A DNA stretch of 63,641 nucleotides, the filler included. It is 8 parts of 8 records of this genome, joined end to end, with 100 filler letters (N's around TTAATTAATTAA, not from the genome) between each part and the next. Parts side by side here need not be neighbours in the genome. Positions count along the whole stretch, not along the records: positions 52,725 to 58,469 come from SRR31156797_36008; 7 more parts are not named here. One strand, written 5' to 3'. The position numbers were made by a program, and so were the translations under genes. Below the pieces are notes generated by a model. The model had not been told where the DNA came from and searched no databases. It saw nothing but the letters and a program-made list of their open reading frames with translations. Below, in pieces: positions 1 to 63,641 of the stretch (positions within the stretch are counted from its first letter, which is position 1; each line of letters begins with the position of its first letter).

Positions 1-73
1 TTGGTAGACACCCGAGACTTAAAATCTCGTAATCCTTGCGATTGTGCGGGTTCAAGTCCCGCTCCCGGTACCA
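1..73 (+). tRNA. tRNA-Leu(TAA), 5' end cut off by window start
   Basis: D-loop remnant TTGGTAGAC, anticodon arm CGAGA-CTTAAAA-TCTCG, long variable arm, T-loop GGTTCAAGTCC, encoded CCA at 71-73. Confidence 0.95.
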
Positions 74-82
74 GATAAAAAT

Positions 83-129
83 AAGGGTTCAGCTAAAATC
101 TTAATGATTTCAAGCTGAACCCTTTTTTT
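83..129. terminator. Bidirectional intrinsic terminator between the tRNA and the convergent HD-GYP gene
   Basis: Inverted repeat AAGGGTTCAGCT...AGCTGAACCCTT with a T-run after and an A-run before. Confidence 0.8.
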
Positions 130-152
130 CTTTTGATAATTGCGATACCTGG

Positions 153-1214
153 CTAATTATCCGGAAACTCCTCCCTGACCGCAAAAATCTCAGGAAGATA
201 ATTTAAGAAAACATTGACCACCCGTGGATCAAACTGCTTGCCAGACTCACTCTTAATGAGCTCTACGGCCTTATCCATGGCCCATGATCCCTTATAAGAT
301 CGCTCGGAAGTCAAAGCATCGAACACATCGCTCACTGCGGTGATACGGGCAAAAAGGGGAATATCCGCCCCTTTTAATCCTTCGGGATACCCCTGCCCAT
401 CCCATCTTTCATGATGGTAGAGGGCAATCTGAGACGCTACCCAGATAATTTCCGAAGGATGATCTCCCATAATATCCGCACCTGCGGCAGCGTGACCTTT
501 CATAATTTCCCACTCTTCAGCAGTCAACGATCCTGGCTTAAGCAAAATGGAATCCGGGATAGCAATCTTACCGACATCATGCATTGGACTTGCATGAAGA
601 ATCAGCTCACAGGACTCTTCATCAAGCCCCATTCCCCGGGCTAGAATCTCCGCCACCTTACTCACCCGGATAACATGCGCCCCGGTCTGGTTGTCACGGA
701 ATTCCCCGGCTCTACCCAATCTCTGCACCATCTCCAACTGGATTTCGCGAATGGCTTTTGTCCTACGCCGGACCTCAACCTCCATCAGATCCGCTCGCTC
801 AACCTGTCGCTTATAATAATACCGGCTCGCAAGCATATTCTTGATCCGCAGCAATACTTCCCAATACTGGAAAGGCTTAGTCAAGAAGTCTGTAGCTCCA
901 GCCTCAAGGGCTTCCTGTCTGGTTTTCTCATCTGTCTGTGCGGTCAAAACAAGCACAGGTAAAAATTCACCCTGTATCTGCTCTTTCAAGGCATTCAGAA
1001 CCTCTATACCGCTCATGTGCGGCATCCTGATATCCAGCAGGATCAAATCAAAATTTTCTTCAGCATTAAGTGGAACAACAGTCCTAGGATCGGCGGTAGA
1101 GGTATAATTTTCGTACCCTTTGCGCTCAAGTATATTCTCCAGCAACACAATGTTTGTTGGGTTATCATCAACAATCAATATGTTGGATTCAAGCAGTGTA
1201 TTAGCATCAACCAT
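153..1214 (-). CDS. Response regulator with HD-GYP c-di-GMP phosphodiesterase domain (RpfG family)
   Basis: N-terminal REC (ILIVDD, LILLDIRMP, DFLTKP); HDVGK, HHERWDGQGYP and SDVFDAL motifs. Confidence 0.92.
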   Translation of the reverse strand: MVDANTLLESNILIVDDNPTNIVLLENILERKGYENYTSTADPRTVVPLNAEENFDLILLDIRMPHMSGIEVLNALKEQIQGEFLPVLVLTAQTDEKTRQEALEAGATDFLTKPFQYWEVLLRIKNMLASRYYYKRQVERADLMEVEVRRRTKAIREIQLEMVQRLGRAGEFRDNQTGAHVIRVSKVAEILARGMGLDEESCELILHASPMHDVGKIAIPDSILLKPGSLTAEEWEIMKGHAAAGADIMGDHPSEIIWVASQIALYHHERWDGQGYPEGLKGADIPLFARITAVSDVFDALTSERSYKGSWAMDKAVELIKSESGKQFDPRVVNVFLNYLPEIFAVREEFPDN

Positions 1215-3836
1215 CTATCTTTCCTTATATTCAGTCACAATCTGCTGCACACCATCTAAGCTCACAGGTAAATTCATTTTGCTATCAGCACCTTGAATCT
1301 TGCCATCACCAAGCAGACCAACAAACGGTTTCCACTTTTCCCCCCCCTGAGCGCGGACATCATCAATTATTTGCTCAAATATATCTCCGGCCAACTCTTC
1401 ACTTATTAACACAATGTCCGGTCTCAACAAAGAAACAGCCCGCAAACCTTTTTCAATTGTTTTACGGATGATCAAAGTAAACCCATTCCAGCGGGAAGAA
1501 ACCCCCCGCATTTCCTTAATATTCTCAAGATCTTCTTCAATGTATAAAAGAGTAGGAACCAGCTCAACCAAACCTTCCTGACCGGACAAATCATCCGCCT
1601 CGGCAACAAAAACTGGCATAGAAAGACTGAAGGTCGTCCCCCTGCCTTCTGCACTGGAAAAATCAATACTTCCGCCCATAGCCTCAACCAGCTGCTGGGA
1701 AATAGCCAACCCGATTCCTGTTCCCTCAATTTCAGAATCATTATCCACAAAACGACTGAAAGGCTTGAAGAGATCAGCGTGTCTCTTTTCTGGAATACCG
1801 ATCCCGCTATCAGTAATGGTCAACAGGACGTCTCTACCGCGATCAACACCTGAAATTTCAACCTTTCCACCCTCATGATTATATTTAATCCCATTTGAAA
1901 GGAAATTAAGAATCACCTGCTTAAACCTTGTCTTGTCCACATTAAGTTCAGGCAGGGAATCAACACTACTGTCAACGTGAATTGCAACACAGCTATCCAA
2001 GGCCTGTTGTTCCATAAGAGTAACAGACTCCCTTATGATTTCACCTACAGCAACGGATTCAAGGCTAATCGTAAAATTTCCGGATTCAATCTTTGAAAAA
2101 TCAAGGACTTCTGTAATCATATCTTTCAAATGATAGCCGGCAGCAGCAATGTGCTCCACATGAGATCGCATTTTTCCAGCTAAAACATCGTCGCTTAATA
2201 AAATATCGGAAAAGCCCACAATGGCATTGAGGGGAGTACGCAATTCATGGCTCATCCGGGATAAAAACTCAGATTTAGCTTTACTTGCGGAATCAGCAGA
2301 CTCAAGAGCATCCTTGAGCTGATCCTCCGCAGAAACCCTGTCGGTGATATCCACAAAATTCTCAAGCAAATAAATTTCATCTCCCCGCTTGAACGGCACA
2401 ACGCTTTTCAGAACCGATTTGCCGTTGGAAAGCCTGCGCACGGCATGGTCGATATCCTGCCCGAGATCCATAACCGGACACTTACCAACTTCTGCCGGAC
2501 AAATATATTTATGGCATACCGCCCCCAATGCCTCTTCACGGTTAACACCTATAAGTCGGGCTGCGGCTTCATTCATGTCCACAATGGTGTGAGCCTTGGC
2601 TGCAATGACAACAACACCTGCCTGCACCCCTTGCAAAACAGCATTGGTGTAATCCTGCTGCTCTTTGAGGCGTTTTTCCATCTCGATACGCTGACTGATG
2701 TCCATAAATGCTTCAAGCATTAGGCGCTCACCTGACAGGGTGATGTAAGCTGCGTTCTTCAGGACCGTAATACTCTTACCTCTGGCAGTCTTAACCTCCA
2801 CCTCACTCTCATGAGAGTCACCGATATTGCGTGAAAACGGACAAGCATGATCAGAGGAAAAACAGAAAACCTTATCACAACGATTACCAAGGACATTTTC
2901 CTCAGAATCAGCTTCAAAAAGACGTAAGGCTTCAGAATTGACTTTAATGACTTCCCTGTTCTCATTGACGATAACCATCCCGACCGGAATTGAATCGAGA
3001 ATAGTTTCAATGGCTGACTTGGCCTCTTCAAGGTTGCGGGCTTTAGATTCCCGGTCATCCAAAATGGAGCGAATATTAAAAATTATACGAAAGAAAATAA
3101 ATAGACAGAGCGGAATCGTGGCGGCCAACACCCCTAACCTTAAATTGTTCATTCCAGCAGAAGCTTGTTCTTTAAGCAAACTCAGCCGCTTTATTTCTAT
3201 CTGGGTCTCGTGAAAAATCTTGCTGGATGATTCTCTGGCCCGAAGAATAAGAGCTGCAATCTGCATGGCTCGAAAATTCAACACATCATGAACTTTTTCC
3301 AGCGAAGGACTGTCATCTGTGTTAAGCAGTTTTCGCAAAACAGAATAGATACCTTCTATAGCTACTTCCAGTTCAAAAACTTTGGGGTTCAGGTCGATAA
3401 CTTCCAAAACATATCCGGCACCTTTTTCCCTATGAAAGGAAATTTGCTCGTCAACTTCGTCTTTGTCGTAAAAGTTAGCAGGAAAACTGTTCTTGAAAGT
3501 CCCTCCAGCCTGCAAGACAGATAGAATATCTTCAAGCTTGCTAAGGCTGTGATTGATATCATTCTTGAAAACCTCAACCTTACGCAGGTCTGTGGTATCA
3601 GTCATCCTTGCGACACCAAGCTCCACCATAAGCAAACGGTGCATGATCGCCTTCCCCAACTCTGAACGGGCCTGTTGGTTCTCAATATCACGGTCATAAC
3701 GTTCCAGATAGTTCAGCTGCACCCTGTCCACGACATAGATCACTGCAAAAGAAACAAAAAAAATCAGACAAAGGAATAATACCTTGGAGATGACCTGTTC
3801 CTTGAGCAAGCCGGAGAGCTTATTATTTAACATCAT
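1215..3836 (-). CDS. Membrane hybrid sensor histidine kinase (2 TM, periplasmic domain, 2 PAS, HisKA, HATPase, degenerate REC)
   Basis: H-box SRMSHELRTPLNAI, N-box NFLSNGIKY, DSGIGI and GTGIGLAI; its stop abuts the start of the HD-GYP gene. Confidence 0.92.
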   Translation of the reverse strand: MMLNNKLSGLLKEQVISKVLFLCLIFFVSFAVIYVVDRVQLNYLERYDRDIENQQARSELGKAIMHRLLMVELGVARMTDTTDLRKVEVFKNDINHSLSKLEDILSVLQAGGTFKNSFPANFYDKDEVDEQISFHREKGAGYVLEVIDLNPKVFELEVAIEGIYSVLRKLLNTDDSPSLEKVHDVLNFRAMQIAALILRARESSSKIFHETQIEIKRLSLLKEQASAGMNNLRLGVLAATIPLCLFIFFRIIFNIRSILDDRESKARNLEEAKSAIETILDSIPVGMVIVNENREVIKVNSEALRLFEADSEENVLGNRCDKVFCFSSDHACPFSRNIGDSHESEVEVKTARGKSITVLKNAAYITLSGERLMLEAFMDISQRIEMEKRLKEQQDYTNAVLQGVQAGVVVIAAKAHTIVDMNEAAARLIGVNREEALGAVCHKYICPAEVGKCPVMDLGQDIDHAVRRLSNGKSVLKSVVPFKRGDEIYLLENFVDITDRVSAEDQLKDALESADSASKAKSEFLSRMSHELRTPLNAIVGFSDILLSDDVLAGKMRSHVEHIAAAGYHLKDMITEVLDFSKIESGNFTISLESVAVGEIIRESVTLMEQQALDSCVAIHVDSSVDSLPELNVDKTRFKQVILNFLSNGIKYNHEGGKVEISGVDRGRDVLLTITDSGIGIPEKRHADLFKPFSRFVDNDSEIEGTGIGLAISQQLVEAMGGSIDFSSAEGRGTTFSLSMPVFVAEADDLSGQEGLVELVPTLLYIEEDLENIKEMRGVSSRWNGFTLIIRKTIEKGLRAVSLLRPDIVLISEELAGDIFEQIIDDVRAQGGEKWKPFVGLLGDGKIQGADSKMNLPVSLDGVQQIVTEYKER

Positions 3837-4626
3837 ATAATCCGTACTTATTAAATATAGCCCTGCCCTCTACGCTTGACGCATACTCCATGAAAGCCTT
3901 GGAGATCTCAGGGTAACGGGAAAACCTAAGCAATCCGATTATTAATTTCTTTTTTCCGGCATATTTATCCCTGATCGGCAACACACTTAAACTATCACTG
4001 TTTTCCGGCCAAGTGGAAGTGGCATACCAGTTAATAACAAGATCCGCCTCGTTATCCTTAAGAACCCGGGCAAGATCTTTTGAATCCGTAGTCATCATCT
4101 GCACGTTTTCCGCAACCTGAGTAAATATCCCCTTTTTCGTCAGTATTTTCTCTGTCTCCCGTCCAATACTGCCGCTTTCAGGATTACCGATCACCACATA
4201 ATAAGTATTGTCGGCCATACTATCGAGATTAGCAGGAATATTCTTGGGATTACCTTTTTGGACCATCATTGCAGCCTTATTAAATCCCACATGGACAGTA
4301 TCCGTAACCAACCCCTGCTCGAGACAAGCCTGAATATATGATCCGGAACCGGGCAGATAGAGATCACCTATCTGATTAGCTTTAATAGATTTTAAAAGAT
4401 TACCTGACCCACCCTTGGTTATCAGCACCGTGCAATCATACTGCTGCTCAATAATACCCGCTATCTCGGTCATGGGCTTGATCATGGTAATACCGCAATA
4501 GATCAACAGTTCTTTTTGAGGCTCAATTTTCTGCTGCTGACACCCGGAAATTAAGAATAAACCCAGCAGTAGAAACGCAGTTATAACAGATAGATAAATA
4601 TCATTAATTAGCTGACGAAATTTCAT
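3823..4626 (-). CDS. ModA/WtpA-like periplasmic oxyanion-binding lipoprotein
   Basis: Lipobox ISGC; YCG.TM..P, GGSGNL, GDLYLPG and IGNPESGSIG motifs typical of the molybdate-binding SBP family; overlaps the kinase start. Confidence 0.8.
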   Translation of the reverse strand: MKFRQLINDIYLSVITAFLLLGLFLISGCQQQKIEPQKELLIYCGITMIKPMTEIAGIIEQQYDCTVLITKGGSGNLLKSIKANQIGDLYLPGSGSYIQACLEQGLVTDTVHVGFNKAAMMVQKGNPKNIPANLDSMADNTYYVVIGNPESGSIGRETEKILTKKGIFTQVAENVQMMTTDSKDLARVLKDNEADLVINWYATSTWPENSDSLSVLPIRDKYAGKKKLIIGLLRFSRYPEISKAFMEYASSVEGRAIFNKYGLYDVK

Positions 4627-4821
4627 TTAACTTTCCCTGATTCAATTTTGTATATGTTAATCTAAACATGCCATATCATCACATAAATTTGAATCAATTA
4701 TTGAGATTCATACCTGCACAAAAAACTTGCTTTTATCCATTCCATAAGGCACTCAACCCGCGGCGTCAGTAGCACGCCTGATCCACGCAACCATAAACAT
4801 CTCACCTCGAGGCCAATCACC

Positions 4822-5103
4822 ATGGACAAACATCCCAAGGACTGGCGATTTGTACAGGCTAACAAAGAAGCCCTGCTCACTCTGGGAGCCTACGCCCTTT
4901 ACTTTATCTGGTGGTACGCTTGTGCCTACGGCATGGGCAGCGGAGACCCCGACCAGTATGAATATGTATTCGGGCTGCCGGAATGGTTTTTCTACAGCTG
5001 CATTGTGGGCTACCCGCTCATCACCATCCTGCTCTGGGTACTGGTTAGATTTAAATTTAAAGATATGCCCTTGGATGAAGAGATTGAGGAGGAACAGTCA
5101 TGA
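4822..5103 (+). CDS. yhdT: YhdT/DUF997 small membrane protein
   Basis: RFVQANKEA...GLPEWFFYSCI motif, two TM helices, ATGA overlap with panF as in the known yhdT-panF pair. Confidence 0.9.
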   Translation: MDKHPKDWRFVQANKEALLTLGAYALYFIWWYACAYGMGSGDPDQYEYVFGLPEWFFYSCIVGYPLITILLWVLVRFKFKDMPLDEEIEEEQS

Positions 5104-6572
5104 GCACAACAATGATGACCGTCATTCCTGTAGTTCTTTATCTGGCAATGTCATTCGGCGTTGCTCTCTGGGCACGCAAAAAAGGCGAGTCCACAACCTC
5201 CTCCAAAGGCTTTATCGAAGATTATTTCATCGGCGGGCGTTCAATGGGCGGCATGGTGCTGGCAATGACCATTATCGCCAGCTACACCAGCGCCAGCAGC
5301 TTTGTGGGCGGTCCCGGAGTGGCTTACAAGCTCGGCCTTAGCTGGGTTCTGCTGGCCATGATTCAAGTTCCGACGACGTTCCTGACCCTTGGGATCCTCG
5401 GTAAACGGTTCGCCATTATGGCCCGCAAAACCGACTCCGTAACTATCACCGACTTCCTGCGCGCCCGCTACAAAAGCGACGCCGTGGTTATCCTCTGCTC
5501 CGTAGCCTTGATCGTCTTTTTCATGGCAGCCATGCTGGCCCAGTTCATCGGCGGGGCAAGGCTCTTCCAAACCGTTACCGGATATCCATACATTGTCGGC
5601 CTCGTGCTCTTCGGGGTCAGCGTGGTTCTTTACACCGCCATCGGCGGATTCCGGGCAGTAGTACTCACAGATGCCATTCAGGGCATTGTCATGGTTGTGG
5701 CTGTAGTGGTTATCCTGCTGGCAGTCATTAATGCGGGCGGCGGCATGGAGAAATGCATCCAGTCCCTGAAAGCCATTGATCCCGGCCTGATCACCCCCAC
5801 TGGACCGAAGGATGCTGTACCGCAGCCCTTCACCCTTTCCTTCTGGGTACTGGTAGGTATCGGTATTCTAGGGCTGCCCCAGACCACCCAGCGCTGCATG
5901 GGCTACCGTGATTCTAAAGCAATGCATGATGCCATGATCATCGGCACCCTGCTCATCGGCTTCATGATTCTCTGCGCCCACCTTGCCGGAACCCTCGGAA
6001 GGGCAATCCTTCCCGAACTCCCGGCAGGCGACTTGGCTATGCCCTCGCTCATCGTAGAACTGCTCTCCCCTGTCTGGGCCGGAGTATTCATTGCCGGACC
6101 GCTGGCTGCCATCATGTCCACCGTGGACTCCATGCTCCTGCTGGTCTCCGCTGCAATCATCAAAGATCTCTACATCCACTACCGCCTCAAGGGTGATGCC
6201 TCTCGCATGACTCTGGTCAGCCTAAAAAAAATGAGCCTGATCTGTACTGTAGTTGTTGGCTTGATGGTCTTTGTAGCCGCCATCGAGCCACCTGATCTAC
6301 TGGTCTGGATCAACCTTTTTGCTTTCGGTGGACTGGAAGCAGCCTTCCTCTGTCCCATTGTCATCGGGCTTTACTGGGATAAAGCCAACTCCACTGGAGC
6401 TATATCCTCCATCGTCATCGGCGTGGGAACCTTTATTGTGTTGACCATCATGAAGCCTGCCATGGGCGGTGTACATGCCATTGTGCCTACAACACTGGCT
6501 TCGCTGACCGCCTTTGTTCTCGGTTCATATGCCGGACTCTCCAAAACAAGGAGCAGGCAAACTCCAGCTTAA
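5100..6572 (+). CDS. panF: Sodium/pantothenate symporter
   Basis: SSS-family motifs YFIGGRSMGG, SASSFVGGPG and AAIMSTVDS; multi-TM; paired with yhdT. Confidence 0.9.
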   Translation: MSTTMMTVIPVVLYLAMSFGVALWARKKGESTTSSKGFIEDYFIGGRSMGGMVLAMTIIASYTSASSFVGGPGVAYKLGLSWVLLAMIQVPTTFLTLGILGKRFAIMARKTDSVTITDFLRARYKSDAVVILCSVALIVFFMAAMLAQFIGGARLFQTVTGYPYIVGLVLFGVSVVLYTAIGGFRAVVLTDAIQGIVMVVAVVVILLAVINAGGGMEKCIQSLKAIDPGLITPTGPKDAVPQPFTLSFWVLVGIGILGLPQTTQRCMGYRDSKAMHDAMIIGTLLIGFMILCAHLAGTLGRAILPELPAGDLAMPSLIVELLSPVWAGVFIAGPLAAIMSTVDSMLLLVSAAIIKDLYIHYRLKGDASRMTLVSLKKMSLICTVVVGLMVFVAAIEPPDLLVWINLFAFGGLEAAFLCPIVIGLYWDKANSTGAISSIVIGVGTFIVLTIMKPAMGGVHAIVPTTLASLTAFVLGSYAGLSKTRSRQTPA

Positions 6573-6721
6573 CCGGACTGCGACAGCTATATCCACTATC
6601 CCGAAACAGGGCCGACATGCTTTCGTAACAAAGATAACGTAATTGCTAACTGCGAAGCATGTTTGGAAATAACTGCCACTAAAGACAAAAGCCCTCCAGT
6701 CCGGGCACAGGAGTAATTGAT

Positions 6722-7390
6722 ATGGATATGCACCATCCTCTGAAAGTATATGAAGAGGAACTTGCCGACCTTCAGGGACTTGTCCTTGAACTCGGTAATC
6801 TGGCACTTAAGCAGTTGAACAAGGCTATTAAGACTTTTGAGGAGAATGATCCCGAGAGAGCGGAAGCGATCATTAAAATGGACGAAAAAATCAACGATCT
6901 TGAACATGAAGTGGACAAAATGTCCCTGATGATCGTGACTAAAATGGAGCCTAAAGCTGGTGATCTACGTTATGTCCTGACAGCCAGCAAAATCGCCTCC
7001 GACCTTGAACGTATTGCTGACTATGCCAAAAGCATTGCCAAGAAAGGCAAACGCGGATTTGCTGAAGAACACGCCCAGCATCTGGGCTATGTCCAGCACA
7101 TGGGTCAGGAATTGAACGCCATGCTTTCCAGTATCCTTGAAGCATTCAAAGAACTGAGCGTGGAAAAGGCCCTTGATGTCTGGCACAGCGATAGCAATGT
7201 GGATGCCCTGTTCAAAGAAGGTGTAACCGGTATGAAAGACTGCGTGGAGGCTGAAGACCTTGAAGGTAAAGGTTTTATCTCCCTGCTTTTCACCATGCGC
7301 TGTCTTGAACGTGTCGGCGACCATATCACCAACATTGCCGAGCATATCTATTTTATTAAATATGCGGAGTATTTTGCCGGAAAAAAATAG
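6722..7390 (+). CDS. phoU: Phosphate signalling complex protein PhoU (stand-alone)
   Basis: Two PhoU repeats, DLERIADYAKSIA and LERVGDHITNIAE. Confidence 0.92.
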   Translation: MDMHHPLKVYEEELADLQGLVLELGNLALKQLNKAIKTFEENDPERAEAIIKMDEKINDLEHEVDKMSLMIVTKMEPKAGDLRYVLTASKIASDLERIADYAKSIAKKGKRGFAEEHAQHLGYVQHMGQELNAMLSSILEAFKELSVEKALDVWHSDSNVDALFKEGVTGMKDCVEAEDLEGKGFISLLFTMRCLERVGDHITNIAEHIYFIKYAEYFAGKK

Positions 7391-7407
7391 ATTTATTCAT
7401 TGTATTC

Positions 7408-7450
7408 AAAGGGCGGAAACACAATCGTGTTTCCGCCCTTTTCTTTTTCT
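7408..7450 (+). terminator. Intrinsic terminator after phoU
   Basis: AAAGGGCGGAAACAC-AATC-GTGTTTCCGCCCTTT followed by a T-rich tail. Confidence 0.85.
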
Positions 7451-7482
7451 CTTTACACGACCAATGGTTTTGAATAACCTCC

Positions 7483-7574
7483 TTTGCTGCTGGGGGTGCC
7501 TTTATGGCTGAGATGGCGTTTTCGCCTGTCCCTTTGAACCTGATGCGGGTAATCCCGCCGTAGGGAAGCATAAA
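7483..7574 (+). ncRNA. TPP riboswitch aptamer
   Basis: GGGGTGCC...GGCTGAGA...CCCTTTGAACCTGATGCGGGTAATCCCGCCGTAGGGAAGC matches the THI-box consensus and lies directly upstream of thiS. Confidence 0.95.
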
Positions 7575-7608
7575 TAGATTTATATCCTCATATCTTATCT
7601 ATTCTTGC

Positions 7609-7640
7609 GCTCGCCCTATCCTGTGGTGAGCTTTTTTTTT
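7609..7640 (+). terminator. Riboswitch expression-platform terminator
   Basis: GCTCGCC...GGTGAGC stem plus T9, between the aptamer and the thiS RBS (GGAG). Confidence 0.75.
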
Positions 7641-7651
7641 ACGGAGTGAAA

Positions 7652-7852
7652 ATGATTGTAAAGCTTAACGGCAAGGATGCCGAACTAGCCGGCAAAATGA
7701 CCATTCTGGACCTTCTTGAATCCAAGAATCTCCCACCTGAAACCGTAGTTGTTGAAATCAACATGGAAATCATCCCGGCGGAAAGTTACGGCTCCACTAA
7801 AATAAATGACGGGGACCACCTCGAAATACTGCGCTTTGTAGGCGGAGGTTGA
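7652..7852 (+). CDS. thiS: Sulfur carrier protein ThiS
   Basis: About 66 aa, ending EILRFVGGG; first gene after the TPP riboswitch. Confidence 0.95.
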
Positions 7853-7857
7853 TTAAA

Positions 7858-8634
7858 ATGAACAACGATATTTTCAAACTGGGCGGCCTTGAATTTGAAA
7901 GCCGTCTGCTGACCGGAACAGGTAAATACGCCGATGATTCCGTAATCCCGGATGTATGTGAAGCTTCCGGCTCCCAGATCATCACCGTAGCCCTCAGGCG
8001 CGTTGACCTTGAAACTGACACCGGAAACGTCATGGACTTTATTCCCAAGCACATGCAGTTGCTGCCCAACACTTCCGGCGCACGCAATGCCGAAGAAGCT
8101 GTCCGCATCGCCCGCCTTGCCAAGGCCATGGGATGTGGCAACTGGATCAAGATCGAAGTAATTTCCGATAACAAATACCTGCTGCCTGACGGTTACGAAA
8201 CCGCCAAGGCCACCGAAATCCTTGCTAAAGAAGGATTTGTGGTCCTGCCTTACGTAAACGCGGACCTGTACATTGCCCGTTCGCTGGTAGATGCCGGAGC
8301 CGCAGCAGTTATGCCGCTGGGCGCCCCCATCGGAACCAACCGCGGCCTCAAAACCCGCGAAATGGTCCGCATCCTGATCGATGAAATCGACCTGCCGATC
8401 ATTGTTGATGCCGGAATCGGCCGCCCTTCCGAAGCATGCGAAGCCATGGAAATGGGTGCTGATGCTTGTCTGGTCAACACCGCCATCGCTACCGCATCCG
8501 ATCCCAAAATGATGGCTAAAGCATTCGGCCGGGCAGTAAAAGCCGGACGCGAGGCATACCTCTCCGGTCCCGGAGCAAAACACAGCCATGCCAAGGCTTC
8601 CTCACCCCTTACCGGATTCCTGCACGAAGGATAA
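7858..8634 (+). CDS. thiG: Thiazole synthase
   Basis: [30 protein letters not shown] and MPLGAPIG motifs. Confidence 0.97.
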
Positions 8635-8640
8635 AATAAA

Positions 8641-9762
8641 ATGAGCTTCTATCCCATCTGCGCCGAATACAACGACGCCCCCCTTGCCGAGCAATTCGGC
8701 TCCGTAACTGAACACGATGTCAGGCGCGCCCTTAACAAGACAACTTTAAGCCCCGAAGACTTTCTTGCCCTGTTAAGCCCCGCAGCAATCCCCTTTCTCG
8801 AAGAAATGGCCGCCAAAGCCAGTCAGTTAACCTTGCAGCACTTCGGCAGAACCATTCAGCTGTTCACTCCGCTGTATATGGCTAACTTCTGCACCAACAA
8901 GTGCGTATATTGCGGCTTCAACACCAAGAACAATATCCCCCGCTCCCAACTGGGACCGGAAGAACTCGAAAAAGAAGCCAAAGCCATTGCCGCCACCGGA
9001 CTGAAACACCTGCTCATCCTCACCGGGGATGCCCGGGCTAAGTCATCCCCTGAATACATCGAATCCGCCGTGGAAATCCTGCGCAAGCATTTTCCGTCCG
9101 TATCCATTGAAATCTACGCCATGACCGAGGAAGAATATTCCCGCCAGGTAAAGGCCGGAGTGGACGGCATGACCATGTTTCAGGAAACTTACAATGAAGA
9201 TCTTTACCCGGAACTGCATCCCGCAGGCCCCAAGCACGATTACCGTTTCCGCCTTGATGCACCTGAACGGGCCTGCAAAGCCGGCATGCGTGTAGTCAAC
9301 ATCGGTGCCCTGCTCGGTCTTGACGAATGGCAGCACGACGCTCTGAAAACAGGCATCCACGCCGCCTACCTGCAAGACAAGTATCCCGAAGTAGACATTG
9401 CCGTGTCACTGCCGCGTATCCGCACCCATGTGGGCGATGCCTTTACTCCAAAATCCCTTGTCAGCGACACCGCCCTAGTGCAGAACATGCTGGCCCTGCG
9501 CATTTTCCTGCCCCGCTGCGGAATCACAATATCCACCCGTGAGGCCCCGGATTTCCGCGAGAACATCCTCCCTCTGGGCGTGACCCGCATGTCCGCCGGA
9601 GTTTCCACTGAAGTGGGCGGGCATACCTGTAACGAAGAGGAAAAAGTCGGACAGTTCGACATCAGCGATGAACGCAGCGTGGATGAAATGTGCGAAGTTC
9701 TCAGAAAACACGGATACCAGCCTGTCTTCAAAGACTGGCACCCCTTACAGGAAGCATCGTGA
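8641..9762 (+). CDS. thiH: 2-iminoacetate synthase (radical SAM)
   Basis: CxxxCxxC motif (CTNKCVYCGF), FQETY, SAGVSTEVGG and QFDISDERS. Confidence 0.96.
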   Translation: MSFYPICAEYNDAPLAEQFGSVTEHDVRRALNKTTLSPEDFLALLSPAAIPFLEEMAAKASQLTLQHFGRTIQLFTPLYMANFCTNKCVYCGFNTKNNIPRSQLGPEELEKEAKAIAATGLKHLLILTGDARAKSSPEYIESAVEILRKHFPSVSIEIYAMTEEEYSRQVKAGVDGMTMFQETYNEDLYPELHPAGPKHDYRFRLDAPERACKAGMRVVNIGALLGLDEWQHDALKTGIHAAYLQDKYPEVDIAVSLPRIRTHVGDAFTPKSLVSDTALVQNMLALRIFLPRCGITISTREAPDFRENILPLGVTRMSAGVSTEVGGHTCNEEEKVGQFDISDERSVDEMCEVLRKHGYQPVFKDWHPLQEAS

Positions 9763-10376
9763 ATCGCACGGAACAAGGCATAGCAAAATATCTCGGTGAG
9801 GACTGTTTGCACTATCTGCAAGCGGTCCGCATCGGAATTGCCGGAGCTGGGGGGCTTGGTTCCAACTGCGCCGTGCATCTTGCACGCAGCGGATTCAAAA
9901 ATTTCATCATTGCCGACTTTGATCAGATTGAGGAGTCTAACCTCAACCGCCAGTTCTATTTCGCTGAACAGATCGGCAACAACAAGGTCGAAGCCCTCTG
10001 CAACAACCTGAGAGCCATCAACCCGGACCTCAATATTACTGCCCACATTACTGCGGTAACCCGCGAAAACGTGCATGAGATGTTCGGCGAATGCGATGTA
10101 ATCATCGAAGCCTTTGACGATGCCGCCGCCAAGAAAGCACTGGTAGAAACCTTCCTGCCCACGGGCAAACTGTTGGTTACCGCTTCCGGCATGGGCGGCA
10201 CGGGCAACACGGATGAAATTAAAACCCGCAAGGTCCGCGACAACTTCTACATTGTTGGGGACATGAAAACCGAGTGCAATGCCGAGACCCCGCCATTCTC
10301 TCCAAGGGTGGCAATCTGCGCGGCCAAGCAAGCCGACATTGTGCTTAATCATTATTTGAATAAATTTAATTCTTGA
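9759..10376 (+). CDS. thiF: ThiS adenylyltransferase (short ThiF type)
   Basis: GAGGLGS, DFD.IEESNLNRQ; GTG start overlapping the thiH stop (GTGA). Confidence 0.92.
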   Translation: MNRTEQGIAKYLGEDCLHYLQAVRIGIAGAGGLGSNCAVHLARSGFKNFIIADFDQIEESNLNRQFYFAEQIGNNKVEALCNNLRAINPDLNITAHITAVTRENVHEMFGECDVIIEAFDDAAAKKALVETFLPTGKLLVTASGMGGTGNTDEIKTRKVRDNFYIVGDMKTECNAETPPFSPRVAICAAKQADIVLNHYLNKFNS

Positions 10377-10420
10377 TAAATTTAAACTAAATCAGCCCCG
10401 CAGGGCCCAAGGAATCCAAA

Positions 10421-11071
10421 ATGAGCACCAGAAAAATCACCCGCCAGAACATCCTTGATACAGATATCTACTGCCTGACTGCCCTGAAATTCTCCAAGGG
10501 TCGTTCCAATATCGAAGTTGTCCGCGAAATGCTTGATAGCGGCATCAAACTGATCCAGTACCGCGAAAAAGAGATCAAATCCGGGCAGAAATACGAAGAG
10601 TGCATGGAAATCCGCAGGATGACCCGCGAAGTCGGGGCCGCTTTCATCGTCAATGACGACATTGATCTTGCCATGATGGTTGAAGCAGACGGCATCCACA
10701 TCGGACAGGAAGACTTTCCAGTCCACGCAGTGCGTAAGCTCATCGGTGAGGAAATGGCTATCGGCCTCTCCACCCACGCTCCCGAGGAAGCTCTTGCCGC
10801 AGTAGAAGCAGGCGTAGACTACATCGGAGTAGGCCCCATCTTTAAAACTTACACCAAAGATGACGTAGTTGATCCCGTAGGCTTCAATTACCTCGACTGG
10901 GTAGTCAAAAACATCGATATCCCCTTTGTGGCCATCGGCGGAATTAAAGAACACAATATTGCCGAAGTCATGAACCGGGGCGCCAAATGCGTAGCCCTTG
11001 TCACCGAGATTGTCGGTGCCGACAACATCGGCGGAACAGTCAACGACCTGCGCGCTGCAATGGACAAATAA
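10421..11071 (+). CDS. thiE: Thiamine-phosphate synthase
   Basis: IQYREK, FIVNDD, HIGQED, GLSTH, GPIFKTYTK and VAIGGI motifs. Confidence 0.95.
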   Translation: MSTRKITRQNILDTDIYCLTALKFSKGRSNIEVVREMLDSGIKLIQYREKEIKSGQKYEECMEIRRMTREVGAAFIVNDDIDLAMMVEADGIHIGQEDFPVHAVRKLIGEEMAIGLSTHAPEEALAAVEAGVDYIGVGPIFKTYTKDDVVDPVGFNYLDWVVKNIDIPFVAIGGIKEHNIAEVMNRGAKCVALVTEIVGADNIGGTVNDLRAAMDK

Positions 11072-11100
11072 ATTTCAAATCGGAACCACTCATAAGACAA

Positions 11101-11133
11101 CACCCCTGAACCAGAAGCTCCGGTTCAGGGGTG
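11101..11133. terminator. Hairpin between thiE and the convergent gene
   Basis: CACCCCTGAACC...GGTTCAGGGGTG perfect 12-bp stem; no clear U-tract. Confidence 0.6.
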
Positions 11134-11164
11134 CGGTGGAATAGGTTAGGTTATTTCATTATGA

Positions 11165-11648
11165 TTAGAAGGGCTGACCGTTGTTGAGAGCTACTGTTCC
11201 TGCATGCGCATGTGTTTGGCTAGACACGCTATAAGAGGTATTTACTACCCCAACAAGAGCTTTTTGCTTGTGACTATCTGTCGAACTCCACTTAACAGAC
11301 CCATAACCAACTATTGTTTGTGGAACACCGCTATTGAAAGTACACAGAACAGTAGAATGAGCTAAAAGATCAAAAAAACTGCCCCCTGAAGACAACACCT
11401 GATATGTAGTATTATCAGCAGCAACTACATACACGCTGCAAAGTCCGGAAACATCATTGCCATTTTGATCATAAATAGTAATTTTACATTTGACCGCCCC
11501 ATTTGTTATATTAGAGACATAAACATTTGTATAATTTGTTATCCCAGGACTCTGCTTTGATTCAATATGAGGAATGATAGCGCTCCCCTGAGCATTGAAA
11601 TCCTGCGCCATTGCCCCGCCGCTCATCAGCAGAACCATTGCCATTGCC
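11165..11648 (-). CDS. Secreted beta-rich hypothetical protein (true start probably lost at the contig edge)
   Basis: Signal-peptide remnant ending AMA-Q; beta-strand-rich; ends LNNGQPF; more AT-rich than the thi operon. Confidence 0.65.
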
Positions 11649-11748
11649 NNNNNNNNNNNNNNNNNNNNNNNNNNNNNNNNNNNNNNNNNNNNTTAATTAA
11701 TTAANNNNNNNNNNNNNNNNNNNNNNNNNNNNNNNNNNNNNNNNNNNN
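11649..11748. other. Artificial contig linker
   Basis: N-run + TTAATTAATTAA (stop codons in all six frames) + N-run, 100 nt; composition and gene content change across it. Confidence 0.99.
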
Positions 11749-12532
11749 TTATAAATGGAATATGGGCTGGATGAACGATGTCCTGCGTTTTTATGAAATG
11801 GACCCGATTTTCCGTAAAGATCATTTAAATCTGCTTTCTTTCTCTTTCATGTATCGGATGCAAGAAAATTATATCTTACCACTTTCTCATGATGAAGTCG
11901 TTCATGGTAAAAAAAGTTTGATGCATAAAATGTGGGGGGACCGCTACAAACAGTTTTCACAACTACGAAATCTCTATACGTACATGATGATGCATCCAGG
12001 GAAAAAACTGTTATTCATGGGTAGTGAATGGGGACAGTTTTTAGAATGGAAATATGATCATGGACTTGAATGGGGCGATTTAAACGACACATTAAATGCA
12101 AAAATGCAATTCTTCACCCAGACCTTGAATGAACTATACAAAGAAGAAAGAGCCCTTTGGGAATTGGATGATCAAGAAGATTCATTGATGGTGATCGATG
12201 CAGACAACTTAGATGAAACGACATTGACTTTCTTACGACAAGGAAAAACGAAAAAAGATTTCTTGATCGTTGTTGTCAATCTGACACCAGTGGAGCGTCA
12301 CGATTTTGCGATCGGCGTGCCATACGAAGGAACGTATCGAGAGATTTTAAACACTGAACGGGATGTATTTGGTGGAACTTGGGTGGCTAATAACCAAGAC
12401 TGCCAGACCAGTAATGCCCCTTTTAAACAATACGACTATCAAATCAAAACAATTTTGCCTGCACTTGGGGCTTTGATTATCAAACCAGAAAAAATCAAAA
12501 TGACTCGTAAAAAAGCAGTAAAGAAAGCATAA
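11749..12532 (+). CDS. glgB: 1,4-alpha-glucan branching enzyme, 3' part
   Basis: [29 protein letters not shown] and [10 protein letters not shown]; truncated by the linker. Confidence 0.96.
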
Positions 12533-12553
12533 AAAAAGAGTAGAGGGGGAACG

Positions 12554-13717
12554 GTGAGTAGATCACCAAACAAAATGAAAACAGAAATGTTAGCAATGAT
12601 CCTCGCAGGAGGACAAGGGACTCGTTTAGGGAAACTAACAAAAAATATTGCCAAGCCAGCAGTTCCGTTTGGCGGCAGGTATCGGATCATCGATTTCACG
12701 TTGAGTAATTGTGTCAATTCTGGAATCAAAAATGTGGGTGTAGTCACGCAGTACCAACCTTTAGCACTGAACAACCATATCGGCAATGGTGCCAGTTGGG
12801 GATTGGATGGAATCAGTACCGGTGTGACGATTTTACAGCCATATTCAAATTCAGAAGGCGAAAAATGGTTTGAGGGAACTGCCCATGCCATCTATCAAAA
12901 CATCGCCTATATCGATGAGATGGACCCGCAATATGTCTTGATTTTGTCCGGCGACCATATCTACAAAATGGATTACGAAGAAATGCTGGAAAAACACAAA
13001 GAAAATGATGCTTCATTGACGGTTGCAGTTCTCGAAGTTCCGATGAAAGATGCTTCTCGTTTCGGGATCATGAATACTGATAAAAATGACCGCATCATCG
13101 AATTTGATGAAAAACCAGCCGAACCAAAAAGCAATCTTGCTTCGATGGGGATCTATATATTTGATTGGAGTCGTCTACGCAGTATGCTATTGAGTAACTA
13201 CACAAAAGACGGCGAAATGGTCGATTTTGGGAAACATGTCATTCCTTCTTATCTAGAAAGCGGCGACAACGTTTTTGCCTATCGCTTCTCTGGCTATTGG
13301 AAAGACGTAGGAACGATCGATTCATTGTGGGAAGCCAACATGGAATTTATTGATCCAGCCATGGAGTTGAATATCCGGGATAAAAGCTGGCAAGTGTTCT
13401 CCAAAAACCCAATCGCACCACCGCACTTTGTAACTGAAACCGGTGCTGCTAAAAATTCGCTTGTGATGGACGGCTGCTATGTTGCTGGGGAGATCGAGCA
13501 CAGTATTTTATCAGAGAACGTGCAAGTGAAAGAAGGCTCGACTATCAAAGATAGCGTGATCATGCCTGGAGCGGTGATTGGTAGAAATGTCAAATTAAAT
13601 CGTGTGATCGTTGGGGAAAATGCAGTGATTGGTGACGACGCAGAGATCGATGGAACAGACGAAATTGCCGTAGTCGGCTATTCTGAAATTTTAGGGGTGA
13701 CGATTGATGAGAACTAA
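12554..13717 (+). CDS. glgC: Glucose-1-phosphate adenylyltransferase, catalytic subunit
   Basis: [29 protein letters not shown] and YWKDVGT motifs. Confidence 0.97.
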
Positions 13718-14858
13718 TAAAATGTGTGCAATTTTAGGGAACCTACAGCGATACCAAGACTTGATGCCATTAACGGAGAATCGTCCGCTGTCGACCTTGT
13801 TGTTTGACTGCAAATATCGCTTGCTGGATTTCAATCTTTCAAGTATTGAAAATGCCAACATCAAACAAGTCTACATGATTTTCAATGAAGGAGAGACCCA
13901 GTCAGTTTTTGATCATATCGGTGGTGGAAAAGAGTGGAACTTGGACGGTGTTCAAAACCGGTTCTTTATCCACTTATTCCAAGACTCATTGAAAAAGCAA
14001 GCCGAAGGGCAAGAGTACTACTATAACGTCATTGACTATTTGGAAAAATCAAAATCAGATCACACTGTATTTATGGGCAGCAAAATCTTATGCAACATCG
14101 ATTTGCGTGCTTTGCTGAAAATTCATCAACTACAAGGCAATGAAATGACTGTGGTGTATAAACGCATCGGCAGTGACAATGTTTCTGAAAGTGACTTGTT
14201 GTTTAATGTTGACAGTGAAGGACACTTAGAAGAAGCGATCCAAGCGAAAAAAGGGGAAGTTGGCTCCCTAGTCAACTTGTGTACGGATATTTTTATCATT
14301 CAAACGGATCGTCTGATCGCGGCTCTTAAAGAAGGGCAAAAAGTTGGCGCAACGGCAGATCTCGGTCAATTTTTACGAGAGATGATCTCTGTGGAGAACA
14401 CTGGCCTATATGAGTACACTGGTTACTTAAGTAACATTTATGATATCTCTTCTTATTATCAAACAAATATGGACATGCTAGATGTGCATAAATTCACCTC
14501 ATTGCTTTATTCGAATCAAAAAATCTATACCAAATTGAAGAATGAAGTACCAACCTATTATTCGGAAACGTCTGAGGTGAAAAATAGCCACTTTGCTTCT
14601 GGTTGCATCGTTGAAGGCTCTGTCGAGCAGTCACTGGTTGCTCGCCGTACGAAAATCCATCCTGAGGCAAAAGTCAAAGGCGCGATCATTTTCGGAAATA
14701 ACGAAATCAAAGCAGGTGCCGAAGTCTCTTATGCAATCTTAGATAAAAATGTAACCATCGCAGAAGGTGTAAAAGTGCAGGGAACCAAAGAAACGCCGAT
14801 TGTCATTAAGAAGAATTCTCATGTGACAGAAGATGTAATCGGAGGAGCAAGCGCATGA
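13707..14858 (+). CDS. glgD: Glucose-1-phosphate adenylyltransferase subunit GlgD
   Basis: GlgC paralogue lacking the catalytic GG motif; RYRLIDF-like KYRLLDF; IYTK.KNEVPT; Firmicutes glgCD order. Confidence 0.94.
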
Positions 14859-16288
14859 AGGTTTTGTTTACAGCAGCAGAGTGCGCTCCGTTTTTTAAAA
14901 CAGGCGGGTTAGGGGATGTTGCAGGTGCATTGCCAAAAGAGTTGGTCAAAAAAGGCGTCGAGACAGTTGTCGTCTTACCTTATTTCACGAAAATGCCTGC
15001 CGAATACCAAGACCAAATGGAAGAATGTTTTTCCTTTGAAGTGGCGGTCGGCTGGCGCAAGCAATATTGTGGGATCAAAAAATTAGTTCTAGGCGCTGTG
15101 ACTTATTATTTCATAGACAATCTCTACTATTTTGGTCGCGAACGGCTCTATGATTTTTATGATGATGGGGAACGCTTTGCTTTCTTCCAATTAGCCGTGA
15201 TCGAAATGATGGAACGCATTGAATTTATTCCAGACGTCGTACATGTCAATGATTACCATACGGCGATGATTCCGTTCTTGATCAAAGAAAAATATCATTG
15301 GATCCAAGCGTATCAAAACATACGCACCGTTTTGACGATCCATAACATTGGGTTTCAAGGGTGGTATAGTCGCGATATTTTACCGGATCTTTTTGGGATG
15401 GGTACGGAAAGATATGATGATGGAACCTTGCGTTTAAACGATTGCTTGAACTTTATGAAAGCAGGAATCTTGTATGCGGACCGCATCACGACCGTCAGTC
15501 CTTCCTATAGTGAAGAAATCAAAACAGCTGAGTTTGGTTGTGGTCTTGAAGTCATTTTACGCATGGAAAGTGGCAAGCTAAGCGGTATCTTGAATGGAAT
15601 TGATTATGAAATGAATGATCCAGAAACCGATCCTCATTTGGACTATCCTTTCAGTGTCGAGGATTTATCAGGAAAAGCTAAAAACAAGCGAGCGCTACAA
15701 GAACAGTTTGGCTTGCCAACTCGTAAAGAGGTTCCGCTGATTTCCGTTGTTAGTCGTTTGACCACTCAAAAGGGGTTCCATTTAGTTCTTGAAGAAATGG
15801 AAAACCTCTTGCAGTTTGATGTCCAGTTTATCCTATTGGGAACCGGTGAGCATGATTTTGAAGAAGGCTTTCGCTACTTTGCGCAGAAATATCCTGACAA
15901 ATGTGCTGCCGCGATTTCTTTTGATATTGCACTGGCGCAAAAGTTATACGCAGCAGCGGATCTCTTCTTGATGCCTTCGGCTTTTGAACCATGTGGACTA
16001 TCGCAGATGATCGCGATGCGTTATGGTACATTACCGATCGTTCATGAAATCGGTGGCTTGAAAGATACGGTGGATTCCTATAATCCGATCACGAAACAAG
16101 GAACTGGCTTTGGCTTCCAAGAGTTTTCACCTTTTTACTTGATGAATGCCTTAAAACAGGGGATTGAATTATATGAATCGGATCCGACAACATGGACGGC
16201 ATTAGTCAAGCAAGCAATGAAAAAAGATTTTAGCTGGAATCAAAGCTCAGATCTTTATGTTGAGTTGTATAATAATATCAAAGTTTGA
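14855..16288 (+). CDS. glgA: Glycogen synthase
   Basis: [15 protein letters not shown] and [11 protein letters not shown] motifs. Confidence 0.97.
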
Positions 16289-16300
16289 TTGTTTTAAGAC

Positions 16301-16374
16301 AGAAGAATCCTTGTCTGCAACAGAGCGGCTAGTTGTATGACTAGCCATTCTGGCGGCAAGAATTCTTCTTTTTT
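16301..16374 (+). terminator. Long intra-operon hairpin with U-tract between glgA and glgP
   Basis: AGAAGAAT.CTTG...CAGAG.GGCTAGT-loop-ACTAGCC.TTCTG...CAAG.ATTCTTCT followed by TTTTT. Confidence 0.7.
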
Positions 16375-16405
16375 ATAAACGGTTAGCATAAAGGAGTGTA
16401 ACCCT

Positions 16406-18859
16406 ATGACAAAAGAACGATTGCGTGATCTGTTAGAAACCAACGTGCACGAACTGTTTGCGATAGAGATCGATGAAGCATCGCCGCAGGAATTGTTTCA
16501 GGCACTAGCCAATGTGGTGAAGCAAGTGTATTCAGAAGACTGGCGCCAGACCAGAAAAAATCTCTTGTTGGAGGATCAAAAACAAGCATATTATTTTTCA
16601 ATCGAATTTTTACCCGGCAAAATGTTAAAGAGTAATCTGTTAAATATGCAGTTGTTGGAGCAAGCGGAAGCCGTTTTTGAAGAGTTAGGGGTTTCACTTG
16701 ACGATGTTGCAGAGACGGAAAAAGACATGGCTTTAGGCAACGGGGGCCTCGGTCGCTTAGCGTCTTGTTTTATGGATTCATTGGCTTCTTTAGGTTTGCC
16801 AGGAAATGGCAATGGGATCCGCTATCGCTACGGATTATTTAAACAAAAATTTATTGACGGCCATCAAGTAGAGTTGCCCGATGACTGGTTGCGTTCGGGA
16901 AATGTTTGGGAAGTCCGCAAAGAAAGCAAGGCGGTGCCTATTCGTTTCGGGGGCCAGGTCTATCTCGTTACGGGAGAGGACGGAAAACTAGCACCGGTCT
17001 ATGAAGGTGGCTTTACCTGGCGGGCAGTTCCGTATGACACCGCGATGGTTGGCTATCAGAATCAACACATCAACACACTGCGCTTGTGGAGTGTCGAAGT
17101 ACCTGCTGAAGATGAGGCGCATTATGCGACATTGGAATCACGGCAAGCTTTAGAAAATTTGACTGCTGTTTTATATCCAGATGACTCAAACGAGATCGGC
17201 AAACGCACACGATTGATGCAAGAATACTTTTTTGTTTCTGCAGGCATTCAAAGTATCATTCGCTATTATAAAAAATCGAATCTGCCTTTAGCAATGCTCA
17301 GTGAACGAGTAGCAATCCATATCAACGACACGCACCCAGCCCTTTGTGTCCCAGAACTGATGCGCATTTTAGTTGATGAAGAAGGTCTTGCTTGGGAACA
17401 AGCGTGGGCGATCACCGTGAAAGTCATGAGTTATACGAACCATACAATCATGGCGGAAGCCTTAGAAAAATGGCCCGTGCGCATGATTGAAGAAGTTTTG
17501 CCGAGAATGGATCAGATCATCAAAGAAATTGATCGCCGTTTTGTGGAAACGATGCAAGGGGTCCATCCGCAAGCGTTACTGGAACGGACACGAATCATTA
17601 TTGATGATCAAGTCCATATGGCACATCTCGCGATCATCGGCAGCCACAGTGTCAATGGGGTAGCCAAGCTCCATTCTGATTTACTAAAATCAGTGGTACT
17701 CCATGACTTTTATCTTATTTATCCGGCCCGTTTCAACAATAAGACCAACGGCATCGCGCAACGGCGTTGGCTTCAGCTAGCCAATCAACCGTTAGCCAAA
17801 GTATTGGATCAGTCCATCGGTACAAGCTGGCGCAATGATCCATTAGACCTGCAACTACTCAAAAACTATTATGAGGACGAAACTGTTCTCCAACAAATTG
17901 CCGACGCAAAAATGAGTAACAAGCGTGCACTGGCACAGTACATTCAAAAAGCAACGGGCATCACAGTAGATCCGACGGCAATATTTGATGTGCAGATCAA
18001 GCGTCTGCATGCATACAAACGACAATTACTAAATCTTATGCATATTCTAAAGCTCTACTTTGAGGTCAAAGACGAACCAACTGCTGCGTTTCATCCAAGA
18101 GTCTTTCTCTTTGGTGCCAAAGCCGCACCAAGCTATCACTACGCAAAATCGATCATTAAAGTCATCAATGAAGTGGCGAATCTGATCAATCATGATGAAA
18201 CCATCAATGATAAAATCAAGGTTGTTTTTTTAGAAAATTACAACGTTTCTTTAGCAGAAAAAATTATCCCAGCAGCGGATGTCAGTGAACAAATATCATT
18301 GGCCTCCAAAGAAGCTTCAGGGACAAGTAATATGAAGTTGATGCTAAATGGGGCAGTAACGATCGCCACTTTAGATGGTGCCAATATTGAGATTCGAGAT
18401 GCAATCGGTGATGAAAACATCGCGATCTTTGGGCTAACCGAAGAAGAAGTGTATCAGTATTACGCCCAGCGTAATTATTCTGCCTATGCGTATTATGAGT
18501 CAGATCCACTATTGCAACGTGTAGTCAATGCCTTTATTGACGGGACAATCCCCAATATTCAAGTAGAAGGCCGCGAGATTTTTGATTCACTTTTGAAATA
18601 CAATGATGAGTACTTTTTATTAAGAGATTTCCACGCCTATTGTGATGCACAGCATCGGGTGGATATTGCTTATCAAGATACTCATCGCTGGCAAAAAATC
18701 AGTCTAATGAATATTGCGAATGCTGGGAAGTTTTCGGCGGATGAAACGGTGCGAAATTATGCAGCAGATATTTGGCAGATCGATCCATTATTTGCCCATA
18801 TCAAAGAACCAAATGCGGCAAGCTTGACGGAGTCAGTGCCTCCAAGGGGAGACAATTGA
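16406..18859 (+). CDS. glgP: Glycogen/starch phosphorylase
   Basis: LGNGGLGRLASC, INDTHP, QIKRLHAYKRQ and the PLP site EASGTSNMK. Confidence 0.97.
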   Translation: MTKERLRDLLETNVHELFAIEIDEASPQELFQALANVVKQVYSEDWRQTRKNLLLEDQKQAYYFSIEFLPGKMLKSNLLNMQLLEQAEAVFEELGVSLDDVAETEKDMALGNGGLGRLASCFMDSLASLGLPGNGNGIRYRYGLFKQKFIDGHQVELPDDWLRSGNVWEVRKESKAVPIRFGGQVYLVTGEDGKLAPVYEGGFTWRAVPYDTAMVGYQNQHINTLRLWSVEVPAEDEAHYATLESRQALENLTAVLYPDDSNEIGKRTRLMQEYFFVSAGIQSIIRYYKKSNLPLAMLSERVAIHINDTHPALCVPELMRILVDEEGLAWEQAWAITVKVMSYTNHTIMAEALEKWPVRMIEEVLPRMDQIIKEIDRRFVETMQGVHPQALLERTRIIIDDQVHMAHLAIIGSHSVNGVAKLHSDLLKSVVLHDFYLIYPARFNNKTNGIAQRRWLQLANQPLAKVLDQSIGTSWRNDPLDLQLLKNYYEDETVLQQIADAKMSNKRALAQYIQKATGITVDPTAIFDVQIKRLHAYKRQLLNLMHILKLYFEVKDEPTAAFHPRVFLFGAKAAPSYHYAKSIIKVINEVANLINHDETINDKIKVVFLENYNVSLAEKIIPAADVSEQISLASKEASGTSNMKLMLNGAVTIATLDGANIEIRDAIGDENIAIFGLTEEEVYQYYAQRNYSAYAYYESDPLLQRVVNAFIDGTIPNIQVEGREIFDSLLKYNDEYFLLRDFHAYCDAQHRVDIAYQDTHRWQKISLMNIANAGKFSADETVRNYAADIWQIDPLFAHIKEPNAASLTESVPPRGDN

Positions 18860-18908
18860 AGCGACTTCGGTTGAAATGGCGCAGTCTTTCGTGAAATTCT
18901 CTTTTATT

Positions 18909-18919
18909 TGTGGTATGAT
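18909..18919 (+). promoter_or_regulatory. Extended -10 sigma-A promoter element
   Basis: TGTGGTATGAT (TG-n-TATGAT) about 30 nt upstream of the likely start of the next gene. Confidence 0.55.
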
Positions 18920-18949
18920 GAAAAAAATGCATGTAAGAGGATGAGTACA

Positions 18950-19702
18950 GTGGCAAATTATTTAGATGTGAAACGAAAACACTTCCGTTTTCCTGCTTAT
19001 GATGATACAGACGGTGTGAAGCTTCAATCCGAGCATCGCCCCGCATTCAGTAAAGCAGATGATTGGATTTTAACCGAAATCAAAGATCCCGTGAGTCATT
19101 CTCACAAGGAAGAAAATCAATCTTTGCAGCGTAAAGTGCAGTCCAGCCAACGCGATCGAGGGCACAATGTTCGTCAAAAAGAAGAGCTTGCCAATCACCG
19201 TGCCAACTTGCCTCAGTACGGAAAACGTCCGGTGAAAGAGCAGATGCCGACAGGAAAAACCAATTTTTTTGGCAAAGAAGCGAACCATTCTTCTTATCAA
19301 GTGACTAGTAAGAAGGAAAAAGCTGAGGTTCCTGTTTCTTCAAAAAAAGAATATTCGGGACGCTCTTACTTCGTGCCTAAATATATTCCTGCATCAATTA
19401 TTCCAGATGAGCAAAAACCTGAAATTACGCCGAACGATTTGATGGATGCAATGGCAAAAAAACAAGAAAGTTATTTGTTATTTGACACTGAACCAGCAGC
19501 TTATCAAGTCAAAGAAGAAAGCGATCCAACCGTCAAAAAATTCAATCGCCACCCCTCTGTTGGGATGACACGCAGCGAGTTTCGAGCCAACAATAAAAAA
19601 AATGGTGAGAAAAAACGGTCCGTTTTAGATCGATCATTAAAAGGAATGATTGAAGACGATCAACAAGCAGAATCTTCAAATGGCTATTTTCGTTCTAAAT
19701 AG
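18950..19702 (+). CDS. Hydrophilic, low-complexity hypothetical protein
   Basis: Long ORF with its own promoter-like element, RBS AAGAGG and a downstream terminator; start is 18941 (ATG) or 18950 (GTG). Confidence 0.8.
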   Translation: MANYLDVKRKHFRFPAYDDTDGVKLQSEHRPAFSKADDWILTEIKDPVSHSHKEENQSLQRKVQSSQRDRGHNVRQKEELANHRANLPQYGKRPVKEQMPTGKTNFFGKEANHSSYQVTSKKEKAEVPVSSKKEYSGRSYFVPKYIPASIIPDEQKPEITPNDLMDAMAKKQESYLLFDTEPAAYQVKEESDPTVKKFNRHPSVGMTRSEFRANNKKNGEKKRSVLDRSLKGMIEDDQQAESSNGYFRSK

Positions 19703-19757
19703 CAGAGACAGTTACTTTTAATAGAAGTAGTCCTTTGAGCATAACGATGAATGATTT

Positions 19758-19790
19758 CAGCTAGATGGCGAACATCTAGCTGTTTTTTTT
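19758..19790 (+). terminator. Intrinsic terminator
   Basis: CAGCTAGATG-GCGAA-CATCTAGCTG plus T8. Confidence 0.9.
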
Positions 19791-20111
19791 GTGTGCTGAA
19801 ACTGCCGATTTCACAAAATACTTAGTCGAATTACATTTTTCACCGACTGAGGAATATTCTGATTTTACTAAGCAATAGCGTGGGCTATAGAATAAAGTGA
19901 AACGATCAAAACCATCGTTATTTATAATGTTTGTTATTTTAATTGGCGATTTCTTTTGTCATTTAAAATCGATGGCAGGATTGTGGTTTTCTGATCAGCC
20001 GTAATTGAAAAAAGGAAGCAAGCGTCCTGATGGTTAAAGCTGCTCTTTGGGAAGGACTGATCCATGATCGATTTCAAGGGAAAGATACGCTGAAAGGTGG
20101 GGCATCAACAA

Positions 20112-22080
20112 ATGAACAAGAAAAAGAGAAAGGTATATTTCACCATCATTATTGGTTTACTTGGAGGACTCTACTTTTTTTCAACCATGAGTGTGTTTTC
20201 TTCAAACATTTTCTTTGCTGCACAGCTGGAGGAAGAAACGGTTGCGAGTGACCCATTCGAACCGATACGAGAGAAAGAGGCTGAGGAAAAAGTTGCCATT
20301 TATTTTGATGAATCAACGAAAGCCGGGACTGTAGGAGACATGTTACTAGTTGCGTTTCATACGGGCCGTCCCATTAGTGAAATAGCGATCCGGTTGCCGC
20401 AATCTGCAGTTTTTGTTGAAGAGAAGTTGCCAAAGGGAGTCAAAATTACGTCAACCACTGAAGAGAATGGTTGGAAACTAACGACTGATATCCCTAGAAG
20501 TGATTTTTTGGTTCCATTGGTAGTTGATACAGCAGGGGCGTTTCCATTTGAAGTAGCAGAATCAATGATAATACTTGAAATAAAGGAAGCACGGGAGACA
20601 AACCCTACGGATACACAAGAGGATGCGCTAACCGATTCGAGTGACTCCACTGATCAATTCGATCAAGAGGACAAAGAGGATCAATTACCAAAAGAGAAGG
20701 AAATAGAAAGCCAGATTCCTGACGAATCAGAGTCAGATCCTGGCAATCTATATCTGTTAGGCGACGACGTAAAAAAGAGAGGGGTTGCTAACTGGGTCGA
20801 ATTTATGGCTGCAATGGTCGATCCGACGGTCAATTATATTTATTTGACAGCCAGTTTTCAAACGAACGATAATCCTCGTTTAGGCATTACGGGAATTGAC
20901 GGCTGGAGCAGCAGTGCCAATCCTAATGGCGGATTAGCCTATGTTTATATCAATGCCTCGAGAGTTTCAAGAACGTTAATCATCGATGGTCTCGACACCT
21001 TTCAGATGGATCTTAGAGCCGTAGCGATCTGTTTCCGCGATTCCAGTGTCAATCCTGATTCCCCATGGGACATTACCTTGCAAAATTTGGAACTCTACCA
21101 TGGAAACTTTTGGGGGGCAATTGAATACCATGATTTGAACATGTCAAATCAGCAGCGTTCAATCATTCGGTACCACAATCTCAACCATACGGGCAATCAG
21201 TTGTTTTACGGGTTGCACTCTCGAGCCAGCTTTTCTGGACATTCGGTTTCACACCAAACGCCTAGATATACATCAGACTTCAATGCTTCTTGGATGATTC
21301 ACTCGAACACCCAAGCGAATTTTGAAATCAACCAAATCGAGCTTCGTGAGGGAGCAAACGTCGAAATGTCGACGATCAGCTCAGGAAATCTTGATTTTTA
21401 TAATATAAATGCGCGTCTCGTATTAGGGGATAATGCCCGACTATCATTAAATGCCAACGGTTCAGCTGGTGAAGCAGGCGGTGCTAATATTCGCTTTGTC
21501 GCTGGCAATGGACGCATTGAGTTAGGAAAAGGCGCGGAATTGACACTAAATACACAAAACAACAGCCCAGCAGTCATCACATCAGGCACGCCCCATGATA
21601 TTCGCTTAATGGAAAAAAGTCGCTTGTCGGTTGCTGCTGCAAACCGAACGTTGTACAGTCATATTTTCTGGTTAAGTGCCAATACGCATGTCACCTTAGA
21701 AGACAGCAGCACCTTAGAGGTTGAAGCAACAAATCAAAATACAACCGCAAATATCTTCCACTTCTCTGGCACGACTGGCAATCTCAACGTGGGCAAAGAT
21801 GCTACCTTAGATATTCGTTCGGACAGCCCACAAGCTGTCCAACGGCTACTTTTCTTTACCGGTGCCAACAATCCCGCAAGATTGACGATCGACGATGCCA
21901 AGCGTGTCAATTTGCAAAGAACCCGCGCCATAACGACCACCACAAATGGTCTAATTGAAGGGGGAGGAATCACTGCAAAGAATCAGGCGATTCGCCAGTG
22001 GCGGCATGGAAATACAGGAGAGACAGTTGATTTTCAGTGGCAACCGATTTTGTCCATGACTGCGGCGATTTCAGGAACCA
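20112..22080 (+). CDS. Cell-surface protein with pectate-lyase-like beta-helix adhesive region (probably WxL-associated); 3' truncated
   Basis: N-terminal basic + hydrophobic signal, acidic linker, VANWVEFMAAM...YIYLTA..IIDG motif, and a repetitive Asn/Gly-rich beta-solenoid. Confidence 0.7.
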
Positions 22081-22180
22081 NNNNNNNNNNNNNNNNNNNN
22101 NNNNNNNNNNNNNNNNNNNNNNNNTTAATTAATTAANNNNNNNNNNNNNNNNNNNNNNNNNNNNNNNNNNNNNNNNNNNN
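22081..22180. other. Artificial contig linker
   Basis: N-run + TTAATTAATTAA + N-run. Confidence 0.99.
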
Positions 22181-23316
22181 TATTCTACAAGCTTGACGGA
22201 AGAGGCCGGCAGGCAGGCCAGATCGCCGTCTCCGGGAATGACCTGGATGTTGCTGCCGTTGAGCTGGACCCTATTGGCAATGATCCGTCCGTGAATCACG
22301 ATGTTCGACATATTGAGCTGGATCATGCCATTCGGGGCGTAGAGGATGCCGTAGAGCTCAATATCGGACGCGTTGATCTGTATATCTCCGTTTTCGGAAT
22401 AAAAGCAAACGGCATCGTCGCCGGGTGAACTGACGACACTGGCGCCGTTGAACTGGATGTTGCCGGAGGCCAGAATGGTGCCCTGGCCGCTGATAGAGCT
22501 GCCGGCAAACATTACCCCGCCGTCCACGTAAATCGGTGTGTCCACATTAATTTCGCTGCCGTAAAACATCGTATATCCTGTATAAACCTGGCCGCCTGTT
22601 TCGGCGGCTGAGCGTATCTGATCGGAAAAATCGGGCATGGGGATAACGGGTGCAGGGATGTTGATCCGGTGGTTTATATTGATGAAGCTGCCATAGGCCG
22701 TCGTCGTCGCGCCGCGAATCGTGTCAATGGTGACGGTTGACGTATAGGAGTAAAAATGCGATACAGCCTCCGCCGTTTCAGTAATGGTCTGGATCGAACC
22801 GTTGAGCTGCAGGACGTTGTTTGCGTGGGCGCTGCCCTCGACATAGAGGTTGCTGCTGCTGAACATCATCGCATTTGTTGTGCTGCCGGAAAATATGGTG
22901 TACGCAAACGGTCCGCCGGCCATGCCGCCCCGTTCGGCCACGGCCCGGGCCGTGACGTCAACGGATGTCAGGCCTAAAACGCGCGCGAACGTATAATCAA
23001 TTGTTTTGGTGCAGACGACCTCAATTTTCGACGGATCGCCGTTGTACGGGGTGTTGACGGACAGACCGGCGGCGGCAACACCGTTGAGCTCGGCGTAACC
23101 GACGGCTGAGCTGGTCGCCGCGCTGGCTGACGGCAGCTCCTGCGCGCCGGAGAGCGCCGCGGCGTCTGCCGCATTTTGCAGCGAGCTTTTCTGAACGGAT
23201 ACGCGGCCGATATCGAGCGCAAAGGCGGAAACCACGCAGATTACGGTGAATACGAGCGCCACCAATACAATCGACTGTCCGGCTTCGTTTCTCAGCAGAT
23301 TTTTTAAGTAAATCAT
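22181..23316 (-). CDS. tadG: TadG-like pilus-associated protein with C-terminal beta-solenoid
   Basis: Prepilin-like EAGQSIVLVAL, ALDIG and LQNAADAAALSGA; ends VKLVE with the stop partly in the linker. Confidence 0.82.
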
Positions 23317-23351
23317 AATGTGCGTCCTCCGCGTCACACCGAAAGTCTCGT

Positions 23352-24383
23352 TTATGAGGCCGGCATGGTTTCTATGACGGACAGGTTGGCAGTATCCTCG
23401 GTGTTATCAGGCAGCATCTTCATCAGCGACAGCTTCATACTCATTTCCTCGAGCTTTCTGGCGGCGATAAGCTTTTCAACCGTCTGCTCTGATTTTTCGT
23501 TGAGCAGCCGGATAATCCTCTTATTTTCGGCCTCCAGGCTGGCGGCCAGGGCGTTATTGGCGCCCATCAGCTTCTCGTTTTGCACGGTCAGGGATTTCAG
23601 CGCGCTGTTAACCTGGTCGACGCTGCGGCGGAGCGCTTCATTTTCCTCCGTGAGTATGACAAGCTCGTCGTCTTTGTGCTCCAGCTCGTTTTTATAGCGC
23701 TCTATAATCTCTTCCTTAAGCGTAGCGTTGGCCATGAGTTCGCTGATCTTGATGCCAAGGCGTGTGAATTCGCCCTCCGACAGGACCTGCTTGTATCGCA
23801 GGGTTTCTTCCTGAAGCTCCTCGATGATGCCCGAATAGGAGGCAACCAGCTCGCGCTGCTTATTGGTTTCCTTCTTTTCCAAAGCCAGCAGCTCGCTGAG
23901 GCTTTTTGTTTCCTGGCGCGATTTATCCAGCTCTGTTTGACGAACGGATGCTTCTTCCGTCAGGCGCTCAAGGCGTGCCAGGTGCTGGCGCTGCGCATAT
24001 TTCAAGTCGCGGTTTTCTGCTTCAAGCGCGCTGCAGTTGTTGCGAAGCGACAGCGCGTCCTGCGTTTCCGATTCCGGATCGTCCATTTCGTTGATCTTCA
24101 GTGACTCAGCCAGCGCGCAGTATTCCGATTCAATCTGCGTGTTTTTGAGCTGCAGCCGTTCGTTTTCTTTTTTCAGGGCTTCTTTTTCTTCAAAGATAGC
24201 CTGGATGTTCCGGTTAAACGTCTCGGCGTATTTGATTTGCTGCTCGCGCAGCACCCGCATGTATTCCGTAACGGATTTTTTGGTGTATCCGCCCATGGTG
24301 GTTTTTAAATACTGCTTGAGATCCTCCTCAACGGTGCGCTGCCGCAGCATACCGACGAGATTAGTTTCTGAATTAAATGCCAT
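23352..24383 (-). CDS. Long coiled-coil protein with DivIVA-like N-terminal motif
   Basis: LKTTMGGYTKKSVTEYM, then about 290 aa of E/K/L heptads; RBS AAAGGAG. Confidence 0.75.
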   Translation of the reverse strand: MAFNSETNLVGMLRQRTVEEDLKQYLKTTMGGYTKKSVTEYMRVLREQQIKYAETFNRNIQAIFEEKEALKKENERLQLKNTQIESEYCALAESLKINEMDDPESETQDALSLRNNCSALEAENRDLKYAQRQHLARLERLTEEASVRQTELDKSRQETKSLSELLALEKKETNKQRELVASYSGIIEELQEETLRYKQVLSEGEFTRLGIKISELMANATLKEEIIERYKNELEHKDDELVILTEENEALRRSVDQVNSALKSLTVQNEKLMGANNALAASLEAENKRIIRLLNEKSEQTVEKLIAARKLEEMSMKLSLMKMLPDNTEDTANLSVIETMPAS

Positions 24384-24404
24384 GCCTGTCACTCCTTTGC
24401 CAGG

Positions 24405-24731
24405 TTATTCTTCCATTGATACGATGGTGCCCGGAACGAGGGCGGATGACGCGCCGGCCCTCAGCTCAAGCACATATTTTGTGCCCCTGTACCATTTTCC
24501 CACGTGCCAGGGCCGCAGCGTTTCAGACCCCAGAACCATCATGCGTTTTGAAATATAAACGGCGTCAATCGGAAATCGCATGAAAAAACAGTGCACAGCC
24601 GAGCAGTTTAGTAAAAGCCCTTCGCCGTCGTCCAGCCGTTTTTTCCCCATGAGGCCAACCAGCCGCTTATTAAAGCTGTCTGCGCGCCGAACGTTGTCGG
24701 CCAGTAATTGTCCCTCGCAGCGTATTGTCAT
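24405..24731 (-). CDS. DUF192 family protein
   Basis: ADSFNKRLVGLMG, VHCFFMRFPIDAVY and VLEL motifs; RBS AAGGAGG. Confidence 0.9.
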   Translation of the reverse strand: MTIRCEGQLLADNVRRADSFNKRLVGLMGKKRLDDGEGLLLNCSAVHCFFMRFPIDAVYISKRMMVLGSETLRPWHVGKWYRGTKYVLELRAGASSALVPGTIVSMEE

Positions 24732-24765
24732 AATTGCCCTCCTTGTAATCTGACGGACGTCCCGG

Positions 24766-25716
24766 TCAGCCCTTGAACGCGTGAATGACGTTGACAACGG
24801 CCGGACCGAGCAGAATAATAAAAATGACCGGGAAGATAAAAAGCACCATTGGGAACAGCATCTTGACGGAGACCTTCATGGCTTTTTCCTGCACCTTGGC
24901 TTTGCGGGCCTGGCGCATGGCCGCCGCCTGGGACCGAAGCACGTTTTTCATGGATATACCCAGCTGCGCGGCCTGGACCAGGGCGCTGACAAAGGCTTTG
25001 ATCTCCTCGATATCGCACCGCTGGCCGAACAGTGTCAGCGCATCCCGGCGCGAGCGGCCCATTGCCATCTCCCGGTAGGTAACGGTCAGCTCGTCGATGA
25101 GGGGGCCGTCCATATTGATTGTTATATGGTGAACCGCCTGCTCAAACCCCAGGCCGGCTTCCACGCTAACGCTTAAAAGATCCAGCACATCCGGGAGCTG
25201 CTGCTCCATACGCCTTTTTCTTTTAGCAATGGCTTTGACGAGGAAAAACCGCATGAAAACATAGCCGACGAAAAATCCAATGGCGGTGCCGAACAGGACG
25301 CCGCCGGCTGATGCGCCCAGCGTAAGCGGCAGTACGGTAAAAACGATGGCTGAAAATAAAATGACAAGCAGACGGATGACGCTGTATTCTGCCGCGCCAA
25401 TCCCGAAGCCGGCCTGCGCGAGCATTTTTTTCATCCGGGCAGTCTGGCGGCTTTCATCACCGGGGCTGCCGTTGTTCTTGCGGTTTCCGGCAAGCCGGGT
25501 GGCTAAGGAGCGGAAAAGTGGCTTGAAAAACCGTTCTGATATGGGCTTTGATATGTCCTCGTCGGGCGTGAACGTTTTTTTTCGCGCAGTGCCGACCGTG
25601 TCAAGCCGGCGGCGGATCGTATCATGATATTCTCCGCGGCGGCTGAAGAGCAGCACGATGAATAAATAGATCGCCAGTCCCGCCAGCGCGGCTGCCAGCA
25701 GCTGCATGCGTTTCAC
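24766..25716 (-). CDS. tadC: Tad pilus inner membrane protein (T2SS F family)
   Basis: LPDVLDLLSVSVEAGLGFEQA and KMLFPMVLFIFP. Confidence 0.92.
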   Translation of the reverse strand: MKRMQLLAAALAGLAIYLFIVLLFSRRGEYHDTIRRRLDTVGTARKKTFTPDEDISKPISERFFKPLFRSLATRLAGNRKNNGSPGDESRQTARMKKMLAQAGFGIGAAEYSVIRLLVILFSAIVFTVLPLTLGASAGGVLFGTAIGFFVGYVFMRFFLVKAIAKRKRRMEQQLPDVLDLLSVSVEAGLGFEQAVHHITINMDGPLIDELTVTYREMAMGRSRRDALTLFGQRCDIEEIKAFVSALVQAAQLGISMKNVLRSQAAAMRQARKAKVQEKAMKVSVKMLFPMVLFIFPVIFIILLGPAVVNVIHAFKG

Positions 25717-25734
25717 TCCCTTTGTCCGATTTGT

Positions 25735-26715
25735 TTAGTATTTGATATTGACAACCTTCCGGACGGCCAGAAACCCAATGACCTCTAAAACGGCGCCTGC
25801 GGCCAGCAGAATCTTGCCAAGCGGGTCGGCGATAAAGCTCTGTATAAAATCAGGGTTCATAAGCATGAGCATCAGCGCGATCACTGCCGGCAGCGCGCCG
25901 ATAACAAGCCCTGACATGCGCCCCTGGGCAGTCAGCACGCGGACCTCGTCGCGTATTTTAATACGGTCTTTGATGGTTAAGGAAATGTTGTCGAGAATGT
26001 CTGTGAGGTTGGCCCCGACCTGGCTGGAGGTGACGACGGCGGAGACAAGAAGCCCCAGGTCGGGGTTGCCCGTTCGATCAACCATATGCCCCAACGCCTC
26101 TTCAAGCGCCACGCCGTAGCGCATCTCGCGCAAAACGATGGAAAACTCTTTTGAAATCGGCGGCTGCATGTCCTTGGCCACACTCTCCATTGCCTGCTGG
26201 AACGAGTAGCCTGATTTGATGCAGTTGCCCATGACGATGAGCGCGTCGCTCAGCTGCGCATTGAACAGCTGTTGGCGTTTGCTCTGAGCCCGGCGGACTA
26301 AAAGCGGCGGAATCAAGAAACCGATAATACCAGCGCCCGTGACGGAGATAAAGCTTTTGCCCATGAGGGCTAAAAGCGTTGCGGGCAAGAGCGTTGCGCC
26401 GATCCAAGCGAACAGGTATTCCTTTCCCGTCAGCTTGATGCCGGACGCCGTGAGACTGTCCTCAAAGCGCTTGCTGATGAGCCGGCTTTGCTTTTTATTC
26501 CGGCCGGCTTGCCGCCTTTCCCGCATGACGTCGGAATGGATCTGTTCCAGATCATTTTGTGTCGCGAGGCCCGACAGCCGCTTTTGGACTTTCTTTGCGG
26601 CGGGGTCCCGGCTGAAAAATGCCGTGACAACCCCGTAGACCGATAAGGCTGCCAGCAGCGGCAGTATCAGCGGTAAATAAGGCCGGATTTTTTCGATAAT
26701 GACAACGAAGTCCAT
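25735..26715 (-). CDS. tadB: Tad pilus inner membrane protein (T2SS F family)
   Basis: QLSDAL...SGYSFQQA, GANLTDILD and LTAQGRMSG. Confidence 0.92.
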   Translation of the reverse strand: MDFVVIIEKIRPYLPLILPLLAALSVYGVVTAFFSRDPAAKKVQKRLSGLATQNDLEQIHSDVMRERRQAGRNKKQSRLISKRFEDSLTASGIKLTGKEYLFAWIGATLLPATLLALMGKSFISVTGAGIIGFLIPPLLVRRAQSKRQQLFNAQLSDALIVMGNCIKSGYSFQQAMESVAKDMQPPISKEFSIVLREMRYGVALEEALGHMVDRTGNPDLGLLVSAVVTSSQVGANLTDILDNISLTIKDRIKIRDEVRVLTAQGRMSGLVIGALPAVIALMLMLMNPDFIQSFIADPLGKILLAAGAVLEVIGFLAVRKVVNIKY

Positions 26716-26724
26716 TTTATTACC

Positions 26725-28083
26725 TCAGTCGGAAAACCAGTCGTTTCGTACAAGAATGCCGGCGCTGCCAAGCTTTTCGATAAAACCGGGCCGTATACCG
26801 GTGGGAACAAAGCTGCCCTTGAGCATCCCCATGGCGTTAAGGCCTTCAGGCCTGTACACATAGATATCCTGAAGCGTGATGGTGTCGCCTTCCATGCCGA
26901 CGACCTCGGTGATGTTCGTGATTTTACGTGAGCCGTCCTTCATCCGCGCCTGCTGGACGATCACGTCAAGCGCGGAGGCGATTTGCTCGCGTATGGCCTT
27001 GATCGGAATATCCATGCCGGACATCAAAACCATTGTCTCCAGGCGGGACAGCAGGTCCCGCGGGGTATTGGCGTGTGCCGTCGTCAAGGAGCCGTCATGG
27101 CCTGTGTTCATGGCCTGCAGCATATCCAGCGTTTCGCCGGAACGGACCTCGCCGACGACGATGCGGTCCGGGCGCATACGCAGAGCGTTTCGCACCAGGT
27201 CGCGTATGGTAATCTCGCCGGCGCCCTCAATATTCGGCGGCCGGCTTTCCAGCGTTACAACATGGTTCTGGCGCAGCTGCAGCTCGGCGGCGTCCTCAAT
27301 GGTCACGATGCGCTCGTTATTGGGGATAAAGCCGGACAGGATGCTCAGAAGCGTTGTTTTACCGCTGCCGGTGCCGCCGGCGACGATGATGTTAAGCCGG
27401 CCCTTGACGCAGGCCTCCATAAACGACATCATCTTAGGCGAGGACGACTGGAACTTGATAAGGTCGGAGACCTGGAGCGGGTTTTTGGAAAATTTCCGAA
27501 TCGTTATGGTTGGGCCGCTGAGCGCCAGCGGCGGGATGATCACGTTGACGCGCGAGCCGTCCTGGAGACGTGCGTCAGCCATCGGGCTTGATTCGTCGAC
27601 GCGCCGCCCCACAGAGCTGACGATGCGCTGGATCACCTTGCCGACGTGCTCATTATTTTTAAAGGTAACAGGGGACAGCTCGATTTTACCCCGGCGTTCG
27701 ATGTAGACACTGCGCGGACCGTTGACCATGATTTCCGTAATGTCCTCGTCCTCTAGAAGTGGCTCGAGCGGGCCGAGTCCAAGCACGTCGTTGTAAATCT
27801 CACGTACAACGCGCGTGCGGTCCGTGCGCGTCATCACAACGCCTTTGGATACGAGCAGCGCATCGAGCGTTTTAAGAATGGCCTCCTCCTGGGGCTCGTC
27901 CGAGCCGTCGCGCGTCTCGTTATTCATATATTCAATGAGCTCGGCGTGCATCCGCTCCTTGAGCTCGGCGTATTCGTCTTTAATGGGGACGGGCGGCAGC
28001 CGTCCCGGCCCGCCGTCTTCCACCGCGCTTTCCGGCCGGCCTTGTACCGTTTTTGTTTTTTCAAGTCGTTCCATCAGGTTCAT
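26725..28083 (-). CDS. cpaF: Tad pilus assembly ATPase CpaF/TadA
   Basis: GLGPLEPLL, Walker A GGTGSGKTT, LRMRPDRIVVGEVR and MNTGHDGS. Confidence 0.96.
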   Translation of the reverse strand: MNLMERLEKTKTVQGRPESAVEDGGPGRLPPVPIKDEYAELKERMHAELIEYMNNETRDGSDEPQEEAILKTLDALLVSKGVVMTRTDRTRVVREIYNDVLGLGPLEPLLEDEDITEIMVNGPRSVYIERRGKIELSPVTFKNNEHVGKVIQRIVSSVGRRVDESSPMADARLQDGSRVNVIIPPLALSGPTITIRKFSKNPLQVSDLIKFQSSSPKMMSFMEACVKGRLNIIVAGGTGSGKTTLLSILSGFIPNNERIVTIEDAAELQLRQNHVVTLESRPPNIEGAGEITIRDLVRNALRMRPDRIVVGEVRSGETLDMLQAMNTGHDGSLTTAHANTPRDLLSRLETMVLMSGMDIPIKAIREQIASALDVIVQQARMKDGSRKITNITEVVGMEGDTITLQDIYVYRPEGLNAMGMLKGSFVPTGIRPGFIEKLGSAGILVRNDWFSD

Positions 28084-28118
28084 AAAGCCGTTCTCCGTTT
28101 TCTTAGGTTATGACAGCT

Positions 28119-29336
28119 TTATAGCATGGCCGCACGGCGGCCCACGCCTTTCATAAGCTTTTTCTTTTCCTTCGGCGAGAGCTTTTGGATGTCGTATTCC
28201 TCATTCCCGGTCAATAATAGCGAAGCGATGTCCGACAGGGACTGGCTCAGCTTCGTCTTGGGGGAAAGTGTGACAATGGGCATGCCTCGATTTAACGCCG
28301 AGACAGCCACCTTGTAATCGCTTGGAATCCTGGCCCAGATAGGGCAGTTTAATATTTTCTGCACGTCGTTTAAGGTGATGGTATTGATCTCTACGGCCCG
28401 GTTAACGAGCACCTTGATCTTTTCGCTCTGCTGCAGCGATTCAAGAATCGACATGGAAAGCCGGGAGTTTTTAAGAATGGAGATATCAAGACCCGTGACA
28501 AACAGCACGGTAGCCGAGCTTTCAATTGCCGTGAGCGCCACGTCGTTAAAAGTCGGCGGCGTGTCAATTATGACGAAATCATAATACGACCGCAAAAGGC
28601 TGACCAGGCTTTGTACCTTTTCCGCAGATACGACGTCGGCGTATTCCGGGCTTTTCGGCGCACAGAGCACGTGTACGCCGCTGGAATGGACGACCATGTA
28701 GCTCCGGACGGTATCGATATTGGGCGTATGGACCTCCTGAACCAGCTCAGCAATGGTATCCTTGGGCTCGATATCCATAAAAACGTGCACGTCGCCGAAC
28801 TGGAGATCCAGATCGATCAGCGCAACCTTTTTTTTCTCGGAGGCCAGCTTGACGGCGAGGTTTGTGGCGATGGTTGTTTTTCCAAGGCCGCCCTTGGAGC
28901 CGAAGACCGTAATCACGCGGGACATCCAGGACAGGCTGCTCTTCTCGCTTAGAGCCTGAAGCCGTGTCGATTCGCTGGTGAAAACCGTTTTGATGTATTC
29001 GGCAAACTGTTTTTCGGACGTGGGGAATTCCGTGACGTTGTGCGCGCCGATACGTACGGCCTGCTGAAGCGTTTCCACGTTCATTTGCTCAAGCAGCAGG
29101 ATGACGAAGGAGCGCGGCCGGTGCAGCAGAACACGTTCTGTCAGGTTGAGCACATCCATATCTCCCGCGCCGAGCGTCATGATGATGATATCGGGTGAAA
29201 GGTTTTCGATTTTGTCGAGCGCCCTCGCGCCGCCGGACGTTTCGCCGATGACAGTGATTTCCTCGTCGTTTATAAGCCGGTGCATTTTCTGGAGTGTGCT
29301 GTCGAGCTTGCTGACCAGCAGTACAGAAATTTTCAT
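28119..29336 (-). CDS. cpaE: CpaE/TadZ: pseudo-receiver plus MinD-like ATPase
   Basis: Atypical REC; deviant Walker A GSKGGLGKTT; DLDLQFGDV; immediately upstream of cpaF. Confidence 0.9.
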   Translation of the reverse strand: MKISVLLVSKLDSTLQKMHRLINDEEITVIGETSGGARALDKIENLSPDIIIMTLGAGDMDVLNLTERVLLHRPRSFVILLLEQMNVETLQQAVRIGAHNVTEFPTSEKQFAEYIKTVFTSESTRLQALSEKSSLSWMSRVITVFGSKGGLGKTTIATNLAVKLASEKKKVALIDLDLQFGDVHVFMDIEPKDTIAELVQEVHTPNIDTVRSYMVVHSSGVHVLCAPKSPEYADVVSAEKVQSLVSLLRSYYDFVIIDTPPTFNDVALTAIESSATVLFVTGLDISILKNSRLSMSILESLQQSEKIKVLVNRAVEINTITLNDVQKILNCPIWARIPSDYKVAVSALNRGMPIVTLSPKTKLSQSLSDIASLLLTGNEEYDIQKLSPKEKKKLMKGVGRRAAML

Positions 29337-29370
29337 GGTTACAGCTCCGTTTCGTGATTGCAAAAATCCA

Positions 29371-30043
29371 TTAGTCCATCGTGTCCGGATCGGTCAGATC
29401 TGTAATGGTGACGCGGCTGTCCGGGACGGCTTCCATATCGAGCGGCGAGCGCAGCACGGCCCGCAGCATGCCGACCGTTTCCGATAAGCTGAGCAAAACG
29501 GCCTGCTCCGGCGTTGCCTCAAGGGTCAGCGTAGTATAGGCGGCCTCGCCCGATTCCTGCATTACCTGGTCCACGGCCAGAACCAGCATTTGCTGGAGCA
29601 GGATGCGCGCTTCCGGCACCGTTTGCGTTTCCTTTTCACCCTCAGCGTTCACGTCGGTTTCTTCCGCCTGATAATGCGCGATAATATCGACGATATCGCC
29701 CGGGCGGATCATGCATTTAAGACCCGTCGTATCGTTGACGCCAATGGTGATCGCGCGCATACCCGGCGTCACCGTGTACGCCAGAGATCCGCTGTCAGAC
29801 GAGCCGACCTCGACGAGGCGCGCCGAGACGATCTGTTCGCCGGCTAGGATGGGGGAGCGGGCTGTTTTGCCGACGATATCTGCCGCGCTGGCGTACGCCT
29901 GAGGCAGTATCAATTCGGCGGGCATGTAGGCGGTTGTGATCATGTCGGATGTGATCACTGTGTTTTCGGCAATGTCGCAAGCAGCGACAGCCACGGCTGA
30001 TTTAGGGACCTCAACGGCCTCGGCTTTATCCTGGCTTAAATAC
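29371..30043 (-). CDS. cpaB: Flp pilus assembly protein CpaB/RcpC, 5' truncated
   Basis: SAF domain, PGMRAITI, IRPGDIVDII and LLQQMLVLAVD. Confidence 0.92.
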
Positions 30044-30143
30044 NNNNNNNNNNNNNNNNNNNNNNNNNNNNNNNNNNNNNNNNNNNNTTAATTAATTAAN
30101 NNNNNNNNNNNNNNNNNNNNNNNNNNNNNNNNNNNNNNNNNNN
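30044..30143. other. Artificial contig linker
   Basis: N-run + TTAATTAATTAA + N-run. Confidence 0.99.
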
Positions 30144-30165
30144 GCTCCGCTCTCAAACTCTAACC

Positions 30166-30252
30166 TTATTCGTCAGGCATGAAATCCTCTCTTAGCATTT
30201 CACCGGGATGAGTCGGCCTGATTTCACGCTTTTTTTTATTGGGTATAGCCAT
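30166..30252 (-). pseudogene. higA: HigA antitoxin, truncated after 28 codons
   Basis: Manual translation gives MAIPNKKKREIRPTHPGEMLREDFMPDE*; it has the HPGE motif but stops before the HTH. Not in the ORF track. Confidence 0.85.
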
Positions 30253-30262
30253 TGTTTTATCC

Positions 30263-30463
30263 TTAATGGTAATCGGTGATCTCAACATCGTAGGCATCAC
30301 CTTCGATGAAACGGAAACAGATTCGCCACTGGTCATTTATTGATATTGAATGTTGCCCTTTCCTATCGCCTTTTAGAGCGTGGAGCCTGTTACTGGGTGG
30401 CACCAAAAGGTCATTTATGTCTTTAGCAAAATGGATAAATTCTAAACGCCTTATTGCCCTTCG
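30263..30463 (-). pseudogene. higB: HigB (RelE-family) toxin, 5' truncated
   Basis: Manual translation gives RRAIRRLEFIHFAKDINDLLVPPSNRLHALKGDRKGQHSISINDQWRICFRFIEGDAYDVEITDYH*; there is an in-frame TGA immediately upstream and no start. Confidence 0.88.
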
Positions 30464-30579
30464 TCAAGGACTGACCCCATCTTCTCTCATGAACAAGATG
30501 GGGCTGGAGACCTGGAGGCGATTCGTGAGGCAACACAACAGGGGAAGGCGTGGGGGATTACGTTATTCCTAGAGCCGTA

Positions 30580-32004
30580 TCAGGATTCTAATCCTGACAA
30601 CGGCATGGTCACTTCTACGATCAAACCGCCATCGTCAGCGTTCGAAGCGGTGACCGTTCCATGATGGAAGCGGATGGCCCGATCCGCTATGGCCAGACCG
30701 AGCCCCGTTCCGCCCGATCGCCTGTCCCTGGAACCATCCACGCGATAGAAAGGTTCAAATATCTTTCGTAAATGTTCCTCCGGAACGCCCTTTCCATGGT
30801 CCCGAATGGTGATCAGGGCCCATGGACTACCGGATTTCGTTTTTTTCGTCATCGATATCTCAGTACAGGTCCCTTCTTCCGTATAACGGATGGCATTGAA
30901 AACGATATTTTCCAATGCGCTTTTGATTAAATGCCTTATCCCTTTCAATTCAATGTCTGTTTCGGAAACTATTTTGACCGAACAATGCCTCCCCCGTGCT
31001 TCAAAATCGGCATCTTCCAGAATTTCGACTAAAAGAGCATTCAATTGGATCAATGTGGGATCATCCGTTTCAACCAGGTCCTTTCTCCGGGTGGTTGCCA
31101 AAAGGCGATCAATGATTTCATTTAGTCTTTCAGATTCAAGGTCTATTCTATTGAGGTAATCGGAAATTTCGGAGTGCGTTTTCCGTCGGGACATTTCCAC
31201 GGCCATGTTCAACCGGGCAAGGGGTGATCGAAGTTCATGGGAGATGTCCGCCAAAAACCGTCGCCTCTGATTTTCAAGCATTTCGATCTTTTCAGCCATA
31301 CGGTCAAAGTCATCCGCCAGATCCACCAATTCATCGCGACGTCTTCTTTTTTGAGGGCCGATTCTCGTTGAAAGATCTCCCTCCGCCAGTTTTCGGGTTG
31401 CGTTTTGTAGGATTCGGATCGGGGTGGTGAGATAACGGGAGATAAAATAGCTGAAGCACCCTGCCGCAATCAGGAAAATGATGAGGCGGGAAATAGTGTA
31501 TCGGCTAAAGATTTTCACAAAGAAATTATGTACCGGTTCCGCCACAATAAGGTATTTTTTTCCGCTCTCCCCCATGAGTCTTCTCATGAGGGAAATCTTT
31601 TTGTGAAATCCCTTGTGCGTATGGGAAGTGTTGTCTTCTTTGTTGTTCAGGGCATTCTTGATTTGCGCTTCATTAAATCCGCAGGGTGATCGACCGCATA
31701 TTTCATTTCCTTGGCCGTCAAAGAAAAAGATTTTCAGGTCTCCACGATCTTGTATGTGCCCCAGAAATTGAACCGCCGAATTCCTCCCTTCCTTTTCATA
31801 CTTTTCCGCCAAAGTCTGTCCATACAGAAACAAGGCATTGTTTGAGATTTTTTTAACAAATTTGCTGGTTGAAGAAAGGTCCACCGATGTGAAGGAAATC
31901 CAGATGCCCGCCGCAAAAACGGTCAGGATATAAATGCAGAACCACGAGAATATTTTGCTGAATAGAGATGAGGGCCTTTTGAAGAGATTTGATGAAATAT
32001 TCAT
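30580..32004 (-). CDS. CpxA-like HAMP sensor histidine kinase
   Basis: 2 TM, HAMP, DISHELRSPLARL, SALENIVFNAIRY, IFEPFYRV..SRDR.SGGTGLGLAIA; likely start MNISS at 32004. Confidence 0.9.
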   Translation of the reverse strand: MNISSNLFKRPSSLFSKIFSWFCIYILTVFAAGIWISFTSVDLSSTSKFVKKISNNALFLYGQTLAEKYEKEGRNSAVQFLGHIQDRGDLKIFFFDGQGNEICGRSPCGFNEAQIKNALNNKEDNTSHTHKGFHKKISLMRRLMGESGKKYLIVAEPVHNFFVKIFSRYTISRLIIFLIAAGCFSYFISRYLTTPIRILQNATRKLAEGDLSTRIGPQKRRRRDELVDLADDFDRMAEKIEMLENQRRRFLADISHELRSPLARLNMAVEMSRRKTHSEISDYLNRIDLESERLNEIIDRLLATTRRKDLVETDDPTLIQLNALLVEILEDADFEARGRHCSVKIVSETDIELKGIRHLIKSALENIVFNAIRYTEEGTCTEISMTKKTKSGSPWALITIRDHGKGVPEEHLRKIFEPFYRVDGSRDRRSGGTGLGLAIADRAIRFHHGTVTASNADDGGLIVEVTMPLSGLES

Positions 32005-32154
32005 TTTGGGAGATTCGGATTTGAACTCATTATATGGGACACCTTTGACCGTCTTTATACAACACCAACCACACTGAATAACGTCCATGGTGAAAGGGAT
32101 GTCGGGGGGACACCCTAACCCGTTATTCTTATCACGGAATATCCTATGACTCAT

Positions 32155-32169
32155 GTAAAGAATTGTAAA
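32155..32169. promoter_or_regulatory. CpxR-type direct-repeat box GTAAA-N5-GTAAA
   Basis: GTAAAgaattGTAAA in the divergent intergenic region between the CpxA-like kinase and the DUF362 operon. Confidence 0.65.
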
Positions 32170-32289
32170 GAGGCCATCTTGAAACTTCATAAAACTTAAC
32201 ACTTCTTTGCCAACCCTTAACGACACAAAATGAATAAATGATGTATATAAAATCCAACTCAAAAGGCTGGGAAAAGAGGGGAGGACCAT

Positions 32290-33237
32290 ATGGATCAACC
32301 AAAGGATAAGAGTAAACGGGAATTCGTCAAGAAAGGCCTGCTTTTGGGGGCCGGAATCGGCGTTTCAGGGCTATTGGGAGGGCCGAACCGGATTTTTGCC
32401 GGGGATAGGTCGGGTGCCTTACCGGATCTGGTGGCGGTTAGAAACGGCGAACCGGAAATGATGTTCAAGAAGGGAATGGAAGCAATGGGTGGCATGAAAC
32501 AGTTTGTCAAGAAAGGGCAGACTGTTGTTGTTAAACCGAATATCGGGTTCGACAAACCCCCTGAAATCGGCGCCACCACCAATCCATCCCTGGTAAAAGC
32601 CATTATTGAGCATTGTCTTCATGCCGGCGCAAAAAAAGTCTACGTTTTCGATAACGTGGCAGCCAGTTCTTACGGTGTTGCCAAGGAATGCTATGAAAAG
32701 AGCGGAATTGCGGATTCAGCCAAGAAGGCCGGAGCTTCCGTCGTACAGGCGGATCATGAAAAATACTATCATGATGTGTCCATTAAGGGCGCAACCCTTC
32801 TCGGCAACACCAAAGTCCACGAACTCATTCTTGAAAGCGATGTTTTCATCAACGTTCCCATTCTCAAGAATCATCGTCATGCGCATATTACCAACGCAAT
32901 GAAGAACTTGATGGGGATTGTCTGGGACAGGATGAGCTATCATTTTACCGGTCTTGATCAGTGTATTGCCGAATTTTGTCTTCATAAGACACCCGACCTG
33001 AATGTGGTGGATGCCTACCGGGTCATGATGCGTAACGGTCCACGTGGACAGAATACGGATGATGTGGTCATGAAAAAGACCTTGTTGATCTCTAAAGATA
33101 TTGTTGCGGCCGACGCGGCGGGCGCCAGGATATACGGGGTTGATCCGGAATCAATCCCCTACATCAAGAAGGGGCATGATCTTAAAATCGGCAACATGAA
33201 CCTTAATGAACTGAAGATATCGCGGCTGGTCGCATGA
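32290..33237 (+). CDS. DUF362 family protein with Tat-like leader
   Basis: VVVKPNIG, ATTNP, INVPILKNH, AMKNLMG and DIVAAD; leader SKREFVK plus a hydrophobic stretch. Confidence 0.9.
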   Translation: MDQPKDKSKREFVKKGLLLGAGIGVSGLLGGPNRIFAGDRSGALPDLVAVRNGEPEMMFKKGMEAMGGMKQFVKKGQTVVVKPNIGFDKPPEIGATTNPSLVKAIIEHCLHAGAKKVYVFDNVAASSYGVAKECYEKSGIADSAKKAGASVVQADHEKYYHDVSIKGATLLGNTKVHELILESDVFINVPILKNHRHAHITNAMKNLMGIVWDRMSYHFTGLDQCIAEFCLHKTPDLNVVDAYRVMMRNGPRGQNTDDVVMKKTLLISKDIVAADAAGARIYGVDPESIPYIKKGHDLKIGNMNLNELKISRLVA

Positions 33238-33247
33238 GGGTCGGGGA

Positions 33248-34789
33248 TTGGATCTGAAACATATCCGCATAGCCGTTTCCACATTGGTTTTGGTTGTTTC
33301 CTTTGTGACGTTTCTCGGGAACAAGGCGCTTTTCGGTTTTCCGTCCGAAACCGTACTCTTTTTTCAGTTCATCCCATCCCTGATCCATTTTTTAGGGAAT
33401 CCCGGAAATATACTGGGGTTCGGTTTTTTGGCGGTGGTGGTTTTAAGTGTACTTTACGGCAGGGTCTATTGTTCCTTTCTATGCCCGTTGGGGGTATTGC
33501 AGGACCTCTTTATCTTCCTTTCACGGAAGACGGGTGTCCGCAGGAAACATGTTTTTATGCCCGCTTATGCCGTTATCAGATATTCGGTTTTGATCATAAC
33601 AGCCGTTAGCGCCGGTTTGGGATCCCTTGTGTTGGTAAACCTGCTGGATCCCTACTCCCTTTTCGGAAGGATATCGGCCCACCTGTTGAAATGGGTGGCC
33701 GTCTTTTTGAACAATCGGGCGGCCGATGTTCTTGTGTATGTGGACTATTACGGCCTCTACGCGAAAATGCAGCATGCCATACCCCTTTTTCTATTGTTTG
33801 TGACATTGTTTTTCTTTTTACTGATTTTAGCTTTCTCTTTTTTAAGTGGCCGCTCCTACTGCAATATCATTTGCCCGGTGGGTACATTTCTGGGGCTTCT
33901 TTCCCGGTACTCCCTCTGGAAATTCGTCATCGACAAAGGGAGGTGTAAAAGTTGCGGGGTATGCCAAGGCATATGTAAATCCGGGTGTATCGATCCCCTG
34001 AAAAAGGAGATTGACCACAGCCGGTGTGTGGCCTGTTTCGATTGTCTCTCCGTCTGCGGGGAATCCGCACTACATTATGTTAGAAGGATCAACCCCACCC
34101 CATATGAAGACCGTCTTCAAGTGGAAAAGCGAAGGTTTCTGTTGAATTCAGCGGCGTTCGGCAGTGTTCTCTTCGGAATCTTTTCTCCCCTGCGTCTTTC
34201 CTTCGGTTCGACCCATCATACAATTCCGGTTCCCATCACGCCGCCGGGGGCCTTGAACATTTCGAGATTTACGGAGACCTGCACGGCCTGTCATCTTTGT
34301 ATCAGTGCCTGCAAGACCCATGTGCTCACGCCCAACATGTTCGGCTACGGCATGTCCGGGTTCCTTCAGCCTTCCATGGATTTTCATAAAGGTCATTGTG
34401 ATTTTAACTGTCATATATGCGGATCCGTCTGTCCCACCGGTTCCATTTCCCCGCTTCCATTGGCTCTAAAGCAACGGGTCCGGATCGGATGGGCGTCACT
34501 AAATGAGTCCCTGTGCGTGGTATACACCAAGAAAACCCACTGCGGTGCCTGCGGAGAGGCCTGCCCCACCTTCGCCATATCTCCTAAAGGTGTGGAGCAT
34601 CATTTCGCCCCGGTGATCCATAAACATTATTGTATCGGATGCGGTGCCTGTGAAAAGGCTTGTCCCACCAAACCGAAAGCGATTTTCATAACCGCCAGCC
34701 GGGTGCATGACCTGGCGGAAGTTCGTGTAACGGATCCTTTGCCCCGCCCGAAGGCCCTGTTGGAAAAGAAAGATAGTTTTCCGTTTTGA
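33248..34789 (+). CDS. Membrane-bound polyferredoxin (NapH/MauN + NapF/MauM-like fusion)
   Basis: GRVYCSFLCPLG, GRSYCNIICPVG, multiple CxxCxxCxxxC clusters, PPGA motif. Confidence 0.9.
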   Translation: MDLKHIRIAVSTLVLVVSFVTFLGNKALFGFPSETVLFFQFIPSLIHFLGNPGNILGFGFLAVVVLSVLYGRVYCSFLCPLGVLQDLFIFLSRKTGVRRKHVFMPAYAVIRYSVLIITAVSAGLGSLVLVNLLDPYSLFGRISAHLLKWVAVFLNNRAADVLVYVDYYGLYAKMQHAIPLFLLFVTLFFFLLILAFSFLSGRSYCNIICPVGTFLGLLSRYSLWKFVIDKGRCKSCGVCQGICKSGCIDPLKKEIDHSRCVACFDCLSVCGESALHYVRRINPTPYEDRLQVEKRRFLLNSAAFGSVLFGIFSPLRLSFGSTHHTIPVPITPPGALNISRFTETCTACHLCISACKTHVLTPNMFGYGMSGFLQPSMDFHKGHCDFNCHICGSVCPTGSISPLPLALKQRVRIGWASLNESLCVVYTKKTHCGACGEACPTFAISPKGVEHHFAPVIHKHYCIGCGACEKACPTKPKAIFITASRVHDLAEVRVTDPLPRPKALLEKKDSFPF

Positions 34790-34859
34790 TTGTTTGAAAC
34801 GGGAGAAGTGGGATTTGGAAGTGTTTGGAAAACATAATGATGAAAAAAAGAAAGGAGAG

Positions 34860-35495
34860 ATGATGATGAAAAAAAAGGGTATGATTTGGTTTGTATCGGC
34901 TATTCTGTTATGGGGTGTGAATTGCCAGGCGGAAGATGCTGTCAAAGGGAAATTGGATATTATGGCTCAAAACACCCATGTTCAAACCATTACCAAAAAT
35001 GATGCCGTTACGGATTTCCCCAAGGAATCCAAACCGGGGCTCTATGTTGACGACATGGCGGGTTTTGCCGTTCCCTATCCCGAAACATGGTCTCCGGCCG
35101 AAAAAATCAGCAGAGAACGCTTCAGGGCGGAGCCCAAAACGCGATACCCTTCTTTCAGGGTCTGGTTCTTCCCGAATTTGCAAATGCCTTTGAACGGTCT
35201 TTCGAAAATGTGGACCTCAGTCCTCAAAAACTACAGCAAAGGGGATATAAAAGTTGTCTATGATCATGAAACCAAATCCGCATCCGGCGTTGAGGCGCGG
35301 GAAGTTGAGTTGGAATGGACCACCAATGAAAAGACCCCCAGACCGAATATGAAATTGAATACTTACTATTTCGGAATAAAGAAACCCAACGGGTGGATTG
35401 TGGTAGGTGTTTACAGTATTGATGGCAAGGTTAAAGAAGACGTCAAGAAGAAGATTCACGCCATTAAATTAAAGCCTGAAACGGACGTTTCTTGA
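34860..35495 (+). CDS. Secreted hypothetical protein (possibly PsbP/DcrB-like fold)
   Basis: RBS AAAGGAG, signal peptide ending CQA, GFAVPYPETW motif. Confidence 0.65.
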   Translation: MMMKKKGMIWFVSAILLWGVNCQAEDAVKGKLDIMAQNTHVQTITKNDAVTDFPKESKPGLYVDDMAGFAVPYPETWSPAEKISRERFRAEPKTRYPSFRVWFFPNLQMPLNGLSKMWTSVLKNYSKGDIKVVYDHETKSASGVEAREVELEWTTNEKTPRPNMKLNTYYFGIKKPNGWIVVGVYSIDGKVKEDVKKKIHAIKLKPETDVS

Positions 35496-35600
35496 GAATC
35501 TGAAAGGGGGTTTCTCCCCCCAAGCGCATGAAGCCGAACGGTTGTTGCTCTTGTCCGGCGGGGCGGTCCCGTAAAATACTTTTTGCGGGAACGCCCCATT

Positions 35601-36320
35601 CTATGCTTGTCCCGAAAGTGAATAAAGATATCCCACACTTCGAATGGTCACGATCCGGTCATGTTTTCCCATTTTGTGCCCCAGTTTTTTCCTGAGGTTG
35701 CTCATGTGTACATCCATGCTGCGATCAAAAGGGTTGAGATCTCGTCCCAGCACGGCCTTGATCAATTCCTCCCGCAAAACCACCTGCCCGGCGGATCTCA
35801 ACAAGACCTCCAATAGATTATACTCAACGGCGGTGAGTGAAAGGGGTTTTCCCGATTTCCGGACGGCCCGCGTTCCCAGGTTCATTTCAATATCGCCCAC
35901 AAGGAGTATTTCCGGTTTTGGAAACTTCCGGGCCTTTTCAAGACCGTTTTTTGCACGGCGCAGATTGGCCCGGATTCTTGCGAGCAATTCGCGGGGATTA
36001 AAGGGTTTTGAAATGTAGTCGTCGGCCCCCATTTCCAGCCCCACGATCATGTCAACGTCATCCCCCCTGGCGGTCAGCATCAATACCGGAACATTCAGAT
36101 CGGTCCTGATACGCGTCAACACATCGAAGCCGTTTAACCCCGGGAGCATCACATCCAGAACGATCAAGTCAACATTACCCGAAAGCGCCGTCTCGACCCC
36201 TTGGTTCCCATCATGTGCCGTCATGACGGCAAACCCTTCCGCCGTGAGATAATCGACCAAGAGTTCGCATAGTTCCAAATCGTCATCGATGATTAAAATG
36301 CTGTTCTGTTGTTGATTCAT
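35601..36320 (-). CDS. CpxR-like OmpR-family response regulator
   Basis: ILIIDDD, VLDVMLP, ADDYISKPF; wHTH with PFDRSMDVHMSNLRKKLG, close to the CpxR signature. Confidence 0.92.
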   Translation of the reverse strand: MNQQQNSILIIDDDLELCELLVDYLTAEGFAVMTAHDGNQGVETALSGNVDLIVLDVMLPGLNGFDVLTRIRTDLNVPVLMLTARGDDVDMIVGLEMGADDYISKPFNPRELLARIRANLRRAKNGLEKARKFPKPEILLVGDIEMNLGTRAVRKSGKPLSLTAVEYNLLEVLLRSAGQVVLREELIKAVLGRDLNPFDRSMDVHMSNLRKKLGHKMGKHDRIVTIRSVGYLYSLSGQA

Positions 36321-36352
36321 ATGGTCACATCTCTGGGAAGGGTACCATGGCA

Positions 36353-39157
36353 TCATGCTCCATAAGGTACCTTGCCCCCATCCAAAACAGTCCGCACTTT
36401 ATTTAATAAATCTATTATTTTATAGGGTTTGCCAATGTATCCCGCTACGCCGGCCTCCAGCGTCTCCTTAAGCCGGCCGTCCACGGAATACCCGCTGGCC
36501 ACAATGACCTTTGCGGACGGATCCTTTTTCAAGATTTCCCGGAGGCATTTGTGCCCGCCCATGCCGGGCATGCCGATATCCATGAGGATTAGATCAATTT
36601 CCTCTGATCTTAGGGTGTAAATTTCAAGGGCTTCCTCTCCGCTGGATGCGGTTAGGATTTCGTATCCGTATCGATCCAAAGCCTGTGAGGCCAGGTCTCT
36701 GATATGCTCCTCATCATCGACGATCAAGACGGTTTCGGTTCCACCTTTTTGCGGTTCGGATTCGACGTCCGTTGTTTCATGGGCGTCAATTGGATCTAGG
36801 GCGGGCAGGTAAATTTTGAAAATCGTCCCCTTGCCGATTTCGCTGCTGCAAGTGATATGGCCGCCATGGTTTTTTACAATGCCGTAAACCGACGCCAGCC
36901 CCAAGCCGGTTCCTTTGCCGATGTCTTTGGTGGTGAAGAACGGATCGAAAATATGCCCAACCGTTTCCTGATCCATGCCTTGTCCCGTGTCGGTAACGGT
37001 TATCCGAATATGATTTCCTACTTTAGTTCCAGGGTAGGTTTTTAAAAGATCCTCATCCAGCATCACGTTTTCAGTTTCGATTAAGAGCTTGCCGCCGTCC
37101 GGCATGGCGTCGGCTGCATTGCTCCCCAGGTTGAGAAGGATCTGTTCCACCTGAACGGGGTCCGCCTTGACCGGCCGTAAACGGCTGCCGAGATGGAGTT
37201 CAATATCCACCATCTTGGGAATGGTTCGTTCCAGTATCTTTCCGATTTTTTCCACTTCCCGGTTGAGATCGACGGGTATCCGCTCCGCTTCCACTTTGCG
37301 ACTAAAAAGTAGCAGTTGCTGGACAAGCTGAGCCGCTCTTTCTCCCGCTTGAAAGATGGCGTTCAGGTTGGTGAAATCCGGGTCATCCTCCTTTTTCTTG
37401 ATCAGCAGTATCTGGGCATAGCCGGTTATGGCTTGAAGCAGATTATTAAAATCGTGAGCGATTCCGCTGGCAAGGGTTCCCACGGCTTCCATTTTTTGAG
37501 ATTGGGCCAACTGCGCTTCCAGAAGCTTTTGGGCGGTAATGTCACGGCCGAAAGCAATGGATCCGATGGGATTTCCGGAATCATTCGCAAGATTTTGTGA
37601 ATGCCAGGCGATGGTCCTGGTTTTGTTGTCCTTGCGGTGGATGGTCGTTTCGAAATTCTCAATGACTTCATCATTATTAATAATGGCCATCGCTTTCGCC
37701 TGCATTTCTTCACGGTACCGTTTCTCCGGATATGACCATTCCCAGATTTTGTTGTGGCCTAAAACTTCATCTCTTTTATACCCGCTGATCTCTTCCGCGG
37801 CTTTATTCCATATGACCACGTTACCTTCATTGTCCAGGACGTTCAGCCAGACATTTGCATTGTCGATAATCATTTCCAGATATCGGCTGGTCTGGTTAAG
37901 CTCTTCATTGCTTGTCCGCAATGCATTTACCGCCCGCCGGTGCTTTTCCATCAGGTCTTTCAAGGTCAGCTGGATTTTGATTCTTGCCAGCAGTTCATCC
38001 TTGGAAAATGGTTTGGGCAGATAATCGTTTGCGCCCGATTCAAAACCGGCGACCAGGTCGTCGATCTGGTTTTTTGCGGTCAGCATCACCACCGGCAATG
38101 TGTCGTGGGAATATTTTTCTCTTAAATGTTTGCATACCTCGTAACCGGACATTTTAGGCATCATCACGTCCAGTAGAATAAGGTCAAAGGGTTTGCCGTC
38201 GCTGTCCGCCTTTTCGATCATGGCAAGCGCCGTTTCCCCTTCGCCCACTTGAGAAATGGCAAAATCATTGAGCGTCAGTTGATTGACCAATACCTGGAGG
38301 TTCACCGGGTCGTCGTCCACCACCAGAATATGATACGCGTCAGCTGAAGATGAAGGCGTAATGGCGGGCGCTCCGCCGGATTCATTTTGATCGGTTTCAA
38401 AAGGGACGTCCGTTAATCTGGCAATTCGGGTTTGGGAAATATAATCGGATGGATTTACGTTGCCCGGTTTGGTTGAGGCCATGGGCAGGCTGAACCAGAA
38501 ATGCGAGCCTTTTCCCAATTCCGATTCAACCCCCATTGAACCCTTGTGGAATTCCACCAGCTTTTTGCTGATGGCCAGGCCCAAACCGGTTCCGCCGAAT
38601 GATCTTTCCGCGCTGCCGTCTACCTGCTCAAAGGGTTCAAACAGATTGTCAAATTGGTCGAAAGGAATGCCGATTCCCGTATCCGTTACATGAATGACCA
38701 CATGATCTTGATCCAGACTGCTCCATACGGTAACCGTACCTTTTTCCGTAAACTTTACCGCATTGCCCATAAGATTGTACAAAACCTGTTGAACCATATC
38801 TTCATCGGCATATACAGGCGGCACATTTGAAGGGATCTCGTTGATCAGTTCAAGGTCCTTGCCCCTGGACAAGGGTTTGGAAATTTCCATTATGATATCC
38901 ACCAGGATCTTTATATCCAGGGGGCGTTGCCGCAGCTTTAATTCTTTTTTATTCAATTTGGAAAAATCGAGGATATCGTTTACCTGATTGATCATCCTCA
39001 GGCCGCTGGACACGATCATTTTTAGATGATGTTCGGCTTTTTGAGACAGGGGGCCTGCAATACCGTCCAATAACGATTCGGTCAGTCCGATGATGCCGTG
39101 CAGGGGCGTTCTCAATTCATGGGACGTATTGGCCAGAATTTCGTCTTTGATCCTGTT
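36353..39157 (-). CDS. Multi-module hybrid kinase (HisKA-HATPase-REC-PAS-HisKA-HATPase-REC), 5' truncated
   Basis: First H-box NTSHELRTPL at the contig edge; second GIAHDFNNLL; two complete REC domains. Confidence 0.92.
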   Translation of the reverse strand, partial: NRIKDEILANTSHELRTPLHGIIGLTESLLDGIAGPLSQKAEHHLKMIVSSGLRMINQVNDILDFSKLNKKELKLRQRPLDIKILVDIIMEISKPLSRGKDLELINEIPSNVPPVYADEDMVQQVLYNLMGNAVKFTEKGTVTVWSSLDQDHVVIHVTDTGIGIPFDQFDNLFEPFEQVDGSAERSFGGTGLGLAISKKLVEFHKGSMGVESELGKGSHFWFSLPMASTKPGNVNPSDYISQTRIARLTDVPFETDQNESGGAPAITPSSSADAYHILVVDDDPVNLQVLVNQLTLNDFAISQVGEGETALAMIEKADSDGKPFDLILLDVMMPKMSGYEVCKHLREKYSHDTLPVVMLTAKNQIDDLVAGFESGANDYLPKPFSKDELLARIKIQLTLKDLMEKHRRAVNALRTSNEELNQTSRYLEMIIDNANVWLNVLDNEGNVVIWNKAAEEISGYKRDEVLGHNKIWEWSYPEKRYREEMQAKAMAIINNDEVIENFETTIHRKDNKTRTIAWHSQNLANDSGNPIGSIAFGRDITAQKLLEAQLAQSQKMEAVGTLASGIAHDFNNLLQAITGYAQILLIKKKEDDPDFTNLNAIFQAGERAAQLVQQLLLFSRKVEAERIPVDLNREVEKIGKILERTIPKMVDIELHLGSRLRPVKADPVQVEQILLNLGSNAADAMPDGGKLLIETENVMLDEDLLKTYPGTKVGNHIRITVTDTGQGMDQETVGHIFDPFFTTKDIGKGTGLGLASVYGIVKNHGGHITCSSEIGKGTIFKIYLPALDPIDAHETTDVESEPQKGGTETVLIVDDEEHIRDLASQALDRYGYEILTASSGEEALEIYTLRSEEIDLILMDIGMPGMGGHKCLREILKKDPSAKVIVASGYSVDGRLKETLEAGVAGYIGKPYKIIDLLNKVRTVLDGGKVPYGA

Positions 39158-39257
39158 NNNNNNNNNNNNNNNNNNNNNNNNNNNNNNNNNNNNNNNNNNN
39201 NTTAATTAATTAANNNNNNNNNNNNNNNNNNNNNNNNNNNNNNNNNNNNNNNNNNNN
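39158..39257. other. Artificial contig linker
   Basis: N-run + TTAATTAATTAA + N-run. Confidence 0.99.
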
Positions 39258-39383
39258 GGAAACAAAGCCATCTTTATCCTTATCAAGCCCCATAAGAGGA
39301 TCTGTACTGGCAAATACATTTCCTGATACCAAAGAAACAGACAGCGCGGCCAATGCAACTACCGTTTTTTTCAACATGATCAT
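39258..39383 (-). CDS. Secreted EF-hand protein, N-terminal fragment
   Basis: Signal peptide ending VFA, then EF-hand loop LDKDKDGFVS; cut by the linker. Confidence 0.7.
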
Positions 39384-39885
39384 ATTCTCCATATTTTTAC
39401 TTTAGGGTAGCGGGATATATTCCCGCACAGCTTGCCCCACTAAAGCAAGAGGTATGCCACGAAAAACAAACGACACGTTATCAACAAGATAAGGAAAATG
39501 AGAGGGAACGGGGTTACAAGAACCTCCAATATCCGTTGTCAACAGACGACACCTCCAAAGGCCACCCAAGCGAAGCCCCTGGAAACAGGGCAAAATGGCT
39601 GTGGTCAGCTAACGACACTTCTCTTGTAATTTCGATTAATTAGAGAATTAGGGTCCTCATTGTAAAAAAAGTTCTCCGCACAGGACAGGCGATAGATGGC
39701 AATGAATAATAATTCCTAACCTGATGTACAAATGGAGACGGGAGTTTACGGAAAAAGGATTCGTTTTGTATAATTGAACGAGACTTTAAGTCTGGGTAGA
39801 CTGATATGTCCGCAGCTCAATGTAAAAAATGCGAATTTAACTACCATCAAATTGATCTTTATTCTTTATCCAGAGGCAGCAAACA

Positions 39886-40560
39886 ATGAACACCGAACTC
39901 TTTGACTCATGGACAGATAAATACGACCGCTGGTTTACAACCCCTTCCGGCAGGTTAGTCCAAGAATATGAATCTAACCTGCTACTGGAAATGCTACATC
40001 CCCATCCTGATGAGAATATTTTGGATGTGGGATGCGGTACGGGTATTTTCACACAGGATGTCCTTGCCTGTGGGGCCACAGTGACCGGCGTTGATCGCTC
40101 TCTACCCATGCTGGAAAAAGCGTTGATGCGTGCAAGTGATAGAGATTTCACAGGTCTCTGTGGTGATATGTGTGCCCTTCCCTTTCCTGACAACAGTTTT
40201 GACAAGGTCTTTTCCATGACCGCGATTGAATTTGTGGCTGATGCAGAAAAGGCCGTTGCTGAGCTAATTCGGGTCACTCGAAAAGGAGGATGCATAGTTG
40301 TAACCACGCTGAACAGCCTCAGTCCATGGGCAGAAAAGAGGCATCAGAAGGCTAAAGGTGGGCATAACCTCTTTCAAAACATTTCTTTCCGCTCACCCGA
40401 GGAAATGCGCATACTGATTCCCCAAACCTGTGTGATCAAGACTGCCATTCACTTTCAAAAAAGTGATCTGGCTGCTGACATCCCTGAAATCGAGCTTCGC
40501 GGCACCAAGGATCACCCAGACACGGGGGCTTTTCTGGCAGTGCAATGGTATAAAGCTTAA
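39886..40560 (+). CDS. Class I SAM-dependent methyltransferase
   Basis: ILDVGCGTG and LPFPDNSFDKV. Confidence 0.92.
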   Translation: MNTELFDSWTDKYDRWFTTPSGRLVQEYESNLLLEMLHPHPDENILDVGCGTGIFTQDVLACGATVTGVDRSLPMLEKALMRASDRDFTGLCGDMCALPFPDNSFDKVFSMTAIEFVADAEKAVAELIRVTRKGGCIVVTTLNSLSPWAEKRHQKAKGGHNLFQNISFRSPEEMRILIPQTCVIKTAIHFQKSDLAADIPEIELRGTKDHPDTGAFLAVQWYKA

Positions 40561-40592
40561 AAAAGAAACGTTTTTCAAGAGTTCCTTCCCCA

Positions 40593-40729
40593 TCGACAAT
40601 TCTGTCGAGCCGCTGCATGATTTGTCGTTATTTAAAAAGGTCATCCCTCTCATAAAAAAATGGAATCGACTGTTTTTATTGCCTTTTCAGGTCATATCCG
40701 TAACAAATTTTTTTGGCATGAATCTTGTT
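40593..40729 (+). promoter_or_regulatory. Putative sigma54 promoter with upstream palindromic activator site
   Basis: TGGCAT-N5-TTGT at 40714-40728 (one mismatch in the -12 box); palindrome TCGACA-N4-TGTCGA at 40593-40608. Confidence 0.55.
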
Positions 40730-40778
40730 AATCATCAGGGTAAGAAAGTGCAAACATCCATTCAACGGAGGCTCCCTC

Positions 40779-41510
40779 ATGCCAACGAGACATTTCCTTA
40801 AAGCCGGTACATTACTGGCCGTAACCTTGCTTATTTCCACGTCGCTTTTTGGGGTCGATACCATCTGGGCTGGTCAGGGAAAAGGCAACAGGCAGGGTGC
40901 ATGCCTTGTCACTCAGGCAGGTACTTTGCAACCAATCAGCAACGAGGAACGCGCTGGACTTACCTACATGTATGAGGAGGAAAAACTGGCGCGCGATGTA
41001 TACACCACCCTGACTCATCATTACCACGCACCAATTTTCAACAAAATCGCTGCAAGCGAACAACGTCACATGGAAGCAGTGCAAAGCTTGCTACAATCCT
41101 ACCAGGTAACAGTTCCTTCAATGGATGCAACCGGGGTATTCACAGACGAAAAGCTTGCCGAACTCTATCAGCAACTGGTTGCCCAGGGTAAACAATCCTA
41201 CATTGATGCACTCCAGGTAGGAGCGACCATAGAAGACCTGGATATTTTTGATCTGCAGCAATATATCGCCGAGACCGATAACCCGGCAATTCTTCATGTC
41301 TATCAAAACCTGGCAAAAGGATCGAGAAATCATATCCGAGCTTTTATTGGTCAGCTGCTGGCAAACAATGTGGAATATACTGCACAATACCTGGACCAGC
41401 AGTCGGTGGACACTATACTTCGTACCCCTAAAGAAAGAGGCCCAGTTGACAGCCAGGGGATAGCAATGTCCAGGCAAAACCGTGGTAACCAAATGCGGCG
41501 CTGGCAATAG
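40779..41510 (+). CDS. Exported ferritin-like DUF2202 protein
   Basis: EEEKLARDVY, IAASEQRH, GATIEDLDIFDL and GSRNHIRAF; signal peptide. Confidence 0.9.
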   Translation: MPTRHFLKAGTLLAVTLLISTSLFGVDTIWAGQGKGNRQGACLVTQAGTLQPISNEERAGLTYMYEEEKLARDVYTTLTHHYHAPIFNKIAASEQRHMEAVQSLLQSYQVTVPSMDATGVFTDEKLAELYQQLVAQGKQSYIDALQVGATIEDLDIFDLQQYIAETDNPAILHVYQNLAKGSRNHIRAFIGQLLANNVEYTAQYLDQQSVDTILRTPKERGPVDSQGIAMSRQNRGNQMRRWQ

Positions 41511-41546
41511 TTCTTTCCACTTTTTACGCAATCCAAGGAGAGCATT

Positions 41547-41876
41547 ATGAAAAAGAAAATGACAACATTAATCTTGGCAGTCCTGGCGGTCTTTACCGTG
41601 AGCGGTGCAGCCTTCAGTGCGGATTACACCACCATGAGCACCGAGGAGTTAAGCAATATCCGTGGCACCTTGTACAACGCTACAGAGGCGGAAAGAAATA
41701 CCTTTCGTAATGAGTGGCAAAAAAGAATCAATCAAATGACACCCGAAGAACGCGCACAGTATATGGGCTCAGGCAATGGTGCGGGAAAAGGTAAAGGTCA
41801 GGGCAAAGGGTACGGTGCTGGAAAAGGGCAAGGATCTGGAAAGGGTAGCGGCCAAGGCCAAGGGAAAAATAATTAA
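41547..41876 (+). CDS. Exported DUF1104-like protein with Gly/Lys/Gln-rich tail
   Basis: ADYTTMSTEEL...RG, EWQKR..MTPEER and GKG/GQG repeats. Confidence 0.8.
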   Translation: MKKKMTTLILAVLAVFTVSGAAFSADYTTMSTEELSNIRGTLYNATEAERNTFRNEWQKRINQMTPEERAQYMGSGNGAGKGKGQGKGYGAGKGQGSGKGSGQGQGKNN

Positions 41877-41889
41877 AAAACAATGACCT

Positions 41890-41927
41890 AAAACTGATGG
41901 GCTTGTAAAAAGTCCATCAGTTTTTTT
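41890..41927. terminator. Bidirectional terminator-like palindrome between convergent genes
   Basis: AAAACTGATGGGCTT-GTAAA-AAGTCCATCAGTTTT. Confidence 0.75.
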
Positions 41928-41995
41928 GGGCGAGTTACACGATCACTCAAGACCCATATGAGCTGACACGTCCTTAAGGCTGGGCATGACAATTT

Positions 41996-43417
41996 TTATA
42001 GCTCTATCGTAATATTGGGATACAATCCTTTCATTGAACCAAATTGAAATGGCTGTATCGTATTGAGTGACAGGTTTTGATTCCTTTGGGCGTGACCGGT
42101 GTTGTTTTCACCGTTAAAAAATGCACCATTGGCGTCAAGAATGTGATCAATGCGATCCTTGAATGCTTTGACAAAGAGGTAACCGTTCCCTTCAAAGTGC
42201 AGGTTACCTTTGCTGAATCCAGTTTTCTCTGCCGTCAGTGCATCAAGGGAAATACTGTTTTGTTCAAGTTCATCGATATTTCTAATTAACCCCCAAACAA
42301 GGTGATCCTTGGGAATATGCATGGGTTCATTAATGTCTATAATGGTATGCGGCATGACGATACAACCTTGCCCAATGTGTAGTCTTGATCCTTTTTTCCC
42401 AAATAAAAAGCTATTAAATCCGACAAAAACATCGCTTTCAAGATCAGATGCAATTATTTTAGCACCATGGGCGGTGACGTTGCAGCCATCGAGCTTGGAA
42501 TCGATAATATAACAATTTTCCTGTGCATTGGAGCCTTTCCCAAGATAGGAATTTTCCAAATAAGCCCTTTGAGAGATGAGAACATTATCAGCAATAGTTG
42601 TTTGGGGCAGGATAACAGCATATCGATCAAGAGATGCGGTTTTTGGCACGGATTCGATTGTTTCAACATTAACAGCATCAAAAACACGTTGAAAAGCGTC
42701 TTCACGTTCCTCTATAAAATCAAATATTATACCATGGGGACGTTCACCAGCTACTACATGTGCATACTTTTCAAGTAAACCAGGATCATGGCGATAGTAA
42801 AAGTTAAACTGATCAGGTGCGTTTACCCATATCGTTCCTGGATCTATTCTCATGTGGCTGATTTCACCTGCCTGAATATAGGAATACGTTCCAATAACAC
42901 AATCCTGAATAGTTGTTAGATCAACAGTAGTAAAGGGGCCCAAAAAGGCTCCATCAGTTGGGGCACCATGGATATTGGCATAATCCATAGCAAGTGTATC
43001 TCTGATAAAGAACACTTCAGGTGTTTCAGGGTCATGTGAAAAATTATGCACCAGGGTTTTAGCCAGGGCAGAGTTTTTAATCTCAATCACCTCGTCATCG
43101 TTAAGGTCTATAGTGAAATTCTGATATTGAAAAGACGCTCCCTTTCTCTTCAACTCGTCTCCCCGAATATCACTTTTATAGAGCAATGAGTTTGAAATTC
43201 GACATTTCCCCAAAAAATAGCTTCCAGCCAACCCTGAATTCTTAAACTCCAAACTCAAGGGGTGATCTGTTGTTATCCCATAAAAAGCATAAAACTTATC
43301 CATTTGCTGAGGCTGAATAATGCCAGCCGAATATGGAGCAGTGTCAAAATCGAGTTCACGGAGATTGATATTTGCCCGCTGAATGATTCTTTCATATAAT
43401 TTTTGAAGTTCGTTCAT
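41996..43417 (-). CDS. Left-handed beta-helix (hexapeptide-repeat) transferase-like protein
   Basis: Repeating I/V-x-x-N/D/S hexapeptide pattern in two blocks; VFVGFNSF and IGQGCIVMPH resemble the gamma-CA/acyltransferase superfamily. Likely start MNELQ. Confidence 0.7.
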   Translation of the reverse strand: MNELQKLYERIIQRANINLRELDFDTAPYSAGIIQPQQMDKFYAFYGITTDHPLSLEFKNSGLAGSYFLGKCRISNSLLYKSDIRGDELKRKGASFQYQNFTIDLNDDEVIEIKNSALAKTLVHNFSHDPETPEVFFIRDTLAMDYANIHGAPTDGAFLGPFTTVDLTTIQDCVIGTYSYIQAGEISHMRIDPGTIWVNAPDQFNFYYRHDPGLLEKYAHVVAGERPHGIIFDFIEEREDAFQRVFDAVNVETIESVPKTASLDRYAVILPQTTIADNVLISQRAYLENSYLGKGSNAQENCYIIDSKLDGCNVTAHGAKIIASDLESDVFVGFNSFLFGKKGSRLHIGQGCIVMPHTIIDINEPMHIPKDHLVWGLIRNIDELEQNSISLDALTAEKTGFSKGNLHFEGNGYLFVKAFKDRIDHILDANGAFFNGENNTGHAQRNQNLSLNTIQPFQFGSMKGLYPNITIEL

Positions 43418-43520
43418 GTCCCTATCCTTTCTCGTAAAAATACTATGTACACAGGATGTGTGCAGCAATTCAAAGGTGCCTCAAGGAGTACTCAATATCG
43501 ACAACCTCAAATATCAGGTG

Positions 43521-44081
43521 TTAAAGCCCCCCCTTATCCCGCATTTCATGAAAAACAGAGGCAAAGACGTCTCCAATTTTTAAAATCCCGACTATTTTCT
43601 CTTGCCTTGTCACAAGGAGCGAGAGATGAGTTCCTGATACCAGTTTATGAATTGCCATATCCAGTGAACTCTCTTCCGAAACAAACTCGCCAGGCGTGGG
43701 CCGCTGCATAAATTCTTCTACTTTTTTATTGGCCATGGTTCGAAAGGACTCTTGGTCGAGTATCGGACCTTCTAATCTGTACTGTTCGCGTTTGTCTGCT
43801 AAATACTGTTCACTGAATTTGAAACGACTCAATTCTTCCACATCACAACCAAGGTCATATCGAGTTTCAATAGCTTTCAATATTCGGAGTTGGCCGACTT
43901 TACCGATAACAACATTATTTTCGTCAAGAACAAGAATCGCTCGATGCTGGTATTTACTCGAGGAATATGCTTCCTGGGCTTCCTCTAAGGCTAAAACAGC
44001 ATCGATTAAAGTAGTGCCGACAGTAACTGTGGCATATTCAGAAATTGGTACCATGAGATCTTTGACACATATCTTCTCCAT
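43521..44081 (-). CDS. CBS-domain protein
   Basis: VKDLMVP..EYATV, HRAILVLD, KVEEFM and LLVTRQEKIVGIL. Confidence 0.88.
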   Translation of the reverse strand: MEKICVKDLMVPISEYATVTVGTTLIDAVLALEEAQEAYSSSKYQHRAILVLDENNVVIGKVGQLRILKAIETRYDLGCDVEELSRFKFSEQYLADKREQYRLEGPILDQESFRTMANKKVEEFMQRPTPGEFVSEESSLDMAIHKLVSGTHLSLLVTRQEKIVGILKIGDVFASVFHEMRDKGGL

Positions 44082-44321
44082 AAATCTTCCTTTTGAGCAA
44101 AATTAAATTCACATCCCAGGCATAGAGAAATTACTGGTGTTTCGACTCCTCCCAAGAACATGTAAAGCAAAAGCTCCTTTTCTCTCCCTGGTCTTCCAAA
44201 TACACACACCATAAAATGGCAAATATTTCAAACAAATATGGATTCTTTTTGGGGTTGAACAGCTATTTCTACGCAGATTACCGCTTTGGGTAATTACCTG
44301 TTCTCTCAAAAACTACCAGCA

Positions 44322-45304
44322 TCATGATCTTTGGTTGGTGGTATACTGGCCTTTTGGTTCTTTTTTTATTGAATAAATTGTCAGCAAACCATCAAAAATT
44401 GTGGTCGCCAATTCGATCCGTTTATGGTCGTCACTCGTTGTAGCTACGATTGAATCTAAAATTGCATGTATTCCAGCTGTCTCAGGAAGGCCAAAAGAGT
44501 CGTCTTTTAGGTCAACATCATGAATCAGCTTTGCAATTTGTTTTAGTCCTCTATCTTGTGGACAAAAGGTATATGCTAAAACCGCAAAAGTACACATATC
44601 GCCCTGATGAGTGTATTCAGCCTCCCGCATATCAAAACGCAATTCGCTTTCGGAAGGTTCGTAGTAAGTTTCTTTTAAGAATTTAAAGGAAGCGGTGTTG
44701 TCAATAAACCGCTCTACAAGCCGGGCACTTGCCATGCGATCCACATAGACGTTGCACTTGGTTACCCATGTGCAGCCTGTAAAAAAACATCGTTGGTGAC
44801 CGGCACAGAATCTTTGCTTTGAGGTCCATGAAAGATGGTTTCCATTTCGTCAAGGTAAGCTTCTGCCTGCGCTTGCTTGGGTAGAGGGAAAAAATCAATC
44901 TTTACAGTTGCAGTAAACGACTTTTTTACTTTCCTTAGCCTGGTCCTGTAATCTAATAAAACTGGATCACTCATCACCTCTGAATGGTATGCACCCATTA
45001 AGGCTTGAGCCTCTTCAAAAATTGCTTCATAATCTACTTGCCTTGCTTTTTGAAATAGTTGAACCACTTGTTCACCTGTAAGCCCTTCAAGCAAATTGGC
45101 ATTAAGAATTTTAGCCTCACCGCCTCGATCGTCTATCTCTTTGGTAATCCAGCTCAGATCTTCAAGGCATTGATCCGTATTTGGCATAGCGTAGACTGCT
45201 TGCTTAATAGAAATTGCAACAATCTGTTGTCGTCTGCGCCAGATTTTAGCTCGAAAAGAAGAAGGCTTTGCAGATATTTGATGGATAAGTAGTAACCAAG
45301 TCAT
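44322..45304 (-). pseudogene. chrB: Chromate resistance protein ChrB split into two frames (frameshifted or recoded)
   Basis: N-half WLLLIHQI...IWRR...IDFFP stops at 44762. The -1 frame continues TWVTKCNVYVDRMASA.L..RFID...FDM..AEYTHQGDMCTF..IHDVDLKD. The junction is a T7 run. Confidence 0.85.
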
Positions 45305-45434
45305 AAAATGAAAATAGCACCCGTGTTGCATCTGTTCAAACATGTGTTATTTTACTTTTTAGGCATACCTGATTTCGGTAGTTCCCATGGAGCTTAAGTT
45401 CATAATTAATACTCATTATTAACAGGAAATTTTT

Positions 45435-45644
45435 ATGGCTGACCCTAAAGATATGCATCAGTGTCAAATTACAAATTGCGGTTTTGTTTATGACCCAGAG
45501 AAGCAACACCGAAAGATCAAGGAGGCTCGCGGGACAAAATTCGAAGCTCTGCCGATGCATTGGAAATGTCCAGTTTGTGGGGCATCAAAGGATAAATATC
45601 GACCAGTGATTGGGACAGGCTCTGTAAAAGAGGATGGTGTGTAA
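45435..45644 (+). CDS. Rubredoxin, C-X4-C (type 2) variant
   Basis: CQITNCGFVYDP...GTKFEALP..WKCPVCGA. Confidence 0.9.
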   Translation: MADPKDMHQCQITNCGFVYDPEKQHRKIKEARGTKFEALPMHWKCPVCGASKDKYRPVIGTGSVKEDGV

Positions 45645-45881
45645 AATAACTCTAGGATACCGAGCAAAACAGCTCTTATAAGAGAAAATACCCGTAATTG
45701 ACCTTCTTTCTGAAGTTACTGTCTTGAGTGGTGGAGTGAATTGCAGGACGGAATCTGAAAAGATCCAGTAGACAAGCAAAGGAGAACCCAAGAGATTTTT
45801 ATTATCGACTTATCATGTCAATCGAAGCTCACTATTCTTTTACATGGTACGAAACGACTATAATGCATCTGATAGAAAGAA

Positions 45882-45981
45882 NNNNNNNNNNNNNNNNNNN
45901 NNNNNNNNNNNNNNNNNNNNNNNNNTTAATTAATTAANNNNNNNNNNNNNNNNNNNNNNNNNNNNNNNNNNNNNNNNNNNN
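45882..45981. other. Artificial contig linker
   Basis: N-run + TTAATTAATTAA + N-run. Confidence 0.99.
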
Positions 45982-47443
45982 CCATTGGAGTTATGATGAC
46001 ATCCACATCCTCGCGGCTGTATCCGAAGGACCTTTGACGCTCAAGAAGCTTTTCCCTGTCGGGCGTAACCGTGCCGGTTCCGCCGAACAAACCTCGCAAT
46101 TCGACGCGGTTGGCTGAAACCCAACGTCGATAAGGCTTGCGGCGGCAGACGTAAGCTTTTATTTCATCGTCGCTTAAAAGGCGGCCGCGCATTGTGTCTA
46201 CTAATATCATTTTGCCGGGACCAAGGCGGCCCTTGCTTTTTATGTTTTCCGGCTCGATATCCAAAACGCCTGTTTCGGAAGCGAGGACGACCAGTCCGTC
46301 CTTGGTGACAACATACCGGGCCGGTCTCAAACCGTTACGGTCCAGGGTCGCCCCTACCTGCCTGCCGTCGGTAAAGACCAGGGCCGCGGGGCCGTCCCAG
46401 GGTTCGGCGAACATGGCGTGGTATTCATAAAAGGCGCGGCGATCGGCGCCCATGTAATACATTTCCCCCCATGCTTCCGGAACCATCATCATCAATGCAT
46501 GGGCAAGGCTGCGGCCGCCAAGAACCAGCAATTCGAGCATATTGTCAAAACAGGCCGAATCGCTGCCGCTTTCGATAATAACCGGAAAAAGCTCCTGAAG
46601 GTCGTCCCCGAAAAGATCGGAATGCAAATTGGCATACCGGGCTTTCATGTTGTTGACATTGCCGCGCAAGGTGTTTATTTCGCCGTTGTGCCCCAGGAAT
46701 CTGAAGGGTTGGGCCAGGGCCCAGGTTGGAAAGGTATTGGTGCTGTAACGTTGGTGCACCACGGCCAATGCACTTTTCATGTTTTCATCGGCCAGGTCGG
46801 GGTAAAAAGTAGGCACCTGGTGGGCCAGCATCATGCCCTTGTAGACTATGGTGCGAGTGGAAAAACTGGGGATGTGAAAATGTTCCATACCCTCGGCGTC
46901 GCACGAATCCACGTGCTTTTCAATGCAACGTCTGATTACATACAGGCGGCGTTCCCGGGCCGCCCCGTCCTGATCCGGGACGCTGACGAAGAATTGTTTT
47001 ACATCAGGGCAATTGGCCCTGGCAGTAAGTCCGACCGCCATCCGGTCGACCGGCACGTCTCGCCAGCCAAGGAATTCGCAGCCTCGGGCTTCGACTTCAT
47101 TTTCTATGATTCGTTTGCATTCAAGGGATGCAAAACGTTCCGATGGAAGAAAGGTCATGCCCACCCCGAAAAAACCGGGTTCCGGGAGTTCGAAATCCAG
47201 GCCGGCTGACTCGCCCCTGAAAAAATCATCGGGGAGTTGAAACAACAGACCGGCCCCGTCGCCTGTTTCCGGGTCGCTGCCGACCGCTCCCCTGTGGGTA
47301 AGGTTCACCAGGACCTTCATGCCCTGTTCAATAATTTCGTGTGTCTTGCGGCCGTCTATATTGGCGACAAAGCCTACGCCGCAGGAATCATGTTCAAATG
47401 AAGGGTCATACAATCCGATTTTTTTTCGTTGTCCTGGTTCCAT
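45982..47443 (-). CDS. gltB: Glutamate synthase large subunit, N-terminal amidotransferase part
   Basis: EHDSCGVGF, HQRYSTNTFP, HNGEINT, EPWDGPA and LDRNGLRP; 3' truncated. Confidence 0.97.
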
Positions 47444-47563
47444 AAATTCGCTAATGCCTCTTGCTATATCTTTTTATTCATCCCTTTGGAGATGAAAGGC
47501 AGGGATGAAAAATTTAATTGTACATTTTGGATGAAAATCAACGCCGTCCAAAATCCAATGGCA

Positions 47564-48886
47564 TCAAGAATCGGCGTCGGCTTTGGTTTCCCGTGTAATG
47601 CCGGTTAAGACGTCTTTGGCGTCCTTGGCCATTTTTTGCACCTTTTCCGCGGCGCCCGCCAGATACAGTCTTTCGTCCAGATGCCCGGATTCCAGGTCTT
47701 CCCAGTCGGATTCCGACCTTCTGCCAAGCAAGGACATCCGGTTGGCCAAAAACCATTGATAGCTGTAAGACCTATTTAGAATAAGGCGTTCGTCGCCGGA
47801 GATCACGCCTTCAGCCGCCAGCCGGTCTATTCCCTTAAGGGGATTGGGTTCCAAAAAGGTCGGATCTTCCGGGGCCAACCTGAATTGAATCAGCCGTATT
47901 CCACGTTCGATATCCAGTAATCCGCCCCGTTTCATGGGGAGTCCTTCGGCCCTGGCCCTGTCCCGGTACCAGGAATTGACGCCGCTTCTAAGCTTTGGGC
48001 CGAGTTCTATGGCTGTTTTGAGAAGGATTGTTCTGGCTGCGGATTCCACGGTCCGGCCCAATCTTTCCTGCCCGACCAAAAAGCGGAGCCTCATTAGGGA
48101 TAAACGTTCTTTTAAAGGGCGCTTTCCCAGAAAATGCTCTTCGAAAGCCGATAAAAGGATGACCAGGGCGCCAGGCAGGAGGGGCGGTTGATTATTGGAA
48201 ATAATATCCTCGGCCATGTGAGCGAATCCTTTACCGGCCGGATCCGGAATGGATAGATAGGACATTGTCCGTCCGGCAAGCCGGTGAAAATATTCCCTGG
48301 CCGGGAGCCATTCTTTTTCCACTCGCCGGGCGGCGGAGAAATCTTTTTCCGTCAGCGCCGGAGCGAATTCCGCGGCGCGTGTATGAACAAAAACAGGCGC
48401 AGGTCCGGTGGTGTACCATGGTTCGCCGGAGCCGAGCCGACTGAGGGAAAAAATGGCCATGGGAGGATTTACGTTACGTCTTTCGAGAATCATGGGATGA
48501 ACGTATTTTTTCCTCAAATTCGATTCCGCAGCCCACCAGGACCCCTGGACCATGAATTCGGCAAGGTTCCTAAGTCGGGCTCTTATCTGGTGGGGCTTGA
48601 TTTTGTCGTCGAGATCGGCCCTGGCCAAGGCAAGCATGGACCGCACTCTCATCCTCCTGAGAGAGAGCAGGGCCTTTTCAGGGTCGTTGAGACTTCTTCT
48701 GAAATCCACCCGGAATTCCTTGATGGATTGGACTTCGTCGTTTCCGGGGATCAGGTCTTCGGCGCCGGAATGGGGAATATCCTTCCATTCTCCGTCGCCA
48801 ACCAGGTGTTCCAGAAAGGGGCTGTTAAGGATCAACTCCTTATCGCTCATCCTTACGGATGTATTTATTGCTACAGACTTGGACAT
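47564..48886 (-). CDS. Degenerate single-module GlnE-like protein (probable pseudo-nucleotidyltransferase)
   Basis: Colinear by eye with one GlnE half (ALARADL, SLSRLGSGE, ERLSLMRLRFLVG, GGLLDIE) but lacks the SDxD motif; starts 6 nt after the glnE stop. Confidence 0.7.
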   Translation of the reverse strand: MSKSVAINTSVRMSDKELILNSPFLEHLVGDGEWKDIPHSGAEDLIPGNDEVQSIKEFRVDFRRSLNDPEKALLSLRRMRVRSMLALARADLDDKIKPHQIRARLRNLAEFMVQGSWWAAESNLRKKYVHPMILERRNVNPPMAIFSLSRLGSGEPWYTTGPAPVFVHTRAAEFAPALTEKDFSAARRVEKEWLPAREYFHRLAGRTMSYLSIPDPAGKGFAHMAEDIISNNQPPLLPGALVILLSAFEEHFLGKRPLKERLSLMRLRFLVGQERLGRTVESAARTILLKTAIELGPKLRSGVNSWYRDRARAEGLPMKRGGLLDIERGIRLIQFRLAPEDPTFLEPNPLKGIDRLAAEGVISGDERLILNRSYSYQWFLANRMSLLGRRSESDWEDLESGHLDERLYLAGAAEKVQKMAKDAKDVLTGITRETKADADS

Positions 48887-48892
48887 GTTTTT

Positions 48893-51799
48893 TTATTCAC
48901 CGAAAACCTCCACATACAAGTTCCTGATCACTTCCATGGAGGATTTAAGGGTTTCATAAGGATCCGGATCGCCGGGTTTGAGGCGAAGCTGCGATATTTC
49001 TTCCTTGTTATAGGCGGCCCTGTCGCCATGCCTGGCATATAGCAGCCCCAGCCGGCTGGCGGTCCGGCAGACGTATTCATACGCGGGAGCGGCCGCGGCC
49101 AAACCTGGAGGTCCAAGCCTTGATGCGGCCAGGGCGCGAAGCGCGGCCGCGGTGGACGTGGATCGAATTCCGCCTTTTTTGTCTTTCCCATGCAGCATTT
49201 GAAGATATTGAGTCAGGAATTCGGCGTCGACCATGCCGCCGGCGGAAAACTTGGGATTAATGAATCCGGGGCGGAGCCTGGCTCTTTCCCTGGTCATTTT
49301 GTCACGCAGGCTGTTAATTCTGGCCGCTGCGTCTTCGGGAATTTGGCTGTTGAAAATGACCTTGTTGGCCAGGGTTTTGATTTTTGAACATAGAAGCGGC
49401 GGACCAAGAGCCCGCCGTATTTTAATCAAAGCCTGACGTTCCCAAAGCTGCGAGGATTGGTGGTAATTATCGAACGATTCAAGCGTAACCACCAGCGGTC
49501 CGCTTCCGCCTGAGGGCCTGAGCCTGGAATCGATTTCATAGCCCGGTCCTGCTTCCATGTAAAGGGAAATGAAACTGATGAAACGCTGTGAAAGCTTGAT
49601 GGCTTCTTCCATGCCGATATTGGTCAGATTCTTTCCCTGACCCAGAATAAATATCAGGTCCAGGTCGCTGCCATAGGTTAATTCACGCCCGCCAAGCTTG
49701 CCCATGCCCATTACGGCAACGGATAAAGGCGAATTCCTGATATCTTTCCCGGGCAATACCATCTCCGCGGCCAGGGTCATTGTCCGTTCCATAACCACCT
49801 CGGCAAGGTCGGTTAGCTGGCTGTTGATCCGGTTTAACGGCAATTTGTCGAGAAGGTCGTATAGGCCGATACGCAGGGTTTCGTCGTTTTTGAAGCGCCG
49901 GATGACAGTGAGGCACGATTCGGGGTCGTCATCCTGGCCGAGCATGACGTCCAGTTCGGAAGCCATGAGGGCCTTGTTTTTTACTAGTACGGCGCTACGG
50001 CGGTCTATCAGGCTGTCCAGAAGAGCGGGATGGTTGATAAGTATATCGGACAGGTAATCGCTGGATCCGAACAGAATGGAAAGCAGTTTAATAAGGGAAG
50101 TATTTTCCTCGAGAAGAACGAAAAAGCCGGCCTTGGGACCGATGCTTCCCAGGAAGCGTTCCAGGTGAAGCACCGCTCTGTCAGGGTCGAAAGACGAGGC
50201 GGCGCCCGCGATCATGGCGGGCAAGAGTCTTTCCAGGTTGGCGCCGTATCGGGCCAGGCTGTCCGGAAGAAATCTTTCCTGGCGGATGTTTCTGCAGGCG
50301 GCCAGGGCCGCGTCAGGGCGCTTGAAACCGGCTTCTTTCAAAATGGCCAGACTTGCTTCGGTGTCATAGAGACTTTCCAGGAATTTGACTCCCCAACCCG
50401 GCGAGCCCAGTTCCTGTGATGTTTCCACGATTTCCGCTTCTTCATCCGCGTCCGACAGCAAGGCGTCATAACGCCGGGCCACTTCCCGCATGTTTTCATC
50501 TAAAGCGCCCTTAAAGCCGGTCCAGGGATCAATAAAGAAACCCATGGACATCGCCAGGCTGTCCCTGGATGTTTGATTTCGAGGCACGGTCTGGGTTTGG
50601 GTCATTTCCCTCAACTGGAGTCTGTGTTCAACAGTCCTGAGGTGAATGTAGGCTTTTGTAAGTTGTTCGGCGTCCTCGCGGCTGATGATTTTTTCTTCGG
50701 CCAGGGCGCTTAAGGCGCGCATGGTTGTTATCTGGCGCAAGTGCGGCAGGCGCCCGCCAAAGGTCAGGGTGAGGGCCTGGGCGAAGAATTCAATTTCACG
50801 TATTCCGCCTGGAGACAATTTGACATCGATATCCGGCTCGCTTTTACCGGGTCTCAAACCTCGGTTCATACGTGCTTTTCTGCTGCGATTGAGCCGGATT
50901 TTGAGGTCTTTAATTTCTTCCAGGGATGTATAATCAAGGTGCCTGCGGTAAATGAACGGAGCTAAATCGTTCAGAAATTCATGCCCCTTTTCAATGTCGC
51001 CGGCGACCGGCCTGGCTTTAAGAAGGGCCATCCTTTCCCATGGCTTGCCAAGGGCGAGATAGTGTTTTCTGGCCGCGTCCAGACTTTGGGCCTGGGCGCC
51101 GTCCTTGCCGCCCGGCCTGAGATTAAGATCGACCCGGAAGACCAGGCCGCCTTCGGTGACTTCACTGATGGCCCGGGTGACTGTCGTGAACAGGAAATCG
51201 GAGACATCGACCGCGCTTGGGGCGGAATCAAGAAACTTATCCGGGTGGTACAGATAGATCAGGTCCACGTCGGAACTATAATTCAATTCACGGGCGCCCA
51301 ATTTGCCCATACCCATTATGACCGGGCGGAGACCGAGGGTTTTGGGGGTAAGCCCGAAACGGTCGGCGGTAAAAATCAGCGCCTTTTCCAGTGTTTCAAT
51401 AATACAGGCATCGGCAATGGAGCTAAGGGTTTCGATAACTTCCCGCAGGTCGGCCCGGTTGGTGAGGTCGCGGGCTGCCAGCCTGGAAAACTCCTTTAAT
51501 TTAAATGTTCGCAGGGCGGACTGCAGGCCGGCCAGGTCGTCTACATTTCTAAGTTGAGCGGAAAGCTCGAAGCGAAGGTTCGGCAGATGGGCCGCCTTTT
51601 CATAGGCCCGTTCAAGAAAGAGCCAACGGGCCAGGTCCAGCCGTGCAGCCAGGGCCTGGATAAGGGCCGGAGAATAGGCGGAAAGAGCGCTAAGGGCGTT
51701 AAGCGAGGAATTATCGCGCAGCAACGCCTCCCTTTCAGCCGATGAGAACTGGCTCAGGATAATTTCACTGCGACCGTGAAGATTGGACTGTGCGCTCAA
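48893..51799 (-). CDS. glnE: Bifunctional glutamine synthetase adenylyltransferase/adenylyl-removing enzyme
   Basis: Two NT motifs, GMGKLGARELNYSSDVDL and GMGKLGGRELTYGSDLDL; VDLNLRP, IDSRLRP and WER. Confidence 0.96.
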   Translation of the reverse strand: MSAQSNLHGRSEIILSQFSSAEREALLRDNSSLNALSALSAYSPALIQALAARLDLARWLFLERAYEKAAHLPNLRFELSAQLRNVDDLAGLQSALRTFKLKEFSRLAARDLTNRADLREVIETLSSIADACIIETLEKALIFTADRFGLTPKTLGLRPVIMGMGKLGARELNYSSDVDLIYLYHPDKFLDSAPSAVDVSDFLFTTVTRAISEVTEGGLVFRVDLNLRPGGKDGAQAQSLDAARKHYLALGKPWERMALLKARPVAGDIEKGHEFLNDLAPFIYRRHLDYTSLEEIKDLKIRLNRSRKARMNRGLRPGKSEPDIDVKLSPGGIREIEFFAQALTLTFGGRLPHLRQITTMRALSALAEEKIISREDAEQLTKAYIHLRTVEHRLQLREMTQTQTVPRNQTSRDSLAMSMGFFIDPWTGFKGALDENMREVARRYDALLSDADEEAEIVETSQELGSPGWGVKFLESLYDTEASLAILKEAGFKRPDAALAACRNIRQERFLPDSLARYGANLERLLPAMIAGAASSFDPDRAVLHLERFLGSIGPKAGFFVLLEENTSLIKLLSILFGSSDYLSDILINHPALLDSLIDRRSAVLVKNKALMASELDVMLGQDDDPESCLTVIRRFKNDETLRIGLYDLLDKLPLNRINSQLTDLAEVVMERTMTLAAEMVLPGKDIRNSPLSVAVMGMGKLGGRELTYGSDLDLIFILGQGKNLTNIGMEEAIKLSQRFISFISLYMEAGPGYEIDSRLRPSGGSGPLVVTLESFDNYHQSSQLWERQALIKIRRALGPPLLCSKIKTLANKVIFNSQIPEDAAARINSLRDKMTRERARLRPGFINPKFSAGGMVDAEFLTQYLQMLHGKDKKGGIRSTSTAAALRALAASRLGPPGLAAAAPAYEYVCRTASRLGLLYARHGDRAAYNKEEISQLRLKPGDPDPYETLKSSMEVIRNLYVEVFGE

Positions 51800-51903
51800 G
51801 ATTTCCTCAAAAAATGATTTATTTATTTTGTAAAGGGCTGCCTAAAATGATCGACAGACACTACCTCATCTATACCTAGACGTATAAAATTGCAATAGAG
51901 CAG

Positions 51904-51990
51904 TTGGCGGTCCGTGGGCCGCGCAATCGTGCAGGCGCCAAAGACAGCTGTGCGGAGACCGCAACCGCGGCCCCCGCCATTTTGTTTTTT
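51904..51990. terminator. GC-rich long hairpin downstream of glnA
   Basis: TGGCGG..GGGCCGCG ... CGCGGCCC.CCGCCA inverted repeat; U-tract not convincing on the glnA strand. Confidence 0.4.
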
Positions 51991-52000
51991 AACTATTCAA

Positions 52001-52624
52001 TTAGCAGTCATAATACATGTAAAACTCGTAAGGATGGGGACGAAGGCGGAGTTCATCCACTTCGTTTTCCCGTTTGTAATCCAGCCAGGTGTCAATGACG
52101 TCCTGGGTGAAGACATCGCCTTTAAGAAGGAACTCATGATCTTCTTCCAGAGCGTTAAGGGCTTCTTCGAGAGAACCTGGCGCCGTGGGTACGTCGGCCA
52201 GTTCTTCGGGGCTGAGCGCGTATATGTCTCTGTCCAGGGGATCGCCGGGGTGAATCTTGTTCTGGATGCCGTCCAGGCCGGCCATGAGCATTGCGGAGAA
52301 AGCCAGGTATCCGTTGCATGACGGGTCCGGGAACCTGATTTCGACGCGTTTTGCCTTCGGGCTGGCCGAATACATGGGGATGCGGCAGGCGGCCGAACGG
52401 TTGCGACTTGAATAGGCCATTTTGTTGGGCGCTTCAAAACCCGGGACAAGACGTTTGTACGAGTTGGTCGTGGGGTTGGTGAAAGCGCAGAGTGCGTCGG
52501 CGTGCTGGAGGATTCCGCCGATGAAGTACATGGCCATCTCGGACAGGCCGCCGTATTCGTTTCCGGCAAAGAGCGGTTCGCCCTCTTTCCAGAGGCTGAT
52601 ATGGGTGTGCATGCCGGTGCCGTT
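52001..52624 (-). CDS. glnA: Type I glutamine synthetase, C-terminal part
   Basis: [29 protein letters not shown] and RVEIRFPDP; adenylylation-site Tyr in DRDIYAL. Confidence 0.97.
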
Positions 52625-52724
52625 NNNNNNNNNNNNNNNNNNNNNNNNNNNNNNNNNNNNNNNNNNNNTTAATTAATTAANNNNNNNNNNNNNNNNNNNN
52701 NNNNNNNNNNNNNNNNNNNNNNNN
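52625..52724. other. Artificial contig linker
   Basis: N-run + TTAATTAATTAA + N-run. Confidence 0.99.
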
Positions 52725-52877
52725 AAACCGGGCCGGATAAATCAACAGGGTGAATCCAAATGAATGCTCAAAGGATCCATGCAAATTTCAAAACTATGAC
52801 AGCCAAATCCAGGCTATGGAAAGCAGATTCCACTACCTTTAACCCTAAGAATCAACACAGAGTCTTCGACCCGGTTA

Positions 52878-52960
52878 GTGTAACCAAAAAGTTAGAGCGG
52901 CCAAATTAACAGCCGGGCAATTTTGCGTTCCAGGCTTGGCCGCTCAACTTAATGAGGACG
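52878..52960 (+). repeat. attC-like imperfect palindrome (degenerate integron cassette site)
   Basis: GTGTAAC, then AAGTTaGAGCGGCCAA ... TTGGCCGCTCAACTT (15 bp with one unpaired base); the expected GTT of the R' box is absent. Confidence 0.5.
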
Positions 52961-53104
52961 CCGGGTGAGGGATGAACAATCGATTGACGATATGTTACCG
53001 CTGCACATATGTAAGATAGTGAGTTAAATATTAAAATGAGTAACTCAAAAGAATACAAATAGTAATTGAGAATATGTAAATTCAATCTGATTTGAAGGAA
53101 TGTA

Positions 53105-56100
53105 ATGCCACACTATAGAAAAACATTTCGCCTCTTTGTCAGCTCCACCTTTTCGGATATGCAGGAAGAACGTCATGCCCTGCAAAAGAATGTCTTTCCA
53201 AGGCTTGAAGAGTTATGTCGGGAAAAGGGGGCTAAGTTCCAGGCCGTTGATCTGCGTTGGGGGGTAAATGAGGAATCCCAGTTAAACCAAAAGACCATGG
53301 ACATTTGTCTGAACGAAATTAGCCGATGTCAGAAAATTTCGCCCAAGCCAAATTTTATTGTTCTCCTGGGCGAACGCTATGGCTGGCAGCCGTTACCATA
53401 CAGGATTCCTGAAGAAGAGATGATAAAAATCTTAACAGTAGCCGGTGACGATGGGAAGTTGCTTGCCACCTGGTACAGACTGGATGAAAATGCTGTTCCG
53501 TCGAAATATATCCTCCAGCCCAGAGGTGCAGAACATAATGAATATGAGACCTGGGCTCCGGTGGAACAGTTACTGCTGAGTGCGTTGCGTTCAGCAGTCA
53601 ATAAACTTTCTTTCTCAGAAAAACAGCGGATTAAATACTTCACCTCCGCCACCCACCAAGAGATCATGGATGGTGCCCTGCAACCTCCTGGTAAGCTGGA
53701 ATACCACCCCAGAGAGCATGTATTTGCCTATCTGCGTAAAGTGACCAACCCACCGGAAAATAATACTAAATATGAAAAAAAATGGCGGGATACTGACCCC
53801 AACAGCCAGGAAATGCTGCGTACACTGAAAGATCAATTAGAAGGTGAACTCAAGGACCATTGTTCAGCTTATTCCGCCTACTGGACCGACAACAAAATTA
53901 CCCCGAAGAGTATTGATGATTTTACCAACAAGGTTTTTACCGACCTGTCTGCAATAATCAGTGATCAATTGCGGGAAGCTATTTCCGAAGATGAGCTTGT
54001 CGATGAGATTAGCAACCATCGAAAAGTCAGGCAAGAACTGGTTCGACACTTTACCGGTAGAAATGATGAGTTGGATACTATCAGTTCATATCTTTGTGAC
54101 ACAAGCAAAAGGAAGGTTTTAAGCTTAATCGGTGCATCAGGCTCTGGCAAGTCTTCGGTATTAGCCCAGGCCATTGCTGAGGCCGAACAAGGTGGATTAC
54201 CGGTCACCTATCGATTTATAGGGACTTCATCGCTTTCTTCAAATGTCGTTAACATGCTGCAACTCCTTTGCCAGGAGATTGCCACCTCCTTTGGCAAGAC
54301 CATTGAGTCTCTATTGGAAGATAGCGATGAACAGGATATGTCTGAGTTGGCAGGGCTGCAGAAAATTTTTTCTAAATGTATAGCCCTGGCGAATCGAGAG
54401 CGGCCCATCACTTTATTCCTTGATGCTTTGGATCAGCTTTCTGATTTAGAAGCAGATGATCGTCTGAACTGGCTGCCCCAAGAACTCCCCGCCCATGTCA
54501 AACTCATTGTCTCAGGGTTGCCAGAGTTAGAAGTCGAGCTATCCGCCACTGAGATCCACCATTTGCCTGGTCTGCCAACCCAGGATGCTCAAATCCTCCT
54601 GGAACGCTGGCTTACAGCTATCAACCGCACTATCACAAAAAAACAGCAAAAGGAAATTATTGAAAAATTTGCCTGCAATGGCCTGCCAATCTACCTCAAA
54701 CTCGCCTTTGAAAGGGCCAGCACCTATCACTCCTATACCCCTGTCGAACCGTTACCGGATAATGTTGCCGGAATCCTGGATAGCTGGCTAACAAAGCTAG
54801 AAAATGAGCACACCAAAATCCTGGTAAACAAGATTTTCCTGTTTATGCTTTGCGGTAAATACCAAGGGCTTACTGAGGATGAAATCCTTGATCTGCTGGT
54901 CTTTGATGAAGAATACTGGCAGGCTTTTTTGAAATCCTGCCATCCCGATCACCGATCTGATGTTGAGACTGCAAGACAAATGCCCATTGTGGTCTGGTCC
55001 AGACTCTATCTTGACCTGGAACCTTATCTTACTGAACGTAATGCAGGTGGTGAAACTATTATTTGTTTCTATCACAGGCAGTTTAATGAATTGATTGGCA
55101 ATCTTCTGTTCTTCGAGGATAAAAGAATTTTCGGTCATAAAATACTTGCCGAGTATTTTAGGAATAGAGGGCTGTTTTCAGAAAAAAAGAGACTGATCAA
55201 TCCTGATATTCGAAAATTAGTTGAACAACCATTTCAACAAACAAAGGCCGGGATGTTGGATGAGGTAAAAAAGACTCTATGTGATTTGATATTTATTCAT
55301 GCAAAAATTAACGCAAATATGTTGTTGGAACTGCAGTCAGACTTCAGAATGGCTATTAAAGAAGCTGAAGAGAATATCAGTGCCAGCCATGAACTTGATA
55401 TTTTTTATCATGCGCTTATGCGTGATATGCACAAATTATTGATAGCGCCGAAACATTCATTTCAAATTATGTATAATGGGGTGTGGTGGGAAACTGGCGT
55501 TTCATCGAAGAAATTGGATCAATATAGAGAGAGATATTTAGAATCGGGCAATTTTTTATTAAAACAGTACAGAAAGCCTGAAATTATTAAGAGTAGCTCG
55601 ATATTAACATTGGCAGGACACACAGGAATGGTAAATGCCTGCACATTTTCACCGGATAGTAAAAAAATAGTTTCAGCCAGTGTTGATAACAGCATAAAAT
55701 TGTGGGATGCGGAAACCGGAACAGAGATTGCCTCTCTTGTCGGCCATACTAAGCAGGTAAATACCTGTGCCTTTTCACAGAACGGTAAAAGAATCGTTTC
55801 TTCTGGTAATGAGAATACCATCAAAGTGTGGGATGTGGAAAGAGGGGTGGAAATTACATCATTCAAACATGCTGATTATATATTATTCTGTGAATTCTCA
55901 CCCGATGGGAGAAAAATTGTTGCGGGTGGAGGCAATTCGATAGGAGATGATCCTGGTACGCTACGGCTGTGGGATACAGAAACCGGCCAGGAGCTCACTT
56001 CACTTACCGGGCATGACAATCCTGTGGAGTTCTGTACCTTTTCGTCAGATGGCAAAAGATTGATTTCAGGGAGTAAAAAAGGGGTGTTAAGAGGGCTGTG

Positions 56101-57688
56101 GGAGCTAAAACTATGGGATATGGACACTGGACAGGAAATCGATATCCTTAACAGTTTTACTGCCCAATTAACACCGTATGCATACTCCCCGGATTTAAAA
56201 AAAATGGTTTCGATTGTTGATGATACCAAACTAAAACTGTGGCACTTGGAAACCGGATTGGAGATTGCCACACTTTCTGGTCATGATGATCCAGTAAGGG
56301 CCTGTGCATTCTCACCAGATGGTAAAAAACTGTTTTCCTGCAGTCACGGTAATTCAGCCCATGAGAGCATCATAAATATATGGGATTCGGAAACCGGTCA
56401 AAAAATCGTATCTTTCAATAAGTGCAGTCAATATGGAAATTATACATTCTCACCAGATAGTAAAAAAATTATTTGTGAAAGATACGTTTGCGAAGATGAT
56501 GGCGAGTACAATGCACTGCAGCTTTGGAATATCGATACGGGAAATGAGATTACCAAACTCAAAGATCCTGGCTCTATATTTTCCTTCGCATTCTCGCCAG
56601 ACAGCAAAAAGTTTATTACCAGTGCCGATGATAACACCATAAAACTCTGGGATTCGAAAACTACTCGAAAAATTGCTTCTTATGCGATCGACACAGATAT
56701 TATGGGTACGGGTTATCATTCAATCGCTGGAAAAGGAATATTCTCTTGTGCATTTTCACCAGATGGGAAAAAAATAATTTCTGGCAGTTCTAATGAAATC
56801 ATAAAAATATGGGATACAGACACCGGCGATAGGATTTCTACAATTATTGAAGATAGTAATGTCTGTGTTTTTTCACCAGATGGTAAAACAATAGCCACCG
56901 GAGATGACAATAACACCCTAAACTTATGGAATTGGAAAGCCGGGCGTAAGATTAAGTCTTTTGAAGGCCATACTGAATACAAGTATAGTACCGTAGAATC
57001 TTGTGCTTTCTCGCCAGACGGTAAAAAAATCGTTTCTGGACATACTGATGGTAGCCTGAATTTACGAAATTCCAAAACTGGAGCAGAGATAGTACATCGT
57101 ACCGGTTGGGTAAACTCAATAAGAAACCTTTTAACACGTTCTAGGAATAAACCATCTAAAAATACCACAGCCTTTATCGGACACACAGGAAATATATGTG
57201 CCTGTGCATTCTCACCCGATGGAGAAAAAATAGTCTCTGGAGATGAGAATGGCACCTTAAAGATGTGGGATTCAATAACTGGACAGGAGATTGAATCTTT
57301 TATCGGGCATAATGATTATGTTAACGACTGTGCATTCTCACCAGATGGGAAAAGAATCGTTTCCGTGGGTGGGCATGATGACAGATTAAAATTGTGGGAT
57401 ACGGGAACCGGGCTGGAAATAACCACTCCCATGCATACTGATTATATGTCATTCTGCGTATTCTTTCCGGATGGTACAAAAATACTAACCGGAGGAGGAT
57501 CCCCCGGCAGTAATTCTAATACCCTGAAATTGTGGGACTCTGAAACAGGGGCGGAAATTGTCGGTTTCCGCTTTTACACGGACTACCTTTTAAGATCATG
57601 TGATATATCTCCATGTGGCAAAATAATTGCTTGTGGAGATGATGATGGAAATTTTTATTTGTTAAAAATTGAAGGATTGGAAAAATGA
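53105..57688 (+). CDS. NLR-like STAND protein: DUF4062 - NACHT - helical domain - 15 WD40 repeats (NWD1/TEP1-like architecture)
   Basis: RLFVSSTFSDMQEER, VDLRWG and LLGERYGW; Walker A GASGSGKS; Walker B LFLDALDQL; GLPIYLKL; FYHRQF; repeated GH...CAFSPDG...LWD. Confidence 0.92.
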   Translation: MPHYRKTFRLFVSSTFSDMQEERHALQKNVFPRLEELCREKGAKFQAVDLRWGVNEESQLNQKTMDICLNEISRCQKISPKPNFIVLLGERYGWQPLPYRIPEEEMIKILTVAGDDGKLLATWYRLDENAVPSKYILQPRGAEHNEYETWAPVEQLLLSALRSAVNKLSFSEKQRIKYFTSATHQEIMDGALQPPGKLEYHPREHVFAYLRKVTNPPENNTKYEKKWRDTDPNSQEMLRTLKDQLEGELKDHCSAYSAYWTDNKITPKSIDDFTNKVFTDLSAIISDQLREAISEDELVDEISNHRKVRQELVRHFTGRNDELDTISSYLCDTSKRKVLSLIGASGSGKSSVLAQAIAEAEQGGLPVTYRFIGTSSLSSNVVNMLQLLCQEIATSFGKTIESLLEDSDEQDMSELAGLQKIFSKCIALANRERPITLFLDALDQLSDLEADDRLNWLPQELPAHVKLIVSGLPELEVELSATEIHHLPGLPTQDAQILLERWLTAINRTITKKQQKEIIEKFACNGLPIYLKLAFERASTYHSYTPVEPLPDNVAGILDSWLTKLENEHTKILVNKIFLFMLCGKYQGLTEDEILDLLVFDEEYWQAFLKSCHPDHRSDVETARQMPIVVWSRLYLDLEPYLTERNAGGETIICFYHRQFNELIGNLLFFEDKRIFGHKILAEYFRNRGLFSEKKRLINPDIRKLVEQPFQQTKAGMLDEVKKTLCDLIFIHAKINANMLLELQSDFRMAIKEAEENISASHELDIFYHALMRDMHKLLIAPKHSFQIMYNGVWWETGVSSKKLDQYRERYLESGNFLLKQYRKPEIIKSSSILTLAGHTGMVNACTFSPDSKKIVSASVDNSIKLWDAETGTEIASLVGHTKQVNTCAFSQNGKRIVSSGNENTIKVWDVERGVEITSFKHADYILFCEFSPDGRKIVAGGGNSIGDDPGTLRLWDTETGQELTSLTGHDNPVEFCTFSSDGKRLISGSKKGVLRGLWELKLWDMDTGQEIDILNSFTAQLTPYAYSPDLKKMVSIVDDTKLKLWHLETGLEIATLSGHDDPVRACAFSPDGKKLFSCSHGNSAHESIINIWDSETGQKIVSFNKCSQYGNYTFSPDSKKIICERYVCEDDGEYNALQLWNIDTGNEITKLKDPGSIFSFAFSPDSKKFITSADDNTIKLWDSKTTRKIASYAIDTDIMGTGYHSIAGKGIFSCAFSPDGKKIISGSSNEIIKIWDTDTGDRISTIIEDSNVCVFSPDGKTIATGDDNNTLNLWNWKAGRKIKSFEGHTEYKYSTVESCAFSPDGKKIVSGHTDGSLNLRNSKTGAEIVHRTGWVNSIRNLLTRSRNKPSKNTTAFIGHTGNICACAFSPDGEKIVSGDENGTLKMWDSITGQEIESFIGHNDYVNDCAFSPDGKRIVSVGGHDDRLKLWDTGTGLEITTPMHTDYMSFCVFFPDGTKILTGGGSPGSNSNTLKLWDSETGAEIVGFRFYTDYLLRSCDISPCGKIIACGDDDGNFYLLKIEGLEK
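55610..57670 (+). repeat. WD40 repeat array, 15 units counted by eye
   Basis: Recurrent FSPDG/S and (L/I)W(D/N); DNA core TGTGCATTCTCACCAGATGG recurs with small changes. Confidence 0.88.
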
Positions 57689-58251
57689 CAATACGATCAG
57701 AAGATAAAATACATCGCACTTTTGTAGGTTCCAGTTTTTTGTTTGCTTTATTTATTTCAATTACTCTTTTTTTCTTTAATAAAGAGCTGCATAATATTGT
57801 CAGCACATATGTCGATGAAAATGTCATTTTTTGGACTCTATTGTTGGGGGGTCCATTGTTTGTCATCTTTCCTTTAGGTGGATGGAAATATTGGCGAAAA
57901 TATGATGGATTATTCTTGATATTCTATTACCTTGGAGAAATATATCCTTCTCAGCTTATCGGTACGACGGCTTTATTTGTAATTAATGCAATAAAATATA
58001 AATATGGATGTCCGACATGGGTTTTTACAGCAGTCGTTTTAATTGCATCCCTCACTCATCTTGTAAGTAATTCAGACAATTGCCCCATATGCAACAAACC
58101 GTTAAGCATTAAAACCGGCAGAGACATGTCTTTTGGCCAATTATTTGATTGGTGTCACGTTGATTGTCCGTGGTGCAAATTCAAGATCCGTACAAATACT
58201 TGGGAGGAGGCACAAGCTCATCTTAAAAAATTAAGGGCCATGAAAAGCTAA
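57685..58251 (+). CDS. Hypothetical membrane protein (about 4 TM) with C-terminal Zn-ribbon-like motif
   Basis: Hydrophobic segments, then CPIC...CPWC; ATGA overlap with the NACHT gene stop. Confidence 0.75.
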   Translation: MTIRSEDKIHRTFVGSSFLFALFISITLFFFNKELHNIVSTYVDENVIFWTLLLGGPLFVIFPLGGWKYWRKYDGLFLIFYYLGEIYPSQLIGTTALFVINAIKYKYGCPTWVFTAVVLIASLTHLVSNSDNCPICNKPLSIKTGRDMSFGQLFDWCHVDCPWCKFKIRTNTWEEAQAHLKKLRAMKS

Positions 58252-58291
58252 ACTTTATAAAAAAAGCTGGGGCTAAAGAAAAAGGGCGTAG

Positions 58292-58469
58292 CCAGCTCAC
58301 GGATCACTGCATTGGCGGACAGCCAACCCCTTGGGACAGGCTCCTGATCCCCATGAGCCGACATACGGTGGCAAGCCGCCCCGTCGATGTGAACTCTTGG
58401 GGGCGGCCTGTTATATCCCCGGCAACGACAGCGTACCTCTTATCCGTTGAGCGACGGCCCTTCCATTCA
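58292..58469 (-). rRNA. Degenerate fragment of 23S rRNA domain V (peptidyl-transferase region)
   Basis: Blocks CCAGCTCACG, CCCTTGGGAC, ATGAGCCGACAT, CCGTCGATGTGAACTCTTGGG and TTATCCGTTGAGCGACGGCCCTTCCA match the 23S reverse complement, separated by indels. Confidence 0.8.
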
Positions 58470-58569
58470 NNNNNNNNNNNNNNNNNNNNNNNNNNNNNNN
58501 NNNNNNNNNNNNNTTAATTAATTAANNNNNNNNNNNNNNNNNNNNNNNNNNNNNNNNNNNNNNNNNNNN
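58470..58569. other. Artificial contig linker
   Basis: N-run + TTAATTAATTAA + N-run. Confidence 0.99.
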
Positions 58570-59521
58570 CGAATCCGGCAAGTTCGAGCTGGTCATGCAG
58601 TCCTGCTCGATTCCGGATGTGTTGAACCGCCTGAATACTCTTCTTGGTCCAACGGCAAAGGAAAAAGGAATCTCGTTGTCCATCCACCGCGAGGAAGCTT
58701 TGCCTGAAACCATCACGACAGATCCTGATCGCCTGTTTCAATGTCTTGTGAATCTTGTCAGCAACGGGATCAAGTTCACCAAGCGTGGGTTCGTGCATGT
58801 TATCGTATCTCAGCACCGCGTGGGCGAAGATGCGTATCTGCAATTTGCGGTTGAAGATTCGGGAATCGGTATTGCAAAACATAAGCAGAATACGATCTTC
58901 GATTCCTTCACCCAGGTGGACAGCAGCATGAATCGAAAGTACGGAGGCACAGGCCTGGGCCTTTCGATAACCCAGAAACTCGTTCATCTCCTGGGGGGGG
59001 ACATCCGGGTTGAGAGCAGTTCGGGCGTTGGATCGACCTTCACGTTCTCGGTTCCGATTGTCAGTAAGGCAGGGTGTTCTCCCAAAAAGGTGGTTGATCA
59101 GAATGTCTCAACAACTCGTTCTGCTTCCGGGGAATACTCAGGTGAAATTCTTGTTGTTGAAGATGATCCTGATAATCTCAAGCTGATCAACCTGGTGCTG
59201 TCCCGTTTCGGGGTTTCGATTACAGTCGCCAGGGATGGTCAGGAAGCAGTTGATACCTGTAAAGCGAAAACATATGACCTGGTTTTCATGGATATTCATA
59301 TGCCAGGCATGAATGGGTACGAGGCAACGCGAGCGATCCGCGAGATGGGGATGGATCTTCCGATCATTGCCCTGACGGCCAATGCCATGAGTGGGGATCG
59401 GGAACGATGCCTGGAAGCAGGATGCAGTGATTATATCCCCAAGCCGTTCAAGGCGGATCAGATCGAACAGGTTCTCTCGATGTACCTGGCGCCGGTCTCC
59501 GCAGATTCTACCAGCAAATAG
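58570..59521 (+). CDS. Hybrid histidine kinase, C-terminal HATPase + REC (5' truncated)
   Basis: NLVSNGIKFT, DSGIGI, YGGTGLGL, VFMDIHMP and DYIPKP. Confidence 0.92.
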
Positions 59522-59537
59522 CTTTTCTCCTCTGAAA

Positions 59538-60311
59538 TCAATCCAGCCCGAAGAAGTCGATCGTATTGCGGGTGGTTCTCTCCGCAAACGTATCGAATGA
59601 CTCCCCCCTGAGCTCAGCCAGGAATCGCGCCGTGTGAGCTACGTGGGCTGGTTCATTGGTGCGTTTGTTGCGAACCGGTTCCGGGCTCAGGTAGGGGCAA
59701 TCCGTTTCCAGCATGATCCAGTCAAGTGGATAGGTTTTTGCGATGGCGTGCAGATCCGTCGATTTGCGGAACGTCACGATTCCCGTGAATGATATCCGCC
59801 AGCCACGCTCGGCAAGGCGATCCGCTTCCGCCTGGGTGCCGGTGAAGCAGTGGAAGACTACGTTCTTGTTGTCGTAGCCGTACTCGGTGAGGATCGGGAT
59901 TGTGTCATCTACGGCTTCGCGGCAATGAATAACGAGGGGGAAATCTGTCGTGGCTGCAAACTCAAGCTGCTGGCAGAAGACGCGGTGCTGTGACTTCCGA
60001 TCGGAGAAGTCATAGTAGTAGTCCAGGCCGATTTCTCCGATGGCGACCATTTTGGGTTTGGATGCGAGCTGAGGGAGTTCAGCAAGTTCAGCTTCCGTAT
60101 ACTTTGCTGCACCATGCGGATGGTAGCCGATAGTTGCGTACACGTTGTCATATTGTGAAGCCAGGCTCAGGCCATCGCGAGAGCTGGCCGGGGATTCGCC
60201 GACCGTGATGATCTTCGATACACCTGCCTGGGCTGCCCGATCCAGAACACCATCGATGTCTTTGGATAAATCCGGAAACGTTAAATGTGCGTGTGAGTCA
60301 ATCAGTTCCAT
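59538..60311 (-). CDS. tatD: TatD family metal-dependent nuclease
   Basis: IDSHAH, GYHPH, AIGEIGLDY, IHCREA, FHCF and ETDCPYL. Confidence 0.95.
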   Translation of the reverse strand: MELIDSHAHLTFPDLSKDIDGVLDRAAQAGVSKIITVGESPASSRDGLSLASQYDNVYATIGYHPHGAAKYTEAELAELPQLASKPKMVAIGEIGLDYYYDFSDRKSQHRVFCQQLEFAATTDFPLVIHCREAVDDTIPILTEYGYDNKNVVFHCFTGTQAEADRLAERGWRISFTGIVTFRKSTDLHAIAKTYPLDWIMLETDCPYLSPEPVRNKRTNEPAHVAHTARFLAELRGESFDTFAERTTRNTIDFFGLD

Positions 60312-60433
60312 GACGGTAGTGTATCGTCGAGACCCCATCCTATGCAAACAGGCATGGGAGAGAAGTTAGAAGCAGAAGCAAAGGCGAGACCAGACGATGG
60401 CGTTTTCCGGGAAGCAATTGGGAAATCGGAAAG

Positions 60434-60465
60434 AAAAGGACCGAGACACTTGTCCCGGCCCTTTC
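60434..60465. terminator. Terminator-like hairpin after the GHL10 gene
   Basis: AAAGGACCGAGACAC-TT-GTCCCGGCCCTTT imperfect stem; the A-run on the left gives a U-tract on the minus strand. Confidence 0.55.
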
Positions 60466-60489
60466 ATTCTCATTGAATCGGATGGCTAC

Positions 60490-62823
60490 TTATCCATCGA
60501 AGCCAACCTGGAATGCTCCGAAGTCCGCGAGGTCGACATCGTCGTCGGAATCCATATCGAAGACTTCACATCCCGGGTCAACCGGACCGGCATCGGGACC
60601 TGTCATGCAGTTGCCGAACCAGGCAAAATCGTTAAGCGTGAGATCGCCGTCTCCATCCCAGTCGCCTGGATCCAGCGGACCCAGCGGAATGTCGAGCTGG
60701 TTCGTAATCCCCGGGATGACGGTCAACGTTCGAGTGCGGGAGGGGTACCCGGATTTCGAAGCCGTGACCTGGATTTCTGATCCTTCCTCCACTGCTGGGC
60801 AACGGGCAAAGACATACCAGCCGTTGCCATCGGTGTAGTCGGTCCCCTGGGGAACGCTCAGGGTGAGCGATACGTTATCGATGGGATTGCCGGTTGAGGC
60901 ATCGATGACTTTGCCGAACAAGACACCATCGGTAGCGGTTGTCGGGTCTCGCCAGTCCATGGTCGGTACATCGACCGGCTGGGTGGCATAGTTGGCTGCG
61001 ATGTAGGGATACCAGTCATACCAGGTGTTGCCATCATTGTTGGTTCCGCGATATGAATAAGTGCAGTATCCATCCGCGCCAGCGCCATCCGCATATTCGA
61101 TCTGGACGACACTGTCGTCGAAGGAGTTCATGTAGATGCCCGGACCGATGTAGGTGTGACGTCCATACTTCCAGGAAACACAATTATCTACCCATTGACG
61201 GTAGGTCGTTGAATAGGCGCCATCTTCGTCGAAGTATGCCATCGGGATGGTGGCATCGAGGTAGCCCATTTTTGCCCAGTCCTCCCAGTCGGAGTAGCAA
61301 TCGTAGTAGGGGCGAGTCTGGTGGAAGTCCACACTGGCGGGATACCAGGTGACCAGGGCCGACGTGAAGCGGATCTTGCGGTCTCCATCGTCGTACTGAG
61401 GTACTTCGAAGCGGCAGCGGCGTACGAGTTCACTGATCCCACGACGACGGAAGTCGTTCCAATCCGAGTTGCCGTCATAGGGAGGTGTTCCGGAGTAATT
61501 GTGGATTTCCTTGAATCGTTTCAGCGAAGACTTCGGCGTGCTCAAGTCAGCCGGGTAGCCTGCGTTACGCTGGGTGTATCGGATGTAATCCCAGTGGATG
61601 CCATCGATGTCGTAGTTTGCACAGAGTTCCTTAACGATGCTGATCAGGTAATCCTGTGTCAATGCATTGCCAGGGTCCAGCGTGTAATAGTTTCCGACTT
61701 TAGCTACCGATCCTGCGGAGGCCTGCGGTACCATGAGATAATCGTCAGTGACGATGGAGTTTCCAGTTGGGGGCCACGAACTGCTGACGCGGAATGCGAC
61801 GAGCCAGCAATGAACTTCAATTCCTTCCGCATGGCATCTTTCAACCATATATGCCAGCGGGTCGAAGCCGGCAGGATTGATGTCGGATGCGATGGGCAGG
61901 ATGTCTGAATCCCAGTAGGCACCATGACCATTGCCACCGGTATCCTGGTATGCCATGACTTCCGGGAGGATTGCGTTGAAGTTCCCCACCTTTGCCCGTG
62001 TGATCATGTCTTCGATGTCGGAGGCGGATTTGAAGCTGTCGTTGAATGCATTGACCCACATCGCGCGGAACTCGGAACCGTCGTAGGTGAGGTCATAGAA
62101 ATGCGCGATGACGGACTTCGATGCATCCATCGTGACGGTCGTGCTTGGGGATGTCGGGTTTGCGACTTCGCTTCCTGCCGTTACTTCCCAGTGAGAGAAC
62201 CCGTAGTTTTCACCCGGGAATGCTTCAATGGAAACCACTTCGCCTACGTCGTAGGTATAAGGTCCGCCAAATTCAGGAGCTGTTGTTCCCCAGCTGGGTG
62301 GGTGGCTCGCCATGTTCAGCTCCACCTCGGAGATGTCACCGGTAAACTGGACGGCATCCGCAATCACGACAGACGCAGTAGCATTGTTGCTCAGGACGAC
62401 CCTTCCAGAGGTTCCTGCCTGGAACGGAAACGACCCCAGGCTGACCCATTCGGATCCATTGGTTTCCTGGTTGATGTCGACGGTAGTAGAACCACCATCG
62501 TAATAGACTGTATAGGGAGCATCGGTTGCGCGGTTCGACCCTTGCGTGTACCAGACCGCAACTTCATACACTCCGCTCACTGGAATGTCCGGCCGGAATT
62601 CACAGGAACTGGCGGGTTCGCCAATGGCTGTCGTGAGGACGAACTGGTAACTGTTTCCCCAGTGTCCAGGCGTGGCATTTGTGTAAGTCCAGTCGCCACT
62701 GAGGACGCTGAATCCGGAATCGGCATCATCAACGATGACCACCTGGGCTGGGGCCAGGGTTGATGCAGCCAGGATACAGAACATGCTCAAAAGAACTCGG
62801 TTTCGAAGCAGACTCTTATTCAT
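60490..62823 (-). CDS. Secreted modular glycoside hydrolase-like 10 (DUF187) protein with golvesin/Xly-type beta domain, B-repeat, prealbumin-like domain and dockerin-like tail
   Basis: NRATDAPY..NQ..NGSEWVSLG.F..ADAV; EFRAMWV, FDPLA, GIEVHCW and DIDGIHWDYIRY; paired Dx(D/N)xDxD loops at the C-terminus. Confidence 0.85.
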   Translation of the reverse strand: MNKSLLRNRVLLSMFCILAASTLAPAQVVIVDDADSGFSVLSGDWTYTNATPGHWGNSYQFVLTTAIGEPASSCEFRPDIPVSGVYEVAVWYTQGSNRATDAPYTVYYDGGSTTVDINQETNGSEWVSLGSFPFQAGTSGRVVLSNNATASVVIADAVQFTGDISEVELNMASHPPSWGTTAPEFGGPYTYDVGEVVSIEAFPGENYGFSHWEVTAGSEVANPTSPSTTVTMDASKSVIAHFYDLTYDGSEFRAMWVNAFNDSFKSASDIEDMITRAKVGNFNAILPEVMAYQDTGGNGHGAYWDSDILPIASDINPAGFDPLAYMVERCHAEGIEVHCWLVAFRVSSSWPPTGNSIVTDDYLMVPQASAGSVAKVGNYYTLDPGNALTQDYLISIVKELCANYDIDGIHWDYIRYTQRNAGYPADLSTPKSSLKRFKEIHNYSGTPPYDGNSDWNDFRRRGISELVRRCRFEVPQYDDGDRKIRFTSALVTWYPASVDFHQTRPYYDCYSDWEDWAKMGYLDATIPMAYFDEDGAYSTTYRQWVDNCVSWKYGRHTYIGPGIYMNSFDDSVVQIEYADGAGADGYCTYSYRGTNNDGNTWYDWYPYIAANYATQPVDVPTMDWRDPTTATDGVLFGKVIDASTGNPIDNVSLTLSVPQGTDYTDGNGWYVFARCPAVEEGSEIQVTASKSGYPSRTRTLTVIPGITNQLDIPLGPLDPGDWDGDGDLTLNDFAWFGNCMTGPDAGPVDPGCEVFDMDSDDDVDLADFGAFQVGFDG

Positions 62824-63013
62824 GGATTACCCCCTGTGTAATGCGATGTCACCGTTTCGAAGCAGACCTCTCCTCCGACCGGTATTATCGTCAAATTCAG
62901 TATATCAATTTGGATATGCTTTTTCTATTTATTCGGACCTGGAATCCGTTTTCGAATGAAAAAAGGCCATGCGATCTATCGGCTTTGTCAATACAATTAG
63001 AGCTTTCAGGCGT

Positions 63014-63641
63014 TCAGGAGCCGGTACAGGCAGCAACCAGTATCGAAGCGTAGTACATCAGTTCGCCTAACGGAATGAAGAAGAAGCTGAGTGCCCCTGT
63101 ATACATCAGGCCAATGAGGATCAAAAAACTGTACGGGCGGATTGCTTCAAAGAGTTTCCCGATTGAGTTTGGGAACAGTCCTGTGATGATCCAGTGGCCA
63201 TCCAGAGGAGGGATCGGCAACAGGTTGAAAAAGGCGAGTCCGAGGTTAATCAGAATGGTCAGCTTCAGGATCTGAACAATTCCGGACAGGGGGGCACCGC
63301 CGGGAATTCCGCTGATTTCAACCCATGGACCCAGTGAAGAATAATAGTTTGCGTCAGCTCCGGGTGCCAGAAGATGCAGCAGGCATCCAATCAGAATTAA
63401 CAAGGTATATGCCAGAGCCGCCAGGAGAATATTCGCGCCTGGTCCTGATATCGCTGTGAGCATTCCGGCCCGATGAGGATCGGGCATAAGCTGTGTTCTG
63501 ACGGGAACGGGCTTGGCGTAACCGAAGATGGGTCCTCCCATGGATGCCAGGAGAAGAGGCAGGATGATTGTGCCGAACAGGTCGATGTGTGCGATAGGAT
63601 TCAGTGTGCATCTTCCCTGGCTTTGTGCGTAGTTGTCTCCA
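63014..63641 (-). CDS. Site-2 protease (M50) family protein, 5' truncated
   Basis: TLNPIAHID..GT, GYAKPVPV, SGPGAN and FNLLPIPPLDG. Confidence 0.92.
   Translation of the reverse strand, partial: GDNYAQSQGRCTLNPIAHIDLFGTIILPLLLASMGGPIFGYAKPVPVRTQLMPDPHRAGMLTAISGPGANILLAALAYTLLILIGCLLHLLAPGADANYYSSLGPWVEISGIPGGAPLSGIVQILKLTILINLGLAFFNLLPIPPLDGHWIITGLFPNSIGKLFEAIRPYSFLILIGLMYTGALSFFFIPLGELMYYASILVAACTGS

Follow-up and report, generated by a model that had tools for sequence, protein, structure and literature searches.

Contig SRR31156797_36008 carries two genes, one for a large receptor and one for a small partner protein. We consider it reasonably probable that the receptor is a single-chain NIR-NACHT-WD40 protein of the NLR-like (STAND) kind and that the partner is an accessory tether or regulator of it, rather than a killing effector in its own right. 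As a kind, the receptor is already known: it belongs to a type described in 2026. Its N-terminal domain, DUF4062, has been renamed NIR and is presented, in the portions available of three preprints, as a TIR-like NADase that forms the N-terminal effector of bacterial anti-phage NLR-like proteins (10.64898/2026.09.04.749371, 10.64898/2026.06.25.731849, 10.64898/2026.05.01.722283). According to the same portions of these 2026 NIR preprints, the NIR NADase also acts in human TEP1, and bacterial NACHT-WD40 forms are mentioned there without characterisation.

The window, i.e. the whole stretch of DNA that was analysed (63,641 nucleotides), was put together from eight contigs that have no link to one another, with N44-TTAATTAATTAA-N44 linkers in between. 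Receptor and partner are the only genes on their 5.7-kb contig (positions 52725-58469), the end of which carries a 23S-like fragment, and the remaining contigs contain housekeeping genes that are unlinked to it. Since the window is composed in this way, nothing useful can be read from the neighbourhood of the two genes on the receptor contig. The two genes are genuine and are located as given in the preliminary description, on the plus strand, as are all features below unless stated otherwise. The receptor gene (53105..57688) is an open reading frame of 1527 amino acids that encodes a NIR (DUF4062) domain, a NACHT-type STAND NTPase, a helical/winged-helix part and 15 WD40 blades. The co-oriented partner gene (57685..58251) encodes 188 amino acids with about four membrane helices and, C-terminal to them, a C4 zinc ribbon. 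The coordinates of the two reading frames confirm that the receptor stop and the partner start share the bases ATGA (4-base overlap), and the partner is translationally coupled to the receptor. Shine-Dalgarno-like GAAGGA motifs are located 5 nt before the receptor ATG (53094-53099) and, inside the 3' end of the receptor gene, 8 nt before the partner ATG at 57685 (57671..57676). The first of these is part of a leader (52980..53104) that is AT-rich as claimed earlier (GC 0.28); a scan for the sigma-70 consensus found no site in the leader. The partner is a separate reading frame because its frame is closed four codons upstream of its ATG, and the possibility that it is a frameshifted continuation of the receptor was rejected on this stop. 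That it is a real gene is further evident from its Shine-Dalgarno-like motif, the ATGA overlap, the length of the reading frame (188 codons in 35% GC DNA) and relatives that keep its motifs.

The N-terminal DUF4062-type domain of the receptor was recovered by Pfam (PF13271) on residues 9-95 with 45.4 bits, above the cutoff of 24.7. Residues 6-104 also match the crystal chain of the TEP1 domain (11gz_A) with an E value of 3.3e-15. These matches and an AF2 model place the NIR/DUF4062 TIR-like domain at 53120..53989 (residues ~6-295), within which some 70 residues (105-175) are an insertion specific to the family. The model (pLDDT 88.9, pTM 0.82) predicts a TIR-like fold of the flavodoxin type. 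When it was used in a wide VIA-align search, named TIR proteins occupied 10 of the 11 top rows. The best match was the TIR domain of RPS4 (Z 10.6, rmsd 4.1, 147 residues aligned), and TIRAP (Z 10.1), MAL (10.0), a deoxyribosyltransferase (8.6) and the SARM1 TIR domain (8.4) were also matched. Foldseek with the same model found nothing in the PDB at E<=0.001.

The probable catalytic residue is E186 (codon 53660..53662), which closes the motif S181-A-T-H-Q-E186. It is invariant in all 121 aligned N-termini of the family and is positioned at the start of helix 182-192 in the AF2 model. It pairs with the second E of ‘SVTEME’ at position 115 of 11gz_A, in a weak second stretch of 0.8 bits that was reached by the family profile only; receptor residues 140-310, searched against the PDB as a single sequence, gave no TEP1 match. 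Judging from the construct numbering (895-1113), position 115 would be E1008 of TEP1, within one residue. Given the low score of this stretch and the route through the construct numbering by which it was mapped to E1008, the identification of E186 is probable, not certain. The catalytic glutamates of characterised NIR domains are given as E108 in PsAvs2, E97 in KpSwz and E1008 in TEP1 in the accessible text of the 2026 NIR preprints.

The NIR domain is followed by a NACHT-type P-loop NTPase module (54050..54619, residues 316-505), which was delimited by Pfam matches to AAA_16 (49.2 bits, cutoff 32.6), NPHP3_N (46.1 bits, cutoff 24.8) and nSTAND1 (28.2 bits, cutoff 27.1). The Pfam NACHT model itself (PF05729) scored 25.3 bits, just below its cutoff of 26.7, and a sequence search of solved structures gave no NTPase match. 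The Walker A (GASGSGKS, 343-350) and Walker B (LFLDALD, 437-443) motifs are intact, and residues G343, G346, G348, K349, D440 and D443 are invariant among 32 aligned homologues. The helical and winged-helix region (54620..55585) is indicated by weak matches to HTH_NWD1 (E 4.8e-4) and APAF1_C (E 0.01); it contains the winged-helix motif FYHRQF (655-660), of which F655 and H657 are invariant in the same alignment (32 homologues), and LCDLIFIHAKI (725-735). On the same chain as the NTPase there is a C-terminal repeat sensor, the WD40 region (55586..57685, residues 828-1527), with Pfam matches to WD40 (E 3.4e-94) and Beta-prop_TEP1_2nd (E 2e-53). We count 15 blades because there are 14 ‘LWD’-type blade ends plus one terminal blade, a number that would be enough for two propellers. 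The stop codon follows directly and the receptor has no tail. The intact Walker motifs, the sequence LCDLIFIHAKI and the count of 15 repeats all agree with the preliminary description.

Comparison with known systems shows which parts of this architecture are shared. PsAvs2 and related NIR NLR-like proteins (Le Mouellic et al., 10.64898/2026.09.04.749371), as far as they are described in the part of that preprint available, resemble the receptor in having a NIR NADase head with a catalytic glutamate, a STAND NTPase and a repeat sensor on one chain. The NTPase of PsAvs2 is of the Avs2 type and its sensor, which is TPR-like, recognises phage terminase, whereas in the receptor the NTPase is of the NACHT/NPHP3_N type and the sensor consists of 15 WD40 blades; the present locus further adds the NIR insertion of ~70 residues and the coupled membrane zinc-ribbon gene, and it has no PADLOC Avs match. 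The receptor shares the order DUF4062-NACHT-WD40 with the ‘bacterial TEP1-like proteins’, again going by the portion available (Ibarra-Chavez et al., 10.64898/2026.06.25.731849). The resemblance in domain order to NWD1, NWD2 and TEP1, to which attention had been drawn before, is likewise reported in the accessible parts of the 2026 NIR preprints. The human TEP1 NIR domain (Osinski et al., 10.64898/2026.05.01.722283; PDB 11gz, seen in the available part) is matched by sequence, with the SxTxxE motif common to both proteins. Unlike TEP1, the receptor has no TROVE or vWA part and is set in a prokaryotic operon, and the insertion that separates its strand C from the catalytic helix is much longer than that of TEP1. 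By domain make-up it can also be likened to the animal proteins NWD1, NWD2 and Apaf-1, all of which combine a STAND NTPase and an Apaf-1-like helical domain with an effector or adaptor at the N-terminus and a pair of WD40 propellers; Apaf-1 differs by its CARD and NB-ARC NTPase, and NWD1 and NWD2 showed no NADase activity in vitro. Within bacteria, the bNACHT proteins (Kibby et al., 10.1101/2022.07.19.500537) are NACHT-clade, NLR-related proteins like the receptor, and their C-terminal categories include, in the accessible text, zinc ribbons and TM segments as well as repeats and short extensions. A NIR head is absent from all tested bNACHTs named in the available portions of Kibby et al. and PMC13581612, and so is a separate gene for a membrane zinc-ribbon protein. 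The STAND catalogue (Nature 2026, PMC13581612) includes ‘Apaf1-like WD40’ sensors, and the TEP1 clade has been traced to bacteria (Kibby et al., 10.1101/2022.07.19.500537; PMC13581612), both according to the parts available. PADLOC 2.0 returned only a weak match to mad8 and, in the WD40 part, HEAT-ARM_XIII; it gave no NLR/Avs match with its 2023 models, and the receptor is not an Avs1-5 member as modelled. The absence of a hit had been expected to support novelty, but the miss is uninformative on this point because the 2023 library predates the description of NIR.

Judging from characterised relatives, the most likely mechanism is one in which the receptor at rest would be an auto-inhibited monomer. 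Its WD40 propellers would bind a phage- or infection-derived protein, and nucleotide-dependent oligomerisation via the NACHT module would then bring the N-terminal NIR domains together. The expected output would be NAD+ depletion and abortive infection, and the partner may act as an accessory membrane tether or regulator. The sequence of WD40 sensing, oligomerisation and N-terminal activation, as proposed in the preliminary description, is the same as in the published model for TEP1, where ligand-released auto-inhibition of the Apaf-1 type is the working model in the portion available (Osinski et al., 10.64898/2026.05.01.722283). No defence test of any member of the NIR-NACHT-WD40 clade is reported in the available portions of the literature on these proteins.

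The partner is predicted to be an inner-membrane protein with about four helices. Its membrane part (57718..58065, residues 12-127) contains three strong hydropathy windows at or above 1.6 (11-32, 46-66 and 109-127) and a fourth, weaker segment around 75-101 that was read by eye from the sequence. The zinc ribbon (58081..58176) is formed by C133, C136, C161 and C164 in the motifs CPIC...CPWC, and these cysteines are invariant in a 3-member alignment, so that both elements of the ‘roughly 4-TM protein with CPIC/CPWC’ noted previously are present. The positive N-terminus and the even number of helices suggest that the ribbon is probably cytoplasmic. The partner is close to an orphan. Only two relatives, both remote, were found among 1.84 billion representatives (E 5e-8), and both keep the motifs PLGGWK and CPxCN...CxxC. 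No family was identified in Pfam (above cutoff), NCBIfam or PADLOC, and none in PHROGs, where there was one match with an E value of 0.009. None of 123 candidates from a word-indexed search scored, the best score in the ESM Atlas (0.84) was below the usable level and no partner was found in viral contigs.

The argument for a link between the two proteins comes from the C-termini of receptor homologues. A fused ribbon tail of the type CxxC...CPxC...NxF is present in 33 of 120 homologues, including 8 of the 12 closest ones, and is absent from the present receptor. In the whole-protein model of one homologue (P0101), this tail (residues 1001-1080) has a pLDDT of 81-94. Three homologues (P0024, P0104 and P0064) have C-terminal membrane-like helices as well as zinc knuckles, and a fourth (P0056) has membrane helices only. 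The ribbon of the partner family weakly resembles the fused tail, at a level above controls. An hhalign comparison with the short fused tail gave a probability of 51.6% (P 1.5e-4) across both knuckles, against 3.7% for reversed tails and 0 of 40 Cys-fixed shuffles that reached the score. In a phmmer search of the partner against 120 tails, the eight best matches were all ribbon tails, none of them better than E 0.11. No sequence similarity was detectable between the membrane parts of the partner and those of the fused tails. A complex prediction with the WD40 region (828-1527) and the partner ribbon (124-188), run without alignments, gave no verdict (score 0.00 in both runs) and counts for neither side. 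Short zinc ribbons can also converge. The reading we prefer for the partner is a tail module that has become detached and could act as a membrane tether or regulator. That it is linked to the receptor as a trans-encoded counterpart of the fused ribbon tail is held tentatively, with chances falling just short of even. The roles considered before were effector, anchor or guarded partner; since most close homologues carry fused ribbon tails, a role as anchor or regulator is favoured over that of effector.

A further homologue that has no tail (locus L002) is directly followed by an ATGA-coupled small Cys-rich ORF. This 97-aa ORF was tried as a detached long-type tail and resembles it at motif level; since hhalign gives 1.3%, homology to the tail is not claimed, and no similarity to the partner was found. 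In addition, 56 short proteins match the tail profile, 41 of which start with M, but they are not counted as proof of detached tails because many start in the pre-tail linker and on short contigs, and they may be fragments or miscalls. The tail profile found nothing in viral contigs.

Contrary to what had been proposed, the two genes do not form a conserved system. Recurrence of the receptor-partner pair in other genomes was not found, the partner is a near-orphan, and the one relative that was traced to a genome has genes for GAPDH, a Sel1-repeat protein and EF-P as neighbours in a genome in which no receptor homologue was detected. Among five homologous loci with readable downstream DNA, three (L009, L010 and L011) have no coupled small gene; locus L003, which ends inside the gene, and loci L004-L008, on contigs that are too short, were left out of the context count. 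These observations also fit a self-sufficient, single-gene NLR-like NADase with an unrelated, sporadic membrane protein gene that happens to be co-transcribed downstream. The partner family is tiny and patchy (among 151 genomes of its order, the relative occurs in its own alone), its traced locus is not a defence locus, and the GC content of the partner gene (0.353) is below that of the receptor gene (0.42). Four-base overlaps are moreover common between unrelated co-directional genes. Against a mere passenger speaks that the zinc ribbon stands exactly where most of the closest relatives have a fused one, that the profile similarity to the fused tail exceeds the controls and that a second tail-less homologue (L002) also has a coupled Cys-rich ORF. 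On balance, we think it rather unlikely that the partner is a passenger. The opposite extension, in which the tail is an undescribed C-terminal zinc-ribbon control or sensing module that has here moved to a four-helix inner-membrane protein, we consider similarly doubtful. It would make the locus a two-component, membrane-stationed NLR with the NADase firing at or from the membrane, triggered for example by phage entry or envelope events.

The distribution of the receptor bears on the question whether it is a defence protein at all. At least 1873 homologues were found at E<=0.001, the best with 58% identity over residues 1-830. Among sampled Pseudomonadota genomes, 4 of 401 contain the family, a patchy distribution; in metagenome contigs homologues were found at two loci only (36-37% identity), and two plasmid records match with the DUF4062 part of the receptor alone. 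It could be argued that the receptor is a signalling or housekeeping NTPase switch that is not directed against phages, with an inactive or regulatory NIR domain, as may hold for NWD1 and NWD2. In agreement with this, the 5.7-kb contig shows no defence context and the neighbours at the genome loci L009 and L010 are not defence genes. Among full-length human proteins, TEP1 was an active NADase in vitro and NWD1, NWD2 and NPHP3 were inactive, according to the part of the preprint available (Osinski et al., 10.64898/2026.05.01.722283). However, the NIR, NTPase and winged-helix motifs are all invariant across the family, the family is patchy, and one homologue (L011) adjoins genes for a D12 methyltransferase and for phage tail and baseplate proteins. 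NIR genes lie next to defence genes in 20.0% of cases against 3.9% expected, as stated in the available text of the 2026 NIR preprints. We regard a housekeeping role as improbable.

Alternatively, the membrane protein could itself be the killing effector, opened or inserted by the activated receptor or by a NIR product so that the membrane is depolarised. It is small, has four hydrophobic helices and is translationally coupled to the sensor, and membrane effectors are common in abortive-infection systems. The receptor, however, already has an intact effector domain with a putative catalytic glutamate, the partner has no recognisable nucleotide-sensing domain, and fused relatives bear the ribbon/membrane module at the sensor end of the same chain. 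Furthermore, characterised NIR domains yield ADP-ribose and nicotinamide, and TEP1 yields no further ADP-ribose derivatives, in the portions available of the 2026 NIR preprints. This makes a killing role of the partner very improbable.

Lastly, an ‘attC-like site’ had been reported upstream. The structure, which was recognised by its fold and matching arms and was not assigned to a strand, is a real imperfect hairpin of ~62 nt (52889..52950) with one bulged base, 155 nt upstream of the receptor gene. Its arms (52895-52904 and 52936-52945) form a 10-bp perfect core, and its DNA fold of -19 kcal/mol (z -3.0) was equalled by 1 of 200 shuffles. The triplets read 5'-GTT...AAC-3' on either strand, whereas attC core sites have the order RYYYAAC ... 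GTTRRRY. Although a stable hairpin with GTT/AAC triplets at this distance might mark both genes as an integron gene cassette, we reject the attC reading on the reversed triplet polarity and the single occurrence of the motif in the window, and with no integrase among the two genes of the contig and no Rfam match to the hairpin, such a cassette is hardly tenable.

Human TEP1, NWD1 and NWD2 have a prokaryotic counterpart in the receptor. If the partner is a mere passenger, the locus belongs, as an ordinary member, to a family described in 2026. Studied in a tractable bacterial form, the same head, switch and propellers could reveal what such propellers sense and how oligomerisation turns the NADase on. 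Most close relatives carry the recurrent zinc-ribbon tail in fused form, a few have it together with membrane helices, and here it is apparently detached; this tail is the part that is not covered in the available portions of the NIR/NACHT literature. If the tail tethers or gates the receptor, it would represent an extra control element for NLR-like immunity.

The window contains seven linkers of the form N44-TTAATTAATTAA-N44 (11649-11748, 22081-22180, 30044-30143, 39158-39257, 45882-45981, 52625-52724 and 58470-58569), which join eight contigs of 5.1-11.6 kb. Since these are concatenated short contigs with GC contents from 0.42 to 0.55, gene neighbourhood across any joint is meaningless, and the other seven contigs, with two-component regulator, thiamine, glycogen, Tad-pilus and glutamine-synthetase genes, cannot be used as neighbourhood of the receptor and its partner. 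The contig at 52725-58469 contains exactly two genes, both on the plus strand: one for the receptor (53105-57688, 1527 aa) and one for the partner (57685-58251, 188 aa). They are coupled through an ATGA overlap, as given in the preliminary description, and a GAAGGA Shine-Dalgarno-like motif lies 5 nt (receptor) and 8 nt (partner) ahead of the ATG. The frame of the partner is closed by a stop four codons upstream of its ATG and it is therefore a separate gene, which rules out that it is the frameshifted end of the receptor gene. At the very end of the contig, 204 bases (58266-58469, minus strand) resemble domain V of bacterial 23S rRNA (Rfam model positions 2430-2648) with only 69.9 bits, a 9-nt insertion and several deletions at sites that are otherwise universally conserved. 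This match ends 15 nt past the partner's stop codon; its GC content is 0.60, that of the contig about 0.42. Either the rRNA fragment is degenerate or the contig end is an assembly chimera.

The N-terminus of the receptor matches the Pfam model DUF4062 (residues 9-95, 45.4 bits, cutoff 24.7), followed by a STAND P-loop module at residues 316-505, where AAA_16 (49.2 bits), NPHP3_N (46.1 bits) and nSTAND1 (28.2 bits) each exceed their cutoff and NACHT stays slightly below it (25.3 bits, cutoff 26.7). NWD1-type winged-helix and APAF1_C models match weakly. From residue 829 to the C-terminus the WD40 signal is very strong; 14 'LWD'-type blade ends plus one terminal blade give 15 blades, the same number of repeats as described before. 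The described DUF4062-type domain, intact Walker A and B and LCDLIFIHAKI linker were also recovered: the motifs start at residues 343 (Walker A), 437 (Walker B), 655 (FYHRQF) and 725 (LCDLIFIHAKI), and their key residues do not vary across 32 aligned homologues. Against the crystallised DUF4062 domain of human TEP1 (chain 11gz_A), residues 6-104 match at E 3.3e-15. An AlphaFold2 model of residues 1-330 (66 sequences; pLDDT 88.9, pTM 0.82) had no Foldseek match at E<=0.001. An exhaustive VIA-align search with this model ranked TIR domains first, RPS4 (Z 10.6), TIRAP (10.1), MAL (10.0), RPP1 (9.9) and MyD88 (9.8), with named TIR proteins in 10 of the first 11 rows and nucleoside deoxyribosyltransferase at Z 8.6. 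The modelled domain thus appears to have the TIR/nucleoside-deoxyribosyltransferase-like fold described for DUF4062.

The receptor family is large, with at least 1873 proteins at E<=0.001 among the 8000 candidates scored (best 58% identical), and patchy (4 of 401 Pseudomonadota genomes sampled). A preprint that renames DUF4062 as NIR shows, for PsAvs2 (NIR-STAND-TPR), Vulcan and Vesta, that NAD+ is depleted and that phage defence depends on the Glu; it places NIR also in TTC41 and in animal NWD1, NWD2 and TEP1 (Le Mouellic et al., bioRxiv 10.64898/2026.09.04.749371). [quoted passage not shown] In the parts consulted, 'bacterial TEP1-like proteins' with NACHT and WD40 are mentioned (Ibarra-Chavez et al., bioRxiv 10.64898/2026.06.25.731849), Apaf1-like WD40 sensors appear in a 2026 Nature STAND catalogue (PMC13581612), and the NACHT clade of TEP1 is placed as acquired from bacteria, with bacterial NACHT C-termini including transmembrane segments, short extensions and zinc ribbons (Kibby et al., bioRxiv 10.1101/2022.07.19.500537). 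From this published work on NIR, TEP1 and bacterial NACHT proteins, the architecture and likely mechanism of the receptor are already in print; the passages surveyed from the DUF4062, NACHT and STAND literature yielded no experimental test of its own clade.

In the receptor and its 120 listed homologues, S, A, T and E of the motif S181-A-T-x-Q-E186 are invariant (121/121), and E186 is modelled at the start of helix 182-192. The family profile puts this motif opposite 'SVTEME' of 11gz, with E186 against chain position 115, although this stretch contributes only 0.8 bits. Numbered from the crystallised construct (895-1113), position 115 should correspond to E1008, the catalytic residue in the literature, and E186 is therefore treated as the probable catalytic glutamate on the basis of alignment. 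The receptor shares the domain with human TEP1, but compared with the crystal construct its family has about 70 extra residues before the E186 helix (residues 105-175, window 53417-53629). This insertion is predicted to form two helices and a beta-hairpin and contains a conserved WYxLDxNAxP and invariant W123, Y124, D127, N129 and E154.

In the closest full-length homologues, the consensus sequence runs past the last blade into CxxCG...CPxCxxxLxxNPF. By regular expression this tail was found in 33 of 120 listed homologues (24 long form, 9 short form) and in 8 of the 12 closest (P0003-P0014); a few of the 87 without a match, such as P0035, P0095 and P0113, show variants by eye. Both forms are homologous (hhalign 98%), neither has a Pfam model above cutoff, and in the whole-protein model of homologue P0101 (pLDDT 86.8, pTM 0.80) the tail folds with confidence (81-94 at residues 1001-1080). 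Among P0004-P0121, those C-termini that bear the tail show CxxCG ... LPxEAW ... CPxCxxxLxFNPF or the short form. By hydropathy, homologues P0024, P0104 and P0064 end in membrane-like helices with zinc knuckles, and P0056 in membrane helices only. The tail profile also matched 56 short proteins of 42-109 aa (P0132-P0187); one of 70 aa (P0186) joins the first NIR residues straight to the tail end, as if by internal deletion.

The last blade of the receptor is directly followed by its stop codon; membrane helices and a ribbon are encoded by the gene that comes next. As described earlier, the partner has roughly four membrane segments (hydropathy windows 11-32, 46-66 and 109-127, a weaker one around 75-101), followed by CPIC...CPWC. 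Our best, still tentative reading is that in the partner the zinc-ribbon tail of the family has become a separate protein anchored in the membrane. The ribbon of the partner family aligns with both knuckles of the short tail (hhalign 51.6%, P 1.5e-4) and with one of the long tail (57.6%), against 3.7% and 0.4% for reversed-tail controls; with Cys columns fixed, 0 of 40 column shuffles reached the real score of 28.1 (maximum 20.6). Compared pairwise with 120 tails, the partner gave a best E of 0.11, and its top 8 matches were all ribbon tails. A second tail-less homologue (36% identical), on metagenome contig L002 (2829-7043), overlaps by ATGA a Cys-rich 97-aa ORF (7040-7333, plus strand) with at least 8 cysteines in CxxC-like pairs, which matches neither the partner nor the tail profile (hhalign 1.3%). 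Next, at about 7367, is a gene for a TPR protein that has a strong Shine-Dalgarno motif. No comparable small ORF follows the homologues in the readable downstream DNA of genome loci L009 and L010 and viral-collection contig L011. On L011 (7245-11033 and 11090-15178), the homologue breaks off abruptly within near-identical WD40 repeats. Its neighbours are purA on one side and, on the other, a gene for a D12 adenine methyltransferase with genes for phage tail and baseplate beyond it; this locus may be a prophage edge.

Rather unlikely, but ranking next after the detached tail, is that the partner is an unrelated passenger gene. The partner had no curated family match, nothing usable in Atlas and no match in a word-indexed search, and searching all 1.84 billion representatives with HMMER gave two relatives (252 and 256 aa; E 5e-8 and 4e-5, 26% identity), both keeping PLGGWK and the four cysteines. 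The one that could be traced to a genome (a Hyphomicrobiales MAG) is wedged between Sel1-repeat and EF-P (efp) genes (L001, 9992-10762, plus strand) and is sporadic (among 151 genomes of the order, found in 1, its own); the receptor query found no homologue in this MAG. As the relatives keep these motifs but number two, and the traced one comes from a genome in which no receptor homologue was found, the partner is a real gene, close to an orphan and without a tie to the receptor elsewhere. The proposed two-gene system is thus not conserved; the listings and consulted passages of the cited papers contained no description of the pairing, and one may exist. That the partner is a membrane effector seems very improbable, and the idea of a unit marked by an attC-like site upstream does not hold, given the polarity, copy number and context of that site.

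Judged by its domains, we place the receptor among the NIR-bearing NLR-like proteins. Most likely, a ligand would trigger its oligomerisation, and the oligomerised receptor would hydrolyse NAD+, leading to abortive infection.
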